Below are positions 1-64,000 of a stretch of DNA of 64,000 bases, piece after piece. How positions within the stretch are numbered: position 1 is the stretch's first letter; each line of letters starts with the position of its first letter. Under the pieces are notes generated by a model that was not told where the DNA came from, did no database searches, and saw only the letters and a program-made list of their open reading frames with translations. Location of the stretch: the NCBI GenBank assembly GCA_965197745.1, contig CBDANS010000007.1, positions 1,888,001-1,952,000 on the forward strand, read 5' to 3'. The translations under genes and the position numbers were made by a program. The DNA is from Opitutales bacterium (GTDB lineage: Bacteria > Verrucomicrobiota > Verrucomicrobiia > Opitutales > PNEW01).

Positions 1-1
1 G

Positions 2-508
2 GCACGGACGGGCTGGTTTCCTATCGGCGGATTTACTTCGATCGAATATGAATTCATGAGTGCCCCCCGCCAATTCTTTGATATCATTGCCCATTTGATT
101 CTTCCCTCACTAGTCATCGGAATTGGCAGTATCGCGAGTATCATGCGTATCATGCGCGCTAATTTTCTCGACGCTATTCGCGCAGAATACGTCACGACGG
201 CGCGCGCAAAAGGTGTCCAGGAGGGTTATGTAATGTTTAAACATGTCCTACGCAATGCCATCAACCCGCTTATCAGCGCTTTCGGATTTGCTTTGTCCGC
301 ATTGTTAAGCGGGTCCCTTCTCGTTGAAATAGTTATGAATTATCCCGGACTAGGGCAACTCATCTACCAGTCCCTGCTTCGAGAAGACCAGTTTGTGGTT
401 CTCGCCGCCATCATGATGAGCTGCACCCTCCTTGTCTTAGGAAATCTAATAGCCGACATCTTTCTTGCGTGGTCAGACCCGCGGATTCGTCTCGAACAAA
501 AGAGTTAA
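2..508 (+). CDS. oppB: Peptide ABC transporter permease (OppB/DppB-like), 5' truncated by window edge
   Basis: Open frame from base 2. EAA-loop motif 'AEYVTTARAKG...KHVLRNA' and C-terminal 'DPRIR'. Confidence 0.85.
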   Translation, partial: ARTGWFPIGGFTSIEYEFMSAPRQFFDIIAHLILPSLVIGIGSIASIMRIMRANFLDAIRAEYVTTARAKGVQEGYVMFKHVLRNAINPLISAFGFALSALLSGSLLVEIVMNYPGLGQLIYQSLLREDQFVVLAAIMMSCTLLVLGNLIADIFLAWSDPRIRLEQKS

Positions 509-510
509 AG

Positions 511-1554
511 ATGAAACGCAGCATATTCAAAGAATTACTCAGCCGTCCCCTTGGATTAACGTGCTTTATCATACTGGGGGTACTCTATTTATGTGCGATA
601 TTCGCGTCTTTTTTAGCGCCTTATACTACCGCAGAACAGAATCTCAATAAAACCTACCACCCACCCACGAGTATTCTTTGGAAAGAGGGAGGATGGCACG
701 TAAAAATTTATGAGAATGTAGATCCAACCGCTGCTAAATATGAATACTCGGATGGCAATACCGCACCGATTCGTTTTTTCGCCAAGGGGTTTTCTTATAA
801 ATTCCTGGGCCTTATTCCTGCTGATCGTCATCTGTTCCAGGTTGATGATGGAAATAAAATATACTTACTCGGGAGCGATTCTACAGGTCGTGATACCTTC
901 TCCCGACTTCTTTTTGGTTCACGTATTTCTCTCAGCATCGGGCTCGTAGGAATTTCCATTACCATGTTCATGGGTTTCATTGTTGGTGGGCTCTCAGGCT
1001 ATTACGGGGGCAAACTGGATTTTTGCGCCATGCGCCTCGTAGAATTTCTTATGGCTATACCCGGGCTCTACCTCTTACTGGCACTGCGTTCCGCCCTGGT
1101 CCATAAGTTCGAATCAGCGGAAATGTATTTTCTCATCGTTATTATCCTCGCTATCATCGGATGGGCAGGAACCGCGCGCATCATTAGGGGACTGTCTCTC
1201 TCCATACGCAGTCGCCCCTTTGTCCTTGCCGCCGAATCCATGGGACAGTCGAGCACTAAAATACTATTCAAACACATTCTCCCAAACCTCACGAGCTACC
1301 TTCTCGTTGCCGCTACCCTGAGTATCCCCGGTTACATATTAGGTGAGGCAGCCTTGAGCTTTCTCGGTCTGGGAATACAGGAACCTTCAGCTTCCTGGGG
1401 CCTCATGCTCTCGCAAGCTCAGGAGATGAAAGTATTTATGCTGAATTTCTGGTGGCTGTTGACTCCGGGGTTCGCTATTTTTATTACAGTTATTGCCTTT
1501 AATGTCCTCGGTGATACTTTGCGCGATATCGTCGATCCAAAGATGAAAGTTTGA
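511..1554 (+). CDS. oppC: Peptide ABC transporter permease (OppC/DppC-like)
   Basis: 'LGSDSTGRD', 'EAALSFLGLG', 'GDTLRDIVDPK' motifs. ATG at 511 just after the upstream stop is preferred over the ORF start at 469. Confidence 0.88.
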   Translation: MKRSIFKELLSRPLGLTCFIILGVLYLCAIFASFLAPYTTAEQNLNKTYHPPTSILWKEGGWHVKIYENVDPTAAKYEYSDGNTAPIRFFAKGFSYKFLGLIPADRHLFQVDDGNKIYLLGSDSTGRDTFSRLLFGSRISLSIGLVGISITMFMGFIVGGLSGYYGGKLDFCAMRLVEFLMAIPGLYLLLALRSALVHKFESAEMYFLIVIILAIIGWAGTARIIRGLSLSIRSRPFVLAAESMGQSSTKILFKHILPNLTSYLLVAATLSIPGYILGEAALSFLGLGIQEPSASWGLMLSQAQEMKVFMLNFWWLLTPGFAIFITVIAFNVLGDTLRDIVDPKMKV

Positions 1555-1586
1555 AATGATTATGCAGTCATTTATTAATATCAATA

Positions 1587-2435
1587 ATGGAAGAATCTGA
1601 ACAACCCCTTCTCCAAGCCAAAGACCTGGAAATAACCTTTCAAGGACGCAACGACAAGACTGAAGCCGTGCGCGGTATTTCCTTTTTCCTGAGAGACGGC
1701 AAGGTCCTTGCCATTGTCGGAGAAAGTGGCAGTGGCAAGAGCGTAACGGCCCTCTCCCTTACCCGCCTTCTTCCCGAACCGCCAACCTGCACCGTAAGCG
1801 GTGAAGTGTTGCTTTTGGGTAAAGATCTATTAACCGCTAGTAATAAAGAGATCTGCCGGGTTCGGGGAAAAGAGATCGCTTATATTTTCCAGGAACCCTC
1901 AACTTCGCTCAACCCTGTCTTTTCCATCGGCTACCAGATAGCTGAAGCGATTAAACTCCATTTACCTGAAGTTAAAAATGTTCAAAAACGGGTCATTGAC
2001 TCGTTGAAGAGGGTTGGTATTCGCGATCCGGATAAACGATACAAGGATTATCCGCACCAGCTCAGTGGCGGGATGCAACAACGTGTGATGATTGCCATGG
2101 CTCTTGCCTGTGAACCGCGAATTCTCGTAGCTGACGAGCCCACAACCGCACTCGATGTTACCATTCAAAAACAGATCATGGATCTCTTGAAAGAGCTTAA
2201 AGATTCCCTCGGCATGTCGATTATACTTATTACCCACAATTTTGGAATTATCTCCGATTTTGCCGATGATGTCATCGTCATGTTCCGTGGAAAAATTGTT
2301 GAATCCGGGCCTGTTGAAACCATTTTGGATAACCCTCAGCACCCCTACACAAAAGCGCTACTCGCGTGCATACCACATATCGGGAGAGAACAACACCGCC
2401 TCACTACTATTGATTACGCATTACTCGATGAATGA
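1587..2435 (+). CDS. oppD: Peptide ABC transporter ATP-binding protein
   Basis: Walker [17 protein letters not shown] signature, DEPTTALD, 'HPYT'. Confidence 0.9.
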
Positions 2436-2495
2436 CAGCCTCAATATTACCTCATAGCGAAGTTTAACCGATTCCATAAGATATAAAATACCTAC

Positions 2496-3317
2496 ATGGC
2501 TGAAACAAAAGAACCTGAATCATTATTGGAAGTTTATAACCTGAAAGTGCATTTCCCGGTTATGAGCGGGTTGCTCCGCCGGGTACATGATTCTATTCGT
2601 GCTGTGGACGGTGTCACTTTCAAGGTCAACCGTGGGACAACCGTTGGGCTCGTAGGTGAAAGCGGCAGCGGGAAAACAACAATTGGACGTTCACTCGTAA
2701 AACTGGCCCCGGTCACCGAAGGAAATTTTTACTATGACGGTGAAGAAATATCGTCAATGAGCGTAAAGGCCTTTTTCCCTTACAGGAAAAAAATCCAAAT
2801 GATTTTCCAGGATCCGTATAATTCTTTAAATCCACGCCTGACTATTTATCAGATAATCTCAGAACCGATGGAAATCCATTTCGCGGATTGGGATAAATCC
2901 CGCAAACGTAAACGCGTGGAGGAATTACTGGACAGGGTTGGGCTGGAACCCGCTCATATCGACCGATACCCCCACGAATTCAGCGGAGGACAAAGGCAGC
3001 GTATTGGCATCGCCCGCGCCCTTGCGGTGGAGCCAGAGTTTATTATCTGTGATGAACCGGTAAGCGCTCTTGATGTTTCGGTCCAGGCTCAAATTATTAA
3101 TTTGCTCCAGGACTTACAGGAAGAGCTAAAGCTCACTTATCTTTTTATCGCCCATGATCTCGCTGTGATTGAACACATCAGCGATTATGTTCTCGTAATG
3201 ACCGAGGGGAAAATCGTCGAACAGGCCGAAGCTAAATCAATATACCAGGCTCCCCAGGATAGTTACACTAAAAAATTACTGGCGGCCGTACCTAAACTAT
3301 CAACTCAATCAGGCTAA
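2496..3317 (+). CDS. oppF: Peptide ABC transporter ATP-binding protein
   Basis: GESGSGKT, FSGGQRQR, DEPVSALD. Confidence 0.9.
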   Translation: MAETKEPESLLEVYNLKVHFPVMSGLLRRVHDSIRAVDGVTFKVNRGTTVGLVGESGSGKTTIGRSLVKLAPVTEGNFYYDGEEISSMSVKAFFPYRKKIQMIFQDPYNSLNPRLTIYQIISEPMEIHFADWDKSRKRKRVEELLDRVGLEPAHIDRYPHEFSGGQRQRIGIARALAVEPEFIICDEPVSALDVSVQAQIINLLQDLQEELKLTYLFIAHDLAVIEHISDYVLVMTEGKIVEQAEAKSIYQAPQDSYTKKLLAAVPKLSTQSG

Positions 3318-3323
3318 GGGTCA

Positions 3324-4316
3324 TCACCCTCCTGTCTTTTCCTTTTCAAAACGGGCAACAATAAATCCGCCAATTAGTATTTGCAAGGGGTGGTAACACA
3401 TGAGGGGGAGCAGGATAAGCCCGAGCTCCGGTGCGCCTGGTAAATTACCTGTTGAGGATAATATCGATGTTGCCATGGGAACACCAGCGGCAAGCGTCTT
3501 CTGCGAAGCGCAAAAGAAAGCGGTTATTCCACTGGGGTAGTTGAATTTCATTAATTTGATACTGCCAAAGGCTGATACTTTAACGAAGATCAATAAAATA
3601 AAGGAAATAACAATCGATGATAGGACGATAGATACTCCCTGCTCTTGCCATACCCCGCTTTTAACAGAACCGCAAAATGCGACATAAAGCATATAAAATA
3701 TCATACCCATATTAAACCTGCCGATTGCCTTTCGGTATGCCTGGGCCATAGGCTTCAATAATGGCCGAAGACATTGACCTATAATCATGGGGAGCAGCAA
3801 TAGCATTGCGATGCGAAGAAGGAGCGGTGCCAATGGTATTGACTGTCCCGTAGCGCTTGATAAAAGCCAGGCAGACCAGGTAGGGACAATAAATACCCCT
3901 AGAATATTCGACAGCGAGGTATTGAATATGGCCCCACCCACATTGCCGCCCGCCAGGCTTGAAAATAAAACAGCGGTGGAGATGGTCGTCGGAAGCATAG
4001 CGAGAAACAAAAACCCTATGCGCAGATCGGGACCTATGTGGTGCCCCAGTAAAAGGATCAACAATTGTGCCAAAAGGGGCACGATGATAAAATTATAACC
4101 TTGGATAAAGAGATGCAGTCGCCATTCAAGAAAATCTTTTTTTAATTCTTCCGTAGGCAGTAATATTCCTTGGAGAAAAAAAATCGCGAATACGGCGACT
4201 TTAGTTGTTATTTCGCTTCTTAACAATCCACCCCGAGCTCCCACCTCAGGGAAAAGCCAGGCAGCGCCAATTGAAACTAGCAGGCCTAATAAAAATCCAT
4301 TAATGGGGAGTTTCAT
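3324..4316 (-). CDS. Bile acid:sodium symporter family (SBF-like/YfeH) membrane protein
   Basis: Multi-TM protein with 'LPTTIS', 'GGN', 'SQKTLAAGVP', 'YHPLQ' motifs. Start chosen at MKLPING. Confidence 0.8.
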   Translation of the reverse strand: MKLPINGFLLGLLVSIGAAWLFPEVGARGGLLRSEITTKVAVFAIFFLQGILLPTEELKKDFLEWRLHLFIQGYNFIIVPLLAQLLILLLGHHIGPDLRIGFLFLAMLPTTISTAVLFSSLAGGNVGGAIFNTSLSNILGVFIVPTWSAWLLSSATGQSIPLAPLLLRIAMLLLLPMIIGQCLRPLLKPMAQAYRKAIGRFNMGMIFYMLYVAFCGSVKSGVWQEQGVSIVLSSIVISFILLIFVKVSAFGSIKLMKFNYPSGITAFFCASQKTLAAGVPMATSILSSTGNLPGAPELGLILLPLMCYHPLQILIGGFIVARFEKEKTGG

Positions 4317-4414
4317 TTTATATAAAATTATGGGGTAACCACTCGAATGGTGGGCAAAACCAGCTATCAACATCCTTCGATTGGGAATTATTTTCTCAAT
4401 CAAAAAATGTGTTT

Positions 4415-5986
4415 TTATACCATCGCGCTATTTTTCCAGCGATCAAGCAAACTTTCAATCAGCAAGCGAAGTTTCTTTAGTTCATCGAATTGGAGAATCC
4501 AAAGGAGGCTGAAATATACTGCTATGGCCACAGGAATTAATAGACATACGGCAACAAGAGCTGCCTGTTTGCAATCGGTAATCCATAACTCGATACCCAT
4601 CCAAGCGAGGATGGTGAGAATACTCATGATTCCACCGGCCATTAAGATTTTACTAATGGCCATCCTCATATTTCCTGTCCCCAATTCCGGTGTTTTACGC
4701 ACCAGTAACCAGTATAAAATCAGGGTGGGAAAGACCGTAGAGATAACATTGGCCAGAGCTAATCCAATTACCCCTAGAGGCCACATTAAGGTTAGGCTGA
4801 ATACCAGGTTGAGTATTAAATTCAATACCGATACCCGGACCGGAGTCCGCGTGTCCTTCAAAGCGTAAAAGCCGCGAATTATCAATGTCCCTGTAGCGTA
4901 AAATGGAAGCGCTAAAGCTAAAGTTGCAACCACGGGCATGGTTTGAATCACGTCCTTTGACTCGAAGACACCCCACACAAATAAAAGATTAAGGATGGGT
5001 TCGCGCAAAATGATCAACCCCATACTGGCTGGAATGGTGATCGCGAGGATCATTTTCAACCCCTGATAGAAGGTATGGGTAAAGGCTGGTAAATTATTTT
5101 TAGCAGCGAGTTGAGAAAGCGAAGGGAATATCACCGTGGTCACGGCAATAGCAAATACGCCTAGAGGCAGTTCAAGGAAACGGTTAGCTAAATATAGAAT
5201 AGAGACCGCAGCATCATCCAACGAGAAGGCGAGAATCCTGTTTACGACAATGTTAATCTGATAGATCGCGGCCCCGGCAAGTCCGGGTAAATATAAAAAG
5301 AATAGCTCTTCCATGCGCGCTGATGATCGGGTGTCAAAGCGCGGTTTCCACCCCTCTCGATTTAAAGAAAGTGCAGGAAGGATGACTTGCAGGAGACCGC
5401 CTAAGATCACTCCACCACACAAAAAAGCAATGCGGTCGATGGGCTTATCGGCGATGAAAATACCAAAAACACCCAGTGAGATAATCATTGAAAGATTGAG
5501 CCAGACAGGAGAAAGAGCCGCTATCGTAAATCGATTTAATATATTCAAGCCGGCATGGATAAGAGCCGCGGTACAAATTAAAACCAGATAGGGCAGCAAC
5601 ACAATACCCAATCCCGCACCAAGATACCATCGCTCATCTAAACCCGTTTTCAAGCGCAGCAAGTAGAGAATGACTCCGAGAGCTATTACTACGATAAAGA
5701 GGATAAATAATACTCGCGTAAGCACTTGATTGAGGAAAATAAAAGCACCTTTTTTCTGGTTTTCTTCTAATTCCTCCGCCAACATGGGAACTAATGCTGC
5801 GTTAAGTGCCCCTTCCCCCAGGAGACGTCGGAATAAATTAGGCAAAGTGAAAGCCAGTAAAAATGCAGAATTTAAAGCCGTGGTTCCAAACGACGCAAAA
5901 ATCAAGATATCGCGGAGTAAACCTAAGACTCTCGAACCAAAAGTAGAAATAACTACGGATAAGATATTTAAAAATTTATTGGCCAT
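4415..5986 (-). CDS. murJ: Lipid II flippase MurJ (MviN)
   Basis: 'SRVLGLLRD', 'LPNLFRRLLGEGAL', 'ANRFLELPLG', 'FYALKDTRTP'. Confidence 0.95.
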   Translation of the reverse strand: MANKFLNILSVVISTFGSRVLGLLRDILIFASFGTTALNSAFLLAFTLPNLFRRLLGEGALNAALVPMLAEELEENQKKGAFIFLNQVLTRVLFILFIVVIALGVILYLLRLKTGLDERWYLGAGLGIVLLPYLVLICTAALIHAGLNILNRFTIAALSPVWLNLSMIISLGVFGIFIADKPIDRIAFLCGGVILGGLLQVILPALSLNREGWKPRFDTRSSARMEELFFLYLPGLAGAAIYQINIVVNRILAFSLDDAAVSILYLANRFLELPLGVFAIAVTTVIFPSLSQLAAKNNLPAFTHTFYQGLKMILAITIPASMGLIILREPILNLLFVWGVFESKDVIQTMPVVATLALALPFYATGTLIIRGFYALKDTRTPVRVSVLNLILNLVFSLTLMWPLGVIGLALANVISTVFPTLILYWLLVRKTPELGTGNMRMAISKILMAGGIMSILTILAWMGIELWITDCKQAALVAVCLLIPVAIAVYFSLLWILQFDELKKLRLLIESLLDRWKNSAMV

Positions 5987-6163
5987 GAGAGTGGTGAACC
6001 GTATGGGGGAAATAGTTAAATCAAGGTCTGATGAAAGAAAAAAGACCAGATGCCCACAATTAAATTCTTCATATCATTATGCAGATTCACAGATCCGCAT
6101 AAAAATTCCGGCATAAATCTGACACTTCTCGACTTATACTCCAGGATATCAGACAAATCCCTT

Positions 6164-6502
6164 TTAGCGACGGCGTCTTTTTTTTACAACAATATCAACG
6201 GCCTTGTCTAATCGGGAAAAAAGAAACACCCGGTGAATAGCTGGACTTGAAATGTGTATTTTCATTGAGTTCCCGGCTTTCTGGACTTGCTTCACAATAT
6301 TTAATATCATGTTCAAGCCCATCGAGTCGATTATCCGAGCAGAGTTTAGGTCCAGTTTTAATTTTTCCCAGCTCGCCGTTTTATGCTTGGTAAAAATTTT
6401 ATTGATCTTACCGCTAAGCTCTTCGGCATTGGTGCTTAGGATGTCACCTTTTATCGTAATGGTCAACGTAAGCTTAGATTTATCTAAAGCCCCCGTGATC
6501 AT
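6164..6502 (-). CDS. STAS-domain anti-sigma-factor antagonist
   Basis: 112 aa with 'LDLNSARIIDSMGL' (phosphoacceptor DSxG). Start overlaps the stop of the upstream REC-PP2C-kinase gene. Confidence 0.85.
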   Translation of the reverse strand: MITGALDKSKLTLTITIKGDILSTNAEELSGKINKIFTKHKTASWEKLKLDLNSARIIDSMGLNMILNIVKQVQKAGNSMKIHISSPAIHRVFLFSRLDKAVDIVVKKRRRR

Positions 6503-8073
6503 TAATCATTAATATTCAAATTGAGTTCGAAGATAAGACTGCTCCCCTCATTTTCAATGAAACATTCATCACAAAGATTATCTATGAGAGCTAATCCCAA
6601 GTGGGAACCGTCCAGCCAGTCCATGTTCTCCGCTCTTTTAGCGACATCAAAACGATGACCATGGCCGGGATCGTCGATGCGTACCCGAACTCGTCCTATT
6701 TGAGAATTCACGGTAACATGAAAAGTGCAGGTTTTTTCCGGTGATTTGTCGCATCCATAAATTAAAGCGTTCAAGATTGCTTCCCGACAACAGAGCAGTA
6801 TATCGTATATTTTATCCCCCAATTCCTCTGATAGTGAAAACTGCAGGCTGCGTCGCCATATCCCCTGAAGCCGGTCTATGTCTTTATACTCGTTCCCCGC
6901 ATACTGCTCATAAATGAGCGGTTGATATAAATTATCAGGTTCTGTCTCTTGATCGATTTGATAACGCATGACTAGAATATCATCTTGAGGTTGGCTTACG
7001 ATTCGATTGCAGACTTCTTCACTTGAGGATAATAGTTTATAGATGAGACTGAATGGATCAATCCTTAAATGATCTGCATAATCTGTTAGCCCGTCGGTAC
7101 AAATATAAAAATAGGATAAGCCATCGAAGCTTAAGGATTCGATTCCGAAGGCTTCAATGGGAAACCATCCAAGAGGGGAAAAACTCCTGATAATGCGATC
7201 GCAATGTCCATCTCGATAACAGATCCAGGGAGGAGGAAAACCGCAATTTATGATATGCACTTTTCGCGATTTATATTCCACCACCGCTGCGCAAACTGCC
7301 AATGACGCATGGACAAAATATTTTTCGGAATCAGAATCATCGTCAGTCGGAGTCCATTCTTTACCCAAAATACGATTGAATAATTGAAGGACATCTTGAA
7401 GTGATGTGTTGTGCTCCAGTAAACCACGCATCATCCCCTGAAAATAAGCAGAAACAAAAGCGGCTTGAACATCATGACCGGAGACATCACCCGCTAGAAA
7501 AAGATATCTTTCTTCGCCTATAGGAAGAACATTGATAAAATCTCCGCCCACTTCATAGAGAGGGCGGAAGTAATACTTAAAATAGGGCAAAATCTCCGGC
7601 GCACGCACCGCCTGGAAGATCTGATCCATCTTGCCCACTGCGCGTACTTCCTGATCTGTTGAGAGTAACTGCCGATTCCGGATCGTTTTCTCAACTCCCC
7701 TGGATATTGCCTCAGCTAAAGCCTGTCGGGTTACAGGTTTTTCAAGATAATCACTCGCTCCACTTCGAAGCGAATCACGGACTAAATTTTTTTCCCCTTC
7801 GGCAGTGACAATGATTGTTGATAGACTGCTGTCCCCTCTCTTCACCCAGTCAAGCAAATCGAGTCCGGATTTACCCGGCATTCGGAAATCGGTCAGGATG
7901 CAATCAAACTCCAGGATCCCTTCCGCCTCGATTACTGCTTGTGCTTCATCAACACTGGTTGCCGAAAATACATGATAATCCATTTTTTTCAGGCACATGC
8001 TGAAAAATTTCAGACCCGATAAATCATCATCAACGACCAGTATCGTAGGCTTATTGTCCTGTGGATATATCAT
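6502..8073 (-). CDS. Response regulator receiver + SpoIIE/PP2C phosphatase + RsbW-like HATPase kinase fusion
   Basis: REC ('VVDDD', 'DFRMPG', 'EKP'), PP2C ('GGDF', 'GDVSGH', 'TDGL', 'DD'), kinase ('EAILNALIYG', 'DPGHG', 'GLALI'). Confidence 0.85.
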   Translation of the reverse strand: MIYPQDNKPTILVVDDDLSGLKFFSMCLKKMDYHVFSATSVDEAQAVIEAEGILEFDCILTDFRMPGKSGLDLLDWVKRGDSSLSTIIVTAEGEKNLVRDSLRSGASDYLEKPVTRQALAEAISRGVEKTIRNRQLLSTDQEVRAVGKMDQIFQAVRAPEILPYFKYYFRPLYEVGGDFINVLPIGEERYLFLAGDVSGHDVQAAFVSAYFQGMMRGLLEHNTSLQDVLQLFNRILGKEWTPTDDDSDSEKYFVHASLAVCAAVVEYKSRKVHIINCGFPPPWICYRDGHCDRIIRSFSPLGWFPIEAFGIESLSFDGLSYFYICTDGLTDYADHLRIDPFSLIYKLLSSSEEVCNRIVSQPQDDILVMRYQIDQETEPDNLYQPLIYEQYAGNEYKDIDRLQGIWRRSLQFSLSEELGDKIYDILLCCREAILNALIYGCDKSPEKTCTFHVTVNSQIGRVRVRIDDPGHGHRFDVAKRAENMDWLDGSHLGLALIDNLCDECFIENEGSSLIFELNLNIND

Positions 8074-8279
8074 CAGATCATGATAAAATTATGGCCTTTT
8101 TCCCGGGATAAAGGTATCATTTTATGGGTATCTAATTTCCGTTAACAAATACTTTATAGCGAATAATGGATTAAATAAAATCCAAAATACTAAATAATAT
8201 AATTTACCGGAATTTCACCTGTCCGGTTACGCAATTTCGATTGCTCTCTGACCGATAATCGACAATTTAAATAAAGCTA

Positions 8280-8891
8280 ATGAATAAACGCATGGAACTA
8301 TTATTAGAAAGGCATCCTTCTTTGGTATCTTGTCAGAATGAAATTCTACAGGCATATGAAATCTTGCAAGAAGTGTATTCCCATGAAGGAAAACTTCTCA
8401 TCTGTGGAAATGGGGGCAGTGCGGCAGATAGTGATCATATCGCAGGCGAACTGCTTAAAGGATTCATGCACACACGCCCGCTCGATGACTCCTGGAAAAT
8501 GAAATTAGGGACTGATCTCTCAGATAAACTGCAAGGCGCATTGCCGACAATCCCCTTAACTGGGTTTAATGCATTTCAAAGCGCTTATAACAACGATTGT
8601 GATCCTCTTTACAACTACGCCCAATTAACTTGGGCTCTCGGTCGACCTGGAGATTCATTCCTGGGTATCAGCACCTCGGGCAACTCTAAGAATATAATCT
8701 ACGCAGCCAAGGTAGCGCGGGAAAAAGAACTGAAGACTATAGGATTGACGGGTAACAGTGGAGGCGCACTCTTACATGAGGTAGAAGTTTGTATTCGCGC
8801 TCCGGAATCTGATGTTTACAAGATACAGGAATACCACATCCCCATCTATCATTGTTTATGTCTTATGCTGGAAGATTTCTTTTTTGCTTGA
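8280..8891 (+). CDS. gmhA: Phosphoheptose isomerase / SIS-domain protein
   Basis: 'CGNGGSAADS', 'ISTSGNS', 'IQEYH'. Confidence 0.82.
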   Translation: MNKRMELLLERHPSLVSCQNEILQAYEILQEVYSHEGKLLICGNGGSAADSDHIAGELLKGFMHTRPLDDSWKMKLGTDLSDKLQGALPTIPLTGFNAFQSAYNNDCDPLYNYAQLTWALGRPGDSFLGISTSGNSKNIIYAAKVAREKELKTIGLTGNSGGALLHEVEVCIRAPESDVYKIQEYHIPIYHCLCLMLEDFFFA

Positions 8892-8904
8892 GCAAAAATG
8901 ATCA

Positions 8905-10341
8905 GTGAAGCTGCAAAAAGATCCTAAACTTCATATACCGGCGGATCTATATGATTCCTGCTGCCGTGTATTTGAATTGGTAGCTGATGCCTCCGGTCAG
9001 GCATTTCTAGTCGGAGGATGCGTGCGTGATGCATTGCTGGGGCATTCGTCAAAAGATATTGACATCGAGGTCTACGGATTGGAAGAGAAGCAATTAGTAA
9101 AGCTACTCCGGCAACATTTTCAAATTTCCGAAATTGGTAAATCATTCGGCATTTTAAAAATTCAAGGAAGTAGCATTGATATCGCCCTTCCCCGAAGAGA
9201 ATCCAAATCAGGTTCAGGTCATAAAGGTTTTAATGTTCAGGGAGACCCCGCGCTTACCCATACCCAGGCTTCATCGCGGCGGGATTTCACGATGAATGCT
9301 ATCTTGTGGGACTTTTTAAAGGGTGAGTTCATAGATCCATTCAACGGACGTAGAGACTTGCAGGACGGCATTTTACGCCATACGAGCAATCATTTTTCGG
9401 AGGATCCGCTTCGTGTCCTACGGGCTATGCAATTTGCCGCCCGTTTTAATTTAAAAGTAGCCCCGGAAACTATTGATCTATGTAAATCCATCTCTCCTGA
9501 ACACCTTTCAGCTGAACGCATTTATGAAGAGTGGAAAAAACTTATCACCAAGGGAGAGACTCCCTCATTGGGGCTTAATTTTCTTCAGGATTGCGGATGG
9601 ATACGACATTACCCGGAACTGGATGCCATGGTTGGGTGCAAACAGGATCCCGATTGGCATCCAGAAGGTGATGTCTGGACACACACCCTACATTGCATGG
9701 ATGCTTTTTCCAGGGGCCGATTGGAGGATTCCTGGGAAAATCTCATTGTTGGCTTTTCCGTTCTCTGTCATGACATGGGTAAACCGGCTACCACGAAACT
9801 AGAGTGCGGTCGAATACGATCACCCGGTCATGAGTCGGCGGGCGCATCTGTAACGCGTGTTTTTCTGGCACGAATGACCAGACAGAAGGCTCTTATTGCT
9901 GCTGTTGTACCCCTTGTTGCCAATCACTTGCGCCCTCTCGAATTCTTTCAAACACAAGCGGGAGATTCTGCCATACGCCGACTGGCTCGTAAAGTAAAGC
10001 GGATAGATCGATTAATACGAGTGGCTAAAGCTGATATGCAAGGGCGCCCTCCCAAGGAGGCACTTGATTTTCCCGCAGGGGAATGGCTTTTGAGTCGTGC
10101 TGAATTACTTGAGGTAAGCGATACTGCGCCAAAACCTATAGTCCTCGGTCGCCACCTTATTGAACTTGGATTTAACCCCGGTAGATTATTCAGCGTTATA
10201 CTTGAAGAATGCTACAATGCTCAGCTGGATAGTAAATTCAATGATCTGGAAGGGGGGAAAAAACACGCTCTATTTATTGCTGACGAATTGGATATACATA
10301 ACCCAGATAAAAACATACCCCGCAGAGATCATTCTCTATGA
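8905..10341 (+). CDS. cca: CCA-adding tRNA nucleotidyltransferase with HD domain
   Basis: 'VGGCVRD', 'DIDIE', 'RRDFTMNA', 'EDPLRVLR', 'WHPEGDVWTH', 'HDMGK'. Confidence 0.88.
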   Translation: MKLQKDPKLHIPADLYDSCCRVFELVADASGQAFLVGGCVRDALLGHSSKDIDIEVYGLEEKQLVKLLRQHFQISEIGKSFGILKIQGSSIDIALPRRESKSGSGHKGFNVQGDPALTHTQASSRRDFTMNAILWDFLKGEFIDPFNGRRDLQDGILRHTSNHFSEDPLRVLRAMQFAARFNLKVAPETIDLCKSISPEHLSAERIYEEWKKLITKGETPSLGLNFLQDCGWIRHYPELDAMVGCKQDPDWHPEGDVWTHTLHCMDAFSRGRLEDSWENLIVGFSVLCHDMGKPATTKLECGRIRSPGHESAGASVTRVFLARMTRQKALIAAVVPLVANHLRPLEFFQTQAGDSAIRRLARKVKRIDRLIRVAKADMQGRPPKEALDFPAGEWLLSRAELLEVSDTAPKPIVLGRHLIELGFNPGRLFSVILEECYNAQLDSKFNDLEGGKKHALFIADELDIHNPDKNIPRRDHSL

Positions 10342-10410
10342 TACATATTGAGCTAGTGGATAGATCTCATAGCCGCGCGCGTTTTCTCCGGGTGGTTTAA
10401 TTTAAGCCAC

Positions 10411-12108
10411 CTATTTTTCTGCCGGGTTTTCACTTTCGACAGCTTCAGAAGAAACAGCCTCTTGTCCGTCTTTTGTCTCTTTAGGTTCTCCCGATTTCAG
10501 AGACACAGAAACCTCCTCTTCCTCTTCATTCTCTCGCATTTTCGTTTCAATCTTATCACCAACTACCGTTTGTGTAACTGTCGTTGAAAGAGAACCAGGT
10601 GATACATTCGCGTCATCAGTCGTGCTCTCTATTGATTCCATTTTTTCTCTTGAAGGTTTCAATTCCATGGACTCTTCACTATCAGCCTTTATAACTTTAT
10701 CGGACTTCTGTATGGACGATTTATTCCCTTGGGGCCGTGGGGCTGGCGCATAGAGCGTTCCGTCACCATATTCTACGACATATCCCTCCGTAATCAGCCA
10801 GTGTAGATTCTGATGCATTAAATGGAGTTTCTCCTTGTTCTGGGATGATTCATCCCCTGAAGCTTGAGCAGCATTTTCTGCGTTGTCAGCAGAGCCTACA
10901 ACAGGAATTTCCTTTTTTATTTCGAGAAAGGATTCTTGCAGTTGAGAAACTTTGATCTGTGGATTTTTCTCAATAAAATCTATTAACTCTTGAACAGAAT
11001 CAGCTAAAAGCTGACCTTGTTCCCGAAACTTGCGTTTTACCGCACAGATGAAGGAGATTCCACGAGATCCTTTTTTATAGACATCTATCTTCAGACGGCG
11101 AAGGCGCCCTCGTAGATGATTAGCACTTTCAAGAGGAAAGCGACGTTGGGCTTCAAGATAATAATCTATCGATTGCTTGATATTACTTTTAGCAAGCAGC
11201 TTGGAGTAGATACTTCCCGATACACGCGCGGATGATACGATCTTCACTATACTCTTTAATTTGTTGTCTAATAAATAACGCCGCACACTTTTAGCGCTGT
11301 CAAAAATTTCGGGTGTGCTTTCATTGCTATGTGTCCCCTTTAAAATATAGCGTGTTTGCTGTGACATCTTTTTCAGCCAATCCTCGATAACTTCAGGATC
11401 TTTGACGGCTTCTATTTTTGAAACAAAAGTTTCAAAAGCAATATGCGGTAATTGAGCAGCATGATGCTGTTCTATAAGTTCCTGGTAACGGTGGTAATTG
11501 GGGGGACCTAATAATTCACCTGTAATCGAACATCGATTGACTATGGCAAAGGTGCCTTTAGGGGGTTCTACATCTACGGTTTCAATCTTAAAAAACCGGT
11601 CCAGGTATTTATCTATTGAGTAGTCAAATGCTTCTTCTTCCGATTCAAAAGGTAAATCGTCAGCCAATGCTATATAGAGACGTCTCGACTTATTATTTTC
11701 TGAAGACAGTGGTCGCACCATGGCTACAACCCGTTCGGGTTTCTCTAGAATCAGCCGCGTTATATCAAACAACTCATAGGTTTTACCAGAAGCTCGAATA
11801 GCCTTTACCAACTTCCTGAAAGCCATATCTTCAGGGTAAAAAGTGACCTCCACATTGGGCTTAAAGGGCACCCTGCTATCGATACGTTTTTCGGTGCGCT
11901 GAGGAAGGCGTGCCCGACGATCACGACGAGAACCTGCAGCCTTAACGGGGCGCGATGGTTTTTCCCTATCCCGATGAGAAATGTTTACGGTCGGGGTAAT
12001 GTTTCTCTCATCACTCCACGATGGACCAAGGCTCATGCCTTCGAGTTCGCTTAAATCTAAAGGCTGTTCCTCCCCTACGGCAGTTCCTTGCTGTGGTTTC
12101 TCATCCAT
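10411..12108 (-). CDS. Conserved hypothetical protein with low-complexity acidic C-terminus
   Basis: 565 aa ORF with an ordered-looking core ('RCSITGELLGPPNYHRYQ'). Function not recognised. Confidence 0.75.
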   Translation of the reverse strand: MDEKPQQGTAVGEEQPLDLSELEGMSLGPSWSDERNITPTVNISHRDREKPSRPVKAAGSRRDRRARLPQRTEKRIDSRVPFKPNVEVTFYPEDMAFRKLVKAIRASGKTYELFDITRLILEKPERVVAMVRPLSSENNKSRRLYIALADDLPFESEEEAFDYSIDKYLDRFFKIETVDVEPPKGTFAIVNRCSITGELLGPPNYHRYQELIEQHHAAQLPHIAFETFVSKIEAVKDPEVIEDWLKKMSQQTRYILKGTHSNESTPEIFDSAKSVRRYLLDNKLKSIVKIVSSARVSGSIYSKLLAKSNIKQSIDYYLEAQRRFPLESANHLRGRLRRLKIDVYKKGSRGISFICAVKRKFREQGQLLADSVQELIDFIEKNPQIKVSQLQESFLEIKKEIPVVGSADNAENAAQASGDESSQNKEKLHLMHQNLHWLITEGYVVEYGDGTLYAPAPRPQGNKSSIQKSDKVIKADSEESMELKPSREKMESIESTTDDANVSPGSLSTTVTQTVVGDKIETKMRENEEEEEVSVSLKSGEPKETKDGQEAVSSEAVESENPAEK

Positions 12109-12333
12109 TTATCAGTGGGGCTAATAATAAGAACCTTTAAACATCATAATATTTCACTTCAGGTCAAGCACAGTAAAAAATCGCGCCAAATAAAGCATTC
12201 CTGCACCTCTATTACTTATATATGAAAGCTAAATGAAGAATTAGATCCCTTGAAATTACTAAAACCTGAACTTGCAAATATTATGTTGATTCGTATTCCC
12301 TCAATCTTTTACAAGATTAACCGTGGGGGATAT

Positions 12334-12418
12334 GCTCAGGTGGTGGAATTGGTAGACACGTACGCTTGAGGGGCGTATGCCGAAAGGTGTAGGGGTTCGA
12401 GTCCCCTCCTGAGCACCA
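12334..12418 (+). tRNA. tRNA-Leu (anticodon GAG)
   Basis: Acceptor stem GCTCAGG/CCTGAGC, anticodon arm TACGC-TTGAGGG-GCGTA, long variable arm, T-loop GTTCGAGT, encoded CCA. Confidence 0.97.
12394..12418 (+). repeat. attL core (3' end of tRNA-Leu)
   Basis: GGTTCGAGTCCCCTCCTGAGCACCA, identical to 19413-19437 (30 bp with one mismatch if extended from 12389). Confidence 0.92.
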
Positions 12419-12477
12419 ATTTTCAACATACTCATTCTAAAAGAGTTATATATCTTAACAGATAGCGATTTCCTAAT

Positions 12478-12524
12478 TAAGAACATAGGTAAGAACAAAT
12501 CATATGTGTTTACCTATGTCATTA
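12478..12524. promoter_or_regulatory. Putative integrase arm-type binding sites near attL
   Basis: TAAGAACATAGGTAAGAACA (12478-12497) matches 19305-19324 at 19/20. An inverted 13/15 copy lies at 12510-12524. Confidence 0.65.
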
Positions 12525-13000
12525 ACATTTTAACTAAGACTAACAAGGAGCATATCTTGGCTGTCGGGTTTTTAATTTGTTTACTCATTAACTAACCGAG
12601 AGAAACACTTTTAATAAATAGATGACCTTTAAATAGCCGTGAAATTGCTTCGATAAATTGAAATTGTACTTCACAAGAGTCCACTTAGTTTAATACTCGT
12701 ATCAACTTCGATTCTCCTATGGCCAAAATAAAGTGCTCGTACTTTCTGGTAAGTATTAATAATTCAAAAGTAAAAATTACTAAGTTAGAAAAATAATTTG
12801 TAATCCTACTACTCATAACACAGATATTCTTACCCCATTTTTCTTTGTTTCACAGAGAGGGGTTTCCTTCACCCATTGGCCCTCAGATTTATGATATAAT
12901 CCCTTTCCGAAGGCCCAAATCAAACTAAGGCAATCAATTAATCAATCGACAGTTATTGCTCTATTCGCTTGATTTTTAGACGCTTTCGAATTATAATATA

Positions 13001-13265
13001 TTGAATATGAAAGACTTACCATACAGATTTCGTGAACAAAGTTTTCGGCGATTCGAGCCTCACATCAATGACATCGTTAATTGCTTTCCTGAGCCAATTG
13101 TCATTGATCCATCTCCGCTTTCCCAGGTCACTTTTTCATGTAGGCTTCGAGACGCCATAAAGTCGCTAAGCGAAAACCGCTGGCCGACTGATATCAATAT
13201 GGAGCGGTTCGATATTATTTACCCTAACATCGTGGTTTGCGAAGGACTGGGTGAAGTTAGAGTGG
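13001..13265 (+). pseudogene. Hypothetical island gene truncated by IS3 copy 1
   Basis: The ORF runs into the IS left end at 13266, and its last residues are IS-derived. Confidence 0.6.
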
Positions 13266-14552
13266 TGGTCGTGACCACGAAAACTGGTCCACTTGAAAAG
13301 TTAGTCTGGTCCAACTAGAAAGGACACAGACAATGAAAGGCAAAAGATACACGACCGAAGAGAAAATACGGATGCTGCGCCAGGCGGACAAAGGGAAAAC
13401 GATCCTGGAAGCATGCCGCGAGAACAACATAAGCGAACAGACCTTCCACCGCTGGAAACGTGAGTTTGGGATGATTGATGTCAACCAGGCCAAGCGGATG
13501 AAGGAGCTCTTTGAAGGAGAACGCGCGGTTAAAACGGATGCTGGCGGACAAGATGCTGGGGATAGAGATCCTGCAGGAGACCCTCGAAAAAAAACTGTAA
13601 GCCCTGGGCACAAGCGGCAAGTGGCAGAGAGACTTGTGACTCGGGGCCAGTGTTCGATGCGAGCGGGGTGCCGGTACTTTCGGCTGCACCGTTCCACCTA
13701 TGCGTATAGGGCCAAGCATCCGGATGCCTGGCTAACGAAACTAAAAGCGGCAGTAAGGCGGTTATCACGGCAATACGCGAGGTGGGGCTATCCCAAGATC
13801 ACGAAGCTGTTGAAGGACGAAGGCTGGCAGGTGGGTAAACGTCTCGTGCAAGGTCTGCGACGTGAACTGGGTCTGGCGATCCCCCCACGCAAGCCAAGAC
13901 GCCGGCGCAGGGGTGTCTGCACCGGGCTACCGACAAAGGCCGAACATCCCGACCATGTTTGGACCTGGGATTTTATCCACGATAAGACGGTTCGCGGCGG
14001 CAGTCTAAAAATGCTGACCGTGCTCGATGAGTACACCCGCGAGTGCCGGGTGATCCATGTTGATCGCCATATCAATGCGGAAACGGTGCGCGGTATCATG
14101 CAAAAACTGCTCGACCGGCATGGGCCGCCAAAATATATTCGTAGCGACAACGGTTCCGAGTTTATTGAAAGCCAATTGAGAGCCTGGCTAACTGCGATGA
14201 AAATCAAAACCCTCTATATCGAACCAGCAAGCCCTTGGCAGAACGGATACATTGAATCGTTCCATGCCCGTTTTCGCGAGGAGTGTTTAAACCGTGAACA
14301 GTTATGGACTTTGACCGAAGCCCGCGTGGTCATCGAAGATTGGCGCTGGCTTTACAATCATGTCCGACCCCACCGCAGCCTCGGCAACATCACTCCACGG
14401 CACTTCACTGAAAACCTCAATACCGAAGGCTCGGGCTCCATTCGGGCTACGCCCTCATTGCGCCCAAGCCTTGACTTCCTCTACCAACTTAACTTCAACA
14501 TTAACCTCTCCAGACTAACTCTCCCGGTGGACCAGTTTGTGTAACCCGACCA
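13266..14552 (+). mobile_element. IS3-family (IS407-like) insertion sequence, copy 1 (1287 bp)
   Basis: TG...CA ends with imperfect IRs TGGTCGTGACCACGAAAACTGGTCCAC / TGGTCGGGTTACACAAACTGGTCCAC. DDE motifs WTWDF, SDNGSEF, NGYIESF. A8 slippery run at 13587-13594. Confidence 0.95.
13333..14544 (+). CDS. IS3 transposase, OrfA-OrfB fused by a +1 lesion (GA->TTT at 13510-13512)
   Basis: Comparison with copy 2 shows GAGCTC-GA-GAAG changed to GAGCTC-TTT-GAAG, which shifts into the OrfB frame about 25 codons early. Confidence 0.8.
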   Translation: MKGKRYTTEEKIRMLRQADKGKTILEACRENNISEQTFHRWKREFGMIDVNQAKRMKELFEGERAVKTDAGGQDAGDRDPAGDPRKKTVSPGHKRQVAERLVTRGQCSMRAGCRYFRLHRSTYAYRAKHPDAWLTKLKAAVRRLSRQYARWGYPKITKLLKDEGWQVGKRLVQGLRRELGLAIPPRKPRRRRRGVCTGLPTKAEHPDHVWTWDFIHDKTVRGGSLKMLTVLDEYTRECRVIHVDRHINAETVRGIMQKLLDRHGPPKYIRSDNGSEFIESQLRAWLTAMKIKTLYIEPASPWQNGYIESFHARFREECLNREQLWTLTEARVVIEDWRWLYNHVRPHRSLGNITPRHFTENLNTEGSGSIRATPSLRPSLDFLYQLNFNINLSRLTLPVDQFV

Positions 14553-14652
14553 GTATGCATATCAATTTATTGATTTTATTTTCTGAATAAAATGTAATAA
14601 TATTAATAAGTAGGTAGTCAACTCAGTCTTTATAATGATGTTTTAAATTACT

Positions 14653-15912
14653 ATGAATAAATCATTTATTTTACTGTCTCTATTTCTCTTATTGACCACT
14701 ACTACTATGATTATTGAAGCAAATGATGAAAGGTTAATGGATGAACCCTTTTTTGAGGTCAAAGATCTAATCATTGCTGAAGGAGAGGTAGCCGCCTATG
14801 GGCTTCCCCTGATCACGGTTACGGTTAAGGGAACGGTTCTCATCAGCAGTAATGCCCGCGTCGGCGACCGTCACGATATGGGCAATGTTCAATACGGGGT
14901 GCTTTTGAGAAGCACGGACAATGGCGAAACCTGGATGAAGAAAAAATTCGATGCTCTTCCTCAAGGAATTATTTCAGACCGGGTGACGGGGAAAGTAATG
15001 CTTTTCATTCCCGAAAGCGGTAAACTACTACGACCGGATGGAAAGCGGATGGATGAAAAGTGGGCGGTTGAGAATCCGCCTGAAGAGGCGAGAGAGATAT
15101 GGCAATATGAAAGTAATGATGACGGTATTAGCTGGGCGAAGGTTCAGAATATTACCCCGATGTTACAGAAGAAAAAATATACCCATATTGTGGGACCAAA
15201 CTATGCGAGTGGCCTTCAATTACAGTATGGAAAGCATAAGGGTCGATTGATTCTTCCGGGACGGACCTTTGTCAAAAATATTTTTGAATTCCAGTACAGC
15301 CGGAATACCCTTCTTTATAGTGACGATCACGGGATAACCTGGAAGGTTGGAGGGTTGAGCCAGTTGGCCATAGGTGAAGCCTGCGCCGTGGAATTGTCTG
15401 ACGGCAGCCTATATCTGAATAATCGCAACGAAGCCGGGCGCGTTTATCGCAACAAGAACAATCCGGACGCCGTTCATTTACTTAACGGGAGAAGCGCAGC
15501 CGTCCGCTGCTTTTCGATCAGCAGAGACGGTGGAGAAACATTTACTGAATTTGGTGAAATTGATGAGTTTATCCATGCTACCTGTCACGGTGGGATGGCT
15601 CGTCTTACTGACCGCAAATACGGTAACATTTTCCTGTTTTCCAATCCGGGCACGAAGATGGGGCAGGAAAAGGCGTGGGGAGAAAGGCATCACTTAACCG
15701 TGTGGGCTAGTATGGATGAAGCTAAGACCTGGGCAGTGAAAAGGGTAATTAACGAAGGACCAGCTGGTTACTCCTGTATGGCGGTGGGCAGGGACGGGAC
15801 GATCTTTGTTGCTTTCGAACGTGGCCCAGAAAATTATCGCACTAACACCGCAGTGGCCAGATTTAACCTCGCATGGTTAATGGAGAATGTGGACTTGGCC
15901 AAGGTCCAATAA
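14653..15912 (+). CDS. Secreted sialidase-like (GH33, BNR/Asp-box beta-propeller) protein
   Basis: Signal peptide, five Asp boxes (STDNGETW, SNDDGISW, SDDHGITW, SRDGGETF, SMDEAKTW), C-terminal 'GYS' and 'FERG'. Confidence 0.85.
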   Translation: MNKSFILLSLFLLLTTTTMIIEANDERLMDEPFFEVKDLIIAEGEVAAYGLPLITVTVKGTVLISSNARVGDRHDMGNVQYGVLLRSTDNGETWMKKKFDALPQGIISDRVTGKVMLFIPESGKLLRPDGKRMDEKWAVENPPEEAREIWQYESNDDGISWAKVQNITPMLQKKKYTHIVGPNYASGLQLQYGKHKGRLILPGRTFVKNIFEFQYSRNTLLYSDDHGITWKVGGLSQLAIGEACAVELSDGSLYLNNRNEAGRVYRNKNNPDAVHLLNGRSAAVRCFSISRDGGETFTEFGEIDEFIHATCHGGMARLTDRKYGNIFLFSNPGTKMGQEKAWGERHHLTVWASMDEAKTWAVKRVINEGPAGYSCMAVGRDGTIFVAFERGPENYRTNTAVARFNLAWLMENVDLAKVQ

Positions 15913-16016
15913 AGGTGCGTGATATTTACGATTAATGGACATACCCAGCTTTTGATTAAAATTGCTTTGGGTGTAAAATAATCGATAGGGAAATGAATCA
16001 GTAAAAGGATGGCGTT

Positions 16017-16139
16017 ATGTCATATCAGATGATAGACGGTTTCCCGGTGTGGGGAGAGCCCCTAGAGAATGCTGTAGATCAAATCAGGAACTGCGCCAAG
16101 GATGCAGCGCATGTTGCACATTTTTATGGGGAGGGATGA
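16017..16139 (+). pseudogene. Probable N-terminal fragment of an RtcB-family RNA ligase
   Basis: Reads MSYQMIDGFPVWGEPLENAVDQIRNCAKDAAHVA.. with an AAGGA RBS. Resembles RtcB N-termini (recognised from memory) and breaks off before the 'MADHHxGY' motif. Confidence 0.5.
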
Positions 16140-16163
16140 GAACCCGAGAAGAGGGTTATGCAA

Positions 16164-16198
16164 ATTGTCGATTGCCGATATTCGATTGTGGATTGAAT
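16164..16198 (+). repeat. Degenerate heptamer tandem array
   Basis: ATTGTCG ATTGCCG ATATTCG ATTGTGG ATTGAAT. Confidence 0.6.
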
Positions 16199-16210
16199 AA
16201 GATGGTCGGG

Positions 16211-17189
16211 TTACACAAACTGGTCCACCGGGAGAGTTAGTCTGGAGAGGTTAATGTTGAAGTTAAGTTGGTAGAGGAAGTCAAGGCTTGGGCGCAATGA
16301 GGGCGTAGCCCGAATGGAGCCCGAGCCTTCGGTATTGAGGTTTTCAGTGAAGTGCCGTGGAGTGATGTTGCCGAGGCTGCGGTGGGGTCGGACATGATTG
16401 TAAAGCCAGCGCCAATCTTCGATGACCACGCGGGCTTCGGTCAAAGTCCATAACTGTTCACGGTTTAAACACTCCTCGCGAAAACGGGCATGGAACGATT
16501 CAATGTATCCGTTCTGCCAAGGGCTTGCTGGTTCGATATAGAGGGTTTTGATTTTCATCGCAGTTAGCCAGGCTCTCAATTGGCTTTCAATGAATGGCTT
16601 TGCATGTCGTCGCTTCGCTCCTCGGAACGGAACCGTTGTCGCTACGAATATATTTTGGCGGCCCATGCCGGTCGAGCAGTTTTTGCATGATACCGCGCAC
16701 CGTTTCCGCATTGATATGGCGATCAACATGGATCACCCGGCACTCGCGGGTGTACTCATCGAGCACGGTCAGCATTTTTAGACTGCCGCCGCGAACCGTC
16801 TTATCGTGGATAAAATCCCAGGTCCAAACATGGTCGGGATGTTCGGCCTTTGTCGGTAGCCCGGTGCAGACACCCCTGCGCCGGCGTCTTGGCTTGCGTG
16901 GGGGGATCGCCAGACCCAGTTCACGTCGCAGACCTTGCACGAGACGTTTACCCACCTGCCAGCCTTCGTCCTTCAACAGCTTCGTGATCTTGGGATAGCC
17001 CCACCTCGCGTATTGCCGTGATAACCGCCTTACTGCCGCTTTTAGTTTCGTTAGCCAGGCATCCGGATGCTTGGCCCTATACGCATAGGTGGAACGGTGC
17101 AGCCGAAAGTACCGGCACCCCGCTCGCATCGAACACTGGCCCCGAGTCACAAGTCTCTCTGCCACTTGCCGCTTGTGCCCAGGGCTTAC
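16211..17189 (-). pseudogene. IS3 orfB frameshifted by 34-nt cassette at DNGS-E-F
   Basis: Split into ORFs 16587-17165 and 16211-16729. Confidence 0.88.
16595..16628 (-). other. 34-nt GA-rich hairpin cassette replacing a Glu codon in orfB
   Basis: GTTCCGAGGAGCGAAGCGACGACATGCAAAGCCA is absent from copy 1, which has GAG here. Confidence 0.9.
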
Positions 17190-17452
17190 AGTTTTTTTTC
17201 GAGGGTCTCCTGCAGGATCTCTATCCCCAGCATCTTGTCCGCCAGCATCCGTTTTAACCGCGCGTTCTCCTTCTCGAGCTCCTTCATCCGCTTGGCCTGG
17301 TTGACATCAATCATCCCAAACTCACGTTTCCAGCGGTGGAAGGTCTGTTCGCTTATGTTGTTCTCGCGGCATGCTTCCAGGATCGTTTTCCCTTTGTCCG
17401 CCTGGCGCAGCATCCGTATTTTCTCTTCGGTCGTGTATCTTTTGCCTTTCAT
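17186..17452 (-). CDS. IS3 OrfA (HTH + leucine zipper)
   Basis: 88 aa ending at the A8 slippery site (17192-17199). Confidence 0.9.
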   Translation of the reverse strand: MKGKRYTTEEKIRMLRQADKGKTILEACRENNISEQTFHRWKREFGMIDVNQAKRMKELEKENARLKRMLADKMLGIEILQETLEKKL

Positions 17453-17510
17453 TGTCTGTGTCCTTTCTAGTTGGACCAGACTAACTTTTCAAGTGGACCA
17501 GTTTTCGTGG

Positions 17511-18158
17511 TCACGACCAAACGCTTACGCGTCTATTTTCAGATTGGACTAGTCCAAGTCTTTGACGGGTCTTTCTGATCGAGTCAAAGCTGCAATCCAT
17601 ATCCACCAAGATGTTAAAGAATTCAAAAAGGGCATTATCATCAAATTGGCAAAGTGGCGGAATCCCTCGGTGTATAGACATGACCCAGCCCCATATCATT
17701 ATATCTTTAATACGCGTTAGCTTATATTTTTTGTAGTTCAATTCCTCACCTAACCTTACAAAAAAATCTGTATCATCTTTTTTAATAGCACGATCCAATC
17801 GAGCTTTAATAATTGGGTGGTTTAATTTTTTCGTGACTCTGCAATATGCAAATACTAAAGAATCATGATAGTTATATTGTTTATTCGTTATACGTTTAAT
17901 GTTAACCGCTTTATTTATTTTTTGAGCAAGTGCATGTTCAACAGATTCACGTATAGTTTTATCATCTACGATATAAAAATCTTCTTTAAGCCTCTTATTT
18001 ATGGAGAATTCAGATGTATTGGGGAAGGGTGCTATTTCAAGAAGAATGCCCGTTAACAGTTCCCGCTCCACATGTGTTGGTCGATGTCGAGAAAGTATTT
18101 CTATCAATAATTGTGGAGATATGGGTTCTTTATTTTTTTTCTCTGCCATAGCTTTCAC
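17511..18158 (-). CDS. Hypothetical island protein, C-terminus abutting or truncated by IS copy 2
   Basis: Overlaps the integrase stop, and its own stop codon lies inside the IS end. Basic C-terminal 'SIRKTRQRLGL' may be DNA-binding. Confidence 0.65.
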   Translation of the reverse strand: MKAMAEKKNKEPISPQLLIEILSRHRPTHVERELLTGILLEIAPFPNTSEFSINKRLKEDFYIVDDKTIRESVEHALAQKINKAVNIKRITNKQYNYHDSLVFAYCRVTKKLNHPIIKARLDRAIKKDDTDFFVRLGEELNYKKYKLTRIKDIMIWGWVMSIHRGIPPLCQFDDNALFEFFNILVDMDCSFDSIRKTRQRLGLVQSENRRVSVWS

Positions 18159-19300
18159 ACAGTTATATCAGGCAATGAATCGAGAGCTTTCCGCTTCGCT
18201 TCATCTTCTATATGTGTATAATTCGCACTAATCATCTTGGATTCATGGCCAATGATATCCATCGCTACGGCTTCACTCACTCCCGCGTTTTTAAAAAGGC
18301 TAGTTGCTGTGTGTCGTAAACAATGGAAGCTGATCTCATTTACATTGCGCTTAGCAGATCGCCCCTTTCCGGTGGATTTTTTTGTTCTCGGCTTCGCGAG
18401 ACCCGATGCAACCAGTAACTCATAGAATTGGTTACTCAAAGTAGATATATTTATACAGCGTTTTAATGTTTCAAAAGCCCTGGGGAAAAGTGGCGCTTTC
18501 GGGTCATCACTTGAAGGCAGTAATTCAATCCATTCTTTTAATGGCTTAGCTAATGGGATAATCTGCCGCCGTCCTGTTTTATGAGCGGAAAGTCTTAGTT
18601 CATTTCGAATCAAATCAACATTATGCGAAGTGAGATTTGCCACATCACGAAGTCTTTGGCCGGTGTATAATCCCACCAAGATCATACCCCTCCATTCTTG
18701 ATCTGCCACTTCTAAAATTCTCTTCAATTCTGTTAATGTAAATGGCCTTCTTTCTATCATTTCCTCTCTTCTTTTAATAATTACAGTTTTGGCTGCCGGA
18801 TCATCAGCTATTAGCCCTTCGCGCCAAGCTGCTTTAAAGGCCACTCTGATAATCTTAAGCTTGCCGTTGGCTGTTACTGCAGTGCTCTTTTTAGCCGCAT
18901 TATCCCGAAAACTTGAAATATCAGCAGTAGTAATACTTGAGATATCTTGATCCGCCCTAGGTCCAATAAAATCTAGAAAATCGAGAACTGTCCCTTCATA
19001 CTTGGAAGTAGTAAGATCAGAGACTTCAACTTTTTTTGTTGCCAGCCATCTCTTAAAAAAATCACGTAGTGTTGAAGTCGGTAGAGATTTTCCGTTTATC
19101 TTTTCGTATATGTCCGATAAGACACGTCGGGCTTGTGCTTCTGTTAATTTTCGCCGGGCAGCATCTTCCCATTCGTCTGCAATAATTTGGGCATTCTTTC
19201 GGTTAACTTCTTTAGTGCTTCTTTTTGTTCTCCTACCATTCGGTAGGGTAAAGCATGCGTACCAATATTTACTTTTAGGATGTTGCCATACACTCGACAT
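18155..19300 (-). CDS. Tyrosine recombinase / phage-type integrase
   Basis: Catalytic R (YTGQR), HxxR (FHCLRH), GH and Y (NYTH), plus an N-terminal arm-binding-like domain. Confidence 0.95.
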   Translation of the reverse strand: MSSVWQHPKSKYWYACFTLPNGRRTKRSTKEVNRKNAQIIADEWEDAARRKLTEAQARRVLSDIYEKINGKSLPTSTLRDFFKRWLATKKVEVSDLTTSKYEGTVLDFLDFIGPRADQDISSITTADISSFRDNAAKKSTAVTANGKLKIIRVAFKAAWREGLIADDPAAKTVIIKRREEMIERRPFTLTELKRILEVADQEWRGMILVGLYTGQRLRDVANLTSHNVDLIRNELRLSAHKTGRRQIIPLAKPLKEWIELLPSSDDPKAPLFPRAFETLKRCINISTLSNQFYELLVASGLAKPRTKKSTGKGRSAKRNVNEISFHCLRHTATSLFKNAGVSEAVAMDIIGHESKMISANYTHIEDEAKRKALDSLPDITV

Positions 19301-19304
19301 AATG

Positions 19305-19324
19305 TAAGAACATAAGTAAGAACA
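19305..19324. promoter_or_regulatory. Putative integrase arm-type site near attR, in the int translation-initiation region
   Basis: TAAGAACATAAGTAAGAACA (tandem TAAGAACA), 4 bp from the int start codon. Confidence 0.65.
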
Positions 19325-19412
19325 TCATTTATGTCAAACGTGTTCAATGACATTTAAAATATTAATATTTATTAACTTATAACAGTATTTAAGATGGAGG
19401 ATTAGTCGTAGA

Positions 19413-19437
19413 GGTTCGAGTCCCCTCCTGAGCACCA
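19413..19437 (+). repeat. attR core (duplicated tRNA-Leu 3' end)
   Basis: Identical to 12394-12418. Confidence 0.92.
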
Positions 19438-19503
19438 TAATTATTGATATGTCAATATCGGCCCCATCAGCCGGATATTCGATCCCGCCATGTTTTTCTC
19501 TCA

Positions 19504-20559
19504 TTAACTGTGTGTTCGAGACAGTACACGATTAATTTTTTTCGCTAAAAAAGGCCCTTTATAAATTAAGCCAGTGTATAATTGAATTAAGGATGCACCT
19601 GCATCTATCGTTTCTTGTGCCGAGAGAATATCATCTATCCCCCCTACCCCTATAATTGGCAGTCTCCCCTTTGTTTCGTGATTCACAAATTTAATTATTT
19701 CCAGTTTTTTCTCATGGACCGGTTTTCCGCTAAGCCCCCCTGCTTCCGTCACATCTTTAAAATTCCCGGAACGCTCGAGAGTAGTATTGGTCGCTATGAT
19801 CCCATCGATTTCGAATTCATTCGTAATTTGCAGGAGCGCATCGATCTGGCTGAAAGATAAATCAGGAGCAATTTTTAAGAGCATGGGTATACAATGCTGC
19901 CCGGTTTTCTGCGAGCGACTCAAATTGGCTTCACGTAATATTTTCAGGAGAGCTGATAGTGATTTTGTTTCCTGTAACTTGCGCAGGTCGGGAGTATTAG
20001 GACTACTGACATTGATCGTGAAGTAATCGGCGTAATCCGCGAGCAGATTAAAGGAGTTAAGGTAATCCGCCGGAGCATCTTCAAGCGGTGTCGCTAAAGA
20101 TTTTCCGATATTAATCCCCAGGGGTATTGCTTTTTTATGATGCGCACCTGCTGATCGCAATCGACGGGCAATCCTTTCAGCCCCATCATTGTTGAAACCT
20201 AGACGGTTAATGATCGCTTCCTCTTCAGGATAACGGAAAACACGCGGTCGAGGATTTCCAGGTTGTCTCTGATACGTAATGGTTCCGACTTCAACATGTC
20301 CAAATCCGAACGCACCCATAACCCGCCATATTTGAGCATTTTTATCCATACCTGCGGCTAAACCAATCAAATTAGGAAATTTTACTCCAAACAGATCGAT
20401 ATCCTCGTTCCCTGAGCTCCGATTGTATCGTTCCATCAAATGGCAGAGAAATGGGGCAAAGCTAAGCAATTTGAGCATGGAAATACTAAATTCATGGGCC
20501 TTTTCCGGTTCCCGGAGAAAGAGTATGGGCCGGATCAGTTTCTCATAAAATAACCCCAT
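19504..20559 (-). CDS. pyrD: Quinone-dependent dihydroorotate dehydrogenase
   Basis: 'GLAAGMDKN', 'INRLGFNNDG', 'NVSSPNTP', 'KIAPD', 'GGLSG'. Confidence 0.95.
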   Translation of the reverse strand: MGLFYEKLIRPILFLREPEKAHEFSISMLKLLSFAPFLCHLMERYNRSSGNEDIDLFGVKFPNLIGLAAGMDKNAQIWRVMGAFGFGHVEVGTITYQRQPGNPRPRVFRYPEEEAIINRLGFNNDGAERIARRLRSAGAHHKKAIPLGINIGKSLATPLEDAPADYLNSFNLLADYADYFTINVSSPNTPDLRKLQETKSLSALLKILREANLSRSQKTGQHCIPMLLKIAPDLSFSQIDALLQITNEFEIDGIIATNTTLERSGNFKDVTEAGGLSGKPVHEKKLEIIKFVNHETKGRLPIIGVGGIDDILSAQETIDAGASLIQLYTGLIYKGPFLAKKINRVLSRTHS

Positions 20560-20747
20560 TATTTAAAATTTGCGTTATCCATTCAAATAGCGCAAGCAGG
20601 GAGTATAAAACAACACAAAAAACCTTTTAAACGGGTATTGATTTTTTCAAATTTAATTCTTTATAAAAGAACCTAAATACCCCATGGGTTATTCAATAAA
20701 AGAAAATGTGGCCGATGAACGATAAGAGGAATTTTACTAAGTAGCCA

Positions 20748-21482
20748 ATGGCTAAATCGACTTCTCAACTTGAATGGTGCATCATCCGCCTGGGTGAAGA
20801 TATGAACTGGTGGGTTGATGAAATCAGCAATGCGATCCATTGGGATACCGACGGGCTATCCATAATAGACCCGAATCAGATCAACCACATCATTGATTTG
20901 TGCGAACCCTTACGCGCTTACGGATTCGATCCTGAAATTATTAATTCTACTTTTTTCAAGTTTAAAATTGAAAAGGAACTCAAGGATAAGCGGGTGCGTT
21001 TAATCCGTGTAAGGGAATCCCTTATCGAAACAGAAGAGCGAATCTTTGCCTTACCGGAAATAATGGATGAAGAAAAAGGTCCCTATGCAGATTTGCTCGA
21101 TCAGATAACAACGCTTCGCGTCAAGATGTTAAATGATCTCATCGAATTTGATGAAAGTCTAACTATTGACGAGCTGGAAGAAGAAATTCGCGAGCGTCAA
21201 ACCAGTGATTATTTTGAAGGCCGAGCCGTGCACTTTTTTAATGAAATTACCGCTATTCTCGAATATGTGCCCGAAGGATTTGAGCTGGACCATGATGAGG
21301 AACCGGTATCAAGCAAAGCTGAAGAAATCGAGGATTTTCCCGATATTGAAGCCGTTGAAGAGAAAATAGAAGAAGACGAAACAATGAAGTGGGACGAAGA
21401 ACCGGCAGAAGGAGAAGAGGCTTTAGTTGAGGAGGAAGATGTCAAAGTTAAACCACGCCGCGGCCGTCCTCGGAAAAAATAA
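20748..21482 (+). CDS. Conserved hypothetical acidic protein with C-terminal AT-hook-like motif
   Basis: 244 aa with an E/D-rich tail ending KPRRGRPRKK. Confidence 0.75.
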   Translation: MAKSTSQLEWCIIRLGEDMNWWVDEISNAIHWDTDGLSIIDPNQINHIIDLCEPLRAYGFDPEIINSTFFKFKIEKELKDKRVRLIRVRESLIETEERIFALPEIMDEEKGPYADLLDQITTLRVKMLNDLIEFDESLTIDELEEEIRERQTSDYFEGRAVHFFNEITAILEYVPEGFELDHDEEPVSSKAEEIEDFPDIEAVEEKIEEDETMKWDEEPAEGEEALVEEEDVKVKPRRGRPRKK

Positions 21483-21525
21483 TTTCGCTCGACGCCCTGC
21501 CCATATTTTTATTAACACGCTCCCT

Positions 21526-22116
21526 ATGAAAATCTTTATCGTTCTATTTAATCCCAGGGTTTTATTAGGGTTGATTACAGGTATAGTTTTGTGTGGTTGT
21601 AATGCCACAGTGGAGACAGCAACCACTATTCCACCGGCAAAAACTGCTAATCTGCGTCCTGGAGACAATCTCGTCATTAATCTTCAAAGCATCCCGGATC
21701 CTGTTCAAATCAATACTCAAATTGACGACCAGGGGTATATCAGCCTCCGCTATTTAGGGTTAATTGAAGCTTCAGGTTATCGAGAGTCTGAATTAGCTGA
21801 AGAAATACAAAATGCATATATTAAGGGTAAAATATATCCCTCTATTGATGTATCAATATCCGTAACCGAACGCTATGTTTACGTGGGGGGTGAAGTGGCG
21901 CGACCAGGGCGTGTAATCTGGTCACCCGATCTCTCTCTTACAAAAGCTATTCAAGCGGCTGGCGGATTTTCTATCTACGCAAGGAAAATCGGTGTTATTC
22001 TGAATCGTGAAGAGGGTTCTTATACCGTTGATGCCAAGAGTGCTGAGCGCAATCCAGTAAATGATCCCAGACTTTTCCCGGGTGATAGTATCAATGTGCC
22101 ACGTTCACCCCATTGA
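21526..22116 (+). CDS. Polysaccharide export (Wza-like, Poly_export + SLBB) lipoprotein
   Basis: Lipobox 'LCGC', 'LRPGD', 'VGGEVARPG', 'AAGGF', 'PGDSINVP'. Confidence 0.8.
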   Translation: MKIFIVLFNPRVLLGLITGIVLCGCNATVETATTIPPAKTANLRPGDNLVINLQSIPDPVQINTQIDDQGYISLRYLGLIEASGYRESELAEEIQNAYIKGKIYPSIDVSISVTERYVYVGGEVARPGRVIWSPDLSLTKAIQAAGGFSIYARKIGVILNREEGSYTVDAKSAERNPVNDPRLFPGDSINVPRSPH

Positions 22117-22135
22117 CGCACTTACCGGATCCCAT

Positions 22136-23155
22136 TTATACCCCTTCCTTCATAGTTCTCGCAATATCCGCGGCAAAATAGGTGAAAATCATATCGGCGC
22201 CCGCGCGTTTTATTGCTATTAAAGTCTCGTCGCGGACCTTAACAAGATCCAGCCATCCCTGACGGGCTGCTGCATAAATTTGGGCGTACTCACCTGAAAC
22301 CTGATATGCGGCAACCGGTAAATCAGTGCTATCGCGCAATTCACGAATAATATCGAGATAGGGACCTGCCGGCTTAACCATCAGGATATCAGCTCCCTCT
22401 CCTTCATCCAGCAAGGTTTCTATACGCGCCTCACGGCGATTGCCAGGATTTAACTGATAAGTTTGCTTTCCTAACAGATGAGTTCCCGCTGCCTGGGCGC
22501 TACCCACAGCGTCACGAAACGGTCCGTAGAATGATGAGGCAAATTTAGCAGAATAGGCAAGAATACCGGTAGCTGAAAAACCTGAATCATCGAGCGCATT
22601 GCGGATTACCGTCACACGGCTATCCATCATATCTGAGGGAGCAACAAAATCGACACCGGCATCCGCATTGAGCACTGCCATCTCACCAAGTATTTTTAAT
22701 GTTCGGTCGTTATCGACATCGGTTTTCTCAGAATTTAAAACCCCATCGTGACCGTGATTGGTATAAGGATCGAGAGCTATATCTGTGATTACGGTTATAC
22801 CCGGTACTTTTTCCTTGATCGCCTTAACGGCACGAAGGACAAGCGTATTTTTATTTAAGGCTTCAGAACCGGTATCATTTTTTAAGGAAGGGTCGAGGAC
22901 GGGAAAGATAGCCACTCCAGGTATTCCCAAATTAAAGAGCCCTTCACATTCCTTCACCATATCGGTAATACCAAGTCGTTGTTGATGGGGCATTGACTCA
23001 ATGGCCAGCGGTTTACCATCACCATCCATGACGAAGAGTGGCATAATCAAATCATTCACGACCAAACGCGTCTCTTCAACAAGTGCACGAATCGCCGGTG
23101 TTCTCCGCAAACGTCGAGGCCGACGCGTAAACTTATATCTTTCCTCTTTTCTCAT
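22136..23155 (-). CDS. hemB: Porphobilinogen synthase
   Basis: 'RPRRLR', 'DPYTNHGHDG', 'APSDMMD', 'FYGPFRDA', 'MVKPA', 'YQVSGEY'. Confidence 0.96.
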   Translation of the reverse strand: MRKEERYKFTRRPRRLRRTPAIRALVEETRLVVNDLIMPLFVMDGDGKPLAIESMPHQQRLGITDMVKECEGLFNLGIPGVAIFPVLDPSLKNDTGSEALNKNTLVLRAVKAIKEKVPGITVITDIALDPYTNHGHDGVLNSEKTDVDNDRTLKILGEMAVLNADAGVDFVAPSDMMDSRVTVIRNALDDSGFSATGILAYSAKFASSFYGPFRDAVGSAQAAGTHLLGKQTYQLNPGNRREARIETLLDEGEGADILMVKPAGPYLDIIRELRDSTDLPVAAYQVSGEYAQIYAAARQGWLDLVKVRDETLIAIKRAGADMIFTYFAADIARTMKEGV

Positions 23156-23272
23156 ATATCTATAAAAGTAATTGTATAAGAGCTGGAAGCCAGAATAAAT
23201 TGTTGAACTCAATCAACTTAACGTTTCAGTTTTACTGAAATTTTATCCCATAGCTTTATCGAATCAACCAAT

Positions 23273-24709
23273 ATGACTATAAATCTCTACGATACCATGA
23301 GCAGAAGCGTTAGACCTCTCTCCCCGGAGGACGAAATGGTGTTTCGTTTTTACTGCTGCGGGCCCACTGTATATGGACCATCACATATTGGGAATTTTCG
23401 CACTTTTCTTCTCCAGGATGTTTTACGACGCACGCTTGAAGTTTCAGGTCTGAAAACTAAGCATGTGCGAAATATTACTGACGTAGAAGATAAGACTATA
23501 CGCCAGAGTCAGATTGAGGGGTTATCACTTAAGGACTTCACTAAAAGGTGGACGGTATTATTCCAAAAGGACTGTAAAGAACTTAATATTCTGGAACCTC
23601 ATGAGGAACCCCGCGCCAGTGAACACATTCCCCAGCAAATAGAACTCATCGTTAAACTCCTTGCCAAAGGGCACGCTTATCAGGCTAGTGATGGCTCGGT
23701 TTACTTTAAAATAAGCAGTTTCCCCGATTATGGAAAACTAACCCACCTCAAACAAATAGAACTGCAAACTCAAACCGAGACCAGCGGTAATACCCTGAAT
23801 CTGGCCGACGAGTATGAACGCGAATCGGTAGCCGATTTTTCTCTTTGGAAATCCCGTAAACCAGAAGATGGTGACAACTACTGGAACAGTCCCTGGGGTG
23901 AAGGACGACCGGGATGGCATATTGAATGCTCAGCAATGAGTATGGAAATTTTGGGGGAGACCTTTGACTTACATGCAGGGGGCACTGATATCTGCTTCCC
24001 CCACCATGAAAACGAAATTGCCCAAAGTGAAGCGGCAACCGGTAAAACACCTTTTTCAAAGCACTGGTTTCACAGCGCTCAATTGCAGGTCGAAGGTCAA
24101 AAAATGAGTAAAAGTTTAGGCAACCTTTACACCACAAGTGATATTAAAGAAAAAGGGTATACTTCCATGGCCCTTCGCTATCTTCTCATTTCCGGCCACT
24201 ATCGCCAGCCCTTTAATTTTACCTTTAATGGCATGGATGCAGCAGCAAGCGCGCTCCTTAAAATGGAGAAATCTATCCAGACGTTCATTAAGAAAATTGA
24301 CATGTCTCAATCTGAATTTTCACAAATCACGGAACAGCCTGAACAAAGGAGTCGAGGGTTATTTAGAAATGCCTGGGAAGCACTGACTGATGATCTCAAC
24401 ACCTCAGCATGCCTGGGAAACTTATTCAGCGCACTTAGACAGATCGACACAAAGATTATGACCACAAGTGAACTATCATCTGAGATGGTAGCATGCGCCT
24501 CCCTCATTTACGCCCTGGGCCTTCGACTTTTTACCGAAAAGCAACAAACTCTTGTCGCACCGGTTGAAATACAAAAACTTGCTGATGAACGCTGGGCTGC
24601 TAAAGCGCTAAAGGATTTTGCCAAGGCGGACGCGCTGCGGGAAAAAATTTATGCTGAAGGCTGGCAGGTCCTTGATCGTAAAGATGCTTACGATCTAATC
24701 CCGGTTTAA
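23273..24709 (+). CDS. cysS: Cysteine--tRNA ligase
   Basis: 'CGPTVY', HIGN, 'PGWHIECSAM', KMSKS. Confidence 0.97.
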   Translation: MTINLYDTMSRSVRPLSPEDEMVFRFYCCGPTVYGPSHIGNFRTFLLQDVLRRTLEVSGLKTKHVRNITDVEDKTIRQSQIEGLSLKDFTKRWTVLFQKDCKELNILEPHEEPRASEHIPQQIELIVKLLAKGHAYQASDGSVYFKISSFPDYGKLTHLKQIELQTQTETSGNTLNLADEYERESVADFSLWKSRKPEDGDNYWNSPWGEGRPGWHIECSAMSMEILGETFDLHAGGTDICFPHHENEIAQSEAATGKTPFSKHWFHSAQLQVEGQKMSKSLGNLYTTSDIKEKGYTSMALRYLLISGHYRQPFNFTFNGMDAAASALLKMEKSIQTFIKKIDMSQSEFSQITEQPEQRSRGLFRNAWEALTDDLNTSACLGNLFSALRQIDTKIMTTSELSSEMVACASLIYALGLRLFTEKQQTLVAPVEIQKLADERWAAKALKDFAKADALREKIYAEGWQVLDRKDAYDLIPV

Positions 24710-24832
24710 GCACCAGTTTTTATAATCATGGACTTATACCTTTTGGTATAATCTTAAAAAGAAATATATTCATGTCCTGCATTGATTCTAGTGTTGACAT
24801 TCAATAATGCTGCTAAATGTTAAGCATCAGAA

Positions 24833-24910
24833 ATGAATATCCTCGTCCAGATCGCTATCTCTACAACGACCCGAACTTTCAGGTTGGAGACTTGGTTTCG
24901 CGAGGATTAA
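24833..24910 (+). CDS. Putative thrS leader peptide MNILVQIAISTTTRTFRLETWFRED
   Basis: 25 codons with the cluster ACA ACG ACC CGA ACT, lying between a TTGACA (24794) and a terminator upstream of thrS. Confidence 0.75.
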   Translation: MNILVQIAISTTTRTFRLETWFRED

Positions 24911-24949
24911 AACTACAACTTACTTTTCAATCGCCCAACCAAGTCCGAG

Positions 24950-24972
24950 AGCCCCAAGCCTTGGGCTTTTTT
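24950..24972 (+). terminator. Attenuator terminator upstream of thrS
   Basis: AGCCC(C)AA-GCC-TTGGGCT followed by a T run, 21 nt before the thrS ATG. Confidence 0.75.
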
Positions 24973-24993
24973 ATTGATTAAACAGCAAATATT

Positions 24994-26820
24994 ATGAAGT
25001 CGATGACCCCCCTAGAGGAAATGCGACATTCCGCGGCACATATTTTGGCCGCCGCCGTAAAACGTATTTGGACCGACACCAAGTTTGATATTGGGCCACC
25101 CACGAATAGCGGATTCTATTATGATATGGATCTGGTTCATAATTTTACCGCTGAAGATCTGGAAAAGATTGAAGCTGAAATGAAGAAAATTATTAAAGAG
25201 AATCAGCCATTTGTCCGCAAGGAAGTAACACGCGAAGAAGCCCTAAAGTTTTTTCAGGATCAAGATCAACCTTATAAAATTGAACGCCTTGATGACATAG
25301 AAGAGAATGAACCGATAACTTTTTATGAGAATGGCGAATTTATCGATCTCTGTGCGGGAACGCATGTTCGCTATACCAAGCAAGTTAAAGCCTTCAAGTT
25401 ACTTTCTATTGCCGGAGCCTATTATCGGGGTGACGAAAATAATAAACAACTGCAGCGAATATATGGCACTGCCTACCCCACGAAAAAAGAACTTGATCAT
25501 TACCTGGCACAATTAGAGGAAGCCAAGAAACGCGATCACCGCAAGTTAGGAAAAGATATGAATCTTTTTCATATCGATGATAGTGTCGGTCAGGGTTTAA
25601 TCCTCTGGCAACCCAATGGGTCAATCATCAGGCAGGAGCTTCAGACATTTATCAGTGAAGAGCTTATAAAGCAAGGTTACCATCAGGTATTCACACCTCA
25701 TATAGGTAAACTTGGACTCTATCGCACTTCAGGGCATTTCCCTTACTATCAAGAAAGCCAGTATCCACCGATAATCGAAAATGAGGTAATTCAGATGATG
25801 GCTGAGGAAAACTGTTCCTGTGCGCAACTTGCTAATCGCTTAAAAGAAGGGGAAGTCGAAGGTTATCTCCTCAAACCTATGAATTGCCCCATGCATATAA
25901 AAATTTATAATGCGCAACCCCATTCTTACCGCGATTTACCCGTAAGGCTCGCTGAATTCGGCACTGTTTATCGCTGGGAACAATCAGGAGAACTGAATGG
26001 TATGGTCCGTGTCCGTGGTTTGACCCAAGACGATGGCCACATATTCTGTACCGACGATCAACTTGCCGATGAGATCAAAGCTAGTCTTGATGTCGTTAAG
26101 ATTATCCTGCAGACACTCGGAATCTTAGATTATCGTGTTCGTATCGGTTTGCGTGATCCTGATTCTTCAAAATATGCTGGCGATTCAGCGCTTTGGGACA
26201 AAGCAGAAGAGAACCTGCGCCATGCAGCCCAAACTTTAGATGTCGATTTTGAAGAAGAACGAGGAGAAGCGGCTTTTTACGGACCTAAAATTGATTTTGT
26301 GATCAAAGATGTGATTGAACGCGAATGGCAATTGGGAACAGTCCAGGTCGATTATAACCTCCCTGAGCGCTTTGATCTTAATTATATTGGTTCCGATAAT
26401 AAACCACACCGACCGGTGATGGTTCATCGCGCTCCATTTGGGTCAATGGAAAGATTTGTCGGGCTGCTGATTGAACATTTTGGAGGAAATTTTCCCACCT
26501 GGCTAGCTCCTGAACAAGTACGCATACTCCCGATCAATGACAATCTAAATAGCTACGCCGATAAAATATGCAATCTCTTAAAAGATGAAAAAGTACGAGC
26601 TACAGTCGATACTATTTCTGACAAACTGGGTGCTAAAATCCGACGATCAGAGATTGACAAGGTTCCTTATACCCTGGTTGTCGGTGCTAAAGAAGAGGAA
26701 TCAAACACGGTAACCGTCCGATCGCGAGTAAATAAAAAAAGGGAGGGCACAGTTAATCTGCAAGAATTCAATAACAGCTTAAAAGACGAAATTAGTAATA
26801 AATTATTACCGGATAAGTAA
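24994..26820 (+). CDS. thrS: Threonine--tRNA ligase
   Basis: 'RHSAAH', 'DLCAGTH', 'RDHRKLG', 'KPMNCP', 'AFYGPKID'. Confidence 0.97.
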   Translation: MKSMTPLEEMRHSAAHILAAAVKRIWTDTKFDIGPPTNSGFYYDMDLVHNFTAEDLEKIEAEMKKIIKENQPFVRKEVTREEALKFFQDQDQPYKIERLDDIEENEPITFYENGEFIDLCAGTHVRYTKQVKAFKLLSIAGAYYRGDENNKQLQRIYGTAYPTKKELDHYLAQLEEAKKRDHRKLGKDMNLFHIDDSVGQGLILWQPNGSIIRQELQTFISEELIKQGYHQVFTPHIGKLGLYRTSGHFPYYQESQYPPIIENEVIQMMAEENCSCAQLANRLKEGEVEGYLLKPMNCPMHIKIYNAQPHSYRDLPVRLAEFGTVYRWEQSGELNGMVRVRGLTQDDGHIFCTDDQLADEIKASLDVVKIILQTLGILDYRVRIGLRDPDSSKYAGDSALWDKAEENLRHAAQTLDVDFEEERGEAAFYGPKIDFVIKDVIEREWQLGTVQVDYNLPERFDLNYIGSDNKPHRPVMVHRAPFGSMERFVGLLIEHFGGNFPTWLAPEQVRILPINDNLNSYADKICNLLKDEKVRATVDTISDKLGAKIRRSEIDKVPYTLVVGAKEEESNTVTVRSRVNKKREGTVNLQEFNNSLKDEISNKLLPDK

Positions 26821-26883
26821 TTTATTGAAATCTGAAAATAATTTCTGCATTTCTGCTTGGGAAATAAATTTAAACTGTTTTAT

Positions 26884-27465
26884 TTATTGGGATTTAGCGA
26901 TAACGACAATACCGGGACCATTATTAAAAGATTTTGGGTAATCTAAATAGATATTCTTTTGCTGGCCATCTGCTTTATTTTTTACCCAGGCCTTAACGGC
27001 TATTGCTTCAGCTAATCCTCCCCGGTGAGCTGTATAGTAAACGACACTGATTATCCCTTTGATGGCGATCAGTTGCCAGGCCAGTTCAAGGGCTTTGATC
27101 GTTGATTCTGGATTTGTAACGATCGATTTATTACTGCCGGGCAAGTAACCGAGGTTAAAAAATACTCCTTTTATCTTTTGGTGGTATTTACGCGGCAAAA
27201 GAGTGTGCATCTTTTCGTGTCCTGCATGGAAAAGAGTTAGACGATCGAGCATTCCGGCGTGTTGCATCAGACTGCGCGTACTGACGATAGCCTGTTTCTG
27301 AAGATCAAACCCGAAAACATGACCTTCAGCACCAACAGATTCTGCCAGGAAGCATGTGTCGTAGCCATTTCCGATTGTGGCATCAATGACAATATCGCCT
27401 GTCCCTATAAATTCCAGTGCCTTTTCATGGGATAGTTCGACTATATTCTCAAATCCGCTCATCAT
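26884..27465 (-). CDS. Class I SAM-dependent methyltransferase (YtqB/MnmM-like)
   Basis: 'IDATIGNGYDT', 'FDLQ', 'GHE', 'FNLGYLPG'. Confidence 0.8.
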   Translation of the reverse strand: MMSGFENIVELSHEKALEFIGTGDIVIDATIGNGYDTCFLAESVGAEGHVFGFDLQKQAIVSTRSLMQHAGMLDRLTLFHAGHEKMHTLLPRKYHQKIKGVFFNLGYLPGSNKSIVTNPESTIKALELAWQLIAIKGIISVVYYTAHRGGLAEAIAVKAWVKNKADGQQKNIYLDYPKSFNNGPGIVVIAKSQ

Positions 27466-27527
27466 CGAAATGTCTCAGAACCAATGCAATGGTCTCTTCA
27501 TCGAGGGCCGAGCGGTTGACACTTTAT

Positions 27528-28376
27528 TTAAGGCAAATCAGTCTTGAGTGCTTCATCATCAAAAACCATTTCACCAACACGTGTAGCGGACCCGGTCATA
27601 GTAATGGCATAGTCATCACTGATGTAAATCGAGATATCACCCCCAGGCATATGCACCACAACCTCCGGGTTAATTTTATCCAGCTTACGAGCTACCGCAG
27701 CAGCGGCACTGCTGCTGCTTCCTGAAGCCAGAGTATACCCCGCTCCACGCTCCCATATTTCTATTTGTATATTACTGCGATCTAATATTTTGAGCAGTTG
27801 AACATTTGTGCGGTTGGGAAACATGGCGTGCGTCTCTAAGAGTGGCCCCAAGCGTTTTGCCATTTCTTCGGAAATTTCCGGTAAAAGCAAAACACAGTGA
27901 GGATTTCCTATTGTCGCTGCGGAAAACTGGTAATTGTCTCCCCCTATTTCTATGTTTTCTTCTATTACCTCACGCGGTTGCCCGCTGACAGGAATTTCAT
28001 TGCTATGGAAGCTTACCTTTCCCATTGCAACCGTGATTGAATTTCCCCCTTCCCGGATTTCACAAGTAACTATCCCGCCCGGTGTCGCTACCGTAAATGG
28101 TTTGTCAGAAACCCTCCCACGATCCAGTAAATAACGTGAAAAGATTCGTAACCCATTTCCGCTCTTTTCCGCTTCACTGCCATCGGGATTAAAAATTCGT
28201 AATCCGAAATCGGCCCCCTCATTTTTTTCAGGCCCAAAGAGTATGCCATCTGATCCTAAGCCAAAATTTCGATGACATATGACTTTTATCTCCTCCCTCT
28301 TCGGTGGAGTCGGTGCATCTTCTGGATCCAGCACCAGGTAATCATTACCCAGTGCATGGTATTTGTAATATCTCAT
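27528..28376 (-). CDS. dapF: Diaminopimelate epimerase
   Basis: 'KYHALGNDY', 'NPDGSEAEKSGNG', 'GNPHCV', 'ERGAG'. Confidence 0.92.
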   Translation of the reverse strand: MRYYKYHALGNDYLVLDPEDAPTPPKREEIKVICHRNFGLGSDGILFGPEKNEGADFGLRIFNPDGSEAEKSGNGLRIFSRYLLDRGRVSDKPFTVATPGGIVTCEIREGGNSITVAMGKVSFHSNEIPVSGQPREVIEENIEIGGDNYQFSAATIGNPHCVLLLPEISEEMAKRLGPLLETHAMFPNRTNVQLLKILDRSNIQIEIWERGAGYTLASGSSSSAAAAVARKLDKINPEVVVHMPGGDISIYISDDYAITMTGSATRVGEMVFDDEALKTDLP

Positions 28377-28451
28377 CTAACCGTCACCCTATAATGCAGA
28401 TTTCCGCTATCGAGTGGTAGCGTATATGGGGATTCAATCCTACACGCCTTC

Positions 28452-28769
28452 TTAATTGAAGGACTTACCACAACCGCAAGTGGTCTTGGCATTGGGGTTA
28501 TGTACTTCGAATCCCTTGCCGTTGAGGCCATCGTCAAAATCTACACTGCAGTCATCGAGATGACTTATACTCTCAGTATCAACAATGAACTCGATGTTCT
28601 GACTTTTTTGCAGCACATCATCTTTCTTCCTCTCATCAAATGACATACCATACTCCAGCCCCGAACAACCACCGGCTTCTACAAAAAGGCGAAGATATTT
28701 ACTATCGTCCGCCAAATCTGTTTTCAATTGTCGGATGCGCGCAGCAGCTCTTTCAGTCAATTTAATCAT
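28452..28769 (-). CDS. HesB/IscA-family Fe-S cluster assembly protein
   Basis: 'GGCSG', 'NPNA', 'CGCGKSF'. Confidence 0.92.
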   Translation of the reverse strand: MIKLTERAAARIRQLKTDLADDSKYLRLFVEAGGCSGLEYGMSFDERKKDDVLQKSQNIEFIVDTESISHLDDCSVDFDDGLNGKGFEVHNPNAKTTCGCGKSFN

Positions 28770-29568
28770 ACAAGTATATATAGCTAATGACTATTAACTT
28801 TTTGTCAATGAATGAAGACACTTCCTGACCTCTACCATTCGTGAAGTTAAATTCAAAGTCTAATGAATACAAATTTTCATACTATAAATAACATTAGCCT
28901 CTTGCAAATATAAATAAATAACCTTTCATAGTCTATATCGTGACACGCATAAAACACCTTCTCAATGAGATTAATTATGAACTGGTACGTCGTTTGGCTG
29001 AAGGGGGAATGGGTGAGGTTTACGAGGCACGTCAAAACGGGATTGACCATTTTTCTAAGACCGTAGCCATTAAGTTAATTCGCGAAGAGTATTCCGCGAT
29101 AAAAGAGTTTCGTAGAAATTTTGTGGGTGAGGGCAAAACTGGTAGCAGATTTAATCCATACCAGTATCGTGCAAACCTACCATCTTGGGGAAATAGAGGG
29201 GCAGTATTTTATCGTAATGGAATATGTAAACGGCATCAATCTTGAAGAATTTCATTTTAAACATATGTCACTTCGCATTCCCATCCCTATCGATATAACC
29301 GTTTTTATTGTATCACGAGTATGCCGTGGCCTCGCCTATGCGCATACTAAATGCGATAAAGAGGGAAGACTTCTCAATATTGTCCATCGCGATGTCAACC
29401 CCAAGAACATCATGCTCGCCCATGAGGGGGATGTTAAGCTCACTGACTTCGGTATCGCGAAAGCCCTCGATCTCATGTATAACGTAGAAGGTGAAGTTAT
29501 TGCTGGAGTGACCCCCAAAAATGGTATCATTAACAGAGAGAGGTTATCGGGATAAACAGATAACCTCA

Positions 29569-29835
29569 ATGAAAAGAAAAAGATATACAACAGAACAGAT
29601 CATAGCAATACTGCGGCAGCCCGATACGGGCAAAACCGTGCAGGAAGTCTGCCACGGCAACAACCTAAGTGAACAGACCTTCTATCGCTGGGGCAAAAAG
29701 TATGGCAACTTGGAGCTGGCTGATGCGAAGCGATTTAAAGAGCTGGAAAAGGAGAATACGGAGCTGAAGAAGATGCTCGCTGATCAAATGCTCAAGCTTC
29801 GGGTGTTGGAGGAAACGCTCTCAAAAAAATGGTGA
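29569..29835 (+). CDS. IS3 OrfA
   Basis: MKRKRYTTEQI...LSKKW with an A7 slippery run at 29823-29829. Confidence 0.88.
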   Translation: MKRKRYTTEQIIAILRQPDTGKTVQEVCHGNNLSEQTFYRWGKKYGNLELADAKRFKELEKENTELKKMLADQMLKLRVLEETLSKKW

Positions 29836-30263
29836 GCCCAAAGCAGAAGAAGCGAGCAGTAAAAGATGCGGCTGAGAAGGGGCTGTGCTCGTTTTAGAGG
29901 GCTTGTGCTTATCTCAGCCTCAGTTGGTCAACGTACAGCTACCGACCCAAGCAGGCCAGTAAGAAGGCTCAGCAATTGGCCGAGCGGATTTTGACCTTGT
30001 CCTGGGAACATCCCCGTTACGGTTACCGGCGCATTCGTGCCTTGCTGGTGAAAGAAGGTTGGGCGGCAAGCAGGAAATTTGTACAGGCAGTGCGACGTTC
30101 TTCGGGCTTACAGGTAAAGCCCCCGAAAAAGCGTAGACACCGTCAGGGGATCTCTACTGGGCTCCCTACTAAAGCAACCGGTCGCAATCACGTCTGGTCC
30201 TGGGACTTTGTCCATGATCGTACAGACAATGGCGGTATGCTAAAGATGATGACCTTGATCGAT

Positions 30264-30308
30264 GTACCGAGGAGCTGAAAGCGACGACACTCAAGCGAAG
30301 CGAAGACA
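30264..30308 (+). other. 45-nt GA-rich hairpin cassette replacing the Glu codon of D-E-Y-T-R
   Basis: GTACCGAGGAGCTGAAAGCGACGACACTCAAGCGAAGCGAAGACA, with an in-frame TGA at 30276. Confidence 0.85.
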
Positions 30309-30434
30309 TATACGCGTAAATGTTTACGCATCCGGGTAGCTCGACAGCTCACCTCAACCGATGTTCTCTCGGTACTCAGCGAAACCATCGATGAAGAGGG
30401 AGTTCCTAGCTATATCCGCAGTGACAACGGCAGT

Positions 30435-30468
30435 GTTCCGAGGAGCGAAGCGACGACATGCGAAGCCA
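30435..30468 (+). other. 34-nt GA-rich hairpin cassette replacing the Glu codon of DNGS-E-F
   Basis: GTTCCGAGGAGCGAAGCGACGACATGCGAAGCCA, 33/34 identical to the cassette at 16595-16628. Confidence 0.9.
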
Positions 30469-31272
30469 TTCATTGCTCATCAGGTGCAGCAGTGGTTGTC
30501 CGACAAAAAGATCAAGGCGATATATATCGATCCGGGCAGTCCCTGGCAAAACGGTTTCATCGAGTCGTTTCACAACCGCTTACGCGATGAGTGTTTGAAC
30601 CGTGAAGTGTTGCTCAGCGTGGCTGAAGCGCAAGTGCTAATAGAACAATGGCGTCAGACCTATAACAATGAACATCCCCACAGTCGATTAGGCTTTAAAA
30701 GCCCACAAGAGTTTGTCACATTCCTTTCCGCTCTTGGCCGCGTTCGGGCTACGCCCTCACTGCGCCAAGATCTCTCATATACATCAATCCTAAAACCATT
30801 AACACCCGGTAGTTCTCTCACTTAAAATTTGATACGAAATACGGGGTCCGATCATTGCTGGTAAAGATGAATACCTATCCCCGGAACAGGTTCGACGAGA
30901 TGTAACAGATGCCCGGGCTGATATTTTTTCATGTGGTATCGTATTAGCGGAATTGCTCCTCGATAATAATATTTTTGAAGAAGATCATCCCAAGTTGACC
31001 CGCAAGAATATCCTCAAAATGCCAATACCGGATTTTACAAAATTGCGCTCTGATATAGATCCTAAACTGAACGAAATCCTTCATAAAACTTTTCAGCGGG
31101 ACCGCAAGAAACGATACCAAAGTGCCGCTGAATTACTCACCGCCCTGGAAGTTTACCTCTATAGTGATGGTTATGGACCTACCATTGAAAAATTAGCGGA
31201 TTATTTGCGTAATTTATTTTCCGATAAAAAACCCGAGGCCTTAACCCATCAGTCGACGGGACCTTCTTCTTG

Positions 31273-31299
31273 ATATAATTTATATAATTTATATAATTT
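31273..31299 (+). repeat. Tandem 9-mer (ATATAATTT)x3 upstream of rpoN
   Basis: Read directly from the sequence. Confidence 0.8.
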
Positions 31300-31320
31300 A
31301 TATATTATATAAACCACCTG

Positions 31321-32760
31321 ATGAGCACACAAGGTCTACATCAAGTTCAAAAGCAGACACAAACGTTAGTATTGGCGCCACAATTGCGCCAGTCCCTTAA
31401 AATATTACAAGTGCCTGCTCTCGACCTGCGCAATGTAATTGTCGAAGAATTGCAGAATAATCCGGCTCTCGAGGAACTTCCGATAGAGGGTATCAGTATT
31501 GAAGAGACCAATGATCCAGGAGATAGCAATGAAAAAGACAGCTCCCGTGATGAACTGGAATTCAGTGATGATTTTACGGTACTCGATAAAATGGCGAGCG
31601 ACTGGAACGATATCTATGCCCAGGATGGAGTTAGTTTTTCTCCCGAAGCAGCAGATAGTCGTCAGCATTTCTTTGATTCTCTCACCAGTGAGACATCCCT
31701 TCAGGAACATCTAATGCGCCAGGCAGAGCTATCTGATGCACCCCAGGATGTAATAAACGCCCTCGAATACCTGGTGGGTAGCCTCGATGATCATGGTTTC
31801 CTCACTACCGCGCTCTCTGATCTTGCGCTGATGAGTGATCTTCCCCTTAACACCGTGCAGGAGGCACATAAACTTCTAAAAACCCTTGATCCACCAGGCA
31901 TTGGTAGCGCCAACCTTCAAGAATGTATCCTTACCCAACTTATGATTGAGGGCAAGGAGGAGAGCATCGCCGCAGTTATTATTAAAAGTCATTTTGAGCT
32001 ATTACTGCGACGCCGTATTCCGGATATTGCCCGTAAATCCGATGTGAGTATTGAAGAAGTAGAGGCCGCTCTCGAAGAAATCGCTTCACTCGACCCGTCG
32101 CCGGGCCGCAGATTCAGCGATGATAATAACCGTGTCGTTGTCCCCGATGTAAAAGTAGAAAAAGATGGGGAAAGCTGGGTTTTAGTAATGAATAATGACT
32201 ACATTCCAAGGCTCAGGCTAAGCTCAACTTATAAGGATCTCATCGCCAAGGGTAAACTCTCTTCATCTGAAAAAGAATACATCCAGGAGAAAGTGAGATC
32301 AGGAAAATTTCTTATCAGTTCTATCGAACAGCGCCAGCAGACGATCGAACGTATCACGCGACAAATTCTCAAGTTCCAAAATGATTTTTTTGAACAAGGA
32401 GTATCCCATCTCAAGCCGCTGACCATGAACCAGGTCGCCGAAACCGTTGGAGTGCACGAAACCACGGTTAGTCGGGCCATCGCCAATAAATATATCGATA
32501 CACCCCATGGCGTTTTCCCCCTTAAATATTTTTTCACCTCAGGTTATATCGCTGATGGTGGTGAAGCGATATCCAACACCAGTATTAAGGAGCGCCTCTC
32601 CCAGATAATAAGCACGGAAAATCAGGCTAAACCCTTTAGTGACCAGGAAATAGTAAAAATACTCTCCGAACGCGATATAAAGATAGCCCGTCGCACGGTG
32701 GCCAAGTATCGGGAAGAATTAGGCATCTCCCCCACCAACCTGCGCCGAAAGTATTCCTGA
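31321..32760 (+). CDS. rpoN: RNA polymerase sigma-54 factor
   Basis: 'HETTVSRA' HTH and RpoN box 'ARRTVAKYRE'. Confidence 0.97.
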   Translation: MSTQGLHQVQKQTQTLVLAPQLRQSLKILQVPALDLRNVIVEELQNNPALEELPIEGISIEETNDPGDSNEKDSSRDELEFSDDFTVLDKMASDWNDIYAQDGVSFSPEAADSRQHFFDSLTSETSLQEHLMRQAELSDAPQDVINALEYLVGSLDDHGFLTTALSDLALMSDLPLNTVQEAHKLLKTLDPPGIGSANLQECILTQLMIEGKEESIAAVIIKSHFELLLRRRIPDIARKSDVSIEEVEAALEEIASLDPSPGRRFSDDNNRVVVPDVKVEKDGESWVLVMNNDYIPRLRLSSTYKDLIAKGKLSSSEKEYIQEKVRSGKFLISSIEQRQQTIERITRQILKFQNDFFEQGVSHLKPLTMNQVAETVGVHETTVSRAIANKYIDTPHGVFPLKYFFTSGYIADGGEAISNTSIKERLSQIISTENQAKPFSDQEIVKILSERDIKIARRTVAKYREELGISPTNLRRKYS

Positions 32761-32776
32761 ACGCGCAAAAGGGAAA

Positions 32777-33292
32777 CTATGGGGAGGAAGCGTGATGCCT
32801 TTCCAGATGAGCCACGCCGCCTTCGCCGAAATAAATTCTTTTAAACGAATCAAGAAGAACCCTGATTTTCTCAACCTGCTTTGCATCAACAGTCTGTTTG
32901 CACTTCATGGCGTGTACGAGAATTTTATGTAAGACAACGAGTTTTTCCTGGTAGGCCTCATGTCCCTCGGCGTTATCACTATTGACTGGCTTGATTCTTT
33001 GAAAGAGAAAATATTGGGTTACAATATGCTGTATTTTATTCGCGTGTTCTTCCTTATTATTAACCCATCGAACTAACTGGTTGTAATTTTTATCATCCTC
33101 TATGGATAGCTTTCGGATCTCAGTCATTGATTTTTCAATCGTCTGGCAATTCTCTTCAATCATATCGATTCGCATTGCGTCTCCGTAGATACCACAGGGA
33201 ATTTCGCAATGGGCAAAAGCAACTGGCGATGGTGCGATAATAAATAAAGCTGCAACCACCGATAATCTTATTTTTTGAGTCATTCTTTTCAT
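32777..33292 (-). CDS. sodN: Nickel superoxide dismutase precursor
   Basis: Ni-hook HCEIPCGIY after a 27-aa leader ending AFA, plus 'RWVNNKEEHA'. Confidence 0.88.
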   Translation of the reverse strand: MKRMTQKIRLSVVAALFIIAPSPVAFAHCEIPCGIYGDAMRIDMIEENCQTIEKSMTEIRKLSIEDDKNYNQLVRWVNNKEEHANKIQHIVTQYFLFQRIKPVNSDNAEGHEAYQEKLVVLHKILVHAMKCKQTVDAKQVEKIRVLLDSFKRIYFGEGGVAHLERHHASSP

Positions 33293-33351
33293 ATTGTTCC
33301 TTAGTGTTTTATAATCTTGAACTATCAAATAAAGGAGTGCATGCAAATTAA

Positions 33352-34041
33352 ATGTCAACAGCGTTCGGCAACTCTCTGAATTCACAGACTTTACTTCTTT
33401 TAGATGCCAGTTCTTTAGTCATTCAGACGGGATTATTGCGAGAGGGGAAGTGGGCAGCTTATATCGAATCTAAAGAGGAATCACTGAATTCACTTTTTAC
33501 GGGAACTGATACATGCCTGAAAAAAGCACAGTGTGATCTCGAGACCATTGATGGTTTTATCTTATGTCAAGGACCCGGTTCAATTCTGGGATTAAGGCTA
33601 ACGATTATGGCTGTTAAAACCTGGCGGACGCTACCTTCTCTTCGCAGGACCAACCTCTATCTCTATGGCAGTCTGGAAATAGCCGCCGCTCTTCATTCAA
33701 CGCGAAATATATCGCAACCATTTCATTTTATATCAGATTATAATAAAGATCATTGGAACCTCTTAACTGTAGTAAATAACGATCATCATCTAATACAGGT
33801 GAGCACGGAATATTTAAATAATCTCAACGGTCCTATTTGGCATATTCCTCAACGACATAACGTGAAAGCGCCACCGTCTCAGGTGAAAACCCTGGAATAT
33901 TCTCTCAAAGACCTGCCCCTGGTTCTCGACCGGACTTCACTTTTTCATCAATATAATGATCTCAGCCAAATTAAACCCGGTAAATCAAATTTTACTAAAT
34001 GGCACAGTAACCGCCATCGTAAATATTCAGAGAAGGATTGA
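33352..34041 (+). CDS. tsaB: TsaB/YeaZ-like protein (divergent)
   Basis: 'LLLDAS' and 'GPGSILGLR' (canonical GPGSFTGLR). Confidence 0.6.
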
Positions 34042-35201
34042 CCCTATTGAACGCATCAATTTCAAAAAATCCTCACTTGCGTTGTTGGGCAGAAATTGAC
34101 CTCTCTGCGCTTGAACGTAATCTAAATCGAATACGGGCAGCTCTACCGGATCATATCCGATTTGTAGCAGTGGTGAAAGCTGATGCCTATGGACATGGAA
34201 TGCAGCAAACTGTCACCCGTCTCATGCATAGTGAGACTGATCTTTTTGCCGTAGCCAACGTGCGTGAAGGGGCAGAGATCCGTGAAATTGGAAGTGGATG
34301 GCCGATATTAGTCTTAAGTTCATTACTCCCGGAAGAAGATAGACAGATTATCGAATATAATTTGATCCCTACCATCTCTACGACCGAGGAGGTGGATCGG
34401 TTTTCCTTGATGGGGAAAGAAACGAATCGTGTTATTCCTGTCCATCTAAAGATTGATACAGGAATGGGACGACTCGGTGTCTGGCATGAGCATGCCGTGG
34501 AACTCTATGAATTTATCAGGAAAAAAGCAGCACTTAAACTTGAAGGGATCTATACCCATTTTTCCAGTGCGGATAGCGATGCGGAATTTACCAATATACA
34601 GCGTAATCTTTTTTTAGAGATACTGCAAAAATTAAGAGGTCTGGACCCCGATAAAATACTTATTCACGCCGATAATAGTGCCGGACTGGAATCATTCACA
34701 CCCGGTCAACCCTTTAACGCGGTACGCGTTGGCTTACTTCAGTTTGGAGTCCTGCCCTATCCCGATTCCCTTCTCGCTCGCGTGAAAGTGGAACCTGTCT
34801 TCAGTTTTCATAGCCGTCTCAGTATTATCAAGAACTTACCCACGGGAACAGGGATCAGTTACGGTCGCACCCATTCCTTGAAACGTGATTCACGCATCGG
34901 CATTATCACTGCCGGCTATGCCGACGGAATTCCCACCACAATAAGCAATAAAGGCTGGGTGCTAATCAAGGGTAAGCGTTGTCCTATCCTCGGTCGAGTG
35001 ACCATGGATCAGACTGTCGTTGATGTAACAGATCTCATTGACGCAACCAGCGGGGACCGAACCACACTCATTGGGAGACAGGGCGATGAGGAAATAGAAG
35101 TAACAACTTTCAGTGATTGGGCCATGTCTATCCCCTGGGAAACTTATTGCTCAATCACTAAACGTGTACCACGTATTTACCGTACAGATACTGCCATTTA
35201 A
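34038..35201 (+). CDS. alr: Alanine racemase
   Basis: '[10 protein letters not shown]', '[10 protein letters not shown]', 'GYADG', 'GRVTMDQ'. Confidence 0.96.
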
Positions 35202-35237
35202 ATACCCTATTTCCGATGAATCAGGAAAATCCCTGTT

Positions 35238-35846
35238 CTATTCTTTCCTCTCCTTTAGCCAGCTAACAAGCTCTTTCAGCGCTGTTGCACGGTGACTCAT
35301 TTTTGATTTCACCGACTCGCCAAGCTCTCCAAATGTTTGTCCATAGCCATTTGGCATAAATAAGGGATCATACCCAAACCCTTCATTTCCTGCAGGTTCA
35401 TCGGTAATAAAGCCTTCACAATTCCCGCGGAATACTTTTTCAATTCCTCCAGGACCTGAAAGGACAAGCGCGCAAAAAAAACGCGCTGATCTTTTGGCCT
35501 CATTTATTCCCTTCAGTTCACTAAGTAATTTTCGATTGTTTTTCTCATCATCAGCATTAGATCCTGCGTACCGCGATGAATGAATCCCCGGCTTACCACG
35601 AAGAGCGTCTACGATTAATCCACTGTCATCAGCAAGAATCCAGGCATCCTGTGGAGCCTTATTTTTTAAAGCTTTCGCTTTCAATTTTGCATTACCAATA
35701 AATGAATCCTCTGTTTCCAGGACTTCGGGCATACCCCCTGCGGCCATTGCCGACAAAATCTCGACGTTCAAATCGGTAGCTTTGAATATCCCGGAGATCT
35801 CTTCAACTTTGCAGGAATTAGCTGTCGCCAGGTAAATTGTTATCAT
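35238..35846 (-). CDS. rdgB: Non-canonical purine NTP pyrophosphatase (Ham1)
   Basis: 'ADDSGL', 'GFGYDPLF', 'SHR'. Confidence 0.93.
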   Translation of the reverse strand: MITIYLATANSCKVEEISGIFKATDLNVEILSAMAAGGMPEVLETEDSFIGNAKLKAKALKNKAPQDAWILADDSGLIVDALRGKPGIHSSRYAGSNADDEKNNRKLLSELKGINEAKRSARFFCALVLSGPGGIEKVFRGNCEGFITDEPAGNEGFGYDPLFMPNGYGQTFGELGESVKSKMSHRATALKELVSWLKERKE

Positions 35847-35854
35847 TCTAAATT

Positions 35855-36979
35855 TTAATCAGGATATGTAACATACCCTCGCATCAATTCATCTCCCTCA
35901 AATGTAGCGTGACATACTTGCTCCAGGGTTATTGCATCATTCATATCTTCAACACGACGCCCATGAAACGCGGGAAGGGATTCAGAATCAGCCAGGATTT
36001 TTGGGGCGCGATAACAGAATAAATAGTTCAGTTCACTGGAATTAAGCAGGGAACTGACTGTTTTAGCGCCACCTTCAAAATAAACCCCAATTAAATTATC
36101 ATTAATACAGTGTTGGCGGAAATTACTCCAATCTATCAACCCCTTATTGGCTGTAACTTCCCAGAGAGAGATACCGCTATCGAGTAATCTTTTTTTTGCC
36201 CCTGTATCGGCATCTTCATCTGTGACAACTATGGTTTTTTCTTTGTCGGCATCACTATATACCTTAGGCAGGAGTTTCATTACAGTACTCAAATGCGGAT
36301 CAATTATTATGCGCTTCGGGCACCAGTCATCTTCACCAGCTCTGCGGCTGCTTAGATTTGGATTATCGGAGAGGACCGTCTTTGCCCCTACCGCTATGGC
36401 CGGAAAAAGACGCCTCCAAAGCATCACATCTTTTCGTGCCTGAGGTCCGGAAATCCACTTAGAGTGTCCGCTGCTTGTGGCAATTCGACCGTCCATTGTC
36501 GTCGCCAATTTAGCTGCGAGGAGGGGGGACTTAAATTCAATCCAATAATTATAGACTAAATTAAGATCCTCACACTCTTTCCCTAAGATGCCCGCTTCTA
36601 TTTTAATCCCGGCATTTTTCAGAATATTGAGACCCTGTCCCGCATGTTGCGGGTTAGGATCAGTCGCCCCTACTATCACTCGCTTAATACCCGAGTTGAT
36701 GATGGCCTCGACACAGGGAGGGGTACGTCCGTGGGTAGAACAGGGTTCAAGCGTAACATAAAGCGTCGCATCTTCAGAGAGAGGCCCCTTTATTTGATCG
36801 AGCGCGTTTATTTCAGCATGCGCTTCACCCGCACAGTGATGAAATCCCTCACCTCGGACAACCCCAAGGTCTACTACCACAGCCCCCACCATGGGATTAG
36901 GATGTGTTTTGCCCCAGCCTTTGCGCGCCAATTGCAAAGCCTGTCCCATGTAGTGCTTGTTGTCACCATCCATCATCAA
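35855..36979 (-). CDS. ribD: Riboflavin biosynthesis deaminase/reductase
   Basis: 'PNPMVGAV', 'HAE', 'LEPCSTHGRTPPC', 'EGG'. Confidence 0.95.
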   Translation of the reverse strand: MMMDGDNKHYMGQALQLARKGWGKTHPNPMVGAVVVDLGVVRGEGFHHCAGEAHAEINALDQIKGPLSEDATLYVTLEPCSTHGRTPPCVEAIINSGIKRVIVGATDPNPQHAGQGLNILKNAGIKIEAGILGKECEDLNLVYNYWIEFKSPLLAAKLATTMDGRIATSSGHSKWISGPQARKDVMLWRRLFPAIAVGAKTVLSDNPNLSSRRAGEDDWCPKRIIIDPHLSTVMKLLPKVYSDADKEKTIVVTDEDADTGAKKRLLDSGISLWEVTANKGLIDWSNFRQHCINDNLIGVYFEGGAKTVSSLLNSSELNYLFCYRAPKILADSESLPAFHGRRVEDMNDAITLEQVCHATFEGDELMRGYVTYPD

Positions 36980-37086
36980 TATACAATCGGAACCTGCTCC
37001 GATATATGGGGAGGAAGACTATAAGTGGCAAATTAAATTCCAGATCTAAATAATAAATTATATCAGACCAGCAAACTATGGCTCAT

Positions 37087-38484
37087 TTAATTAACGGTGG
37101 TTTCTACAACAATGATAAAAATTTCAGTGCCATCTTCATTCGAAAAGCCAGCAGCGATGCTTTGTGTCGGTTGTTCAGTTCCATCCGATTTGATATTATT
37201 TTGTGAAATCACTGTCGAAAATCCTGGCGTTGTCGAACCGCTGGGTGCCACATTGACAGAAGCCCCATTGCTCTGTTGCAGGTTCCCCCCGGTAATTCTC
37301 ATGCCGGGATTACTAGCGCCTATGGTAAAGGATTCTTCACCCACTACCAGGTATGGGGTTGCGCTCCCCGATGCATTGATATCTCCCACCGTTACGCGAA
37401 TCGCGACCGGCACGCCTCGTGCATCGATGCCTACTTTTCCACTTGTCCCAGAGAACCTTGCATTAGAGCACTGAATTCCCCCGAAAGCCATGGAGTCAAC
37501 AACCTCCAGCAACGCCGCGTCAGCCTGGGCATCATAGACTGTACCCTCGGGAAACAATGACTGGTTTACAGCATTGATTGTCCCGACTGTAAATAAGCTG
37601 AAAAAGGTATTTGTATTCGCTCTTTTTATGGTAAAACTCGGTCGCCCTTTTACATAAGAGACACTTTGATTATATTTAATCGGCGGGGCTGGGCCACTGA
37701 ATGTGGTGGGATCAAGTTCGATAGTGAGTGTGCCCACTCCAGAAAATTCAGCCTGTACGATATCATCATTTTCATCGATAAATGAAACCCGGGTGATTTT
37801 ATCTGTTTCAGCCTGGACGGTAACGTTTTGGCCGGTAAGAAGAACCTGATCAAAAATATTTCCACTCGGGTGCTGAATATCTGTTCCTACCGTATCACCT
37901 GATCCGTCAATAACAATTCCGACACCCGTTAAGGGAGTAAATCCAAAGTCATCAATTGCCGTTAAACTCTCCGTGATATTAAATGTAACTGCAGGATCAT
38001 CAATTAAGAGAATCTTTCCAATACCATCTGGGGCTCCAAGATTTAAGGCATTAAAAGTAATAAACTGTGGTTCCAATTCAGGCAATAGGCTTGTTGGCAG
38101 ACCAGTTACTGAGATAAGTAAGTTATCATTGGTGTCATAGACCTCTACAAAACCATCAAATCCGATTAGATTTGCCGCATAAAATTCAACGATCAAGGCT
38201 GGAGTCTCAAATGTTATGGACCCTATCTCTCCATTCAAAATTGACCACGTATGTGTCGGTGAATGGGCAAGTTGTGTTGCCAATGTTCCAGCTCCGGCAA
38301 AACCGTTTTCAAAAAGTGCGGTAAATGGAGGGGTCCCAATAGAAAAAAATAGTCTTGAATCCTCCGGGATGTCTTCAAAATTAGTAAATATCTCTTGATC
38401 TTCCGGCGCCGCAGTTAACCAGGCAGCTGAACCAAATAGAACCGTTGTGATTACACGCCAAAATATGCGGGGGTTATTTATCAT
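37087..38484 (-). CDS. Secreted hypothetical protein (beta-rich, two domains)
   Basis: Signal-peptide-like N-terminus, G/T/S/F-rich. Confidence 0.75.
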   Translation of the reverse strand: MINNPRIFWRVITTVLFGSAAWLTAAPEDQEIFTNFEDIPEDSRLFFSIGTPPFTALFENGFAGAGTLATQLAHSPTHTWSILNGEIGSITFETPALIVEFYAANLIGFDGFVEVYDTNDNLLISVTGLPTSLLPELEPQFITFNALNLGAPDGIGKILLIDDPAVTFNITESLTAIDDFGFTPLTGVGIVIDGSGDTVGTDIQHPSGNIFDQVLLTGQNVTVQAETDKITRVSFIDENDDIVQAEFSGVGTLTIELDPTTFSGPAPPIKYNQSVSYVKGRPSFTIKRANTNTFFSLFTVGTINAVNQSLFPEGTVYDAQADAALLEVVDSMAFGGIQCSNARFSGTSGKVGIDARGVPVAIRVTVGDINASGSATPYLVVGEESFTIGASNPGMRITGGNLQQSNGASVNVAPSGSTTPGFSTVISQNNIKSDGTEQPTQSIAAGFSNEDGTEIFIIVVETTVN

Positions 38485-39058
38485 GGCTTAATTTGAAAAG
38501 CTAAGCTTCAGCTTTTTATTGATTTGGGGATTATGAAGTTTGGGAAATTAGCTTTTAGAGGCAATCTGTTCAAGCGTTTTTTAAGGGTCTGTCAATATCA
38601 CTCTTTAGATTTTAAAGCATTGAATTTCTGTTATTTAGGGAATTCAATAGAATCTTTTATTCTATAAAAAGTAACTTCATAGACTCAAAAACAGCCTCAA
38701 ATTCAGATAAATATGCAATATCCGTATTCAACCCTTGTTAGGGTTTAATTATTTCGACTTTGAATAAACATTTCTGTTCCCCTTTTGCTTATCGTTTCTA
38801 CGCTATTATTTTATTCTGAATATTTGCGGCACAAACTTCACTTTTAAATTAATTCCCGGACCTATAATTATTAAGCGTCGAGAGCATGGGCTCTGTCTCT
38901 TTAATCGCGCATAACTCAATAACGGTGCTATTTAAAAATTACACCTATCTTATTTACTTCAACGCTGGCTTCGTTACACCGATCTTATTTTGTTTTATTG
39001 CTATCATTTGAAATTTAATTTTTAACCAGAAGCAAAATAGGCAATAACCCTGATTAAT

Positions 39059-40126
39059 ATGAGTAAAAGCTATAAAATTGCAGTAATACCTGGTGATGGA
39101 ACGGGACCTGAAGTCACTCGTGAAGCTGTTAAAGTGCTCAACGCTGCGGCGGACAAATTCGGATTTAAACTGGATTTGCACGAATATGATTTCGGTGGCG
39201 ATCGCTATCTAAAAAGCGGCGAAGCCTTGCCCGATAGCGCTTCTGAAGAGATGAATAAATTCAACTCCATACTCCTCGGGGCAATCGGCCATCCTGATGT
39301 TAAACCGGGCATCCTCGAAAAGGGAATCCTTTTGCGTTTAAGATTCGAATTAGATCAGTATATAAATTTGCGCCCTGTGATACTCTACCCCGGGGTTGAT
39401 ACCCCCCTTAAGGATAAAGGTCCTGAGGATATCAGTTATGTCGTGGTTCGCGAAAATTCGGGTGATCTTTACACGGGAACGGGCGGCATCTCGATGAAAG
39501 GAACACCTCATGAAGTAGCGGTACAGAGTGCGGTTTACAATCGATTCCAAGTGGATCGCTGTCTCAAGTACGCTTTTGATTACACGCGCAAAAGGGATAA
39601 AAAAAGAACGCTTGCTCTATGTGGAAAGACGAATGTTCTCACATATATTTATGACCTCTGGGAGCGCGCTTTTAATGAAATGGGAGAAAAAGATTACCCC
39701 GACATCACCCGCGAGTATTACCATGTCGATGCCGCCTGTATGTGGATGGTAAAAAATCCTGAATGGTTTGATGTAATCGTCACTGGCAATATGTTTGGTG
39801 ATATCATCACCGATCTGGGTGCTATAACCCAGGGTGGTATGGGTATTGCCGCGGGAGGAAACATTAATCCTGAAGGGGTGAGCATGTTTGAACCCATTGG
39901 CGGATCTGCTCCAAAATATACGGGGAAAAATGTGATTAACCCTCTCGCTGCCGTTTGTGCTTCCATGATGATGCTGGAAACGCTGGGAGAGGATGCTGCT
40001 GCCAATGCAGTTGAAAAAGCAGTTGTGGAAGTTACGGGAGGGAAATTAAAAGAACTTGGCGCCGGAAAAATGGGGTACAGTACCAGTGAAGTGGGAGATA
40101 TGCTTGCTGAGATGGTTGCGGGTTAA
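39059..40126 (+). CDS. leuB: 3-isopropylmalate dehydrogenase
   Basis: 'PGDGTGPEV', 'NLRP', 'NMFGDIITD', 'FEPIGGSAP'. Confidence 0.88.
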   Translation: MSKSYKIAVIPGDGTGPEVTREAVKVLNAAADKFGFKLDLHEYDFGGDRYLKSGEALPDSASEEMNKFNSILLGAIGHPDVKPGILEKGILLRLRFELDQYINLRPVILYPGVDTPLKDKGPEDISYVVVRENSGDLYTGTGGISMKGTPHEVAVQSAVYNRFQVDRCLKYAFDYTRKRDKKRTLALCGKTNVLTYIYDLWERAFNEMGEKDYPDITREYYHVDAACMWMVKNPEWFDVIVTGNMFGDIITDLGAITQGGMGIAAGGNINPEGVSMFEPIGGSAPKYTGKNVINPLAAVCASMMMLETLGEDAAANAVEKAVVEVTGGKLKELGAGKMGYSTSEVGDMLAEMVAG

Positions 40127-40192
40127 TATACCTGCTCTCTTGTCTCTAGCTTCTGCTAGCATATCTTTATTCAGTTTGGACATAGAGCTATT

Positions 40193-42868
40193 ATGAAGTC
40201 AGCTGATATCAGGTTATCTTTCCTTAACTTTTTTAAAAGTAAGGGGCACACCATTGTCCCTTCAACCTCCTTGAGACCCACTGCTCCCAACCTGCTCTTC
40301 ACCAATGCAGGAATGAACGCATTTGTCCCCAATTTTCTAGGGGAACAGGAAGCGCCGCATAAACGTATAGCTGACACTCAAAAATGCATTCGGGCTGGCG
40401 GCAAGCACAACGACCTGAAAGATGTCGGCTTCGACACGTCTCATCATACTTTCTTCGAGATGTTGGGTAACTGGTCTTTTGGTGATTATTTCAAAAAAGA
40501 GGCTATCGAATGGGCTTGGGAACTGCTGACGAAAGTATGGGAAATACCTAAAGAACGTATTTACGTGACTGTATATAAACCGGAAAAAGGTGAACCCGCC
40601 GAATTTGATCAGGAGGCCTATGATTACTGGAAATCTATATTTAAAGCCGAAGGCATGGATCCTGACATCCATATATGCACCGGTGGAGAAAAAGAAAATT
40701 TCTGGATGATGGGTGAAACCGGACCCTGTGGCCCCAGCAGTGAAATCCATATCGATCTAACCGAGCAGGGAAATACTTTGGGAAAACTCGTGAACACGGA
40801 TTCCCCCTATTGTGTTGAATTGTGGAACCTTGTCTTTATTCAATTTAATGCCCAGGTAAACGGTGATTTTACACCCCTTGCTTCCAGGCATGTAGACACC
40901 GGAATGGGATTTGAACGCGCTGCGGGTATTTTTGCTACGACGAAAAATTTCAGTGATTTTTCACGTCCACCATCAAACTACGACAGCGATTTATTTACCG
41001 ATATATTCAATCAACTGACTCATTTAACTGGCCATCACTACCAGTCCACAATACCTGAAGACAGAAATAAGCTGTCTGATATGGAAATGCGTGACTGTGC
41101 TTTTCGGGTCATTTGCGATCACATTCGCACCCTCACTTTTTCAATTGCAGACGGTATTATACCGGGCAACGAAGGGAGAAACTATGTTCTCAGACGAATT
41201 TTGAGACGGGCACTTCTCTTTGCAAATCGAATCGAATTACCCCATCGATCTCTCGTCATTCTTGCCGAATTATTAATCGATAAATTTAAAGACATATTTC
41301 CCGAACTTTCAGAACAAAAAGAAATAATTCTTAAATGTATCGATGCTGAGGAGGAAACTTTTGAAATCACCCTCGACCGGGGTTTACAGCACTTTGAAAA
41401 AATGACTTCCGGGAAGAAAAAGACTGTTTCGGGGAAGGATGCATTTAAACTTTTTGACACTTACGGGTTCCCTATTGATTTAACCCAAATCATCGCTCGT
41501 GAACGGGGTATTAAGATAGACCTTGTTGGATTTAATAGGGAAATGGAAAAACAGCGCGAACGCGCGCGCGCGGCGCAAAATAAGACCGTCATTACGGTTC
41601 AAGAAAATAAAACTATCGCAGCTAATGAAACGAAGTTTGTGGGTTATGAAAAAGCTAACCTCCAGGATTTTAAAGCAGAAATAAAGGATATCGTTTTTGA
41701 AGGTGATGACTGTTTTCTCATATTTGACCAGACACCATTTTACGCCCAGATGGGAGGACAAATTGGTGATAGCGGCCATGCCACCATAAAAGGAGATCGT
41801 TTCCCTATTCTCGATACCTTGAAAGACGAATCCAATCATTATCTGCATAAAACAAAACTATCGGGAAGCGGTGAATGGGTGGGAAAATCAGTTTTACTCT
41901 CAGTTGATGGGGAAAGGCATTCAGCAATTCAGCGCCATCATTCGGGCACTCATCTCCTCCATTGGGCCTTGCGTGAGATACTGGGATCACATGTGCATCA
42001 ATCGGGTTCATTCGTGGGCGATGATTATTTGCGTTTTGATTTCAACCATTTTGAGCAAACGCAAAAAATTCAACTGCGAGCAATTGAAAAGATTATTAAT
42101 GCCCGTATCTTAGAAGACACTGCGATAACCACCTATGAAGTTCCACTTGCGGAAAAACCCGATGCCGTCCTTGCCTTCTTCGGTGATAAATATGGGGCTA
42201 TCGTTCGCGTTGTGGACATCGGTGGATATTCTAAAGAACTCTGTGCGGGAACCCATGTTGAACGTACGGGTGAAATTGGCCCCTTAAAAATTGTAAGTGA
42301 AACAGCGATTGCTTCAGGGACGCGCCGCATAGAGGCCGTAGTCGGCACGAGCGCGTTAGATTTGATGAATCATGACTTCGATCTTTTACAGGAAATGGCG
42401 CAAAAATTATCCTGCAGCCCAGACGAACTTGTAGAGCGATTTGAATCGATTATATCACAGCGATATGAACTTGAAAAGCAACTGCGCAACCAGCAGGAAA
42501 AAGGAACTGCCCAGTTAGCGGAAAAATTAGCCGGGCAGGCGAAAATACATTCTGGATTGAATTGGGTGATCGCCAAGGTAAATGCTGCCAATACAGAGGA
42601 ATTGCGCTCGCTTGCGATCAGCACCGCGGAAATTCTCGGTCCCGTAGCAGTAGTTCTCGGCAGCATTATTAATAAAAAAGTTACCCTTCTTGTTTTATGT
42701 TCTGAAGATGCTGTGAATTCAGGACACCATGCCGGTCATATCGTAGGTGAAATTTCAGGAAAATTGGACGGCAAAGGGGGTGGCAAACCGGATTTTGCTA
42801 TGGGTGGAGGAAAGAATCCGGACAAACTGGAAGCTGTTCTTAACGCCTTTAATGAATCTCTCGGTTAA
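40193..42868 (+). CDS. alaS: Alanine--tRNA ligase
   Basis: 'FTNAGM', 'TFFEMLGNWSFG', 'DTYGFP', editing 'HSGTH'/'CAGTH', 'GGG'. Confidence 0.97.
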   Translation: MKSADIRLSFLNFFKSKGHTIVPSTSLRPTAPNLLFTNAGMNAFVPNFLGEQEAPHKRIADTQKCIRAGGKHNDLKDVGFDTSHHTFFEMLGNWSFGDYFKKEAIEWAWELLTKVWEIPKERIYVTVYKPEKGEPAEFDQEAYDYWKSIFKAEGMDPDIHICTGGEKENFWMMGETGPCGPSSEIHIDLTEQGNTLGKLVNTDSPYCVELWNLVFIQFNAQVNGDFTPLASRHVDTGMGFERAAGIFATTKNFSDFSRPPSNYDSDLFTDIFNQLTHLTGHHYQSTIPEDRNKLSDMEMRDCAFRVICDHIRTLTFSIADGIIPGNEGRNYVLRRILRRALLFANRIELPHRSLVILAELLIDKFKDIFPELSEQKEIILKCIDAEEETFEITLDRGLQHFEKMTSGKKKTVSGKDAFKLFDTYGFPIDLTQIIARERGIKIDLVGFNREMEKQRERARAAQNKTVITVQENKTIAANETKFVGYEKANLQDFKAEIKDIVFEGDDCFLIFDQTPFYAQMGGQIGDSGHATIKGDRFPILDTLKDESNHYLHKTKLSGSGEWVGKSVLLSVDGERHSAIQRHHSGTHLLHWALREILGSHVHQSGSFVGDDYLRFDFNHFEQTQKIQLRAIEKIINARILEDTAITTYEVPLAEKPDAVLAFFGDKYGAIVRVVDIGGYSKELCAGTHVERTGEIGPLKIVSETAIASGTRRIEAVVGTSALDLMNHDFDLLQEMAQKLSCSPDELVERFESIISQRYELEKQLRNQQEKGTAQLAEKLAGQAKIHSGLNWVIAKVNAANTEELRSLAISTAEILGPVAVVLGSIINKKVTLLVLCSEDAVNSGHHAGHIVGEISGKLDGKGGGKPDFAMGGGKNPDKLEAVLNAFNESLG

Positions 42869-42991
42869 TCAATCTACCCCGTAAAGCAATATATTTGCGC
42901 CATTATTCTCATTACATGAGGGTAAAATTGATCTGTTAAAATCAGTCCTGCCCACGCTAAAAAGCTCAGATCTACTGAATTGTATCTCGTT

Positions 42992-44260
42992 TTAACGAAT
43001 CATTCCTGCGGCAACAGTCTCGTTGGTAAACTCATCAATTAGAATTATACTGCCCATTATGCGGTTTCGACGATAACTATCGTAGAGTAAGGGACTGGAA
43101 GTCCGAAGAATGACACGTCCGATATCATTAAGACCGATATCACGGTCATTCTCTAATTTATGCAGCGTGTTAATATTTATTTTATAACTTATATTTTTCA
43201 CCAGGGTTTTTACTTCCCGCGTCGTATGTCGCAGAATGTATTTGCCATTCGGCTCAAGTTTTTTCTTCTCCGAGAACCAACACAGCATGATGTCTATATC
43301 TTGCCCCACCCTGGGTTTGTTATTCGGTTTTGCGAGGACATCACCGCGACTTATATCCAATTCGTCTTCCAGGGTTACGGAGACAGATAACGGAGAGAAT
43401 GCTTCATCTAAATCACCATTGATAGAGTGTATCCCCTTAATACGTGAGCTGAATCCGGAAGGCATCACAACTATTTCATCTCCCGGTTTGAATACTCCGC
43501 CAGCGATGCGTCCGGCATAGCCGCGAAAATCGTGGTAATCATTGGAATGGGGTCTTATCACCCATTGAATGGGGAGTCGGGGATCAACCTGGTTGGCATC
43601 AGGGCCAATGTAAACGTGATCCAGATGATAGAGAAGGGTAGATCCGTCATACCATGGCATGCGTTCAGATTTTTCTACAACATTATCTCCATGTAATGCG
43701 CTTATAGGAATAAAAGTCATGTCGGAAATATCCATGCGGGAGGCGAAATCGGTAAAATCACTCATAATTATGTGGAATACCTCTTCACTATAATCAACAA
43801 GATCCATTTTATTAATACAAATGGCCAAATGTTGTATTCTCAAGAGGGAGGCAATAAATGTATGGCGACAGGTTTGTTCGACCACCCCGTTGCGAGTATC
43901 GATAAGGATGATCGCTAAGTTTGCGTTCGACGCTCCGGTAACCATATTCCGTGTGTATTGGATATGTCCTGGCGTATCCGCTATAATAAATTTTCGTCGC
44001 GGAGTGGCGAAGTAACGATAGGCTACATCGATTGTTATACCCTGCTCACGCTCTGCTCTAAGACCGTCCGTTAGTAATGCCAGATTTACATAATCGTCAC
44101 CCCGTTTCTTACTGGTCCTTTCAATGGCATCAAGCTGGTCCTCAAAAATTGTTTTTGTATCGAATAGTAATCGACCGATGAGAGTGCTTTTCCCATCGTC
44201 AACGCTACCCGCAGTGGTAAAGCGCAGGAGATCCATATCAAGGTATGAGTGATCGTTCAT
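42992..44260 (-). CDS. cysN: Sulfate adenylyltransferase large subunit
   Basis: 'GSVDDGKSTLIGRL', 'EQGITIDVAY', 'DTPGH'. Confidence 0.95.
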   Translation of the reverse strand: MNDHSYLDMDLLRFTTAGSVDDGKSTLIGRLLFDTKTIFEDQLDAIERTSKKRGDDYVNLALLTDGLRAEREQGITIDVAYRYFATPRRKFIIADTPGHIQYTRNMVTGASNANLAIILIDTRNGVVEQTCRHTFIASLLRIQHLAICINKMDLVDYSEEVFHIIMSDFTDFASRMDISDMTFIPISALHGDNVVEKSERMPWYDGSTLLYHLDHVYIGPDANQVDPRLPIQWVIRPHSNDYHDFRGYAGRIAGGVFKPGDEIVVMPSGFSSRIKGIHSINGDLDEAFSPLSVSVTLEDELDISRGDVLAKPNNKPRVGQDIDIMLCWFSEKKKLEPNGKYILRHTTREVKTLVKNISYKININTLHKLENDRDIGLNDIGRVILRTSSPLLYDSYRRNRIMGSIILIDEFTNETVAAGMIR

Positions 44261-44310
44261 ATAAAACTAATTTATCCTCTTAGGTATGAATTCCATTATA
44301 TTATCGGACC

Positions 44311-45219
44311 TCAAAAATAACCATCTCGCTTTCGATCTTCCATCGCTGTTTCGGAACGTTTATCATCGGCACGCCCTCCCCGCTCGGTAATTCTTGCCGC
44401 TGCAACTTCCCTGATAATAGCTTCCACATCGCCTGCTTCCGATTCTATTGCACCGGTGCAGGTGGCATCACCCACCGTTCGAAATCGAACATTCAGGCAT
44501 TCAGTCTTTTCACCGGCTTGCAGTGAAATAAAATCAGTGGCGGCCAGTATCACCCCCTCACGCTTTACTACCTCACGCTTATGGGAAAAATAGATGGTCG
44601 GTATTTTTAAATTTTCCATCGCGATATATTGCCATACATCCATCTCTGTCCAGTTGCTTAATGGAAAAATGCGGAAATGCTCTCCCATATTTTTCCGCCC
44701 ATTATAAAGACTCCAAAGCTCCGGTCTTTGGTTTTTAGGGTCCCACTGACCAAATTCATCACGGTGAGAAAAAATTCGCTCTTTCGCTCTCGCCTTTTCT
44801 TCATCGCGGCGGGCACCGCCAATAGCTGCATCAATATTGTTTTCCTTGATGGTGTCGAGAAGGGTTATCGTTTGTATCGCATTGCGGCTCGCGTTTGGCC
44901 CCTTCTCTTCAATAGCACGCCCATTATCGATAGATGCTTGCACCCTTCCGACTACCAGACGGGCGCCTATTTCATTTACCAGTTGATCACGGAACTCAAT
45001 AGTTTCATGAAAATTATGCCCTGTGTCTATGTGCAGCAAGGGGAATGGCAACTTCGCCGGCCAAAACGCTTTTTGGGCTAGACGTGTAACAACAATCGAG
45101 TCTTTTCCACCTGAAAAAAGAAGCACTGGATTTTGAAACTGAGCCGCGATTTCTCTTAATATATAAATTGCTTCGGACTCGAGATGATTAAGGTGGTTTA
45201 CAGAATAAGAATAATGCAT
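44311..45219 (-). CDS. cysD: Sulfate adenylyltransferase small subunit
   Basis: 'SGGKDS', 'WDPKNQRPELW', 'RFRTVG', 'MEDRKRDGYF'. Confidence 0.96.
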   Translation of the reverse strand: MHYSYSVNHLNHLESEAIYILREIAAQFQNPVLLFSGGKDSIVVTRLAQKAFWPAKLPFPLLHIDTGHNFHETIEFRDQLVNEIGARLVVGRVQASIDNGRAIEEKGPNASRNAIQTITLLDTIKENNIDAAIGGARRDEEKARAKERIFSHRDEFGQWDPKNQRPELWSLYNGRKNMGEHFRIFPLSNWTEMDVWQYIAMENLKIPTIYFSHKREVVKREGVILAATDFISLQAGEKTECLNVRFRTVGDATCTGAIESEAGDVEAIIREVAAARITERGGRADDKRSETAMEDRKRDGYF

Positions 45220-45293
45220 GCGATCAGTTTCATAGAATTAATATAAAATTTTTAAAAATATTGAAGGACAACAAACAATGAAAATGAAATATC

Positions 45294-45899
45294 TCAAGAA
45301 TATTTGATCTGGTTAATTATTCTGGTATAGAGAATTTCTAGACACTCCTCGAGGCTACATTTTTCAGTATCGAGTGTGAGATCGGCTTGCGCCGGTTCCT
45401 CAAAAGCCGAATCCTTTCCCGTAAATTGCTTTATCGCACCGGATTCCGCCTTCGCGTAGAGTCCTTTCACGTCACGGGAGGCACAGACATCAAAAGGGCA
45501 TCTGACATAAACTTCACAGAAATTTTCTTCGCCGATTATCTTTCTGGCTAATTCGCGTAGTGCTAGCCTGGGGGTGATAAATGCAGTAATTGTCACTAAA
45601 CCGGCATTGAGAAATAATTTAGCCACTTCCGCAATGCGTCGGATATTTTCTTCACGATCCTCATCAGAAAATCCCAGATTATTATTTAAACCTGCGCGGA
45701 TATTATCACCGTCCAGGATTTGCGTTAAATAACCATCCTCGTTAAGTCGACGTTCCAGGGTATCAGCAATAGTACTTTTCCCTGATCCCGATAACCCATA
45801 TAACCAGACTACATAGCCATGTTGTTTGAGGAGTATTTCCTTATCTCTTTTAATCAGCATCTGCTTAAATTGAGGATGGATGTTCTCTGGTGTGGTCAT
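45294..45899 (-). CDS. cysC: Adenylyl-sulfate kinase
   Basis: 'GLSGSGKST', 'LDGDN', 'RDVKGLY'. Confidence 0.96.
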   Translation of the reverse strand: MTTPENIHPQFKQMLIKRDKEILLKQHGYVVWLYGLSGSGKSTIADTLERRLNEDGYLTQILDGDNIRAGLNNNLGFSDEDREENIRRIAEVAKLFLNAGLVTITAFITPRLALRELARKIIGEENFCEVYVRCPFDVCASRDVKGLYAKAESGAIKQFTGKDSAFEEPAQADLTLDTEKCSLEECLEILYTRIINQIKYS

Positions 45900-46110
45900 C
45901 TTTTATAGTTTAAATGTAATAATTAAAAAATCCTTATATTATCATATAATGGATATAACGATAGTTAAATTTAAGTAATTCAGGTTACGATTACCCCTCC
46001 ATAGGAATTAGAAATAGCATGCAGAAATGAAGCTCAGAGTGTCATCCCGTAGACTACTGCATGCCCTTGATAAACAAACTGAGCAACAGCATAGGCCGCA
46101 GCCTTACTCC

Positions 46111-46827
46111 TTAAATCTGAAAATCAATAATATTTGTAGACTCATGAAGTCCGCATTCACGCTTCACTCCATTAAATCTGGTCTCTTCAGAAATCATCCC
46201 CGCTTTAAGTTTACTGGTGCTATGCCAATCACCCAGCGAAACATATCTAGCATCCTTTAAGGGGTGATAAGGTAAATTATGCTTTTGCATGTAATTATCA
46301 ATGTCCCCGTCATTCCAATCAATAATGGGATGAAACTTTAATATGTTGTTCTGCTCTTTGATTACATTAAGTGATTGCCGCGACTTCGCCTGATCGCGTC
46401 GCAATCCAACCATCCACGCATTTGCTTCCAATTCCACAAGGGCCCGATTCATCGGCTCAATTTTACGGGTAAAATTATATTGCCTTAAACTGTCCTCCCC
46501 CTGTTCCCATAATCGACCGTTAAGTGATTCCTGCTCTGCTGCGCTCATCAAGGGATGATATTTTTCCAAATTGATATTAAATCGTTCACACAGCTCTCGG
46601 GCATAGCGATAAGTATCGGCAAAAAGATAGCCTGTATCGATGAAAATTACGGGGATTTGGGGGTAGATACTTGTTGCCAGATGAAGCATAACCGGCGATT
46701 GAATGCCAAAACTCGTGCTCACAACCAGTTTATCAGAAAAATTCTCGTACGCCCAGGCTATCCGATCTAACGACTTAAGTGATTCCAGATCAATAGTTTG
46801 TTCTTCTATGGATTTGACTTCCAGCAT
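46111..46827 (-). CDS. cysH: Phosphoadenosine phosphosulfate reductase
   Basis: 'STSFG', 'DTGYLF', 'RECGLH'. No CC/CxxC Fe-S motif, so PAPS-type. Confidence 0.92.
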   Translation of the reverse strand: MLEVKSIEEQTIDLESLKSLDRIAWAYENFSDKLVVSTSFGIQSPVMLHLATSIYPQIPVIFIDTGYLFADTYRYARELCERFNINLEKYHPLMSAAEQESLNGRLWEQGEDSLRQYNFTRKIEPMNRALVELEANAWMVGLRRDQAKSRQSLNVIKEQNNILKFHPIIDWNDGDIDNYMQKHNLPYHPLKDARYVSLGDWHSTSKLKAGMISEETRFNGVKRECGLHESTNIIDFQI

Positions 46828-46966
46828 CAGTTTCAGGTCTTAATCTTAAAATAATACTATCTTTAGTATTTTAGGTTATATACTTAAGATAATATGTCAA
46901 GACCAGGGGCGTAATTAAGTAAAATTGGATTGAGAAATTGCGGCATTAACCCTGCCACTCCTGGCT

Positions 46967-48076
46967 TTAATATTCAATAAAGCTCAGGTCGAGAGGAACG
47001 GTGACGCAAAGATTCTCTTCATTCATAACACGAACTTCACGATGATTATCCCCCGGTACAATTTCAGTAACCATGCCAAAATCTCGTGGGACCTGGTGCA
47101 CCGCTTGAATCAACCTGATTGATGTTGAGCGAGAACGCGAGAAATGCCGAGTCGTTGCAATTCCACGTTTTTGCAGTGGGTTTTTACGAGACAAAGCCAA
47201 CCAATCGAAGTAGGTATTTACTTCTTCGAGCCCAACACGATTGCGATGTCTCCCACACCAAGGCGCCTGGTGTCGTCCCCCATTCGTAAACCAAAACAGG
47301 GTGCTTGGGAGGACTTTCGTGTTCTTCAAGCTGAACCAGATATAACCGTCCATCGTTGCCGCAGTCCAGGCAAAATCTTTTTTTTTGTTCGCAATCATGA
47401 CCAAATCTTCATATCCGGGGCGAGCGGGACAATTGTGCAAGGAGGTAAAACCACCATTGGCTAAAGCCACCTTGCCCAATGATTTGAATTTAGCACCCGT
47501 TTTTAATGCGCTGTATTCACCGTTTGCAGGATTCGCAAACGGCTTAGGGCAGACTTCACCATAGATAAAAGGACTGACATTGATAAAATAGGGCCCTCCT
47601 TTATCGGGAAATTGGAGAATAGCGTGGTGACCATAGTTATAGTGGCCTTGAACTCCATCGATAATGTGCTCCTGGTAAACAGCACGTTGCCCCTGTTTTA
47701 AGGATATTCGCTTGGTAATCTTACCTTTCAGATGTTTAAGAGGTAACTGCAACTCTATGCTGTGCACATTACTTTTCACGTACCGCCATTTTAAATTAGC
47801 GGTGTCTCCATGAACAAAGGGGATGCCCTTGTTCATACCAAAGGGAAAGCAAAAAAAATCACCACGCAGCATTCTCTCTATGGGAGGAAATTCCCGTGAA
47901 AGATCATTGGGCTTCCAAGGTGGCAGGGAAAAAGGTGACACCCAGCGGTGTTTCAACTTAAAACTTACGGGAGCTAGATGGCCCCCGATTTCAGTTAAAT
48001 AAAATTCAACCTTGTCACTGGAAATCCAGAAACTCGAAGCTCCGTGTATTACTGTTTTAATATTGGGGACACGCAT
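46967..48076 (-). CDS. Hypothetical protein (possible galactose-mutarotase-like fold)
   Basis: 369 aa with 'LRGDFFCFPFG', 'HG', 'GHHA' motifs. The fold is an inference. Confidence 0.6.
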   Translation of the reverse strand: MRVPNIKTVIHGASSFWISSDKVEFYLTEIGGHLAPVSFKLKHRWVSPFSLPPWKPNDLSREFPPIERMLRGDFFCFPFGMNKGIPFVHGDTANLKWRYVKSNVHSIELQLPLKHLKGKITKRISLKQGQRAVYQEHIIDGVQGHYNYGHHAILQFPDKGGPYFINVSPFIYGEVCPKPFANPANGEYSALKTGAKFKSLGKVALANGGFTSLHNCPARPGYEDLVMIANKKKDFAWTAATMDGYIWFSLKNTKVLPSTLFWFTNGGRHQAPWCGRHRNRVGLEEVNTYFDWLALSRKNPLQKRGIATTRHFSRSRSTSIRLIQAVHQVPRDFGMVTEIVPGDNHREVRVMNEENLCVTVPLDLSFIEY

Positions 48077-48481
48077 TGCATTATAGGGAGCAGCAGCTCT
48101 GATAATCCCAAAGCGGATAAATGATTACAAGATTTATGGACATAAAGATCAGGGTTTAGGTCCGAGTATTTACTATTTCTCTTATAATTAACAGGGTGAG
48201 ATTATCAGAGTAAAATTTAAAATGCGGTAATATTATTGTCATTTGAATACCGGACGCATGCCCCGGATCCACGGCCATAATTGCCCCCGGCGAACCGGAT
48301 GACGAATAGAATAGCCACTTTTATATCGTGACACAGGAGGAATGAAAATTTATACTCTCGACCCCATATGTTCATTTATTTTATTTTTATGATGAAATAA
48401 ATAGGGCTCGAAACACTACTATCACTCCCTTTTTTATATTATATCCCCCTCTTCTTAGATTATAGATTTATAGGTTAAGGA

Positions 48482-49591
48482 ATGGAAATTAAATCACACC
48501 CTTTTTTTGAACATATCGCACCCGGGCAGCGCGATGATTTAATCCAATGCGCAGTTATTGAAGATTACCCGCCTGACACCCTAATTTTTGAGGAAGGAAG
48601 CCGTTCAGATGGTATCTACCTCGTTATTGAAGGTGCAGTCGCCTTTAGTAAAAAAACCCCTGAAGATAAGTTCAGGACCGTTAGTTACTCTACCGCTGGT
48701 AATTTCTTTGGTGAGATCGGCTTATTCACGGGACAGACGCGTTCATCACGTGCTGAATCAAGAGGGACCGTAAAGCTCGCGAAAATCCCGAGCGACCATC
48801 TTTTGAAATTTATAAAAAATACCCCGGGTCCAATCGAAAACATTTTGCAAAGTATAGTCACCCATCTACATGATACCACCCAGCACTATATCGAGGACTT
48901 ACTGGAGCAGGAAAAATTGGCCATCGTAGGCAACATGATGAATACCATTATTCATGATTTTAAAAATCCATTCTGTTTAATCAGTCTCGGCGCTCAACTG
49001 ATCATGCAACAACACACGGATGATAAAACCCAAAAATTGTGTATTAATATAGAAGAGCAAGTCCAGAGGATGGTTGATATGGCAGAGGAATTGGCCCAAT
49101 TCTCCAGAGGTCAGCATCAGTTGAACCCGGAAAATATTAATATCAGAAAACTCCTGGAGCGATTTGAAGCATTGAATTTTCCATTCTTTCAAAATGATAG
49201 AATTAAAATCGAGATAGCCGTCCCGGATATTAATATTGAAGCAGAAGAAAATAAACTGTTACGGGTATTACAAAATCTCGTCGGTAACGCTATAGACGCC
49301 TTTGAAGAGAATCCGGGACATATCAGTATAACCGGTGGGGTTGAAGGGGAAACCCTAAATCTTGAAATCAATGACAACGGTAAAGGTATCCCCAAAGAAA
49401 TTCGTGAGCATTTTTTCGATCCTTTTGTCACTTATGGCAAAAGCCACGGAACGGGTTTAGGGAGCGCTATCGCCAAATCTATAATCGAAGCCCACATGGG
49501 GACAATCAGGTTTGAGACGGAAACCGGAAAAGGAACAACATTTTATATTAATCTGCCCGTAAAACAACAGGAAGTGGCCAATGTCGCTTGA
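48482..49591 (+). CDS. Cyclic-nucleotide-binding-domain sensor histidine kinase
   Basis: cNMP 'FFGEIGL..RSS', HisKA 'HDFKNP', HATPase N/G1/F/G2 boxes. Confidence 0.9.
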   Translation: MEIKSHPFFEHIAPGQRDDLIQCAVIEDYPPDTLIFEEGSRSDGIYLVIEGAVAFSKKTPEDKFRTVSYSTAGNFFGEIGLFTGQTRSSRAESRGTVKLAKIPSDHLLKFIKNTPGPIENILQSIVTHLHDTTQHYIEDLLEQEKLAIVGNMMNTIIHDFKNPFCLISLGAQLIMQQHTDDKTQKLCINIEEQVQRMVDMAEELAQFSRGQHQLNPENINIRKLLERFEALNFPFFQNDRIKIEIAVPDINIEAEENKLLRVLQNLVGNAIDAFEENPGHISITGGVEGETLNLEINDNGKGIPKEIREHFFDPFVTYGKSHGTGLGSAIAKSIIEAHMGTIRFETETGKGTTFYINLPVKQQEVANVA

Positions 49592-49625
49592 TCAATTTCC
49601 CCTTAAAGCGGGTTTTCCGCTCTTC

Positions 49626-52010
49626 CTAAAAAGATAAATTTACCCGGCCCTCCATGCGAAAGGGCAATTCACGGAAGATGAGAAGATTGTTAACAAATGG
49701 ATCTCCATTGTGTACCCAATTTATCTCATCAGTGATATTGTAAAAGACAACTTCCGCTTTCCATTTTGGTTTTTCATAAGTAACTGCCGCGTTTAAAGAG
49801 AACTGAGTGGGGATACGAAATTCGGCATCGAGATTACCTATTTGCTCGCTTTCTAAAGACCCCCATAGCCTGAGTCCAATTCCTTTCGATGGGCTATAGC
49901 TACTTCCTGCATTTAATATCCAACGAGAGAGACCGGGGATTCTCCAATCACCCGGAGGCGCCTGGTTAACACCGGGAAACGACTCAAATCCCACACCGGT
50001 GCCGCGACCTTCAGGGCCCATTCCCTCGGCGTAAAAATCAAAAATCGAACGTCCCCCGTATTGAAAAGGAGCTGTATTTTGATAGTGACCTTCCGTAAAT
50101 GAAAGATTCGTATAGAAGTAGAAATCCTCATTGGGTTGATAGACACTTTCCAGTTCCAGACCTTGCACCCGTATATCGTTTTTCCCGCCGCGCGTCTCCA
50201 CTCGCTTTCTGTCCTGAGAAAATGCCGTTAATCCGACAAAAAGTTTATTCTCATAAAAACTGAACCGAGCCCCTCCTTCATATAGATCACTTCGATTATT
50301 AAAATCATCCCCGTCGATTTGACTATTAAATAAAAATATACCCCCACCGGTTACACTCCCATTGACCGCGCCGGTGCGATTATAAGTAAGGTAAATGGTT
50401 GATGAACTACTCGGTTTAAAAGTGAGACTGACATGGCCTCCAAAATGATGGAAGTCGTGATTGTCGTTCCAGGCCAATCCACCCGCTGGTGGCAGAGGGT
50501 CGGTGACGTCCGCATAAAATGAGTCTCCGCGAATTCCATAAAGAATGGACCATTGATCGGTGAGTGAAAACTCATGCTGCCAGAAGAGTCCAATATTCCA
50601 TAAGTTCGAATGTATGGTTTCCGGACTGAACATTTCTGCTCCGAAAAATGGTCTTCCCCCAGGTCCCGGCAACCCCGGAAAGTAGGAATCGCTGAACTGC
50701 TCACGCATGTTAAAATCAGGAGGATTCTGAGTGATATCGAAATTAAAAAAATACTCATTGAAAAAATTCACGTATGTCTCGCGTTTCTCGTAACGGACAG
50801 AAACTCCCGTGATCATTTCATGCCTTTGTCCCCATAAATCACTGCTGAAGTTAAATTCGGATCGGTTATCCCAGGTAAATTGATTGACGTATTCTATATA
50901 CTCCAGTTCATGAAATCGACGTCGATTGATGTGCTCAATCATACTTCTGTTAGTGAAAGACAAATCTTCCTCTTCGTTTAACGTCGATATGAGCTGTGCG
51001 TGAAACCCGTTGGAATTACTGAAATCATCATTGGAAAATAGTGTGTCTGCAGGTTTAATCTCAGTCGTTCCACTCGGGGTCAGGAACCAGGGTTCAACCC
51101 CAGGTCCTCCGATATCATCAAGGTTTCCCGTGTAATATACAGCATGATCAATAAGCTCTTGCGAGGGGCGGTTCACCCCCAATTGTTGTGGTATGGCCTG
51201 CCAGCTGTACTGGGCATTGAAATCAAGTTTTAGCTCACTACTGGGTTTCCAGGTGAGTGCAATAAAAATGTCCTGACGGTCATCTCGGGCACCATTGTCA
51301 TGGTAAATAGTTTCATTTTCCTGACCGGTATAACTGAAACGCCAGGCCAATGTATCTTCGACAAGGGGTTGATTGAAATCAATACGCCACAGGCTGCTGA
51401 AAAACGAATCATTGTCGGGAATCCAAGTGCCAAAACGCATATGTATATTCGTGCGTGCCTCCTCAAAATAGGGTTGTTTCGAATTATAATTTAGATACCC
51501 GCCGCTGTAAAAACCAGGACCGTATACCGCCGATCCGGGCCCTCGCGCAATGTCTACTGACTCCACAAAATTAAAACCGTGTGGTACTCCGAAGATATTT
51601 GCGCTGCGTCGCTGCCCATTTATATAAGTCTCGGATATGTCACCGCGTATGTTCGGCGTGGTTAGGTTTCCAAAACTTGAAGGGGCATAGGCGCTGGGAC
51701 TGAATGAGATTATTTCATCCACTGATTCAACCCCCCGATCACGAAGAAGCGCTTCGTTGACAAGACTCACTCCACGAGGGGTATCGAGGATATTGCGGCG
51801 GTCCCCAAACAGCGATGTTACTGAACGCGCCAATGGATTAATCGAATCATCATAGGCCACCCCCTTCACGATAAATTCATCCAGGGTATGAACGGCTTCA
51901 CGAGAATCTGCATTTTGGGCAATCGCTGAAACAGTCATGTAAAAAAGCGCGGGGATCATCGCGAGCGCTCTTTTATGCGATTTTTTAACTGTTAAAAGCT
52001 GACTTCTCAT
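49626..52010 (-). CDS. TonB-dependent receptor, probably thiamine/precursor uptake
   Basis: Plug 'IRG..YING', 'RGPGSAVYG', C-terminal F. Lies downstream of a TPP riboswitch, with a GGGGA RBS before ATG 52010. Confidence 0.88.
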   Translation of the reverse strand: MRSQLLTVKKSHKRALAMIPALFYMTVSAIAQNADSREAVHTLDEFIVKGVAYDDSINPLARSVTSLFGDRRNILDTPRGVSLVNEALLRDRGVESVDEIISFSPSAYAPSSFGNLTTPNIRGDISETYINGQRRSANIFGVPHGFNFVESVDIARGPGSAVYGPGFYSGGYLNYNSKQPYFEEARTNIHMRFGTWIPDNDSFFSSLWRIDFNQPLVEDTLAWRFSYTGQENETIYHDNGARDDRQDIFIALTWKPSSELKLDFNAQYSWQAIPQQLGVNRPSQELIDHAVYYTGNLDDIGGPGVEPWFLTPSGTTEIKPADTLFSNDDFSNSNGFHAQLISTLNEEEDLSFTNRSMIEHINRRRFHELEYIEYVNQFTWDNRSEFNFSSDLWGQRHEMITGVSVRYEKRETYVNFFNEYFFNFDITQNPPDFNMREQFSDSYFPGLPGPGGRPFFGAEMFSPETIHSNLWNIGLFWQHEFSLTDQWSILYGIRGDSFYADVTDPLPPAGGLAWNDNHDFHHFGGHVSLTFKPSSSSTIYLTYNRTGAVNGSVTGGGIFLFNSQIDGDDFNNRSDLYEGGARFSFYENKLFVGLTAFSQDRKRVETRGGKNDIRVQGLELESVYQPNEDFYFYTNLSFTEGHYQNTAPFQYGGRSIFDFYAEGMGPEGRGTGVGFESFPGVNQAPPGDWRIPGLSRWILNAGSSYSPSKGIGLRLWGSLESEQIGNLDAEFRIPTQFSLNAAVTYEKPKWKAEVVFYNITDEINWVHNGDPFVNNLLIFRELPFRMEGRVNLSF

Positions 52011-52065
52011 ATGTCCCCTGGAGGTCACTCCAACCAAGGACATACAGCTTCAACGATTACACCAT

Positions 52066-52160
52066 AGTTCCTCCGCCGGCATGACCCGGATCAGGTTCAG
52101 TGGGTAGCAGAACCGATCGTGCTCCAATCTCAGCCCCACGCGAAGGACTCCCCATAGAAA
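52066..52160 (-). ncRNA. TPP (THI-box) riboswitch
   Basis: Minus strand GGGGAGTCC...GGCTGAGA...TACCCACTGAACCTGATCCGGGTCATGCCGGCGGAGGAA matches the TPP consensus. Confidence 0.93.
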
Positions 52161-52399
52161 TATATAAGTTATCTAAGCAAAATATTATCTAATATCAACT
52201 CCTATTCTTTATCTTTGCAGATAAAATAGCTCTATCATCACTGAATTCACCCATCGTGCTGAACTACGGGACCCATTTTAACCGGTTAAAGCGTCAATAT
52301 AATCAAACTCATCTAAATACCATCAGGATCTTAATGATTCAGGATACAGCGATATGACCTGATGCCCTATAGAAATAAAATTCAGGCATAAACTGAATA

Positions 52400-53587
52400 T
52401 TAAACCAGGATTTCATCGACGACTTCGTCGAGTTCATGTTTCACGGGCACCGATCCCTTAATTAAAGGATAGCGATAGACTTTCCCTTCATAGTTACGCA
52501 TTACCACTTCTTCATCCGTAATCCTCTCAACGTATTCCGGATTAATCGGGACCTTGCCCCCCCCACCTGGAGCATCAATGACAAATTGAGGGATTGCATA
52601 TCCTGTGGTGTGCCCTCGAAGCGCTTCTATAATTTCTATCCCCTTGCGCACATCAGTTCGCAGATGAGCGCTTCCGGTGATGAGATCACACTGGTAGATG
52701 TAGTAGGGTCGAACCCGCATCATAAGCAGACGATGGAGCAGTGATTTCATTACCTCCACATTATCGTTAACCTTTTTTAAAAGTACTGATTGATTTCCTA
52801 TAGGCACGCCGGCATAGGACAATCGCTCACAGGCTTCTTTAACTTCCCATGTACATTCTTTTGGGTGGTTGGCATGAATGCTCATCCAGATGGGTCCGTA
52901 TTTTCGGAAAATATCGCACAATTCAGGGGTAATACGCTGAGGTAAAAAAACAGGGATACGTGATCCTATACGGATAAATTCAACGTGCTTAATAGAACGA
53001 AGACGCCCTAGAAGATAATCCAGTTTGTGGTCAGCAAGAAGGAGTGGATCACCTCCACTGAGCAGAACGTCACGGACCTCTTCATGTTCTTCAATGTATT
53101 TTAATCCCGCTTCCATTTGGGGATGAAAATTATAGTCTTGAGCGTTGGAAACGAGTCGGCTGCGAGTACAATATCGACAATAAGCAGCGCATCGGTCTGT
53201 AATTAGAAATAATACCCGATCGGGATAGCGATGGACCAGTCCAGAAACTGCCGTCGTATTCTCTTCACCCACCGGATCGAGCATTTCTTCCGGAGCAGTT
53301 TCCATTTCTTCAATCCGGGGGATAACCTGTCGCCGAATAGGACAGTCCGCGTCCTTCCGGTCGATAAGATTGAAAAAATAGGGTGTGATGGCCAGAGAGA
53401 GTTTTTGATTGGCAAATCGACAGCCCTCCTTTTCCTCCTCTTTAAGAATCAGATATTTTTCTAATTCCTCGGCAGAGGTTATTCGATTCTTCAACTGCCA
53501 GACCCAATTGCTCCAATCATCCTCCGGCACTTCAGACCATAGTCCCTGCCCGCGAATCCAGTTGTTTTCACTATCCTCAGGATACAT
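52400..53587 (-). CDS. KamA-family radical SAM enzyme (lysine 2,3-aminomutase-like)
   Basis: 'HRYPDRVL', CAAYCRYC, 'SGGDPL', 'DAPGGGGKVP'. Confidence 0.9.
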   Translation of the reverse strand: MYPEDSENNWIRGQGLWSEVPEDDWSNWVWQLKNRITSAEELEKYLILKEEEKEGCRFANQKLSLAITPYFFNLIDRKDADCPIRRQVIPRIEEMETAPEEMLDPVGEENTTAVSGLVHRYPDRVLFLITDRCAAYCRYCTRSRLVSNAQDYNFHPQMEAGLKYIEEHEEVRDVLLSGGDPLLLADHKLDYLLGRLRSIKHVEFIRIGSRIPVFLPQRITPELCDIFRKYGPIWMSIHANHPKECTWEVKEACERLSYAGVPIGNQSVLLKKVNDNVEVMKSLLHRLLMMRVRPYYIYQCDLITGSAHLRTDVRKGIEIIEALRGHTTGYAIPQFVIDAPGGGGKVPINPEYVERITDEEVVMRNYEGKVYRYPLIKGSVPVKHELDEVVDEILV

Positions 53588-53775
53588 GATTTGATTTTAA
53601 CCCTTTTCTTGATCCTTCTTTGCTGATATAAAATCCCGTGATAAAAGATTATTTTTAATCTTGTCACTAAGAATCTATATATTTAAATAAGTCAATACAT
53701 ATGTGGGGAGATAGATAAACTCACGTGCTACGAATGGGTTACAATATATTAAGAAGGGCATGAGGAATAGAAAAA

Positions 53776-54108
53776 GTGGATAATAACGACGAGCTGGCCA
53801 AGCAACTTTGGGCTCTGGGAGATCCTGTGCGTCTCAGAATTTTGCAATTTTTGCCCTACACACCCAACTGTGAACATCACAATAATGTATCTCAACTGGC
53901 AGAAAAACTGGGATTGAGCCAACCGACAATCTCCCACCATCTTCGCATCTTGCGCCAGGCGGGATTAGTGTCCCATAAAAAAATGTGCCGCGACTGTTTT
54001 TACTGGATAGAGTTTGAGGCGACGGTGGCGGTACTGGAAAGCATGCGTATATCCCTGCTTTCAAATTATAAAGAAGATGCGGTCATAAAAAATCCCGCAG
54101 TCACATAA
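53776..54108 (+). CDS. ArsR/SmtB-family transcriptional regulator
   Basis: 'ALGDPVRLRIL', 'SQPTISHHLRILRQAGLV'. Confidence 0.9.
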   Translation: MDNNDELAKQLWALGDPVRLRILQFLPYTPNCEHHNNVSQLAEKLGLSQPTISHHLRILRQAGLVSHKKMCRDCFYWIEFEATVAVLESMRISLLSNYKEDAVIKNPAVT

Positions 54109-54150
54109 AATTAAATTGCGGGTTGAGACTTGGGTACTTTTATAGAAGCC

Positions 54151-55314
54151 ATGTCAGAAATAAAACCCGGAATATTTGCCCTGGAAAGCGGGGAAATATA
54201 TCGAGGAACAGCATTCGGTTCAGAAAAAACGGTAGTTGGTGAAGCGGTTTTCAACACCAGTATGACCGGCTATCAGGAAATTCTGACGGATCCATCTTAT
54301 TATGCTCAGATAGTGACGATGACGGCTCCGCAAATAGGTAATTATGGAATTAATCCCGAAGACGTTGAATCTGACGGACCAAAAGTATCTGGATTTATCG
54401 TGCGTGAGCTCAGCCCATTAAGCAGCAACTGGCGCAGCCAGCAGGATCTCACGGATTATTTAAGTGAGCATGACATCCCCGGTTTAAGTGGCATTGACAC
54501 ACGAACCATTACTAAGAAAATCAGAGTAGATGGAGCGCTCAAGGCCTGCCTGAGCACAGAAGTTATCTCTGATCAGGAGGCCGTAGAACGCGCGCGTGAA
54601 TGGCCGGGAATAGTGGGTGTCGATTACGTAAAAGAAGTCACCTGCAAGAAAGCTTATACCTGGGATTCCAAAGAAAAAGACATACAGCCATTCACCGTTA
54701 AGGGAACACGGCTTTCAATCATACAAAAAAAACGCAAACCCTATAAAGTAGTGGCTTTTGACTTCGGAGCGAAATACAATATTTTTCGAAAACTGCGTTA
54801 TCATGGGTTCCAGGTAGAGGTCGTCCCCGCCAATTATTCAGTAGAAAAAACTCATAAACTAAAACCCGACGGAGTCTTTTTATCCAATGGACCGGGAGAC
54901 CCTTCCGCTTTGCCTTATGCCCATGAGACAGTGGAAAAACTTATCCAGCACTACCCTACTTTTGGCATATGTCTTGGACATCAAATCATTACTCATGCTA
55001 TAGGCGCTAAGACTTTTAAGTTAAAATTTGGTCATCGTGGCGCTAATCAACCCGTTAAAAATCTTGAGACGGGTGAAGTGTATATTACCTCTCAAAATCA
55101 CGGTTTCGCATCCACGAGAGAAGAGCTGGAAAATAGTAATGCCATTGTCACGGAAATTAATTTGAATGATCAGACAGTAGCCGGCCTTCGCTTAAAAGAT
55201 AAACCGGTTTTTTCCGTGCAATACCACCCTGAAGCATCACCCGGCCCCCATGATACGGACAGTCATTTCGATAAGTTTTATAAGCTGATTGAAGAGCATA
55301 AAAAAACCAAGTAG
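54151..55314 (+). CDS. carA: Carbamoyl-phosphate synthase small subunit
   Basis: 'FNTSMTGYQE', 'SNGPGDP', 'GICLGHQ', 'QYHPEASPGP'. Confidence 0.97.
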   Translation: MSEIKPGIFALESGEIYRGTAFGSEKTVVGEAVFNTSMTGYQEILTDPSYYAQIVTMTAPQIGNYGINPEDVESDGPKVSGFIVRELSPLSSNWRSQQDLTDYLSEHDIPGLSGIDTRTITKKIRVDGALKACLSTEVISDQEAVERAREWPGIVGVDYVKEVTCKKAYTWDSKEKDIQPFTVKGTRLSIIQKKRKPYKVVAFDFGAKYNIFRKLRYHGFQVEVVPANYSVEKTHKLKPDGVFLSNGPGDPSALPYAHETVEKLIQHYPTFGICLGHQIITHAIGAKTFKLKFGHRGANQPVKNLETGEVYITSQNHGFASTREELENSNAIVTEINLNDQTVAGLRLKDKPVFSVQYHPEASPGPHDTDSHFDKFYKLIEEHKKTK

Positions 55315-55333
55315 CTCTCAGACTCAAAATATT

Positions 55334-56080
55334 TTAACCTACCAATTTCTCAAAGATCGCAGCATCTTCCGGGGTATCCACACCAAGGGTCGGCTCATTG
55401 GTGATCCCGACCGCGATCGTTAATCCATTTTCAAGAGCCCTCAGTTGCTCTAATCTTTCAATTTTTTCGAGACGTCCAGGGGACATTCCGCTGAAATTAT
55501 TGATAAATTCTGCACTATAGGCATATAGCCCCAGGTGCCAATAGCATAAATTCTCTTGCAGCCATTTACTGTCGACATAACCGTTATGGTCACGTGAAAA
55601 AGGAATAGCGGAACGCGAAAAAAATAAGGCTCTACTCTCGGTGTTGAGAACAACTTTGACTTTGTCGGGATCATGAAAATCTTCTTCTTTTTCAAACGGC
55701 GTGGCCAGGGTAGCCATATCTACATCAGCACTGGTAATCAGCTGACTTAGCGTTTTAATTTGCTTTTCGGTAACCAACGGTTCATCTGCCTGCACATTTA
55801 TGAGGTAATTGGCTTGAATGCATTCATTTGCTTCGGAGATGCGGTCAGTACCACTCTGGTGTTTACGCGAAGTCATTATAGGCTGATACCCTTGCTTCTC
55901 CAGGAGCTCCAATAGCACTTCATCCTCCACCGCAAAATAGAGCGGAACGTCGGGTGCCTGTTTGGCAATGCGTTCTGCGGTCCAAAGAATCAGTGGCTTA
56001 CCCAGTATCGGATAGAGCAACTTGTGAGGGAATCGTTTTGAATCGAGTCTTGCGGGGACAACAATCGCTATATTTGGCAT
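55334..56080 (-). CDS. kdsB: 3-deoxy-manno-octulosonate cytidylyltransferase
   Basis: 'PARLDSKRFP', 'SGTDR', 'NVQADEP', 'LEQLRALE'. Confidence 0.94.
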   Translation of the reverse strand: MPNIAIVVPARLDSKRFPHKLLYPILGKPLILWTAERIAKQAPDVPLYFAVEDEVLLELLEKQGYQPIMTSRKHQSGTDRISEANECIQANYLINVQADEPLVTEKQIKTLSQLITSADVDMATLATPFEKEEDFHDPDKVKVVLNTESRALFFSRSAIPFSRDHNGYVDSKWLQENLCYWHLGLYAYSAEFINNFSGMSPGRLEKIERLEQLRALENGLTIAVGITNEPTLGVDTPEDAAIFEKLVG

Positions 56081-56121
56081 GGCATTTATTTCCGTAATGC
56101 AATTTGATATAAAAAACGGGG

Positions 56122-57039
56122 TTACTCCCTTGATGACTTAGGGTCGAGCGCATCACGGAGTCCGTCTCCAAGAAAGTTAAGTGAAAACAGGGTGAGTGAA
56201 AAGAAAAGGGCGGGGAAAAAAAGAAGCCAGGGATAGACCTCCATTTTTTCTGCACCTTCTTTGATGAGGAGCCCCCAGGAACTTTTGGGAGGCTGCACCC
56301 CCAACCCGAGAAAACTTAAGATGGCTTCTAATAGCATGACCGCGGGTACGGTCAACGTTGCGTAGACAATAATCGGCCCCAGGGTATTGGGGATGAGGTG
56401 ATGCGCAATAATCCGCCTGTGCGTTGACCCGATTGAGATTGCAGCTTGAACAAACTCCAGTTTCTTTAGCGATTGTACCTGACCGCGAACAATACGGGCC
56501 ATCGTAAGCCACTCTACTGCTCCTATTGCGATAAACAACAATACAATACTCCTCCCGAAAATAACCATGAGAAGAATAACAAATACCGTAAATGGTAAAG
56601 CATAAAGTATATCCACAAGTCGCATCATTGTGGCATCCGTCTTCCCCCCCACGTATCCGGCAATAGCACCGTAGGAAACACCGATAAGAAGTGATACCCC
56701 TGTCGCCATAAAACCCACCATTAACGAAACACGTCCCCCATGAAGAAGGCGGGTGAGCACATCGCGCCCGAGGACATCCGTGCCCATCCAGTGATTCAGG
56801 TTCGGACGCTGTGCTCCGTAGAGAAGATTTTGCTCTTCATAGGTATAAGGAGACAAGAATGGCCCACCCACACTTATAAGGGTCATGAAAATAAAAATAA
56901 TGAGCCCAACTCGAGCCAGCTTATTTTTCATCAAACGCTCATATGCATCACCCCACAAAGATATACCGGGCATTGTCATCACCCTGCTCGGAATTCCTTC
57001 TGTATTATTATGTTGGATTGTATCGTTAGTTTCCATCAT
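56122..57039 (-). CDS. oppC: Oligopeptide ABC permease
   Basis: 'GTDVLGRD', 'SFLGLG', 'GDGLRDALDP'. Confidence 0.9.
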   Translation of the reverse strand: MMETNDTIQHNNTEGIPSRVMTMPGISLWGDAYERLMKNKLARVGLIIFIFMTLISVGGPFLSPYTYEEQNLLYGAQRPNLNHWMGTDVLGRDVLTRLLHGGRVSLMVGFMATGVSLLIGVSYGAIAGYVGGKTDATMMRLVDILYALPFTVFVILLMVIFGRSIVLLFIAIGAVEWLTMARIVRGQVQSLKKLEFVQAAISIGSTHRRIIAHHLIPNTLGPIIVYATLTVPAVMLLEAILSFLGLGVQPPKSSWGLLIKEGAEKMEVYPWLLFFPALFFSLTLFSLNFLGDGLRDALDPKSSRE

Positions 57040-57065
57040 AACTGGGGCGATTTCTGCCTCGTAAT

Positions 57066-57983
57066 TTACTCATATTTTAGTCGGGGATTAAGGAGAACCT
57101 GGACAATATCCACGATCAGGTTTAGAAGGATGATCAAAACAGCGTAAAACAGAACGGTTCCAAGAACCATCGTATAATCGCGATTAAAAGCGGCCAAAAC
57201 AAAGAAGCGTCCAAGTCCGGGAACTTGAAAAATCGTCTCCACAACGAAGGATCCACTGATGAGTCCAGCGGAAGCAGGTCCTAGAAAAGTGGCAACAGGG
57301 AGCAAGCCGGTCTTGAACCCATGGACCAGGATAACACGCCATTCTGATAAACCTTTGGCCCGCGCCGTGCGAATATAATCACTGGAGAGAACGTCCAGCA
57401 TTCCGCTGCGCGCGAGTCGCGCAATGTAGGCCGCATAATAAAACCCGAGGGTAAAGGCGGGCAGGACACGGTCTGACCAATACTCCCAACCCAAAGGGTT
57501 AAACCAGCCCAGTGACAACCCGAATATCAGCACGAGCAAAGGCCCCATGACAAAAGTCGGCATGCAAATACCTATCATCGCAATGGACATCGGGAAATAA
57601 TCCAGTGCGGTATTTTTATTAATGGCCGCGATGATCCCTGAAATGGATCCAAGCAGAACAGCGACGATCAATGCCAATAACCCAAGTTCTAAAGACACAA
57701 AAAAAGATTGCGCGATGAGCTCATTCACCGACCACCCCATGTATTTGAAAGAAGGTCCTAAATCACCTTTGAGAAGGTTCCCTACATAGTGAAAGTATTG
57801 GAGCCATAAGGGGTCATCAAAACCGTAGTGTGCTTCAAGATTATTTCGTATTTCCGGTGGGACCGCTTTTTCATCGCTAAGCGGATCACCGGGGGCCAAA
57901 CGCACCATAAAAAAAGTTACGGTAGCGATTATAAGCATTACTGGAACAGCTTGAACGATGCGCTTGATTATAAATTTAAGCAT
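57066..57983 (-). CDS. oppB: Oligopeptide ABC permease
   Basis: 'GDLGPSF', 'YIRTARAKG', 'NRDY'. Confidence 0.9.
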   Translation of the reverse strand: MLKFIIKRIVQAVPVMLIIATVTFFMVRLAPGDPLSDEKAVPPEIRNNLEAHYGFDDPLWLQYFHYVGNLLKGDLGPSFKYMGWSVNELIAQSFFVSLELGLLALIVAVLLGSISGIIAAINKNTALDYFPMSIAMIGICMPTFVMGPLLVLIFGLSLGWFNPLGWEYWSDRVLPAFTLGFYYAAYIARLARSGMLDVLSSDYIRTARAKGLSEWRVILVHGFKTGLLPVATFLGPASAGLISGSFVVETIFQVPGLGRFFVLAAFNRDYTMVLGTVLFYAVLIILLNLIVDIVQVLLNPRLKYE

Positions 57984-58005
57984 ATAATTTACTTCTCATT
58001 AAACT

Positions 58006-59685
58006 TTACTTAGCTTCGAGATAGACAAATTTGTAGGGATGATGATCAAGAACGTTTGGATGCCACCCTCGCACACTGGATTCGATGAGCAAGCTTCTTA
58101 CATAGAAATAGATGGGGATGATCGGCAATTCACCGAGGAGAATCTGCTCCGCCTTTTGAAAAAATGCTAATCGCTCCGAACTATCAGTGGCACGGCTCGC
58201 GCTCGCAATCAGGGAATCATATTCCGGATTCGACCAACCCGTATGATTGTTCCCGCCGCCCGTTACAAACATATCCAGAAATGTGTTGGGATCGTTGTAG
58301 TCCCCTATCCAACCTGCGCGCGCAATTTGATAATTCATACCCTGGCGGGTATTCAGATACACTTTCCATTCCTGGTTATAAAGTTTGATTTTAATATTTA
58401 GCGAATCACTCCACATTTGCTGGATAGCTTCAGCTATAGTTCGATGCGCTTCGCTGGTATTATAGAGAAGCTCGATTTCGGGAAGTCCTTCTCCATTGGG
58501 GAACCCGGCATCTGCCAGCATGGATCGTGCTTCCTCTAAATTATATTCCAATTGTCTCTCTGCCATATATCCACCGGTCCCGGGTGGTGTAAAGTGGTAG
58601 GCCGGCTTCTCCCCAGCTCGTGATACATGTTCGCTGATGGCTTCACGGTTCAATGCCAATGATAACGCCTTGCGTATTCGTTTATCGTTTAATGGCGGTT
58701 TCGTCACATTGATTAAATAATAGTAAGTTCCAAGGTAAGTATCGAAGCGTCCTACATCTGGTCTCTGGGTCCGGTAATAATCAACTCTGTGTAAAGGAAT
58801 AGTATGGGTAAGATGAATATAACCCACGCGAAAAGCTCGCTCTTCCGCATCTCTGCTATCGATGGGCATGAAATGTATACCCTTTAATCTAACCTTGTCT
58901 GAATCCCAATAAAGTGGATTTTTTTTGACAATTATGCTCTGGTTAATCTTCCAGGAATCCAGGGTGAAAGGACCATTGCAAACCATGTTTTCCGGACGCG
59001 CCCAGAGAGTGCCGCGTTTTGTCATTCCGCCAAACTCCTCGATTGTCGGGGGATGCACCGGCCACCAGGAATAATGATTTTGAAGCTCAAGAAAATACGG
59101 AGTTGGTGCTTCCAGTATTATTTCCAGCAATTTATCATCTATTGCTTTCACCCCAACCAGGGAAAAATCTGTAATTTCTCCGACATTAAAAGCGCGCGCA
59201 TTTTTCATCGGATAGAGCATATAGGCATATTCTGCGGCCATTGCGGGGGAGAGGATACGCTGATAAGAATAGAGAAAATCATGGGCCGTGACCGCATCAC
59301 CGTTTGACCAAACCGCCTCATGGCGAAGATGAAAGATGTATTTCGTTCCCTCTTCCGCTATATCCCAACTTTCGGCAACACCGGGCACCGGATGAAGATC
59401 TATGGGGTCTTCTGAAACCAGACCTTCGAAGAGGGCGGAGATAATATTATGTTCCGAGACACCTGTAGTGATGTGGGGATCCAGGCCTTCGGGTTCGGTT
59501 CCATTACCGATAAAGAGAATCTGCTCACGATTACCGCGTTCAACATTTGTCTCCGGTATTCCACAAGCAACGACGTTTAAATAAATGGCCAATAATAAAA
59601 TAAACCCGGATAATTTCTGCTTGTACCATTTACTCACGACTCTCATGCAATTGTCTGCTGCGATATTCTGCAATATTTTCCTCAT
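58006..59685 (-). CDS. oppA: Oligopeptide ABC substrate-binding lipoprotein
   Basis: Lipobox 'VVAC', 'WSNGDAVTAHDF', 'NGPF', 'RAGWIGDY'. True start may be slightly downstream. Confidence 0.9.
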   Translation of the reverse strand: MRKILQNIAADNCMRVVSKWYKQKLSGFILLLAIYLNVVACGIPETNVERGNREQILFIGNGTEPEGLDPHITTGVSEHNIISALFEGLVSEDPIDLHPVPGVAESWDIAEEGTKYIFHLRHEAVWSNGDAVTAHDFLYSYQRILSPAMAAEYAYMLYPMKNARAFNVGEITDFSLVGVKAIDDKLLEIILEAPTPYFLELQNHYSWWPVHPPTIEEFGGMTKRGTLWARPENMVCNGPFTLDSWKINQSIIVKKNPLYWDSDKVRLKGIHFMPIDSRDAEERAFRVGYIHLTHTIPLHRVDYYRTQRPDVGRFDTYLGTYYYLINVTKPPLNDKRIRKALSLALNREAISEHVSRAGEKPAYHFTPPGTGGYMAERQLEYNLEEARSMLADAGFPNGEGLPEIELLYNTSEAHRTIAEAIQQMWSDSLNIKIKLYNQEWKVYLNTRQGMNYQIARAGWIGDYNDPNTFLDMFVTGGGNNHTGWSNPEYDSLIASASRATDSSERLAFFQKAEQILLGELPIIPIYFYVRSLLIESSVRGWHPNVLDHHPYKFVYLEAK

Positions 59686-59797
59686 AGTTTATAGTGATAA
59701 GTGATTGAGAGGTAAATTATCCTTCCAAACAACTTAACTACCCATAACTATGCAAAGCTTGCTAAACCATGTGTAGGTCCCTAGTGAAGGCCGTAAT

Positions 59798-60814
59798 GTG
59801 AATCTCCCCATAGCCAACCGAACGCAGAAATACAAACCAGGAATAGCCTGGTTTTGTCTATTTTCGCTTTTTTGGATTATTCTCCTCCTCTATGCCGGAG
59901 GGCTTACGACAAGTATTGAAGCAGGGATGGCATTCCTTGACTGGCCACTCTCAGAGGGTTCTCTTAACCCTGACGGTTGGACTCAGGACCGTGAAATGCG
60001 TGCGGAGCACAGCCATCGTTTGCTGGGCATGAAAGTTGGCATTCTCTCCATAATCCTCGTTGTCTGGACTCAACTGCGCGAGGCGAGAAGCTGGGTGCGA
60101 AGGTTGACTCTTTTTATCTTATTAATGGTGATATTACAAGGGTGCCTGGGGGGCTCCAGAGTGATCTTTGACCGCTTGAATATTCAGAGTGAGGGGAACC
60201 TTATCGCTCAAATTTTTGCCATCATACACGCTTGCGGGGCACAAATTATACTCTGTCTGCTTGTCACCCTAACGATTGCCTCCACCCGATTATGGATTGA
60301 AGATAACGGCGGCCTGAAAGAACCAGCACCCTGCCGTGTAAGATGGGTCGGTATTGCTTCCTCCACTATTCTTTTTATCGTTATCATTTTTGGGGCCGTC
60401 ATGCGTCATGCCGATGCCGGTCTCGCCATAAGCACTTTTCCCCACTCTACCATGGAAGGATACTGGTTTCCTGATTCCTGGAATTGGGCGGTAGTCATAA
60501 ATTTTGCTCATCGATTATGTGCCCTGCTCGCATCATTGTGTATCCTCTATTATGTTAGTAACATTTGGATCTCCTTGAGAACTTCACGCATCCTCTGCTG
60601 GCTCACCGCCATCCCCCTTTTGCTTCTTCTTGTACAAATATTTCTGGGAGCAACGGTGACGTGGAGCCGCATAAATGAACATGCAGCTACCGCTCATATG
60701 CTGGTTGGAGCTTTTCTGCTTGCCAGTTGCTGGATGCTCACTTTTTTAAGTTTGCGTTTATCAATTCCTTTTTTTATGGCAGACAATCATCCCTCCCCGA
60801 GTCCCTCCAGATAG
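59798..60814 (+). CDS. ctaA: Heme A synthase (COX15/CtaA family)
   Basis: 'AGMAFLDWP', 'EHSHR', 'NFAHR', multi-TM. Confidence 0.82.
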   Translation: MNLPIANRTQKYKPGIAWFCLFSLFWIILLLYAGGLTTSIEAGMAFLDWPLSEGSLNPDGWTQDREMRAEHSHRLLGMKVGILSIILVVWTQLREARSWVRRLTLFILLMVILQGCLGGSRVIFDRLNIQSEGNLIAQIFAIIHACGAQIILCLLVTLTIASTRLWIEDNGGLKEPAPCRVRWVGIASSTILFIVIIFGAVMRHADAGLAISTFPHSTMEGYWFPDSWNWAVVINFAHRLCALLASLCILYYVSNIWISLRTSRILCWLTAIPLLLLLVQIFLGATVTWSRINEHAATAHMLVGAFLLASCWMLTFLSLRLSIPFFMADNHPSPSPSR

Positions 60815-60842
60815 CATTGAATTATAGCATAATCGCTAAACT

Positions 60843-61784
60843 ATGAAGCCCGGATCAAGCCGATTTAATTTTAATACACGATCACGATCTGAACTAATGG
60901 TCGAAGATGAGATTGACCGTAAAGCGCTGTTATATGATTTTTGGGAATTAACCAAACCACGATTGAGTCTACTGGCAGTGATCACTGCCATTGTAGGTTA
61001 CCTCGTTGCTCAGCCAGATAAAAATCTTCTCTTATTCCTGAACCTCTTTATGGGGACATCGCTCGCGGCCGGTGGAGCAGCAGTCCTTAATCAATGGCAG
61101 GAACGCGTAGCCGATGAAAAAATGGCGCGAACCCGTAATCGCCCTATTCCCTCAGGATCAATAGCACCCGAGACCGCTCTTATTTATGGACTCATATTAT
61201 CTGCGGTTGGTGATATTACTCTCTGGTTTGGCGCCAATAGTCTGGCTGCAAGTTTGGCTCTCATTACCCAGGTATCTTATATCTTAATATACACACCGCT
61301 TAAGCATTATTCTCACTGGTGCACAGAAATCGGAGCAATCCCTGGAGCTATCCCTCCCCTTATCGGATGGGCTGCCGCTGAAAGTTCACTCTCTACTCTA
61401 GGTTGGTTATTATTCGCTATTCTCCTCACCTGGCAAATTCCGCATTTCATGGCAATTGCATGGATCTTCAGGAAGGATTATGCTGACGCTGGCTTTCCTA
61501 TGATTTCAGTAATTGATTCGAGTGGACACCGAGTAGCTAGACAATCGCTAACTTTTACCCTTTTGCTTATTATTTGCAGCCTATTGCCCACATTACTTGG
61601 TTATACTTCATTTTTCTATGCCTTGATAGCGGTCGGCTCAGGTCTGTGGATACTTATAAAAGCCCTGCGCTTCACTCAGAAAGACAACCGCGATGCTGCA
61701 GCGCGACAGCTCTTCGTTGTTTCAATCGCCTATCTTCCCTTACTTTTAGCAGCACTTGTTATCGATCGTTGGTTTTTCGTTTAA
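60843..61784 (+). CDS. ctaB: Protoheme IX farnesyltransferase
   Basis: 'LTKPR', 'MARTRNRP', 'YTPLK', 'WQIPHF'. Confidence 0.94.
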   Translation: MKPGSSRFNFNTRSRSELMVEDEIDRKALLYDFWELTKPRLSLLAVITAIVGYLVAQPDKNLLLFLNLFMGTSLAAGGAAVLNQWQERVADEKMARTRNRPIPSGSIAPETALIYGLILSAVGDITLWFGANSLAASLALITQVSYILIYTPLKHYSHWCTEIGAIPGAIPPLIGWAAAESSLSTLGWLLFAILLTWQIPHFMAIAWIFRKDYADAGFPMISVIDSSGHRVARQSLTFTLLLIICSLLPTLLGYTSFFYALIAVGSGLWILIKALRFTQKDNRDAAARQLFVVSIAYLPLLLAALVIDRWFFV

Positions 61785-61869
61785 GTTTCCTTTCAATAGT
61801 TAGCCACCGGTCGGGGTAATTATCTAAAGCTGATTCATCCCGAGCAGCTTTGTTAAAATAAAATCAATT

Positions 61870-62307
61870 ATGCGGGGGATTTCATTCCCAGAATTAAACG
61901 CTTCTTTAAACAGCATAGCTTTTGTTTTGCTGACCATTGGTTTTATCTTAATCAAGTTTGAAAAAAAAAGAGCACATCAATTTACGATGACCACTGCCTT
62001 TATTGTCTCCGTTGCCTTTCTTATCAGTTATGTCACCCACAAAGTATTAATGAAGGGAGTTCATACTCCATTTGGAGGGACAGGTATCTGGCATACCCTG
62101 TATTACAGTATGCTTATCAGTCATATTATATTAGCGGTAATTATAGTTCCCATGGTACTGCGAACATTTATTCTCGCCATGACCGGACAAATTGAGAGGC
62201 ACCGCAAATGGGCAAGAATCACTTTTCCGCTCTGGTATTATGTTTCTATAACCGGTATTCTCGTCTATTTATTTCTTTATCAATGGTTCCCCTCCAATTC
62301 CTTATAA
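61870..62307 (+). CDS. DUF420 membrane protein (cytochrome oxidase assembly-associated)
   Basis: 'LNASLN', 'FLISY', 'SHIILA', 'HRKWAR', 'VSITG'. Confidence 0.82.
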   Translation: MRGISFPELNASLNSIAFVLLTIGFILIKFEKKRAHQFTMTTAFIVSVAFLISYVTHKVLMKGVHTPFGGTGIWHTLYYSMLISHIILAVIIVPMVLRTFILAMTGQIERHRKWARITFPLWYYVSITGILVYLFLYQWFPSNSL

Positions 62308-62535
62308 ATAGAATTATAGCGTGACGGCACCATGAATAACTGCGAATTTATAACTGGCATGAAACTTCGAGCTGTTCTCAGAATATAAAACTTCTGTAAG
62401 TTTAAGCACTCTTTACCGTATTAAACCGATTTTTAGCTGGTATCGGGATGTAAGCAGAGCTAATAACTAAATCTCTATAATGGGGCCCCTTATTTGATCG
62501 CGACTCTATCACGCTCACCACTTTATTGAATCTGT

Positions 62536-64000
62536 ATGACCTGGGAAATTGCATTAATATTTGTTCTACTCACATTGGCGATTATCAGTTTTGTCCTGGA
62601 AAAAATATCCAGTGATCTTACGGCGATTACTCTTTTTACGCTTATTTTATTGGCTGGATTGCTGCCTGTGGCTCATACCCTTCCTACGACGGCCATGATG
62701 CTTGGCGTTTTTGCCAATCCCGCTCCAGTAACTGTCGCCTCAATGTTCATTATTAGCGCGGCCCTTGAAAAATGTGGAGCTATTGAAATTTTAGCGGTAC
62801 TTTTGGAAAAACTGGCGGGGCTTGGCTACCGCGTGTTTATCTTCGTCATGATATTCGGTGTAGCGACGGCTTCGGCCTTTATTAACAACACACCCGTTGT
62901 TGTCATGCTCTTGCCGGTTATTTTAAGCCTTTCCAGGAAAATGGGTGTGCCCGCATCCAAACTCCTCATTCCCCTTTCTTATGCTTCAATATTTGGCGGT
63001 ATGTGCACGCTCGTCGGGAGCAGCACTAACATTCTCGCCAGCAGTATTATCGAGGCCGCCGGGGAACCCCCCCTGTCCATGTTTGAACTCGCCTCGATAG
63101 GTTTGCCCTTACTTATTCTGGGTGCTATTTATCTCGTCTTATTTGGAAACCGTATGCTCCCGGTCCGAGAAACGCTAACCTCCATTCTTTCAGAGGAGGA
63201 ACGAAAAGAATATATTACGGAAGCGTTTGTCCAGCAGGGCTCCCCTGCAATCGGTAAATCTTTGATTGAATCAGGAATATTAAAAACCGGCAGTGCTCGC
63301 GTTCTTGAAATTATCCGCAATCAGGTGGCTTTATTTACTGATCTCAATAAATTGGTATTACAAGAGGGCGACCGACTCATTCTCGCTCTGCGCCCATCGG
63401 GTGTGGCACATGCGAGAACCGTCGAGGGAATCAATCTAGCTGCTGAAATGGGGCAAGGGCTGGAAACTATCGCTGCCCATGAAGGTTCCATCGTCGAAGG
63501 GGTCATCAGTCCAAATTCTACGATTACAGGTAAAAGCGTCAGAGATATACATTTCCGACAACGCTATCGAATGATTGTCCTGGCCATCCACCGCGGAAGT
63601 GTGAACCTGCGAGAAAAGTTTGACCAGATTGCCTTAGAATTTGGCGATACTCTGCTCATGATGGGCACCGATACGGCAATTGAAGATCTCAGAAGAAACG
63701 ACGACATATTATTACTCGATCGCCCGGCGACACCGGCAAAGAGTATGCGGCATAAAATGCCAATCGTCCTCTCTATTCTTGTGGCCATAATCCTCGCAGC
63801 ATCATTCAAACTTGCTCCTATCGCTGCCGCTACCCTGACCGGTGTCGTAGCACTATTTCTCACCGGTTGTCTAAAGCCTAAAGAAGGCTACGCCTCGATT
63901 GAATGGAGTCTTATATTTCTTATTTACGGTATGTTAGGGGTAGGTATCGCCATGGAGTCGACAGGTGCCGCTGTTCTTCTCGTCAAGGGTTTAAGCTCTA
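62536..64000 (+). CDS. SLC13/CitMHS-family permease with TrkA-C domains, 3' truncated by window edge
   Basis: Open frame from ATG 62536 (MTWEIALIF..) with 'SAFINNTPVV' and 'CTLVGSSTN'. Absent from the ORF track because it has no stop in the window. Confidence 0.88.
   Translation, partial: MTWEIALIFVLLTLAIISFVLEKISSDLTAITLFTLILLAGLLPVAHTLPTTAMMLGVFANPAPVTVASMFIISAALEKCGAIEILAVLLEKLAGLGYRVFIFVMIFGVATASAFINNTPVVVMLLPVILSLSRKMGVPASKLLIPLSYASIFGGMCTLVGSSTNILASSIIEAAGEPPLSMFELASIGLPLLILGAIYLVLFGNRMLPVRETLTSILSEEERKEYITEAFVQQGSPAIGKSLIESGILKTGSARVLEIIRNQVALFTDLNKLVLQEGDRLILALRPSGVAHARTVEGINLAAEMGQGLETIAAHEGSIVEGVISPNSTITGKSVRDIHFRQRYRMIVLAIHRGSVNLREKFDQIALEFGDTLLMMGTDTAIEDLRRNDDILLLDRPATPAKSMRHKMPIVLSILVAIILAASFKLAPIAAATLTGVVALFLTGCLKPKEGYASIEWSLIFLIYGMLGVGIAMESTGAAVLLVKGLSS

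Follow-up and report, generated by a model that had tools for sequence, protein, structure and literature searches.

A 44-nucleotide insert in an IS3-family transposase gene of an Opitutales bacterium and its relation to a family of short non-coding modules

Among the described systems that come closest to the insert investigated in this study are the small dispersed repeats SDR4-6 of Nostoc/Anabaena, which were reportedly introduced by Elhai et al. in 2008 and are said to comprise 21-27 nt, with conserved ends surrounding a variable hairpin. Insertions within coding regions are known from the Rickettsia palindromic elements, which with a length of about 100-150 bp are located in-frame in protein genes and become translated with the host protein, and from translational bypass elements, such as those of T4 gene 60 and the mitochondrial 'byps', where inserts of 27-55 nt that contain stop codons reside within open reading frames. 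A further group of short repeats, the REP and REPIN sequences, is, according to two published accounts, moved by RAYT transposases of the Y1 HUH type (PMC3116915, PMC3733652).

Here, we have analysed a stretch of 64,000 nucleotides from the genome assembly of an Opitutales bacterium (GCA_965197745.1, contig CBDANS010000007.1, positions 1,888,001 to 1,952,000), referred to as the window, in which the transposase gene orfB of an IS3-family element is interrupted by 44 nt. We moderately favour an interpretation in which these 44 nt were inserted at the level of DNA as a non-coding module of ultra-small size, which resembles SDR and REP sequences and which does not carry an enzyme of its own. Full-text searches of the literature have not returned a published description of these inserts.

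The interrupted transposase gene and its host element

The host of the insert is an element of 1351 bp, termed ISc, on the plus strand of the window (29504-30854), whose boundaries were defined from the ends that are common to 24 copies (TGGAGTGACC...GGTCCGATCA). It displays the hallmarks of the IS3 family, which include an orfA with a helix-turn-helix (HTH) motif and an orfB with an rve domain, a run of A7 or A8 between both (A7 in ISc), TG...CA ends and a target duplication of 3-4 bp. Its pieces match the profiles HTH_Tnp_1 (1.2e-19), HTH_21, rve and rve_3 (3.8e-26). With respect to the common ends, the element is flanked by the 4-bp target duplication TTGC on its left (29500-29503) and right side (30855-30858) and it interrupts a gene encoding a Ser/Thr kinase, while its own orfB is broken by two inserts. 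Further downstream in the window, an open reading frame on the minus strand (32777-33385) encodes a protein with the predicted mature N-terminus HCEIPCGIY, which may resemble the nickel-hook motif of Ni superoxide dismutase.

A second type of IS is represented by two copies within a genomic island at a tRNA-Leu gene (12334-19437), where they are inverted relative to each other. The island also contains an integrase gene on the minus strand (18155-19300), and a 30-nt copy of the tRNA 3'-end recurs at 19408-19437. The first copy, ISa (13266-14552, plus strand), is free of inserts and contains a single open reading frame of 403 amino acids (13333-14544), since orfA and orfB have become joined through a GA-to-TTT change at 13510-13512. 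The second copy, ISb (16203-17519, minus strand), carries an insert of 33 nt, and both are identical over 1287 nt except for this insert, a T/C change located 3 nt downstream of it and the described GA-to-TTT change in orfA.

In a sequence-only reading of the window, the insert in ISc had been described as a 45-nt cassette variant at the Glu codon of the motif D-E-Y-T-R, and the quoted letters were confirmed to correspond to positions 30264-30308. A comparison of filled and empty alleles supports the location and the affected codon but not the length, as the first base of the former Glu codon in the sequence LID-E-YTR of orfB has been retained as G30264, and the insert proper thus comprises the 44 nt at 30265-30308 on the plus strand. 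In the filled allele, these separate the sequences atcgatg and tatacg, which in seven empty copies of the ISc type enclose the bases AA (atcgatg-aa-tatacg). In empty alleles of the ISa type the equivalent bases are AG (ctcgatg-ag-tacacc), as found in ISa at 14029-14031, where the AG of the GAG codon in L-D-E-Y-T-R (14030-14031, plus strand) illustrates the state without insert. The alignment to homologues with an empty site, in line with a check proposed in the same reading, has thus defined two replaced bases, either AA or AG, and none that would be duplicated.

A second insert of 33 nt, rather than the 34 nt initially assigned, replaces the AG of the Glu codon in the sequence SDNGS-E-F at 30436-30468 on the plus strand. 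It recurs with one base different at 16595-16627 on the minus strand in ISb, and the corresponding empty site is the AG of a GAG codon in ISa (14159-14160, plus strand). The empty form of both sites in ISc is also found in an independent public run without recorded library kind, termed X1, where one contig jumps positions 30265-30307 of site 1 with one A in between (depth 15.5) and another jumps positions 30436-30468 of site 2 with AG in between (depth 280), which amounts to one contig per site with shorter sides of 24 and 28 letters, respectively, that fall below a guideline of 31 letters.

The two inserts differ in their effect on the reading frame. At site 1, the net change of +42 nt preserves the frame, which is read as GAT GTA CCG AGG AGC TGA, and the in-frame TGA supplied by the 44-mer (30276-30278, plus strand), whose introduction had already been recognized, terminates the open reading frame of orfB (29976-30278). 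At site 2, the net change of +31 nt causes a frameshift. The 44-mer thus knocks out orfB via its stop codon, with the 33-mer adding a shift of the frame.

Both consequences bear on an alternative where the insert is tolerated or of regulatory use, with UGA either being read through or hopped over to yield a low level of a transposase containing a loop of 14 residues, so that the insert would act as a built-in attenuator. Such a role would be in line with the preserved frame, with the position of site 1 at what is presumably a beta-hairpin turn of the RNase-H-like fold, and with the finding that every one of the 36 ISc-type copies carries at least one insert despite a recent burst of the family. 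It would also be in line with an amplified subfamily in the genome of a sister genus (G355), where orfB consists of one frame of 188 + 171 codons that is interrupted by the TGA of the insert alone, and where read-through of the lone UGA would be possible. In contrast, read-through cannot rescue orfB of the window since its frame is shifted by the 33-mer, and the inserts found at other sites shift the frame as well. Moreover, the 44 tRNAs of the genome, which is 92% complete, include neither tRNA-Sec nor a UGA-suppressor tRNA with UCA anticodon, no fitting pair of take-off and landing codons could be read from the sequence and no structure is predicted that would exceed that of shuffled sequences. 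We thus regard a tolerated insert as improbable.

An equally intact gene product could be obtained if the insert was cut from the mRNA in an intron-like manner, so that the gene would not be truly broken, which would be indirectly in line with the presence of inserts in conserved motifs of an IS that appears to have been mobile in recent times. However, a metatranscriptome contig of 725 nt (X17, depth 30) spans positions 29668-30382 and proceeds through the insert without gap, although DNA carry-over is possible in this case. RNA contigs that skip the insert were not found, which constitutes weak evidence, as the search covered contigs in two libraries with thin coverage shares of 0.17 (X17) and 0.08 (X19). 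The RNA libraries also contain inserts at two further sites of related copies, described below as sites 3 and 4. Additionally, a search of the IS and of the IS-borne inserts in Rfam did not return a match to any family, the empty alleles exist as DNA and a precise excision would leave the two lost bases unrestored. Nothing thus supports a removal at the level of RNA, which we consider highly improbable.

Targets and architecture of the module family

The similarity of the two inserts noted at the outset is confirmed, as both start with GTWCCGAGGAGC, contain GCGACGACA as core and terminate with CA. The pattern CCGAGGAGC-N3-5-GCGACGACA has three matches in the window compared to none in each of 100 dinucleotide shuffles, and a search for TWCCGAGGAGC-N3-5-GCGACGACA in the examined genome (7 contigs, 4.45 Mb, 92% complete) has yielded 101 matches compared to none for the reversed control. 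To place the inserts in the context of their hosts, we have used BLAST with the two IS types of the window, which resulted in 133 HSPs, and our alignment comprises the 76 copies with a coverage of more than 1100 nt of a query, with fragments being excluded. Among these, site 1 is filled in 31 copies, including 29 of the ISc type and 2 divergent ones of the ISa type, and it is empty in the remaining 45. An insert of 37 nt in place of AG in the sequence RD-E-CLN defines site 3, which is filled in 9 of the 76 copies, and one of 44 nt in place of AA or AG of a Gln codon in PW-Q-NG defines site 4, which is filled in 12. A fifth position coincides with the A8 frameshift run, where 25 nt in opposite orientation replace AG in 6 copies. 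The proposed cassette family with at least two targets in one gene is thus found at no fewer than five fixed positions in two diverged families of IS3 elements, where it follows one rule, with two bases out and T...CA in, and where each site has its own variant of the insert.

At all five positions, the surrounding sequence is more conserved than the median (percentiles 0.64-0.97) and every ISc-type copy is disabled, which could reflect a host defence that writes modules into conserved motifs of transposases and in this way silences the IS. Such activity would not explain the many members in non-coding repeats and in copies of tRNA 3'-ends, where no silencing is needed, no candidate system was found and the IS families have amplified regardless, so that we attribute little probability to this scenario.

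Outside of IS, the family is represented by basic units of 24-29 nt, which are found in arrays of the heptamers CAATCGN and CCCTGAA as well as in two dispersed repeats, one of them MITE-like. From the periodicity of the CCCTGAA array, AA can be identified as the replaced bases. Three further copies reside 3' of tRNA-Asn and tRNA-Gln (L001, C6:355536-355700; L002, C5:236532-236610), where the insert is part of a copy of the tRNA 3'-end (GGTTCG-insert-TCC...) and where it takes the place of the AA found in the real T-loop (GGTTCG AA TCC).

The breadth of these targets is at odds with the initial suggestion that the inserts are directed to Glu codons, as one site is a Gln codon, another is antisense at the A8 run, and others are found in non-coding arrays, the MITE-like repeat and the copies of tRNA T-loops. 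Given the Gln, A8-run, array and T-loop targets, the inserts take the place of a dinucleotide, mostly AR, instead of being tied to codons for Glu. Similarly, the proposed templating of the ends by the target, for which a covariation had been suggested as a test, is not supported, as the echo is confined to the two sites where it had been noticed, which is illustrated in the pairs formed by bases 1-3 of the insert and the next three bases downstream (TAC/TAT, TTC/TTC or TTC/TTT, TAC/TGT, TAC/AAC, TAC/TTT, TTC/TCC, TAC/AAT, TAC/CCC and TAC/TTC). An inspection by eye for guide-like pairing between each variant and its own flanks did not reveal a consistent match. We have also considered a restoration of the Glu codon by the last AG of GCGAAG, which fits three sites but fails at site 4 and in the T-loop.

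With respect to their architecture, the modules, which span 24-44 nt, are composed of four parts, a 5' sequence TWCCGAG, a short stem-loop, the sequence GACA and a 3' part with variable sequence and a terminal CA. In the basic units, TACCGAG is followed by a hairpin and GACATCTTCCA, and the 3' end is often CCA. The pattern TACCGAG-N5-20-GACATCYTYCA has 53 exact matches in the genome compared to none for the reversed control. In the 44-mer, the layout consists of TACCGAG, the mini-stem GCT-GAA-AGC, GACGACA and a 3' part containing GCGAAGC that precedes the terminal CA. The hairpin of the family is a short mini-hairpin of the GNA type, which was found as GCGAAGC, GCGCAGC, GCGTAGC, GCGTAAGC, ACGTAGT, GGGCGAAGCCC, GGACGAAGTCC and in longer versions, and whose stems vary by compensating changes (GC..GC versus AC..GT and GGGC..GCCC versus GGAC..GTCC). 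In a 2026 review (PMC13037366), GCGNAGC and GCGNNAGC are described as motifs of mini-hairpin DNA, which melts at 76.5 C compared to 39 C for the equivalent RNA, and such motifs are mentioned at priming sites in single-strand DNA.

The folding calculations provide a mixed picture. When subjected to nearest-neighbour folding as either DNA or RNA, neither the 44-mer nor the 33-mer was more stable than shuffles (z +0.6 to +1.5), which counts against a strong structure in a procedure that gives no credit to mini-hairpin motifs. The putative hairpins in both inserts are thus proposed from the presence of the motif and from the comparison across the family. Among 140 distinct hairpin segments, to which no filter for stems was applied and which include chance matches of the search pattern, 40 surpass 95 of 100 shuffles in their folding, and the canonical mini-hairpin motif is found in 8 compared to 1.3 on average and at most 5 among 200 shuffles. 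Terminal inverted repeats are absent, as a comparison of the first 12 nt with the reverse-complemented last 12 nt gave 3 matching positions out of 12 for the 44-mer and 4 out of 12 for the 33-mer, and none of the five IS sites shows a target-site duplication, but instead the loss of two target bases.

Distribution, inheritance and possible origin

Within the order, the 5' module is found in 15 of 121 genomes, which belong to 13 of 80 genera, whereas a control pattern was found in none of the 121. The copy numbers amount to 101 in the genome investigated here (G000), 60 in G355, 56 in G335 and 16 in G331. In four other Opitutales-type genomes, the first approximately 25 bases of the 33-mer are 96-100% conserved, with a second hairpin that differs from that of the 33-mer and CCA following next, while the IS is undetectable at the DNA level. 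Tandem tRNA-linked copies were observed in one genome. In a wider scan of contigs with the core pattern, true members are, among the matches listed, confined to Opitutales-type records, and most of the listed matches are due to chance in high-GC coding DNA. A class-wide scan with the strict pattern of the basic unit, which is too strict for diverged relatives, has identified a match in 1 of 300 other genomes that is possibly a chance event.

The copies of the host provide insight into the history of the insert. The two young subfamilies of this IS comprise 24 copies with a length of 1200 nt or more, all of which carry the inserts at site 1 and site 2. They reside in at least 22 different flanks, with two copies sharing their flanks and one lacking the right end. 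Since these copies at other loci carry both inserts, the IS of the window did not gain them itself but inherited them, and it was the already broken IS that jumped into the kinase gene, contrary to the earlier impression of a single IS that was hit twice. The two inserts are nevertheless separate events, because in G355, which belongs to the same family as the genome studied here, all five sampled copies of an 85.6% identical IS contain an identical 44-mer with sites 2, 3 and 4 being empty. The 44-mer is thus common to two genera. Insertions of another kind, with a length of 27-28 nt, were observed in the region of orfA encoding E-L-E-K-E-N, both in G355 (L143-L147) and at C7:150747-152090 of G000, where they are bordered by imperfect direct repeats of the target with a length of about 9 nt, and small TTT-containing changes are found at the same spot in this genome and in ISa.

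Inheritance could also account for the family at large, if each site was hit once a long time ago and the inserts have since then been distributed by amplification of the IS and homologous recombination, with no insertion taking place today. This relic scenario is consistent with the distinct variant at each site and with IS amplification as origin of the insert in most copies. It is further consistent with evidence for recombination, as a chimeric IS (C7:1673285-1674671), which is of the ISc type upstream and of the ISa type downstream of the 33-mer, contains the crossover inside of the insert, which thus seems to have served as identity stretch for recombination between diverged IS families. 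Likewise, the combined presence of the insert and the T/C change 3 nt away, which distinguishes ISb from ISa, looks like a conversion patch. However, the inserts are nearly identical in IS families that are about 54% identical, where identical runs of 7-8 nt are too short for RecA-type exchange. In pairs of IS with less than 75% identity, the insert at site 1 is 92.7% identical compared to 53.6% for 150-nt flanks (58 pairs) and the insert at site 2 is 97.9% identical compared to 54.1% (1156 pairs), which suggests that the inserts are either younger or more constrained than their hosts. Every combination of filled and empty sites occurs among the IS copies, and the conservation of the 5' module in genera where the IS is undetectable also argues against a relic. 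In a quick maximum-likelihood tree of the IS, calculated with the insert columns removed and showing weak support and long branches, at least five changes of state were obtained at each of sites 1-4 and four at the A8 site, but since the copies recombine, which violates the assumptions of the method, these counts are soft. We consider it unlikely that the family is a mere relic.

In the preferred reading of a DNA-level insertion, a trans-acting activity would install or copy the variant of each site at the same dinucleotide in diverged copies of the IS. Candidates for this activity would be an enzyme that acts on single-strand DNA by reading the mini-hairpin, or a short-patch copying between copies. 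The insert would then spread as passenger on the IS, with broken copies being moved by the transposase of insert-free relatives such as ISa. The open reading frame of ISa retains HTH and rve domains, including all those found on the pieces of ISc, and its terminus TGGTCGTGACC resembles the ISc terminus TGGAGTGACC. It is one of four insert-free copies among 40 of its type and may thus be a candidate source of transposase. A mobilisation of ISc by the ISa type, which is about 55% identical, is an assumption that we make because there is no insert-free copy among those of the ISc type.

The search for an enzyme, whose negative outcome counts against the preferred reading, has covered the 92%-complete genome, where neither RVT_1 as signature of a reverse transcriptase nor TnpB has a match. 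A single gene for a Y1 transposase encodes 198 amino acids compared to 327 in a 93%-identical ortholog of a relative and is thus truncated, and no cassette is found within about 1 kb of this gene. Homologues of Y1 are present in 34 of 121 genomes of the order, namely in 9 of the 15 that contain the module and in 25 of the 106 that do not, in a comparison where kin are not independent. A cassette-like match is found near 2 of 8 Y1 loci in relatives, with the inspected loci being diverged paralogues without flanking cassettes, and we regard the co-occurrence as a faint lead. On contig C1 of G335, we have observed about 31 diverged paralogues of an IS200-like Y1 protein of about 320 amino acids, which are not copies of a single repeat.

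Other potential movers were dismissed. The six IS110 transposases and eight resolvases are not linked to cassettes. The genome contains 14 tyrosine integrases, and in the window the tRNA-Leu island is devoid of cassettes at its att sites. An integrase element at C7:1066300-1066420 interrupts an IS3 copy at the codons I-E-S, a target (ATCGAATCGTT) that resembles the T-loop of tRNAs and that does not coincide with any cassette site. An autonomous master element, which was sought via orphan 3' ends, was not found. The orientation of 101 de-duplicated members outside of IS relative to replication is 61:40 in a list that was pre-filtered for a 2-bp stem, and thus not strongly indicative of a lagging-strand mechanism.

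A more far-reaching proposal would assume a dedicated site-directed DNA activity, which repeatedly writes site-matched variants into diverged IS3 transposase genes, where the same dinucleotide is targeted each time, and into the T-loop of tRNA 3' copies, with RtT-type repeats as products of the same process and with the lone UGA of the 44-mer acting as a leaky-stop attenuator instead of a plain knock-out. We hold this combination to be rather doubtful.

If truly mobile, the family would rank with the smallest known insertions that are selective for their site. With two bases being replaced, no inverted repeats and DNA mini-hairpins as core, it has an unusual signature, and to our knowledge there is no described transposition chemistry that would account for it. 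In IS-rich genomes, the family disables transposases at conserved motifs, and its members would supply portable stretches of identity where diverged IS copies recombine. For annotation, the inserts offer an explanation for transposases that appear pseudogenised by an in-frame TGA, without any need for recoding.

Comparison with known systems

The features of the module distinguish it from several classes of short elements. Both the terminal inverted repeats and the target-site duplication of MITEs are absent. In common with REP and REPIN sequences are a short hairpin next to an unpaired tag that is conserved, a high copy number and a non-coding character, with an enzyme acting on single-strand DNA as plausible mover. 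In contrast, the GTAG/CGTC tag is absent from the basic unit, where the tags are TWCCGAG at the 5' and GACA at the 3' side, and the CGTC found in long variants is on the reverse strand and there by chance only. The modules are also not extragenic and do not flank the sole, truncated Y1 gene. As in case of the Rickettsia palindromic elements, a non-coding repeat resides within open reading frames with the frame sometimes being kept, whereas the insert described here contains a stop codon and is located in genes of mobile elements. With translational bypass elements it shares the short length and the stop codon within an open reading frame, but neither matched take-off and landing codons nor a structure that would support bypass, of which we find no sign, and the frame is shifted by the neighbouring insert.

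A different relationship concerns the tRNA-linked copies, which like RtT RNA (RF00391) and rttR of E. coli contain an arm complementary to the T-stem followed by GGATGAGAAsC. In rttR, the start of the T-loop GGTTCG is equally split by a GC-rich insert with GCGAAGCG, which precedes the last 18-19 nt of the tRNA, although this insert is longer and begins with ACTCGAG instead of TWCCGAG. The scores of the tRNA-linked copies for the RtT family in Rfam (23.7 bits with E 0.076 and 18 bits with E 1.9) are below the gathering score of 45, and we thus treat the proposed link as a lead and not as membership. The resemblance nevertheless offers a testable idea for the origin of tRNA-linked RtT repeats.

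The closest correspondence is found with the SDR sequences, which differ by their occurrence in another phylum and their presumably unrelated sequence, and from which the modules are set apart by the replacement of two bases and by their fixed positions in open reading frames of diverged IS3 elements. Both are ultra-small with a length of tens of nt, where the 21-27 nt reported for SDR compare to 24-29 nt in the basic units and to 44 nt in the member of the window, and both combine conserved ends with a variable hairpin, are nested in other repeats including heptamer arrays and do not encode an enzyme of their own.

Follow-up and report, generated by a model that had tools for sequence, protein, structure and literature searches.

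Short hairpin-bearing modules inserted at conserved codons of IS3-family transposase genes in an Opitutales genome

A stretch of 64,000 nucleotides from an Opitutales bacterium (GCA_965197745.1, CBDANS010000007.1:1888001-1952000) was analysed within its 4.45-Mb, seven-contig genome assembly. This stretch is referred to below as the window, and positions without a contig name are counted from its first nucleotide. The window contains two different IS3-family copies, isA and isB, whose orfB frames are interrupted at the same codon by the same short insert (cassette A), and an isA sibling in which that codon is intact. A second insert (cassette B) lies in isB, together with two empty sites that are filled in other copies. 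The features were as follows.

29504..30854, + strand: isB, an IS3-family copy with ends TGGAGTGACC...GATCA (TG...CA type), carrying cassettes A and B
30435..30468, + strand: cassette A, copy 1, 34 nt as first drawn, 0 mismatches, at the DNGS-E-F codon of isB orfB
30264..30308, + strand: cassette B, 45 nt with a leading G (element 44 nt), at LID-E-YTR of isB orfB
30548, + strand: empty site D4, the Gln codon of PWQNG in isB; a 43-44-nt cassette is present here in other copies and in contigs of all four sequencing runs
30590..30591, + strand: empty site C, the AG of LRD-E-CLN in isB; a 37-nt cassette C is present here in other copies and in one RNA-library contig
16203..17519, - strand: isA, an IS3-family copy with ends TGGTCGTGACC...CCCGACCA, carrying cassette A only
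16595..16628, - strand: cassette A, copy 2, 33/34 identical (G>A, 1 mismatch), at the same DNGS-E-F codon of isA orfB
13266..14552, + strand: empty isA sibling with an intact GAG codon at about 14158-14160

The isB copy is flanked by a 4-bp TTGC repeat (29500-29503 and 30855-30858). It interrupts an ORF (29300-29503 and 30859-31000) in which protein-kinase-like HRD...N and DFG motifs were noted by eye just 5' of the insertion point. A gene for a 381-aa tyrosine integrase (18155-19300, - strand; Phage_integrase, 62.7 bits) is separated by about 640 nt from the filled isA, on the side of its left end, and is followed by a dihydroorotate dehydrogenase gene (19504-20559). The 419-aa ORF adjoining the empty sibling encodes a BNR protein.

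Both hosts were assigned to the IS3 family. The 403-aa product of the sibling scored 240.3 bits on NF033516 (IS3 family transposase; cut-off 160), with further matches to rve, rve_3 and HTH_Tnp_1. Two intact isA copies elsewhere in the genome (C7:1352653-1353939 and C7:406740-408026) have the IS3 architecture, with an orfA of 88 aa, an A8 slippery run and a -1 frame of 318 codons that includes DNGSEF. The filled isA of the window likewise has an orfA of 88 aa with an A8 slippery run. Host ends were TGG...CCA or TGG...TCA. With corrected ends, a 4-bp flanking repeat was seen by eye in only 3 of 14 isB copies, and mostly none was seen at isA copies. Carriers of the exact cassette A core fell into one isA cluster of 28, two isB groups of 16 and 10, and ten singletons. 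The isB copy of the window belongs to the group of 16, whose members are 98-100% identical.

A change in orfA from CTCGAGAAGG to CTCTTTGAAGG (+1 nt) was present in 25 of 38 isA-type copies and brings orfA into the orfB frame ahead of the A8 run. In two cassette-free copies with this change, a single ORF of 403 aa results, in which the leucine-zipper stretch is read out of frame. This ORF may represent a hard-wired but crippled OrfAB.

The initial annotation, made from the window alone, described the same 34-nt cassette at the same codon of two different IS3 elements, with flanks that differ up to the junction, and an uninterrupted sibling showing the empty site. Each of these points was confirmed. 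The two copies match at 33 of 34 positions in elements with distinct ends, and shuffling of the window (100 shuffles) gave an expectation of 0 matches to the 34-mer. In both orfBs the cassette is preceded by the D-N-G-S codons and the Glu codon is absent; the junctions read GGC AGT / cassette / TTC ATT in one host and GGT TCC / cassette / TTC ATT in the other. The sibling and the filled isA are identical over about 1,300 nt apart from three spots. These are the GAG codon versus the cassette, the base 3 nt downstream (TTT in the sibling versus TTC; hereafter the +3 base), and 1 nt in orfA, which is the +1 change and gives the sibling its single 403-aa ORF (13333-14544). Cassette A contains the mini-hairpin motif GCGAAGC twice, at a spacing of 15 nt, and cassette B follows the same plan over its first 24 nt or so.

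Insertion sites were defined from alignments of 33 isB-type and 38 isA-type copies in the genome. Five sites were obtained, each with its own cassette subtype.

Site A: DNGS-E-F, target G/AG/TTC, element 33 nt
Site B: LID-E-YTR, target GATG/AA/TAT, element 44 nt
Site C: LRD-E-CLN, target GATG/AG/TGT, element 37 nt
Site D4: PW-Q-NG, target TGGC/AA/AAC, element 44 nt
Site R: just after the isA A8 frameshift run, in reverse orientation, target C/AG/T on the other strand, element 25 nt

All five elements start with T(A/T)CCGAG and end with CA. At all five sites the base preceding the element is G or C and the element has taken the place of AG or AA; this can equally be read as entry before an A with loss of the next base. 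A module thus enters between G or C and A, leaves the target unduplicated and in most cases removes the base that follows. The cassettes have no inverted ends, and the single G or C is the only feature common to the left flanks. By this rule, copy 1 of cassette A in the window is an element of 33 nt (30436-30468) that has replaced the AG of the Glu codon. The absence of a target duplication and the loss of target bases, both recorded at the outset, were evident in the copy alignments. The target consensus predicted at that stage, GAR-TWY, was partly right: GAR followed by T is close to what was found, and the rule itself is G/C ^ A-R, mostly then T.

Pairing of subtype and site was complete (140/140: A 73/73, B 33/33, C 15/15, D4 13/13, R 6/6). 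A genome search tolerant of mismatches with the 21-nt core of cassette A gave 66 matches; 65 of these lay at the DNGS^F site and represented six or more flank types. With the sibling protein as a tblastn query, 104 DNG sites were located, of which 71 had the core and 33 lacked it; these 33 include a few misplaced alignments or decayed cassettes. In an IS3 group of the DNGPEF type, which has the same G/AG/T at that codon, none of about 12 sites was filled. Occupancy among isB copies longer than 1 kb was AB in 25, ABC in 5, C only in 4, A only in 3, AC in 1 and none in 2.

The cassettes break the IS3 transposase by frameshift or by an added stop. Cassette A adds a net 31 nt, as originally noted, and the orfB frame closes after 203 codons in the filled isA versus 318 in intact copies. 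Cassette C adds 35 nt and also shifts the frame. Cassette B adds 42 nt in frame and contains a TGA, D4 adds 42 nt and contains no stop (by eye), and cassette R displaces orfB so that a -1 slip no longer reaches it. In the isB copy of the window, orfB is also interrupted close to its start by an in-frame TAG (29895-29897), which the 16-copy isB group carries as well. The sequence GTTTTAG is found at that spot in about 17 of 33 aligned isB-type copies; such copies are doubly inactivated, yet share 98-100% identity.

The cassette A core was found in 5 of 41 relatives sampled, among them members of a second genus of the family and of two further families. In relatives, the same cassettes occupied the same codons of the same IS families. 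In one genome of another family (G035, contig C150), a cassette-A-like core was seen in a tandem repeat of about 105 nt that is rich in GCGAAGC, rather than in an IS3 gene.

Sequencing runs were searched as Logan contigs at 88% likeness with short sides; such contigs drop rare forms. The exact left junction of cassette A was present in contigs of two runs (kind unrecorded) from two studies. A metatranscriptome run from a third study gave a 725-nt contig through cassette B and a 258-nt contig through cassette A, both ungapped, and one metatranscriptome contig carried cassette C at the site that is empty in the window. At site D4, a 43-letter insert was present in all four runs. In one run, contigs with empty alleles were seen, in which the flanks of A are separated only by AG and those of B only by A. 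These joints have sides of 24-28 letters and could originate in related copies or organisms. No joint skipping a cassette was seen in the contigs of two RNA runs. RNA libraries may contain DNA, and parts uncovered in the RNA runs are uninformative.

Cassette A is one subfamily of more than 250 micro-modules of 25-45 nt that are distributed genome-wide. The initial proposal of an ultra-small, non-autonomous inserted element is supported. Read 5' to 3', a module consists of T(A/T)CCGAG, a hairpin without fixed sequence, GAC(GAC)A, a tail and a final CA. A pattern search for all types returned 271 matches, 124 of them of types A to D4. The G+C-rich stems comprise 2-7 bp. A sixth, promiscuous subtype (D/R) consists of TACCGA and a hairpin followed by GACATCTTCCA, and is represented in the genome by 78 matches in 50 variants. 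Its closing stems have a mean of 3.3 pairs versus 0.59 in shuffles (maximum 1.18 in 1,000), and the hairpin closes to a loop of 3-5 nt in 33 of the 50 variants. Of the 151 Opitutales genomes sampled, 9 carried the D/R pattern; they belong to 6 of the 89 genera, and a reversed control pattern had 0 matches.

D/R modules occur in MITE arms, in heptamer tandem arrays (CCGCAAT/CCCTGAA-type) and, in reverse orientation, at IS3 site R. They thus occupy unrelated contexts in both orientations, a signal that the module family moves without homology, which is distinct from the signal of recombination among IS copies described below. The MITE family concerned has the terminal inverted repeat (TIR) TTGTCATTGCGAGG, with 166 TIR matches and 45 pairs spaced 48-464 nt. 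In one near-identical MITE pair, of 101 versus 128 nt, the difference is a single 27-nt module between GGC and A. This family seems to grow by nested insertion of micro-modules. Its members (C6:1103752, C7:1497253 and about 45 other loci) fall into size classes of about 100, 130-145, 215 and 240-250 nt, and their arms hold the GAGG-hairpin-GACG unit of cassette A.

One or two copies of a tRNA 3' half were also observed 3' of the tRNA-Asn and tRNA-Gln genes (C6:354800-356300 and C5:235900-237300), with some 60 nt, including a cassette-like unit, in place of the T-loop. Around these copies, the only Rfam hits were the tRNAs themselves and, below threshold, RtT (23.7 bits; gathering score 45).

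Recombination is plainly active among IS copies, as several observations show. The +3 base of the filled isA, which matches that of filled donors, was transferred together with the cassette. The orfA variant and the state of cassette A occur in all four combinations among near-identical copies. A chimera at C7:1673753 has isB as its left half and isA as its right half, joined at the cassette, and a chimera in a relative (L007 of G001) shows the reverse arrangement, with isA on the left and isB on the right. Run contigs likewise fork at the cassette into the flank of the other family (loose ends at 30475). Spread among IS copies looks partly recombinational. The +3 base, the four combinations, the chimeras and the strict pairing of subtype with codon point to recombination or gene conversion as a major route, contrary to the early argument from the divergent flanks.

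Between lineages, cassette A is far better conserved than its surroundings. Across 78 pairs of 13 lineages, which were chosen by the exact 21-nt core, it is 33-34/34 identical, and the 90-nt flanks have median identities of 59% and 64%. The flank shared across lineages is about 11 nt on one side and 7 nt on the other, which does not fit ordinary RecA exchange, so that cross-lineage transfer could be true site-specific insertion. A tree of 69 IS copies with cassettes masked was made using FastTree, and at least 4 (A), 4 (B), 5 (C) and 4 (D4) state changes were required, although recombination among copies makes any tree an approximate description. These gains or losses, at least 4-5 per cassette, agree with the early view that the carriers are not one IS clade with a shared ancestral insertion. 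Among 20 IS lineages, the 20-nt conservation of the four forward sites ranked at the 77th, 87th, 88th and 99th percentiles, which is suggestive only, because three of the four sites are neighbours. R cassettes were neither stripped nor counted in the conservation ranking and the tree.

An enzyme or parent element was sought in the genome (92% complete). No module-linked enzyme was found in it, and a search for a longer element or an enzyme flanked by the motif, as the initial annotation had suggested, returned none. The sole Y1/HUH (Y1_Tnp) gene is nearest to REP-associated tyrosine transposases (RAYTs; 66.6 bits on NF047646, cut-off 80) and looks truncated (199 aa versus 300-347 in its kin). 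No modules lie within 1.5 kb of it. The ortholog in relative G001 (93% identical) has one MITE TIR 84 nt upstream and no second. RAYT-like homologues were present in 8 of 9 module-bearing genomes versus 35 of 142 others, a comparison confounded by kinship and genome size. The usual loss of a base and the lack of a strand pattern argue against HUH enzymes, whose insertion is seamless and often strand-biased; a replication-strand bias was rejected on the one-contig chromosome of G001, along which the strands of 66 modules are intermixed. The case for the RAYT-like gene as the insertion enzyme is thus weak. No RVT_1 (reverse transcriptase) match was found in the genome. MITE TIRs beyond the close pairs are more than 11 kb apart, so no autonomous MITE copy was found. 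A guide-like pairing of cassette and flank was also discarded, as a 5x5 DNA-fold matrix on both strands had no diagonal.

A 429-aa tyrosine-integrase element (C7:1064900-1066400) is inserted in an isA-type orfB directly after ATC GAA TCG TT (the IESF codons), a sequence that resembles a tRNA T-loop. The same IS copy has cassette A about 110 nt upstream. This element was rejected as a parent, since it sits at a codon that is not a cassette site and shares no motif with the cassettes. The suggestion that the cassettes are scars of a larger IS-targeting element is unsupported for the same reasons.

Five other accounts of the cassettes were weighed. An assembly or adapter artefact has a negligible probability, given 73 copies of cassette A over seven contigs, the cassette in genomes of relatives, and cassettes or junctions in contigs of independent runs from three studies; the early concern that the junctions might be chimeric was thereby settled in favour of real DNA. 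It is highly improbable that recoding, by ribosomal bypass, frameshift or RNA excision, lets carrier copies make transposase. The amplified copies are indeed the carriers (28, 16 and 10), and the cassettes are within the length range of known bypass elements. However, the junctions have neither matching take-off and landing codons nor a slippery site, B contains a TGA and isB copies an extra TAG, and exact excision would still lose a conserved Glu or Gln codon. A, B and C are moreover kept in RNA-library contigs with no skipping joints in the RNA runs, Rfam gave 0 matches at E<=10 over 29400-31000, and intact isA copies are available. A host defence, in which a cellular system writes cassettes into the catalytic motifs of transposase genes, is very unlikely. 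The 71 of 104 filled IS3-type DNG sites and the position of filled sites in catalytic-core motifs would fit it, but the majority of modules are found not in transposase genes but in MITE arms, heptamer arrays or repeats linked to tRNAs, the broken ISs multiplied anyway, and no associated gene was found in the genome; nothing supported the transposase knock-out by the host that had been raised initially.

Equally improbable is one old insertion per site, inherited vertically in carriers and lost in empty lineages. Each subtype has one codon, and the same IS families hold the same cassettes in another genus, as vertical inheritance would have it. Against this, a non-coding and disruptive cassette is conserved far better than its flanks, and the tree requires at least 4-5 changes per cassette. 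The empty sibling, identical to filled copies elsewhere along its length, keeps the ancestral GAG and cannot have arisen by deletion, which could not restore that codon. Homing, in which a dedicated enzyme would read the conserved transposase-motif DNA and paste a subtype-specific cassette independently into each IS3 lineage, is unlikely, though less so than the preceding accounts. It would explain a cassette 33-34/34 identical in 13 lineages with flanks of about 60% identity that diverge right to the junction, a common flank of about 11 and 7 nt, which is less than ordinary homologous exchange needs, four cassettes within conserved catalytic-core motifs, and at least 4 state changes per cassette. 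Neither an enzyme nor a longer parent element was found in the genome, however, the cassettes did not pair with their own flanks on folding, the +3 base is transferred along with the cassette, no site is filled in the DNGPEF group, which has this G/AG/T too, and the chimeras and four-gamete patterns indicate active recombination. The 140/140 pairing and the unfilled DNGPEF group are what homology-guided copying predicts, and with the +3 base and the chimeras they favour recombination as a major route; for transfer between lineages, true site-specific insertion, originally proposed as independent in each element, is the main rival. It is doubtful, and a little more so than homing as such, that the IS3-resident subtypes are homing micro-elements of 33-44 nt that selectively sterilise IS3 transposases across lineages and genera. 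If they were, no smaller site-specific mobile element would be known from bacteria, and they would act as natural agents against transposons.

The explanation considered probable, with reservations, is that the modules are non-autonomous hairpin elements whose first insertion was made by an enzyme, followed by recombination and by mobilisation of dead IS copies in trans. A trans-acting enzyme would carry out the first insertion at each site, recognising the conserved flanks and the hairpin on single-stranded DNA. A RAYT-like Y1/HUH transposase is the best, though a weak, candidate for this enzyme. IS3-resident subtypes would then pass between IS copies and lineages mainly by short-patch recombination or gene conversion, which would explain both the binding of each subtype to one codon and the location of the sites in the most conserved IS3 DNA. 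The module multiplies along with the dead IS copy. Dead copies would be mobilised by the transposase of the few intact copies. Intact isA copies exist, so a supply of transposase to dead isA copies is possible; no intact isB copy was found in this genome, and trans-mobilisation of its 26 recent copies is an assumption.

The modules show how a genome can fill with dead yet multiplying insertion sequences, and an identical 34-nt patch can act as a crossover point between unrelated ISs. They also explain many 'frameshifted' IS3 transposase annotations in Opitutales genomes. Dozens of filled/empty pairs, a sharp junction rule, a covarying stem and single-codon subtypes in a well-understood enzyme make the system suitable material for study.

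The modules were compared with known classes of small elements, of which the cyanobacterial small dispersed repeats (SDRs), compared by description alone, and REP-like elements are the closest analogues. Identity with MITEs was rejected, since the cassettes have neither TIRs nor target-site duplications and the TTGTCATTGCGAGG MITEs are hosts of modules. Identity with GTAG- or CGTC-tagged REPs (by stem length and tag), IS200/IS605 miniatures, or bypass elements and introns was likewise rejected, because their defining features were absent.

REP palindromes carry a GTAG or CGTC tag and have stems of about 8-9 bp; a CGTC-tagged superfamily has A-T first pairs, a CCA-type tail and no known transposase (Di Nocera et al. 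2013, PMC3733652). RAYT transposases are associated with REP/REPIN elements (Bertels & Rainey 2011, PMC3116915). The modules resemble REP elements in being short hairpins with conserved unpaired flanks and a CCA-type tail, in high copy number and sometimes intragenic, and differ in their short, G+C-rich stems (2-7 bp), in the 5' flank T(A/T)CCGAG and in the sequence and side of the tag. Most module-bearing genomes also contain members of a RAYT-like gene family. The modules are, however, mostly intragenic or within other mobile elements, and the RAYT-like gene is not flanked by them.

Rickettsia palindromic elements (RPEs) are small palindromic selfish inserts within protein-coding genes, mostly tolerated in frame in host proteins. 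They are longer than the Opitutales modules, which mostly break the frame or add a stop and have transposase genes as hosts. RPEs are classed as CGTC-1/-4 members (PMC3733652). A full-text literature search found no description of such inserts in Verrucomicrobia. A Thiomargarita MITE paper was set aside, as it concerns ordinary MITEs.

Elements of the IS200/IS605 type depend on hairpin recognition, have no terminal inverted repeats, make no duplication and insert seamlessly beside a 4-5-nt target, with a preference for the lagging-strand template. The modules are similar in bearing a hairpin, lacking inverted repeats and duplications and lying beside a short target, and differ in having just one constant position (G or C) in the left flank, in the usual loss of a target base and in the lack of a strand pattern. 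In phage T4 gene 60 and the yeast mitochondrial byps, short structured mobile inserts of tens of nucleotides lie in coding sequence. In contrast, the modules have no take-off/landing pair, are kept in RNA-library contigs and are accompanied by extra stops, and intact host copies exist.

Few studies have dealt with mobile DNA of this size (25-45 nt) that lacks inverted repeats and duplications. In Nostoc punctiforme and relatives, the small dispersed repeats SDR4-6, which Elhai et al. are said to have described in 2008 (Genome Res 18:1484), are reportedly tens of bases long, form a hairpin, cause no duplication and encode no enzyme. They are also reported to lie within MITEs, heptamer tandem repeats and ISs, and otherwise identical repeats may be filled or empty at the site concerned. 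To our knowledge, no mechanism for the cyanobacterial repeats has been accepted since 2008. The Opitutales modules share the small size, the hairpin, the lack of a duplication and of an encoded enzyme, the nesting in MITE arms, heptamer arrays and IS3 copies and the occurrence of filled/empty pairs. They differ in coming from Verrucomicrobiota, in a sequence that is apparently unrelated (as judged by description only), in the usual loss of a base, and in having some subfamilies of 33-44 nt that are each bound to one IS3 codon. The Opitutales modules apparently constitute a second, independent system beside the small dispersed repeats of cyanobacteria.
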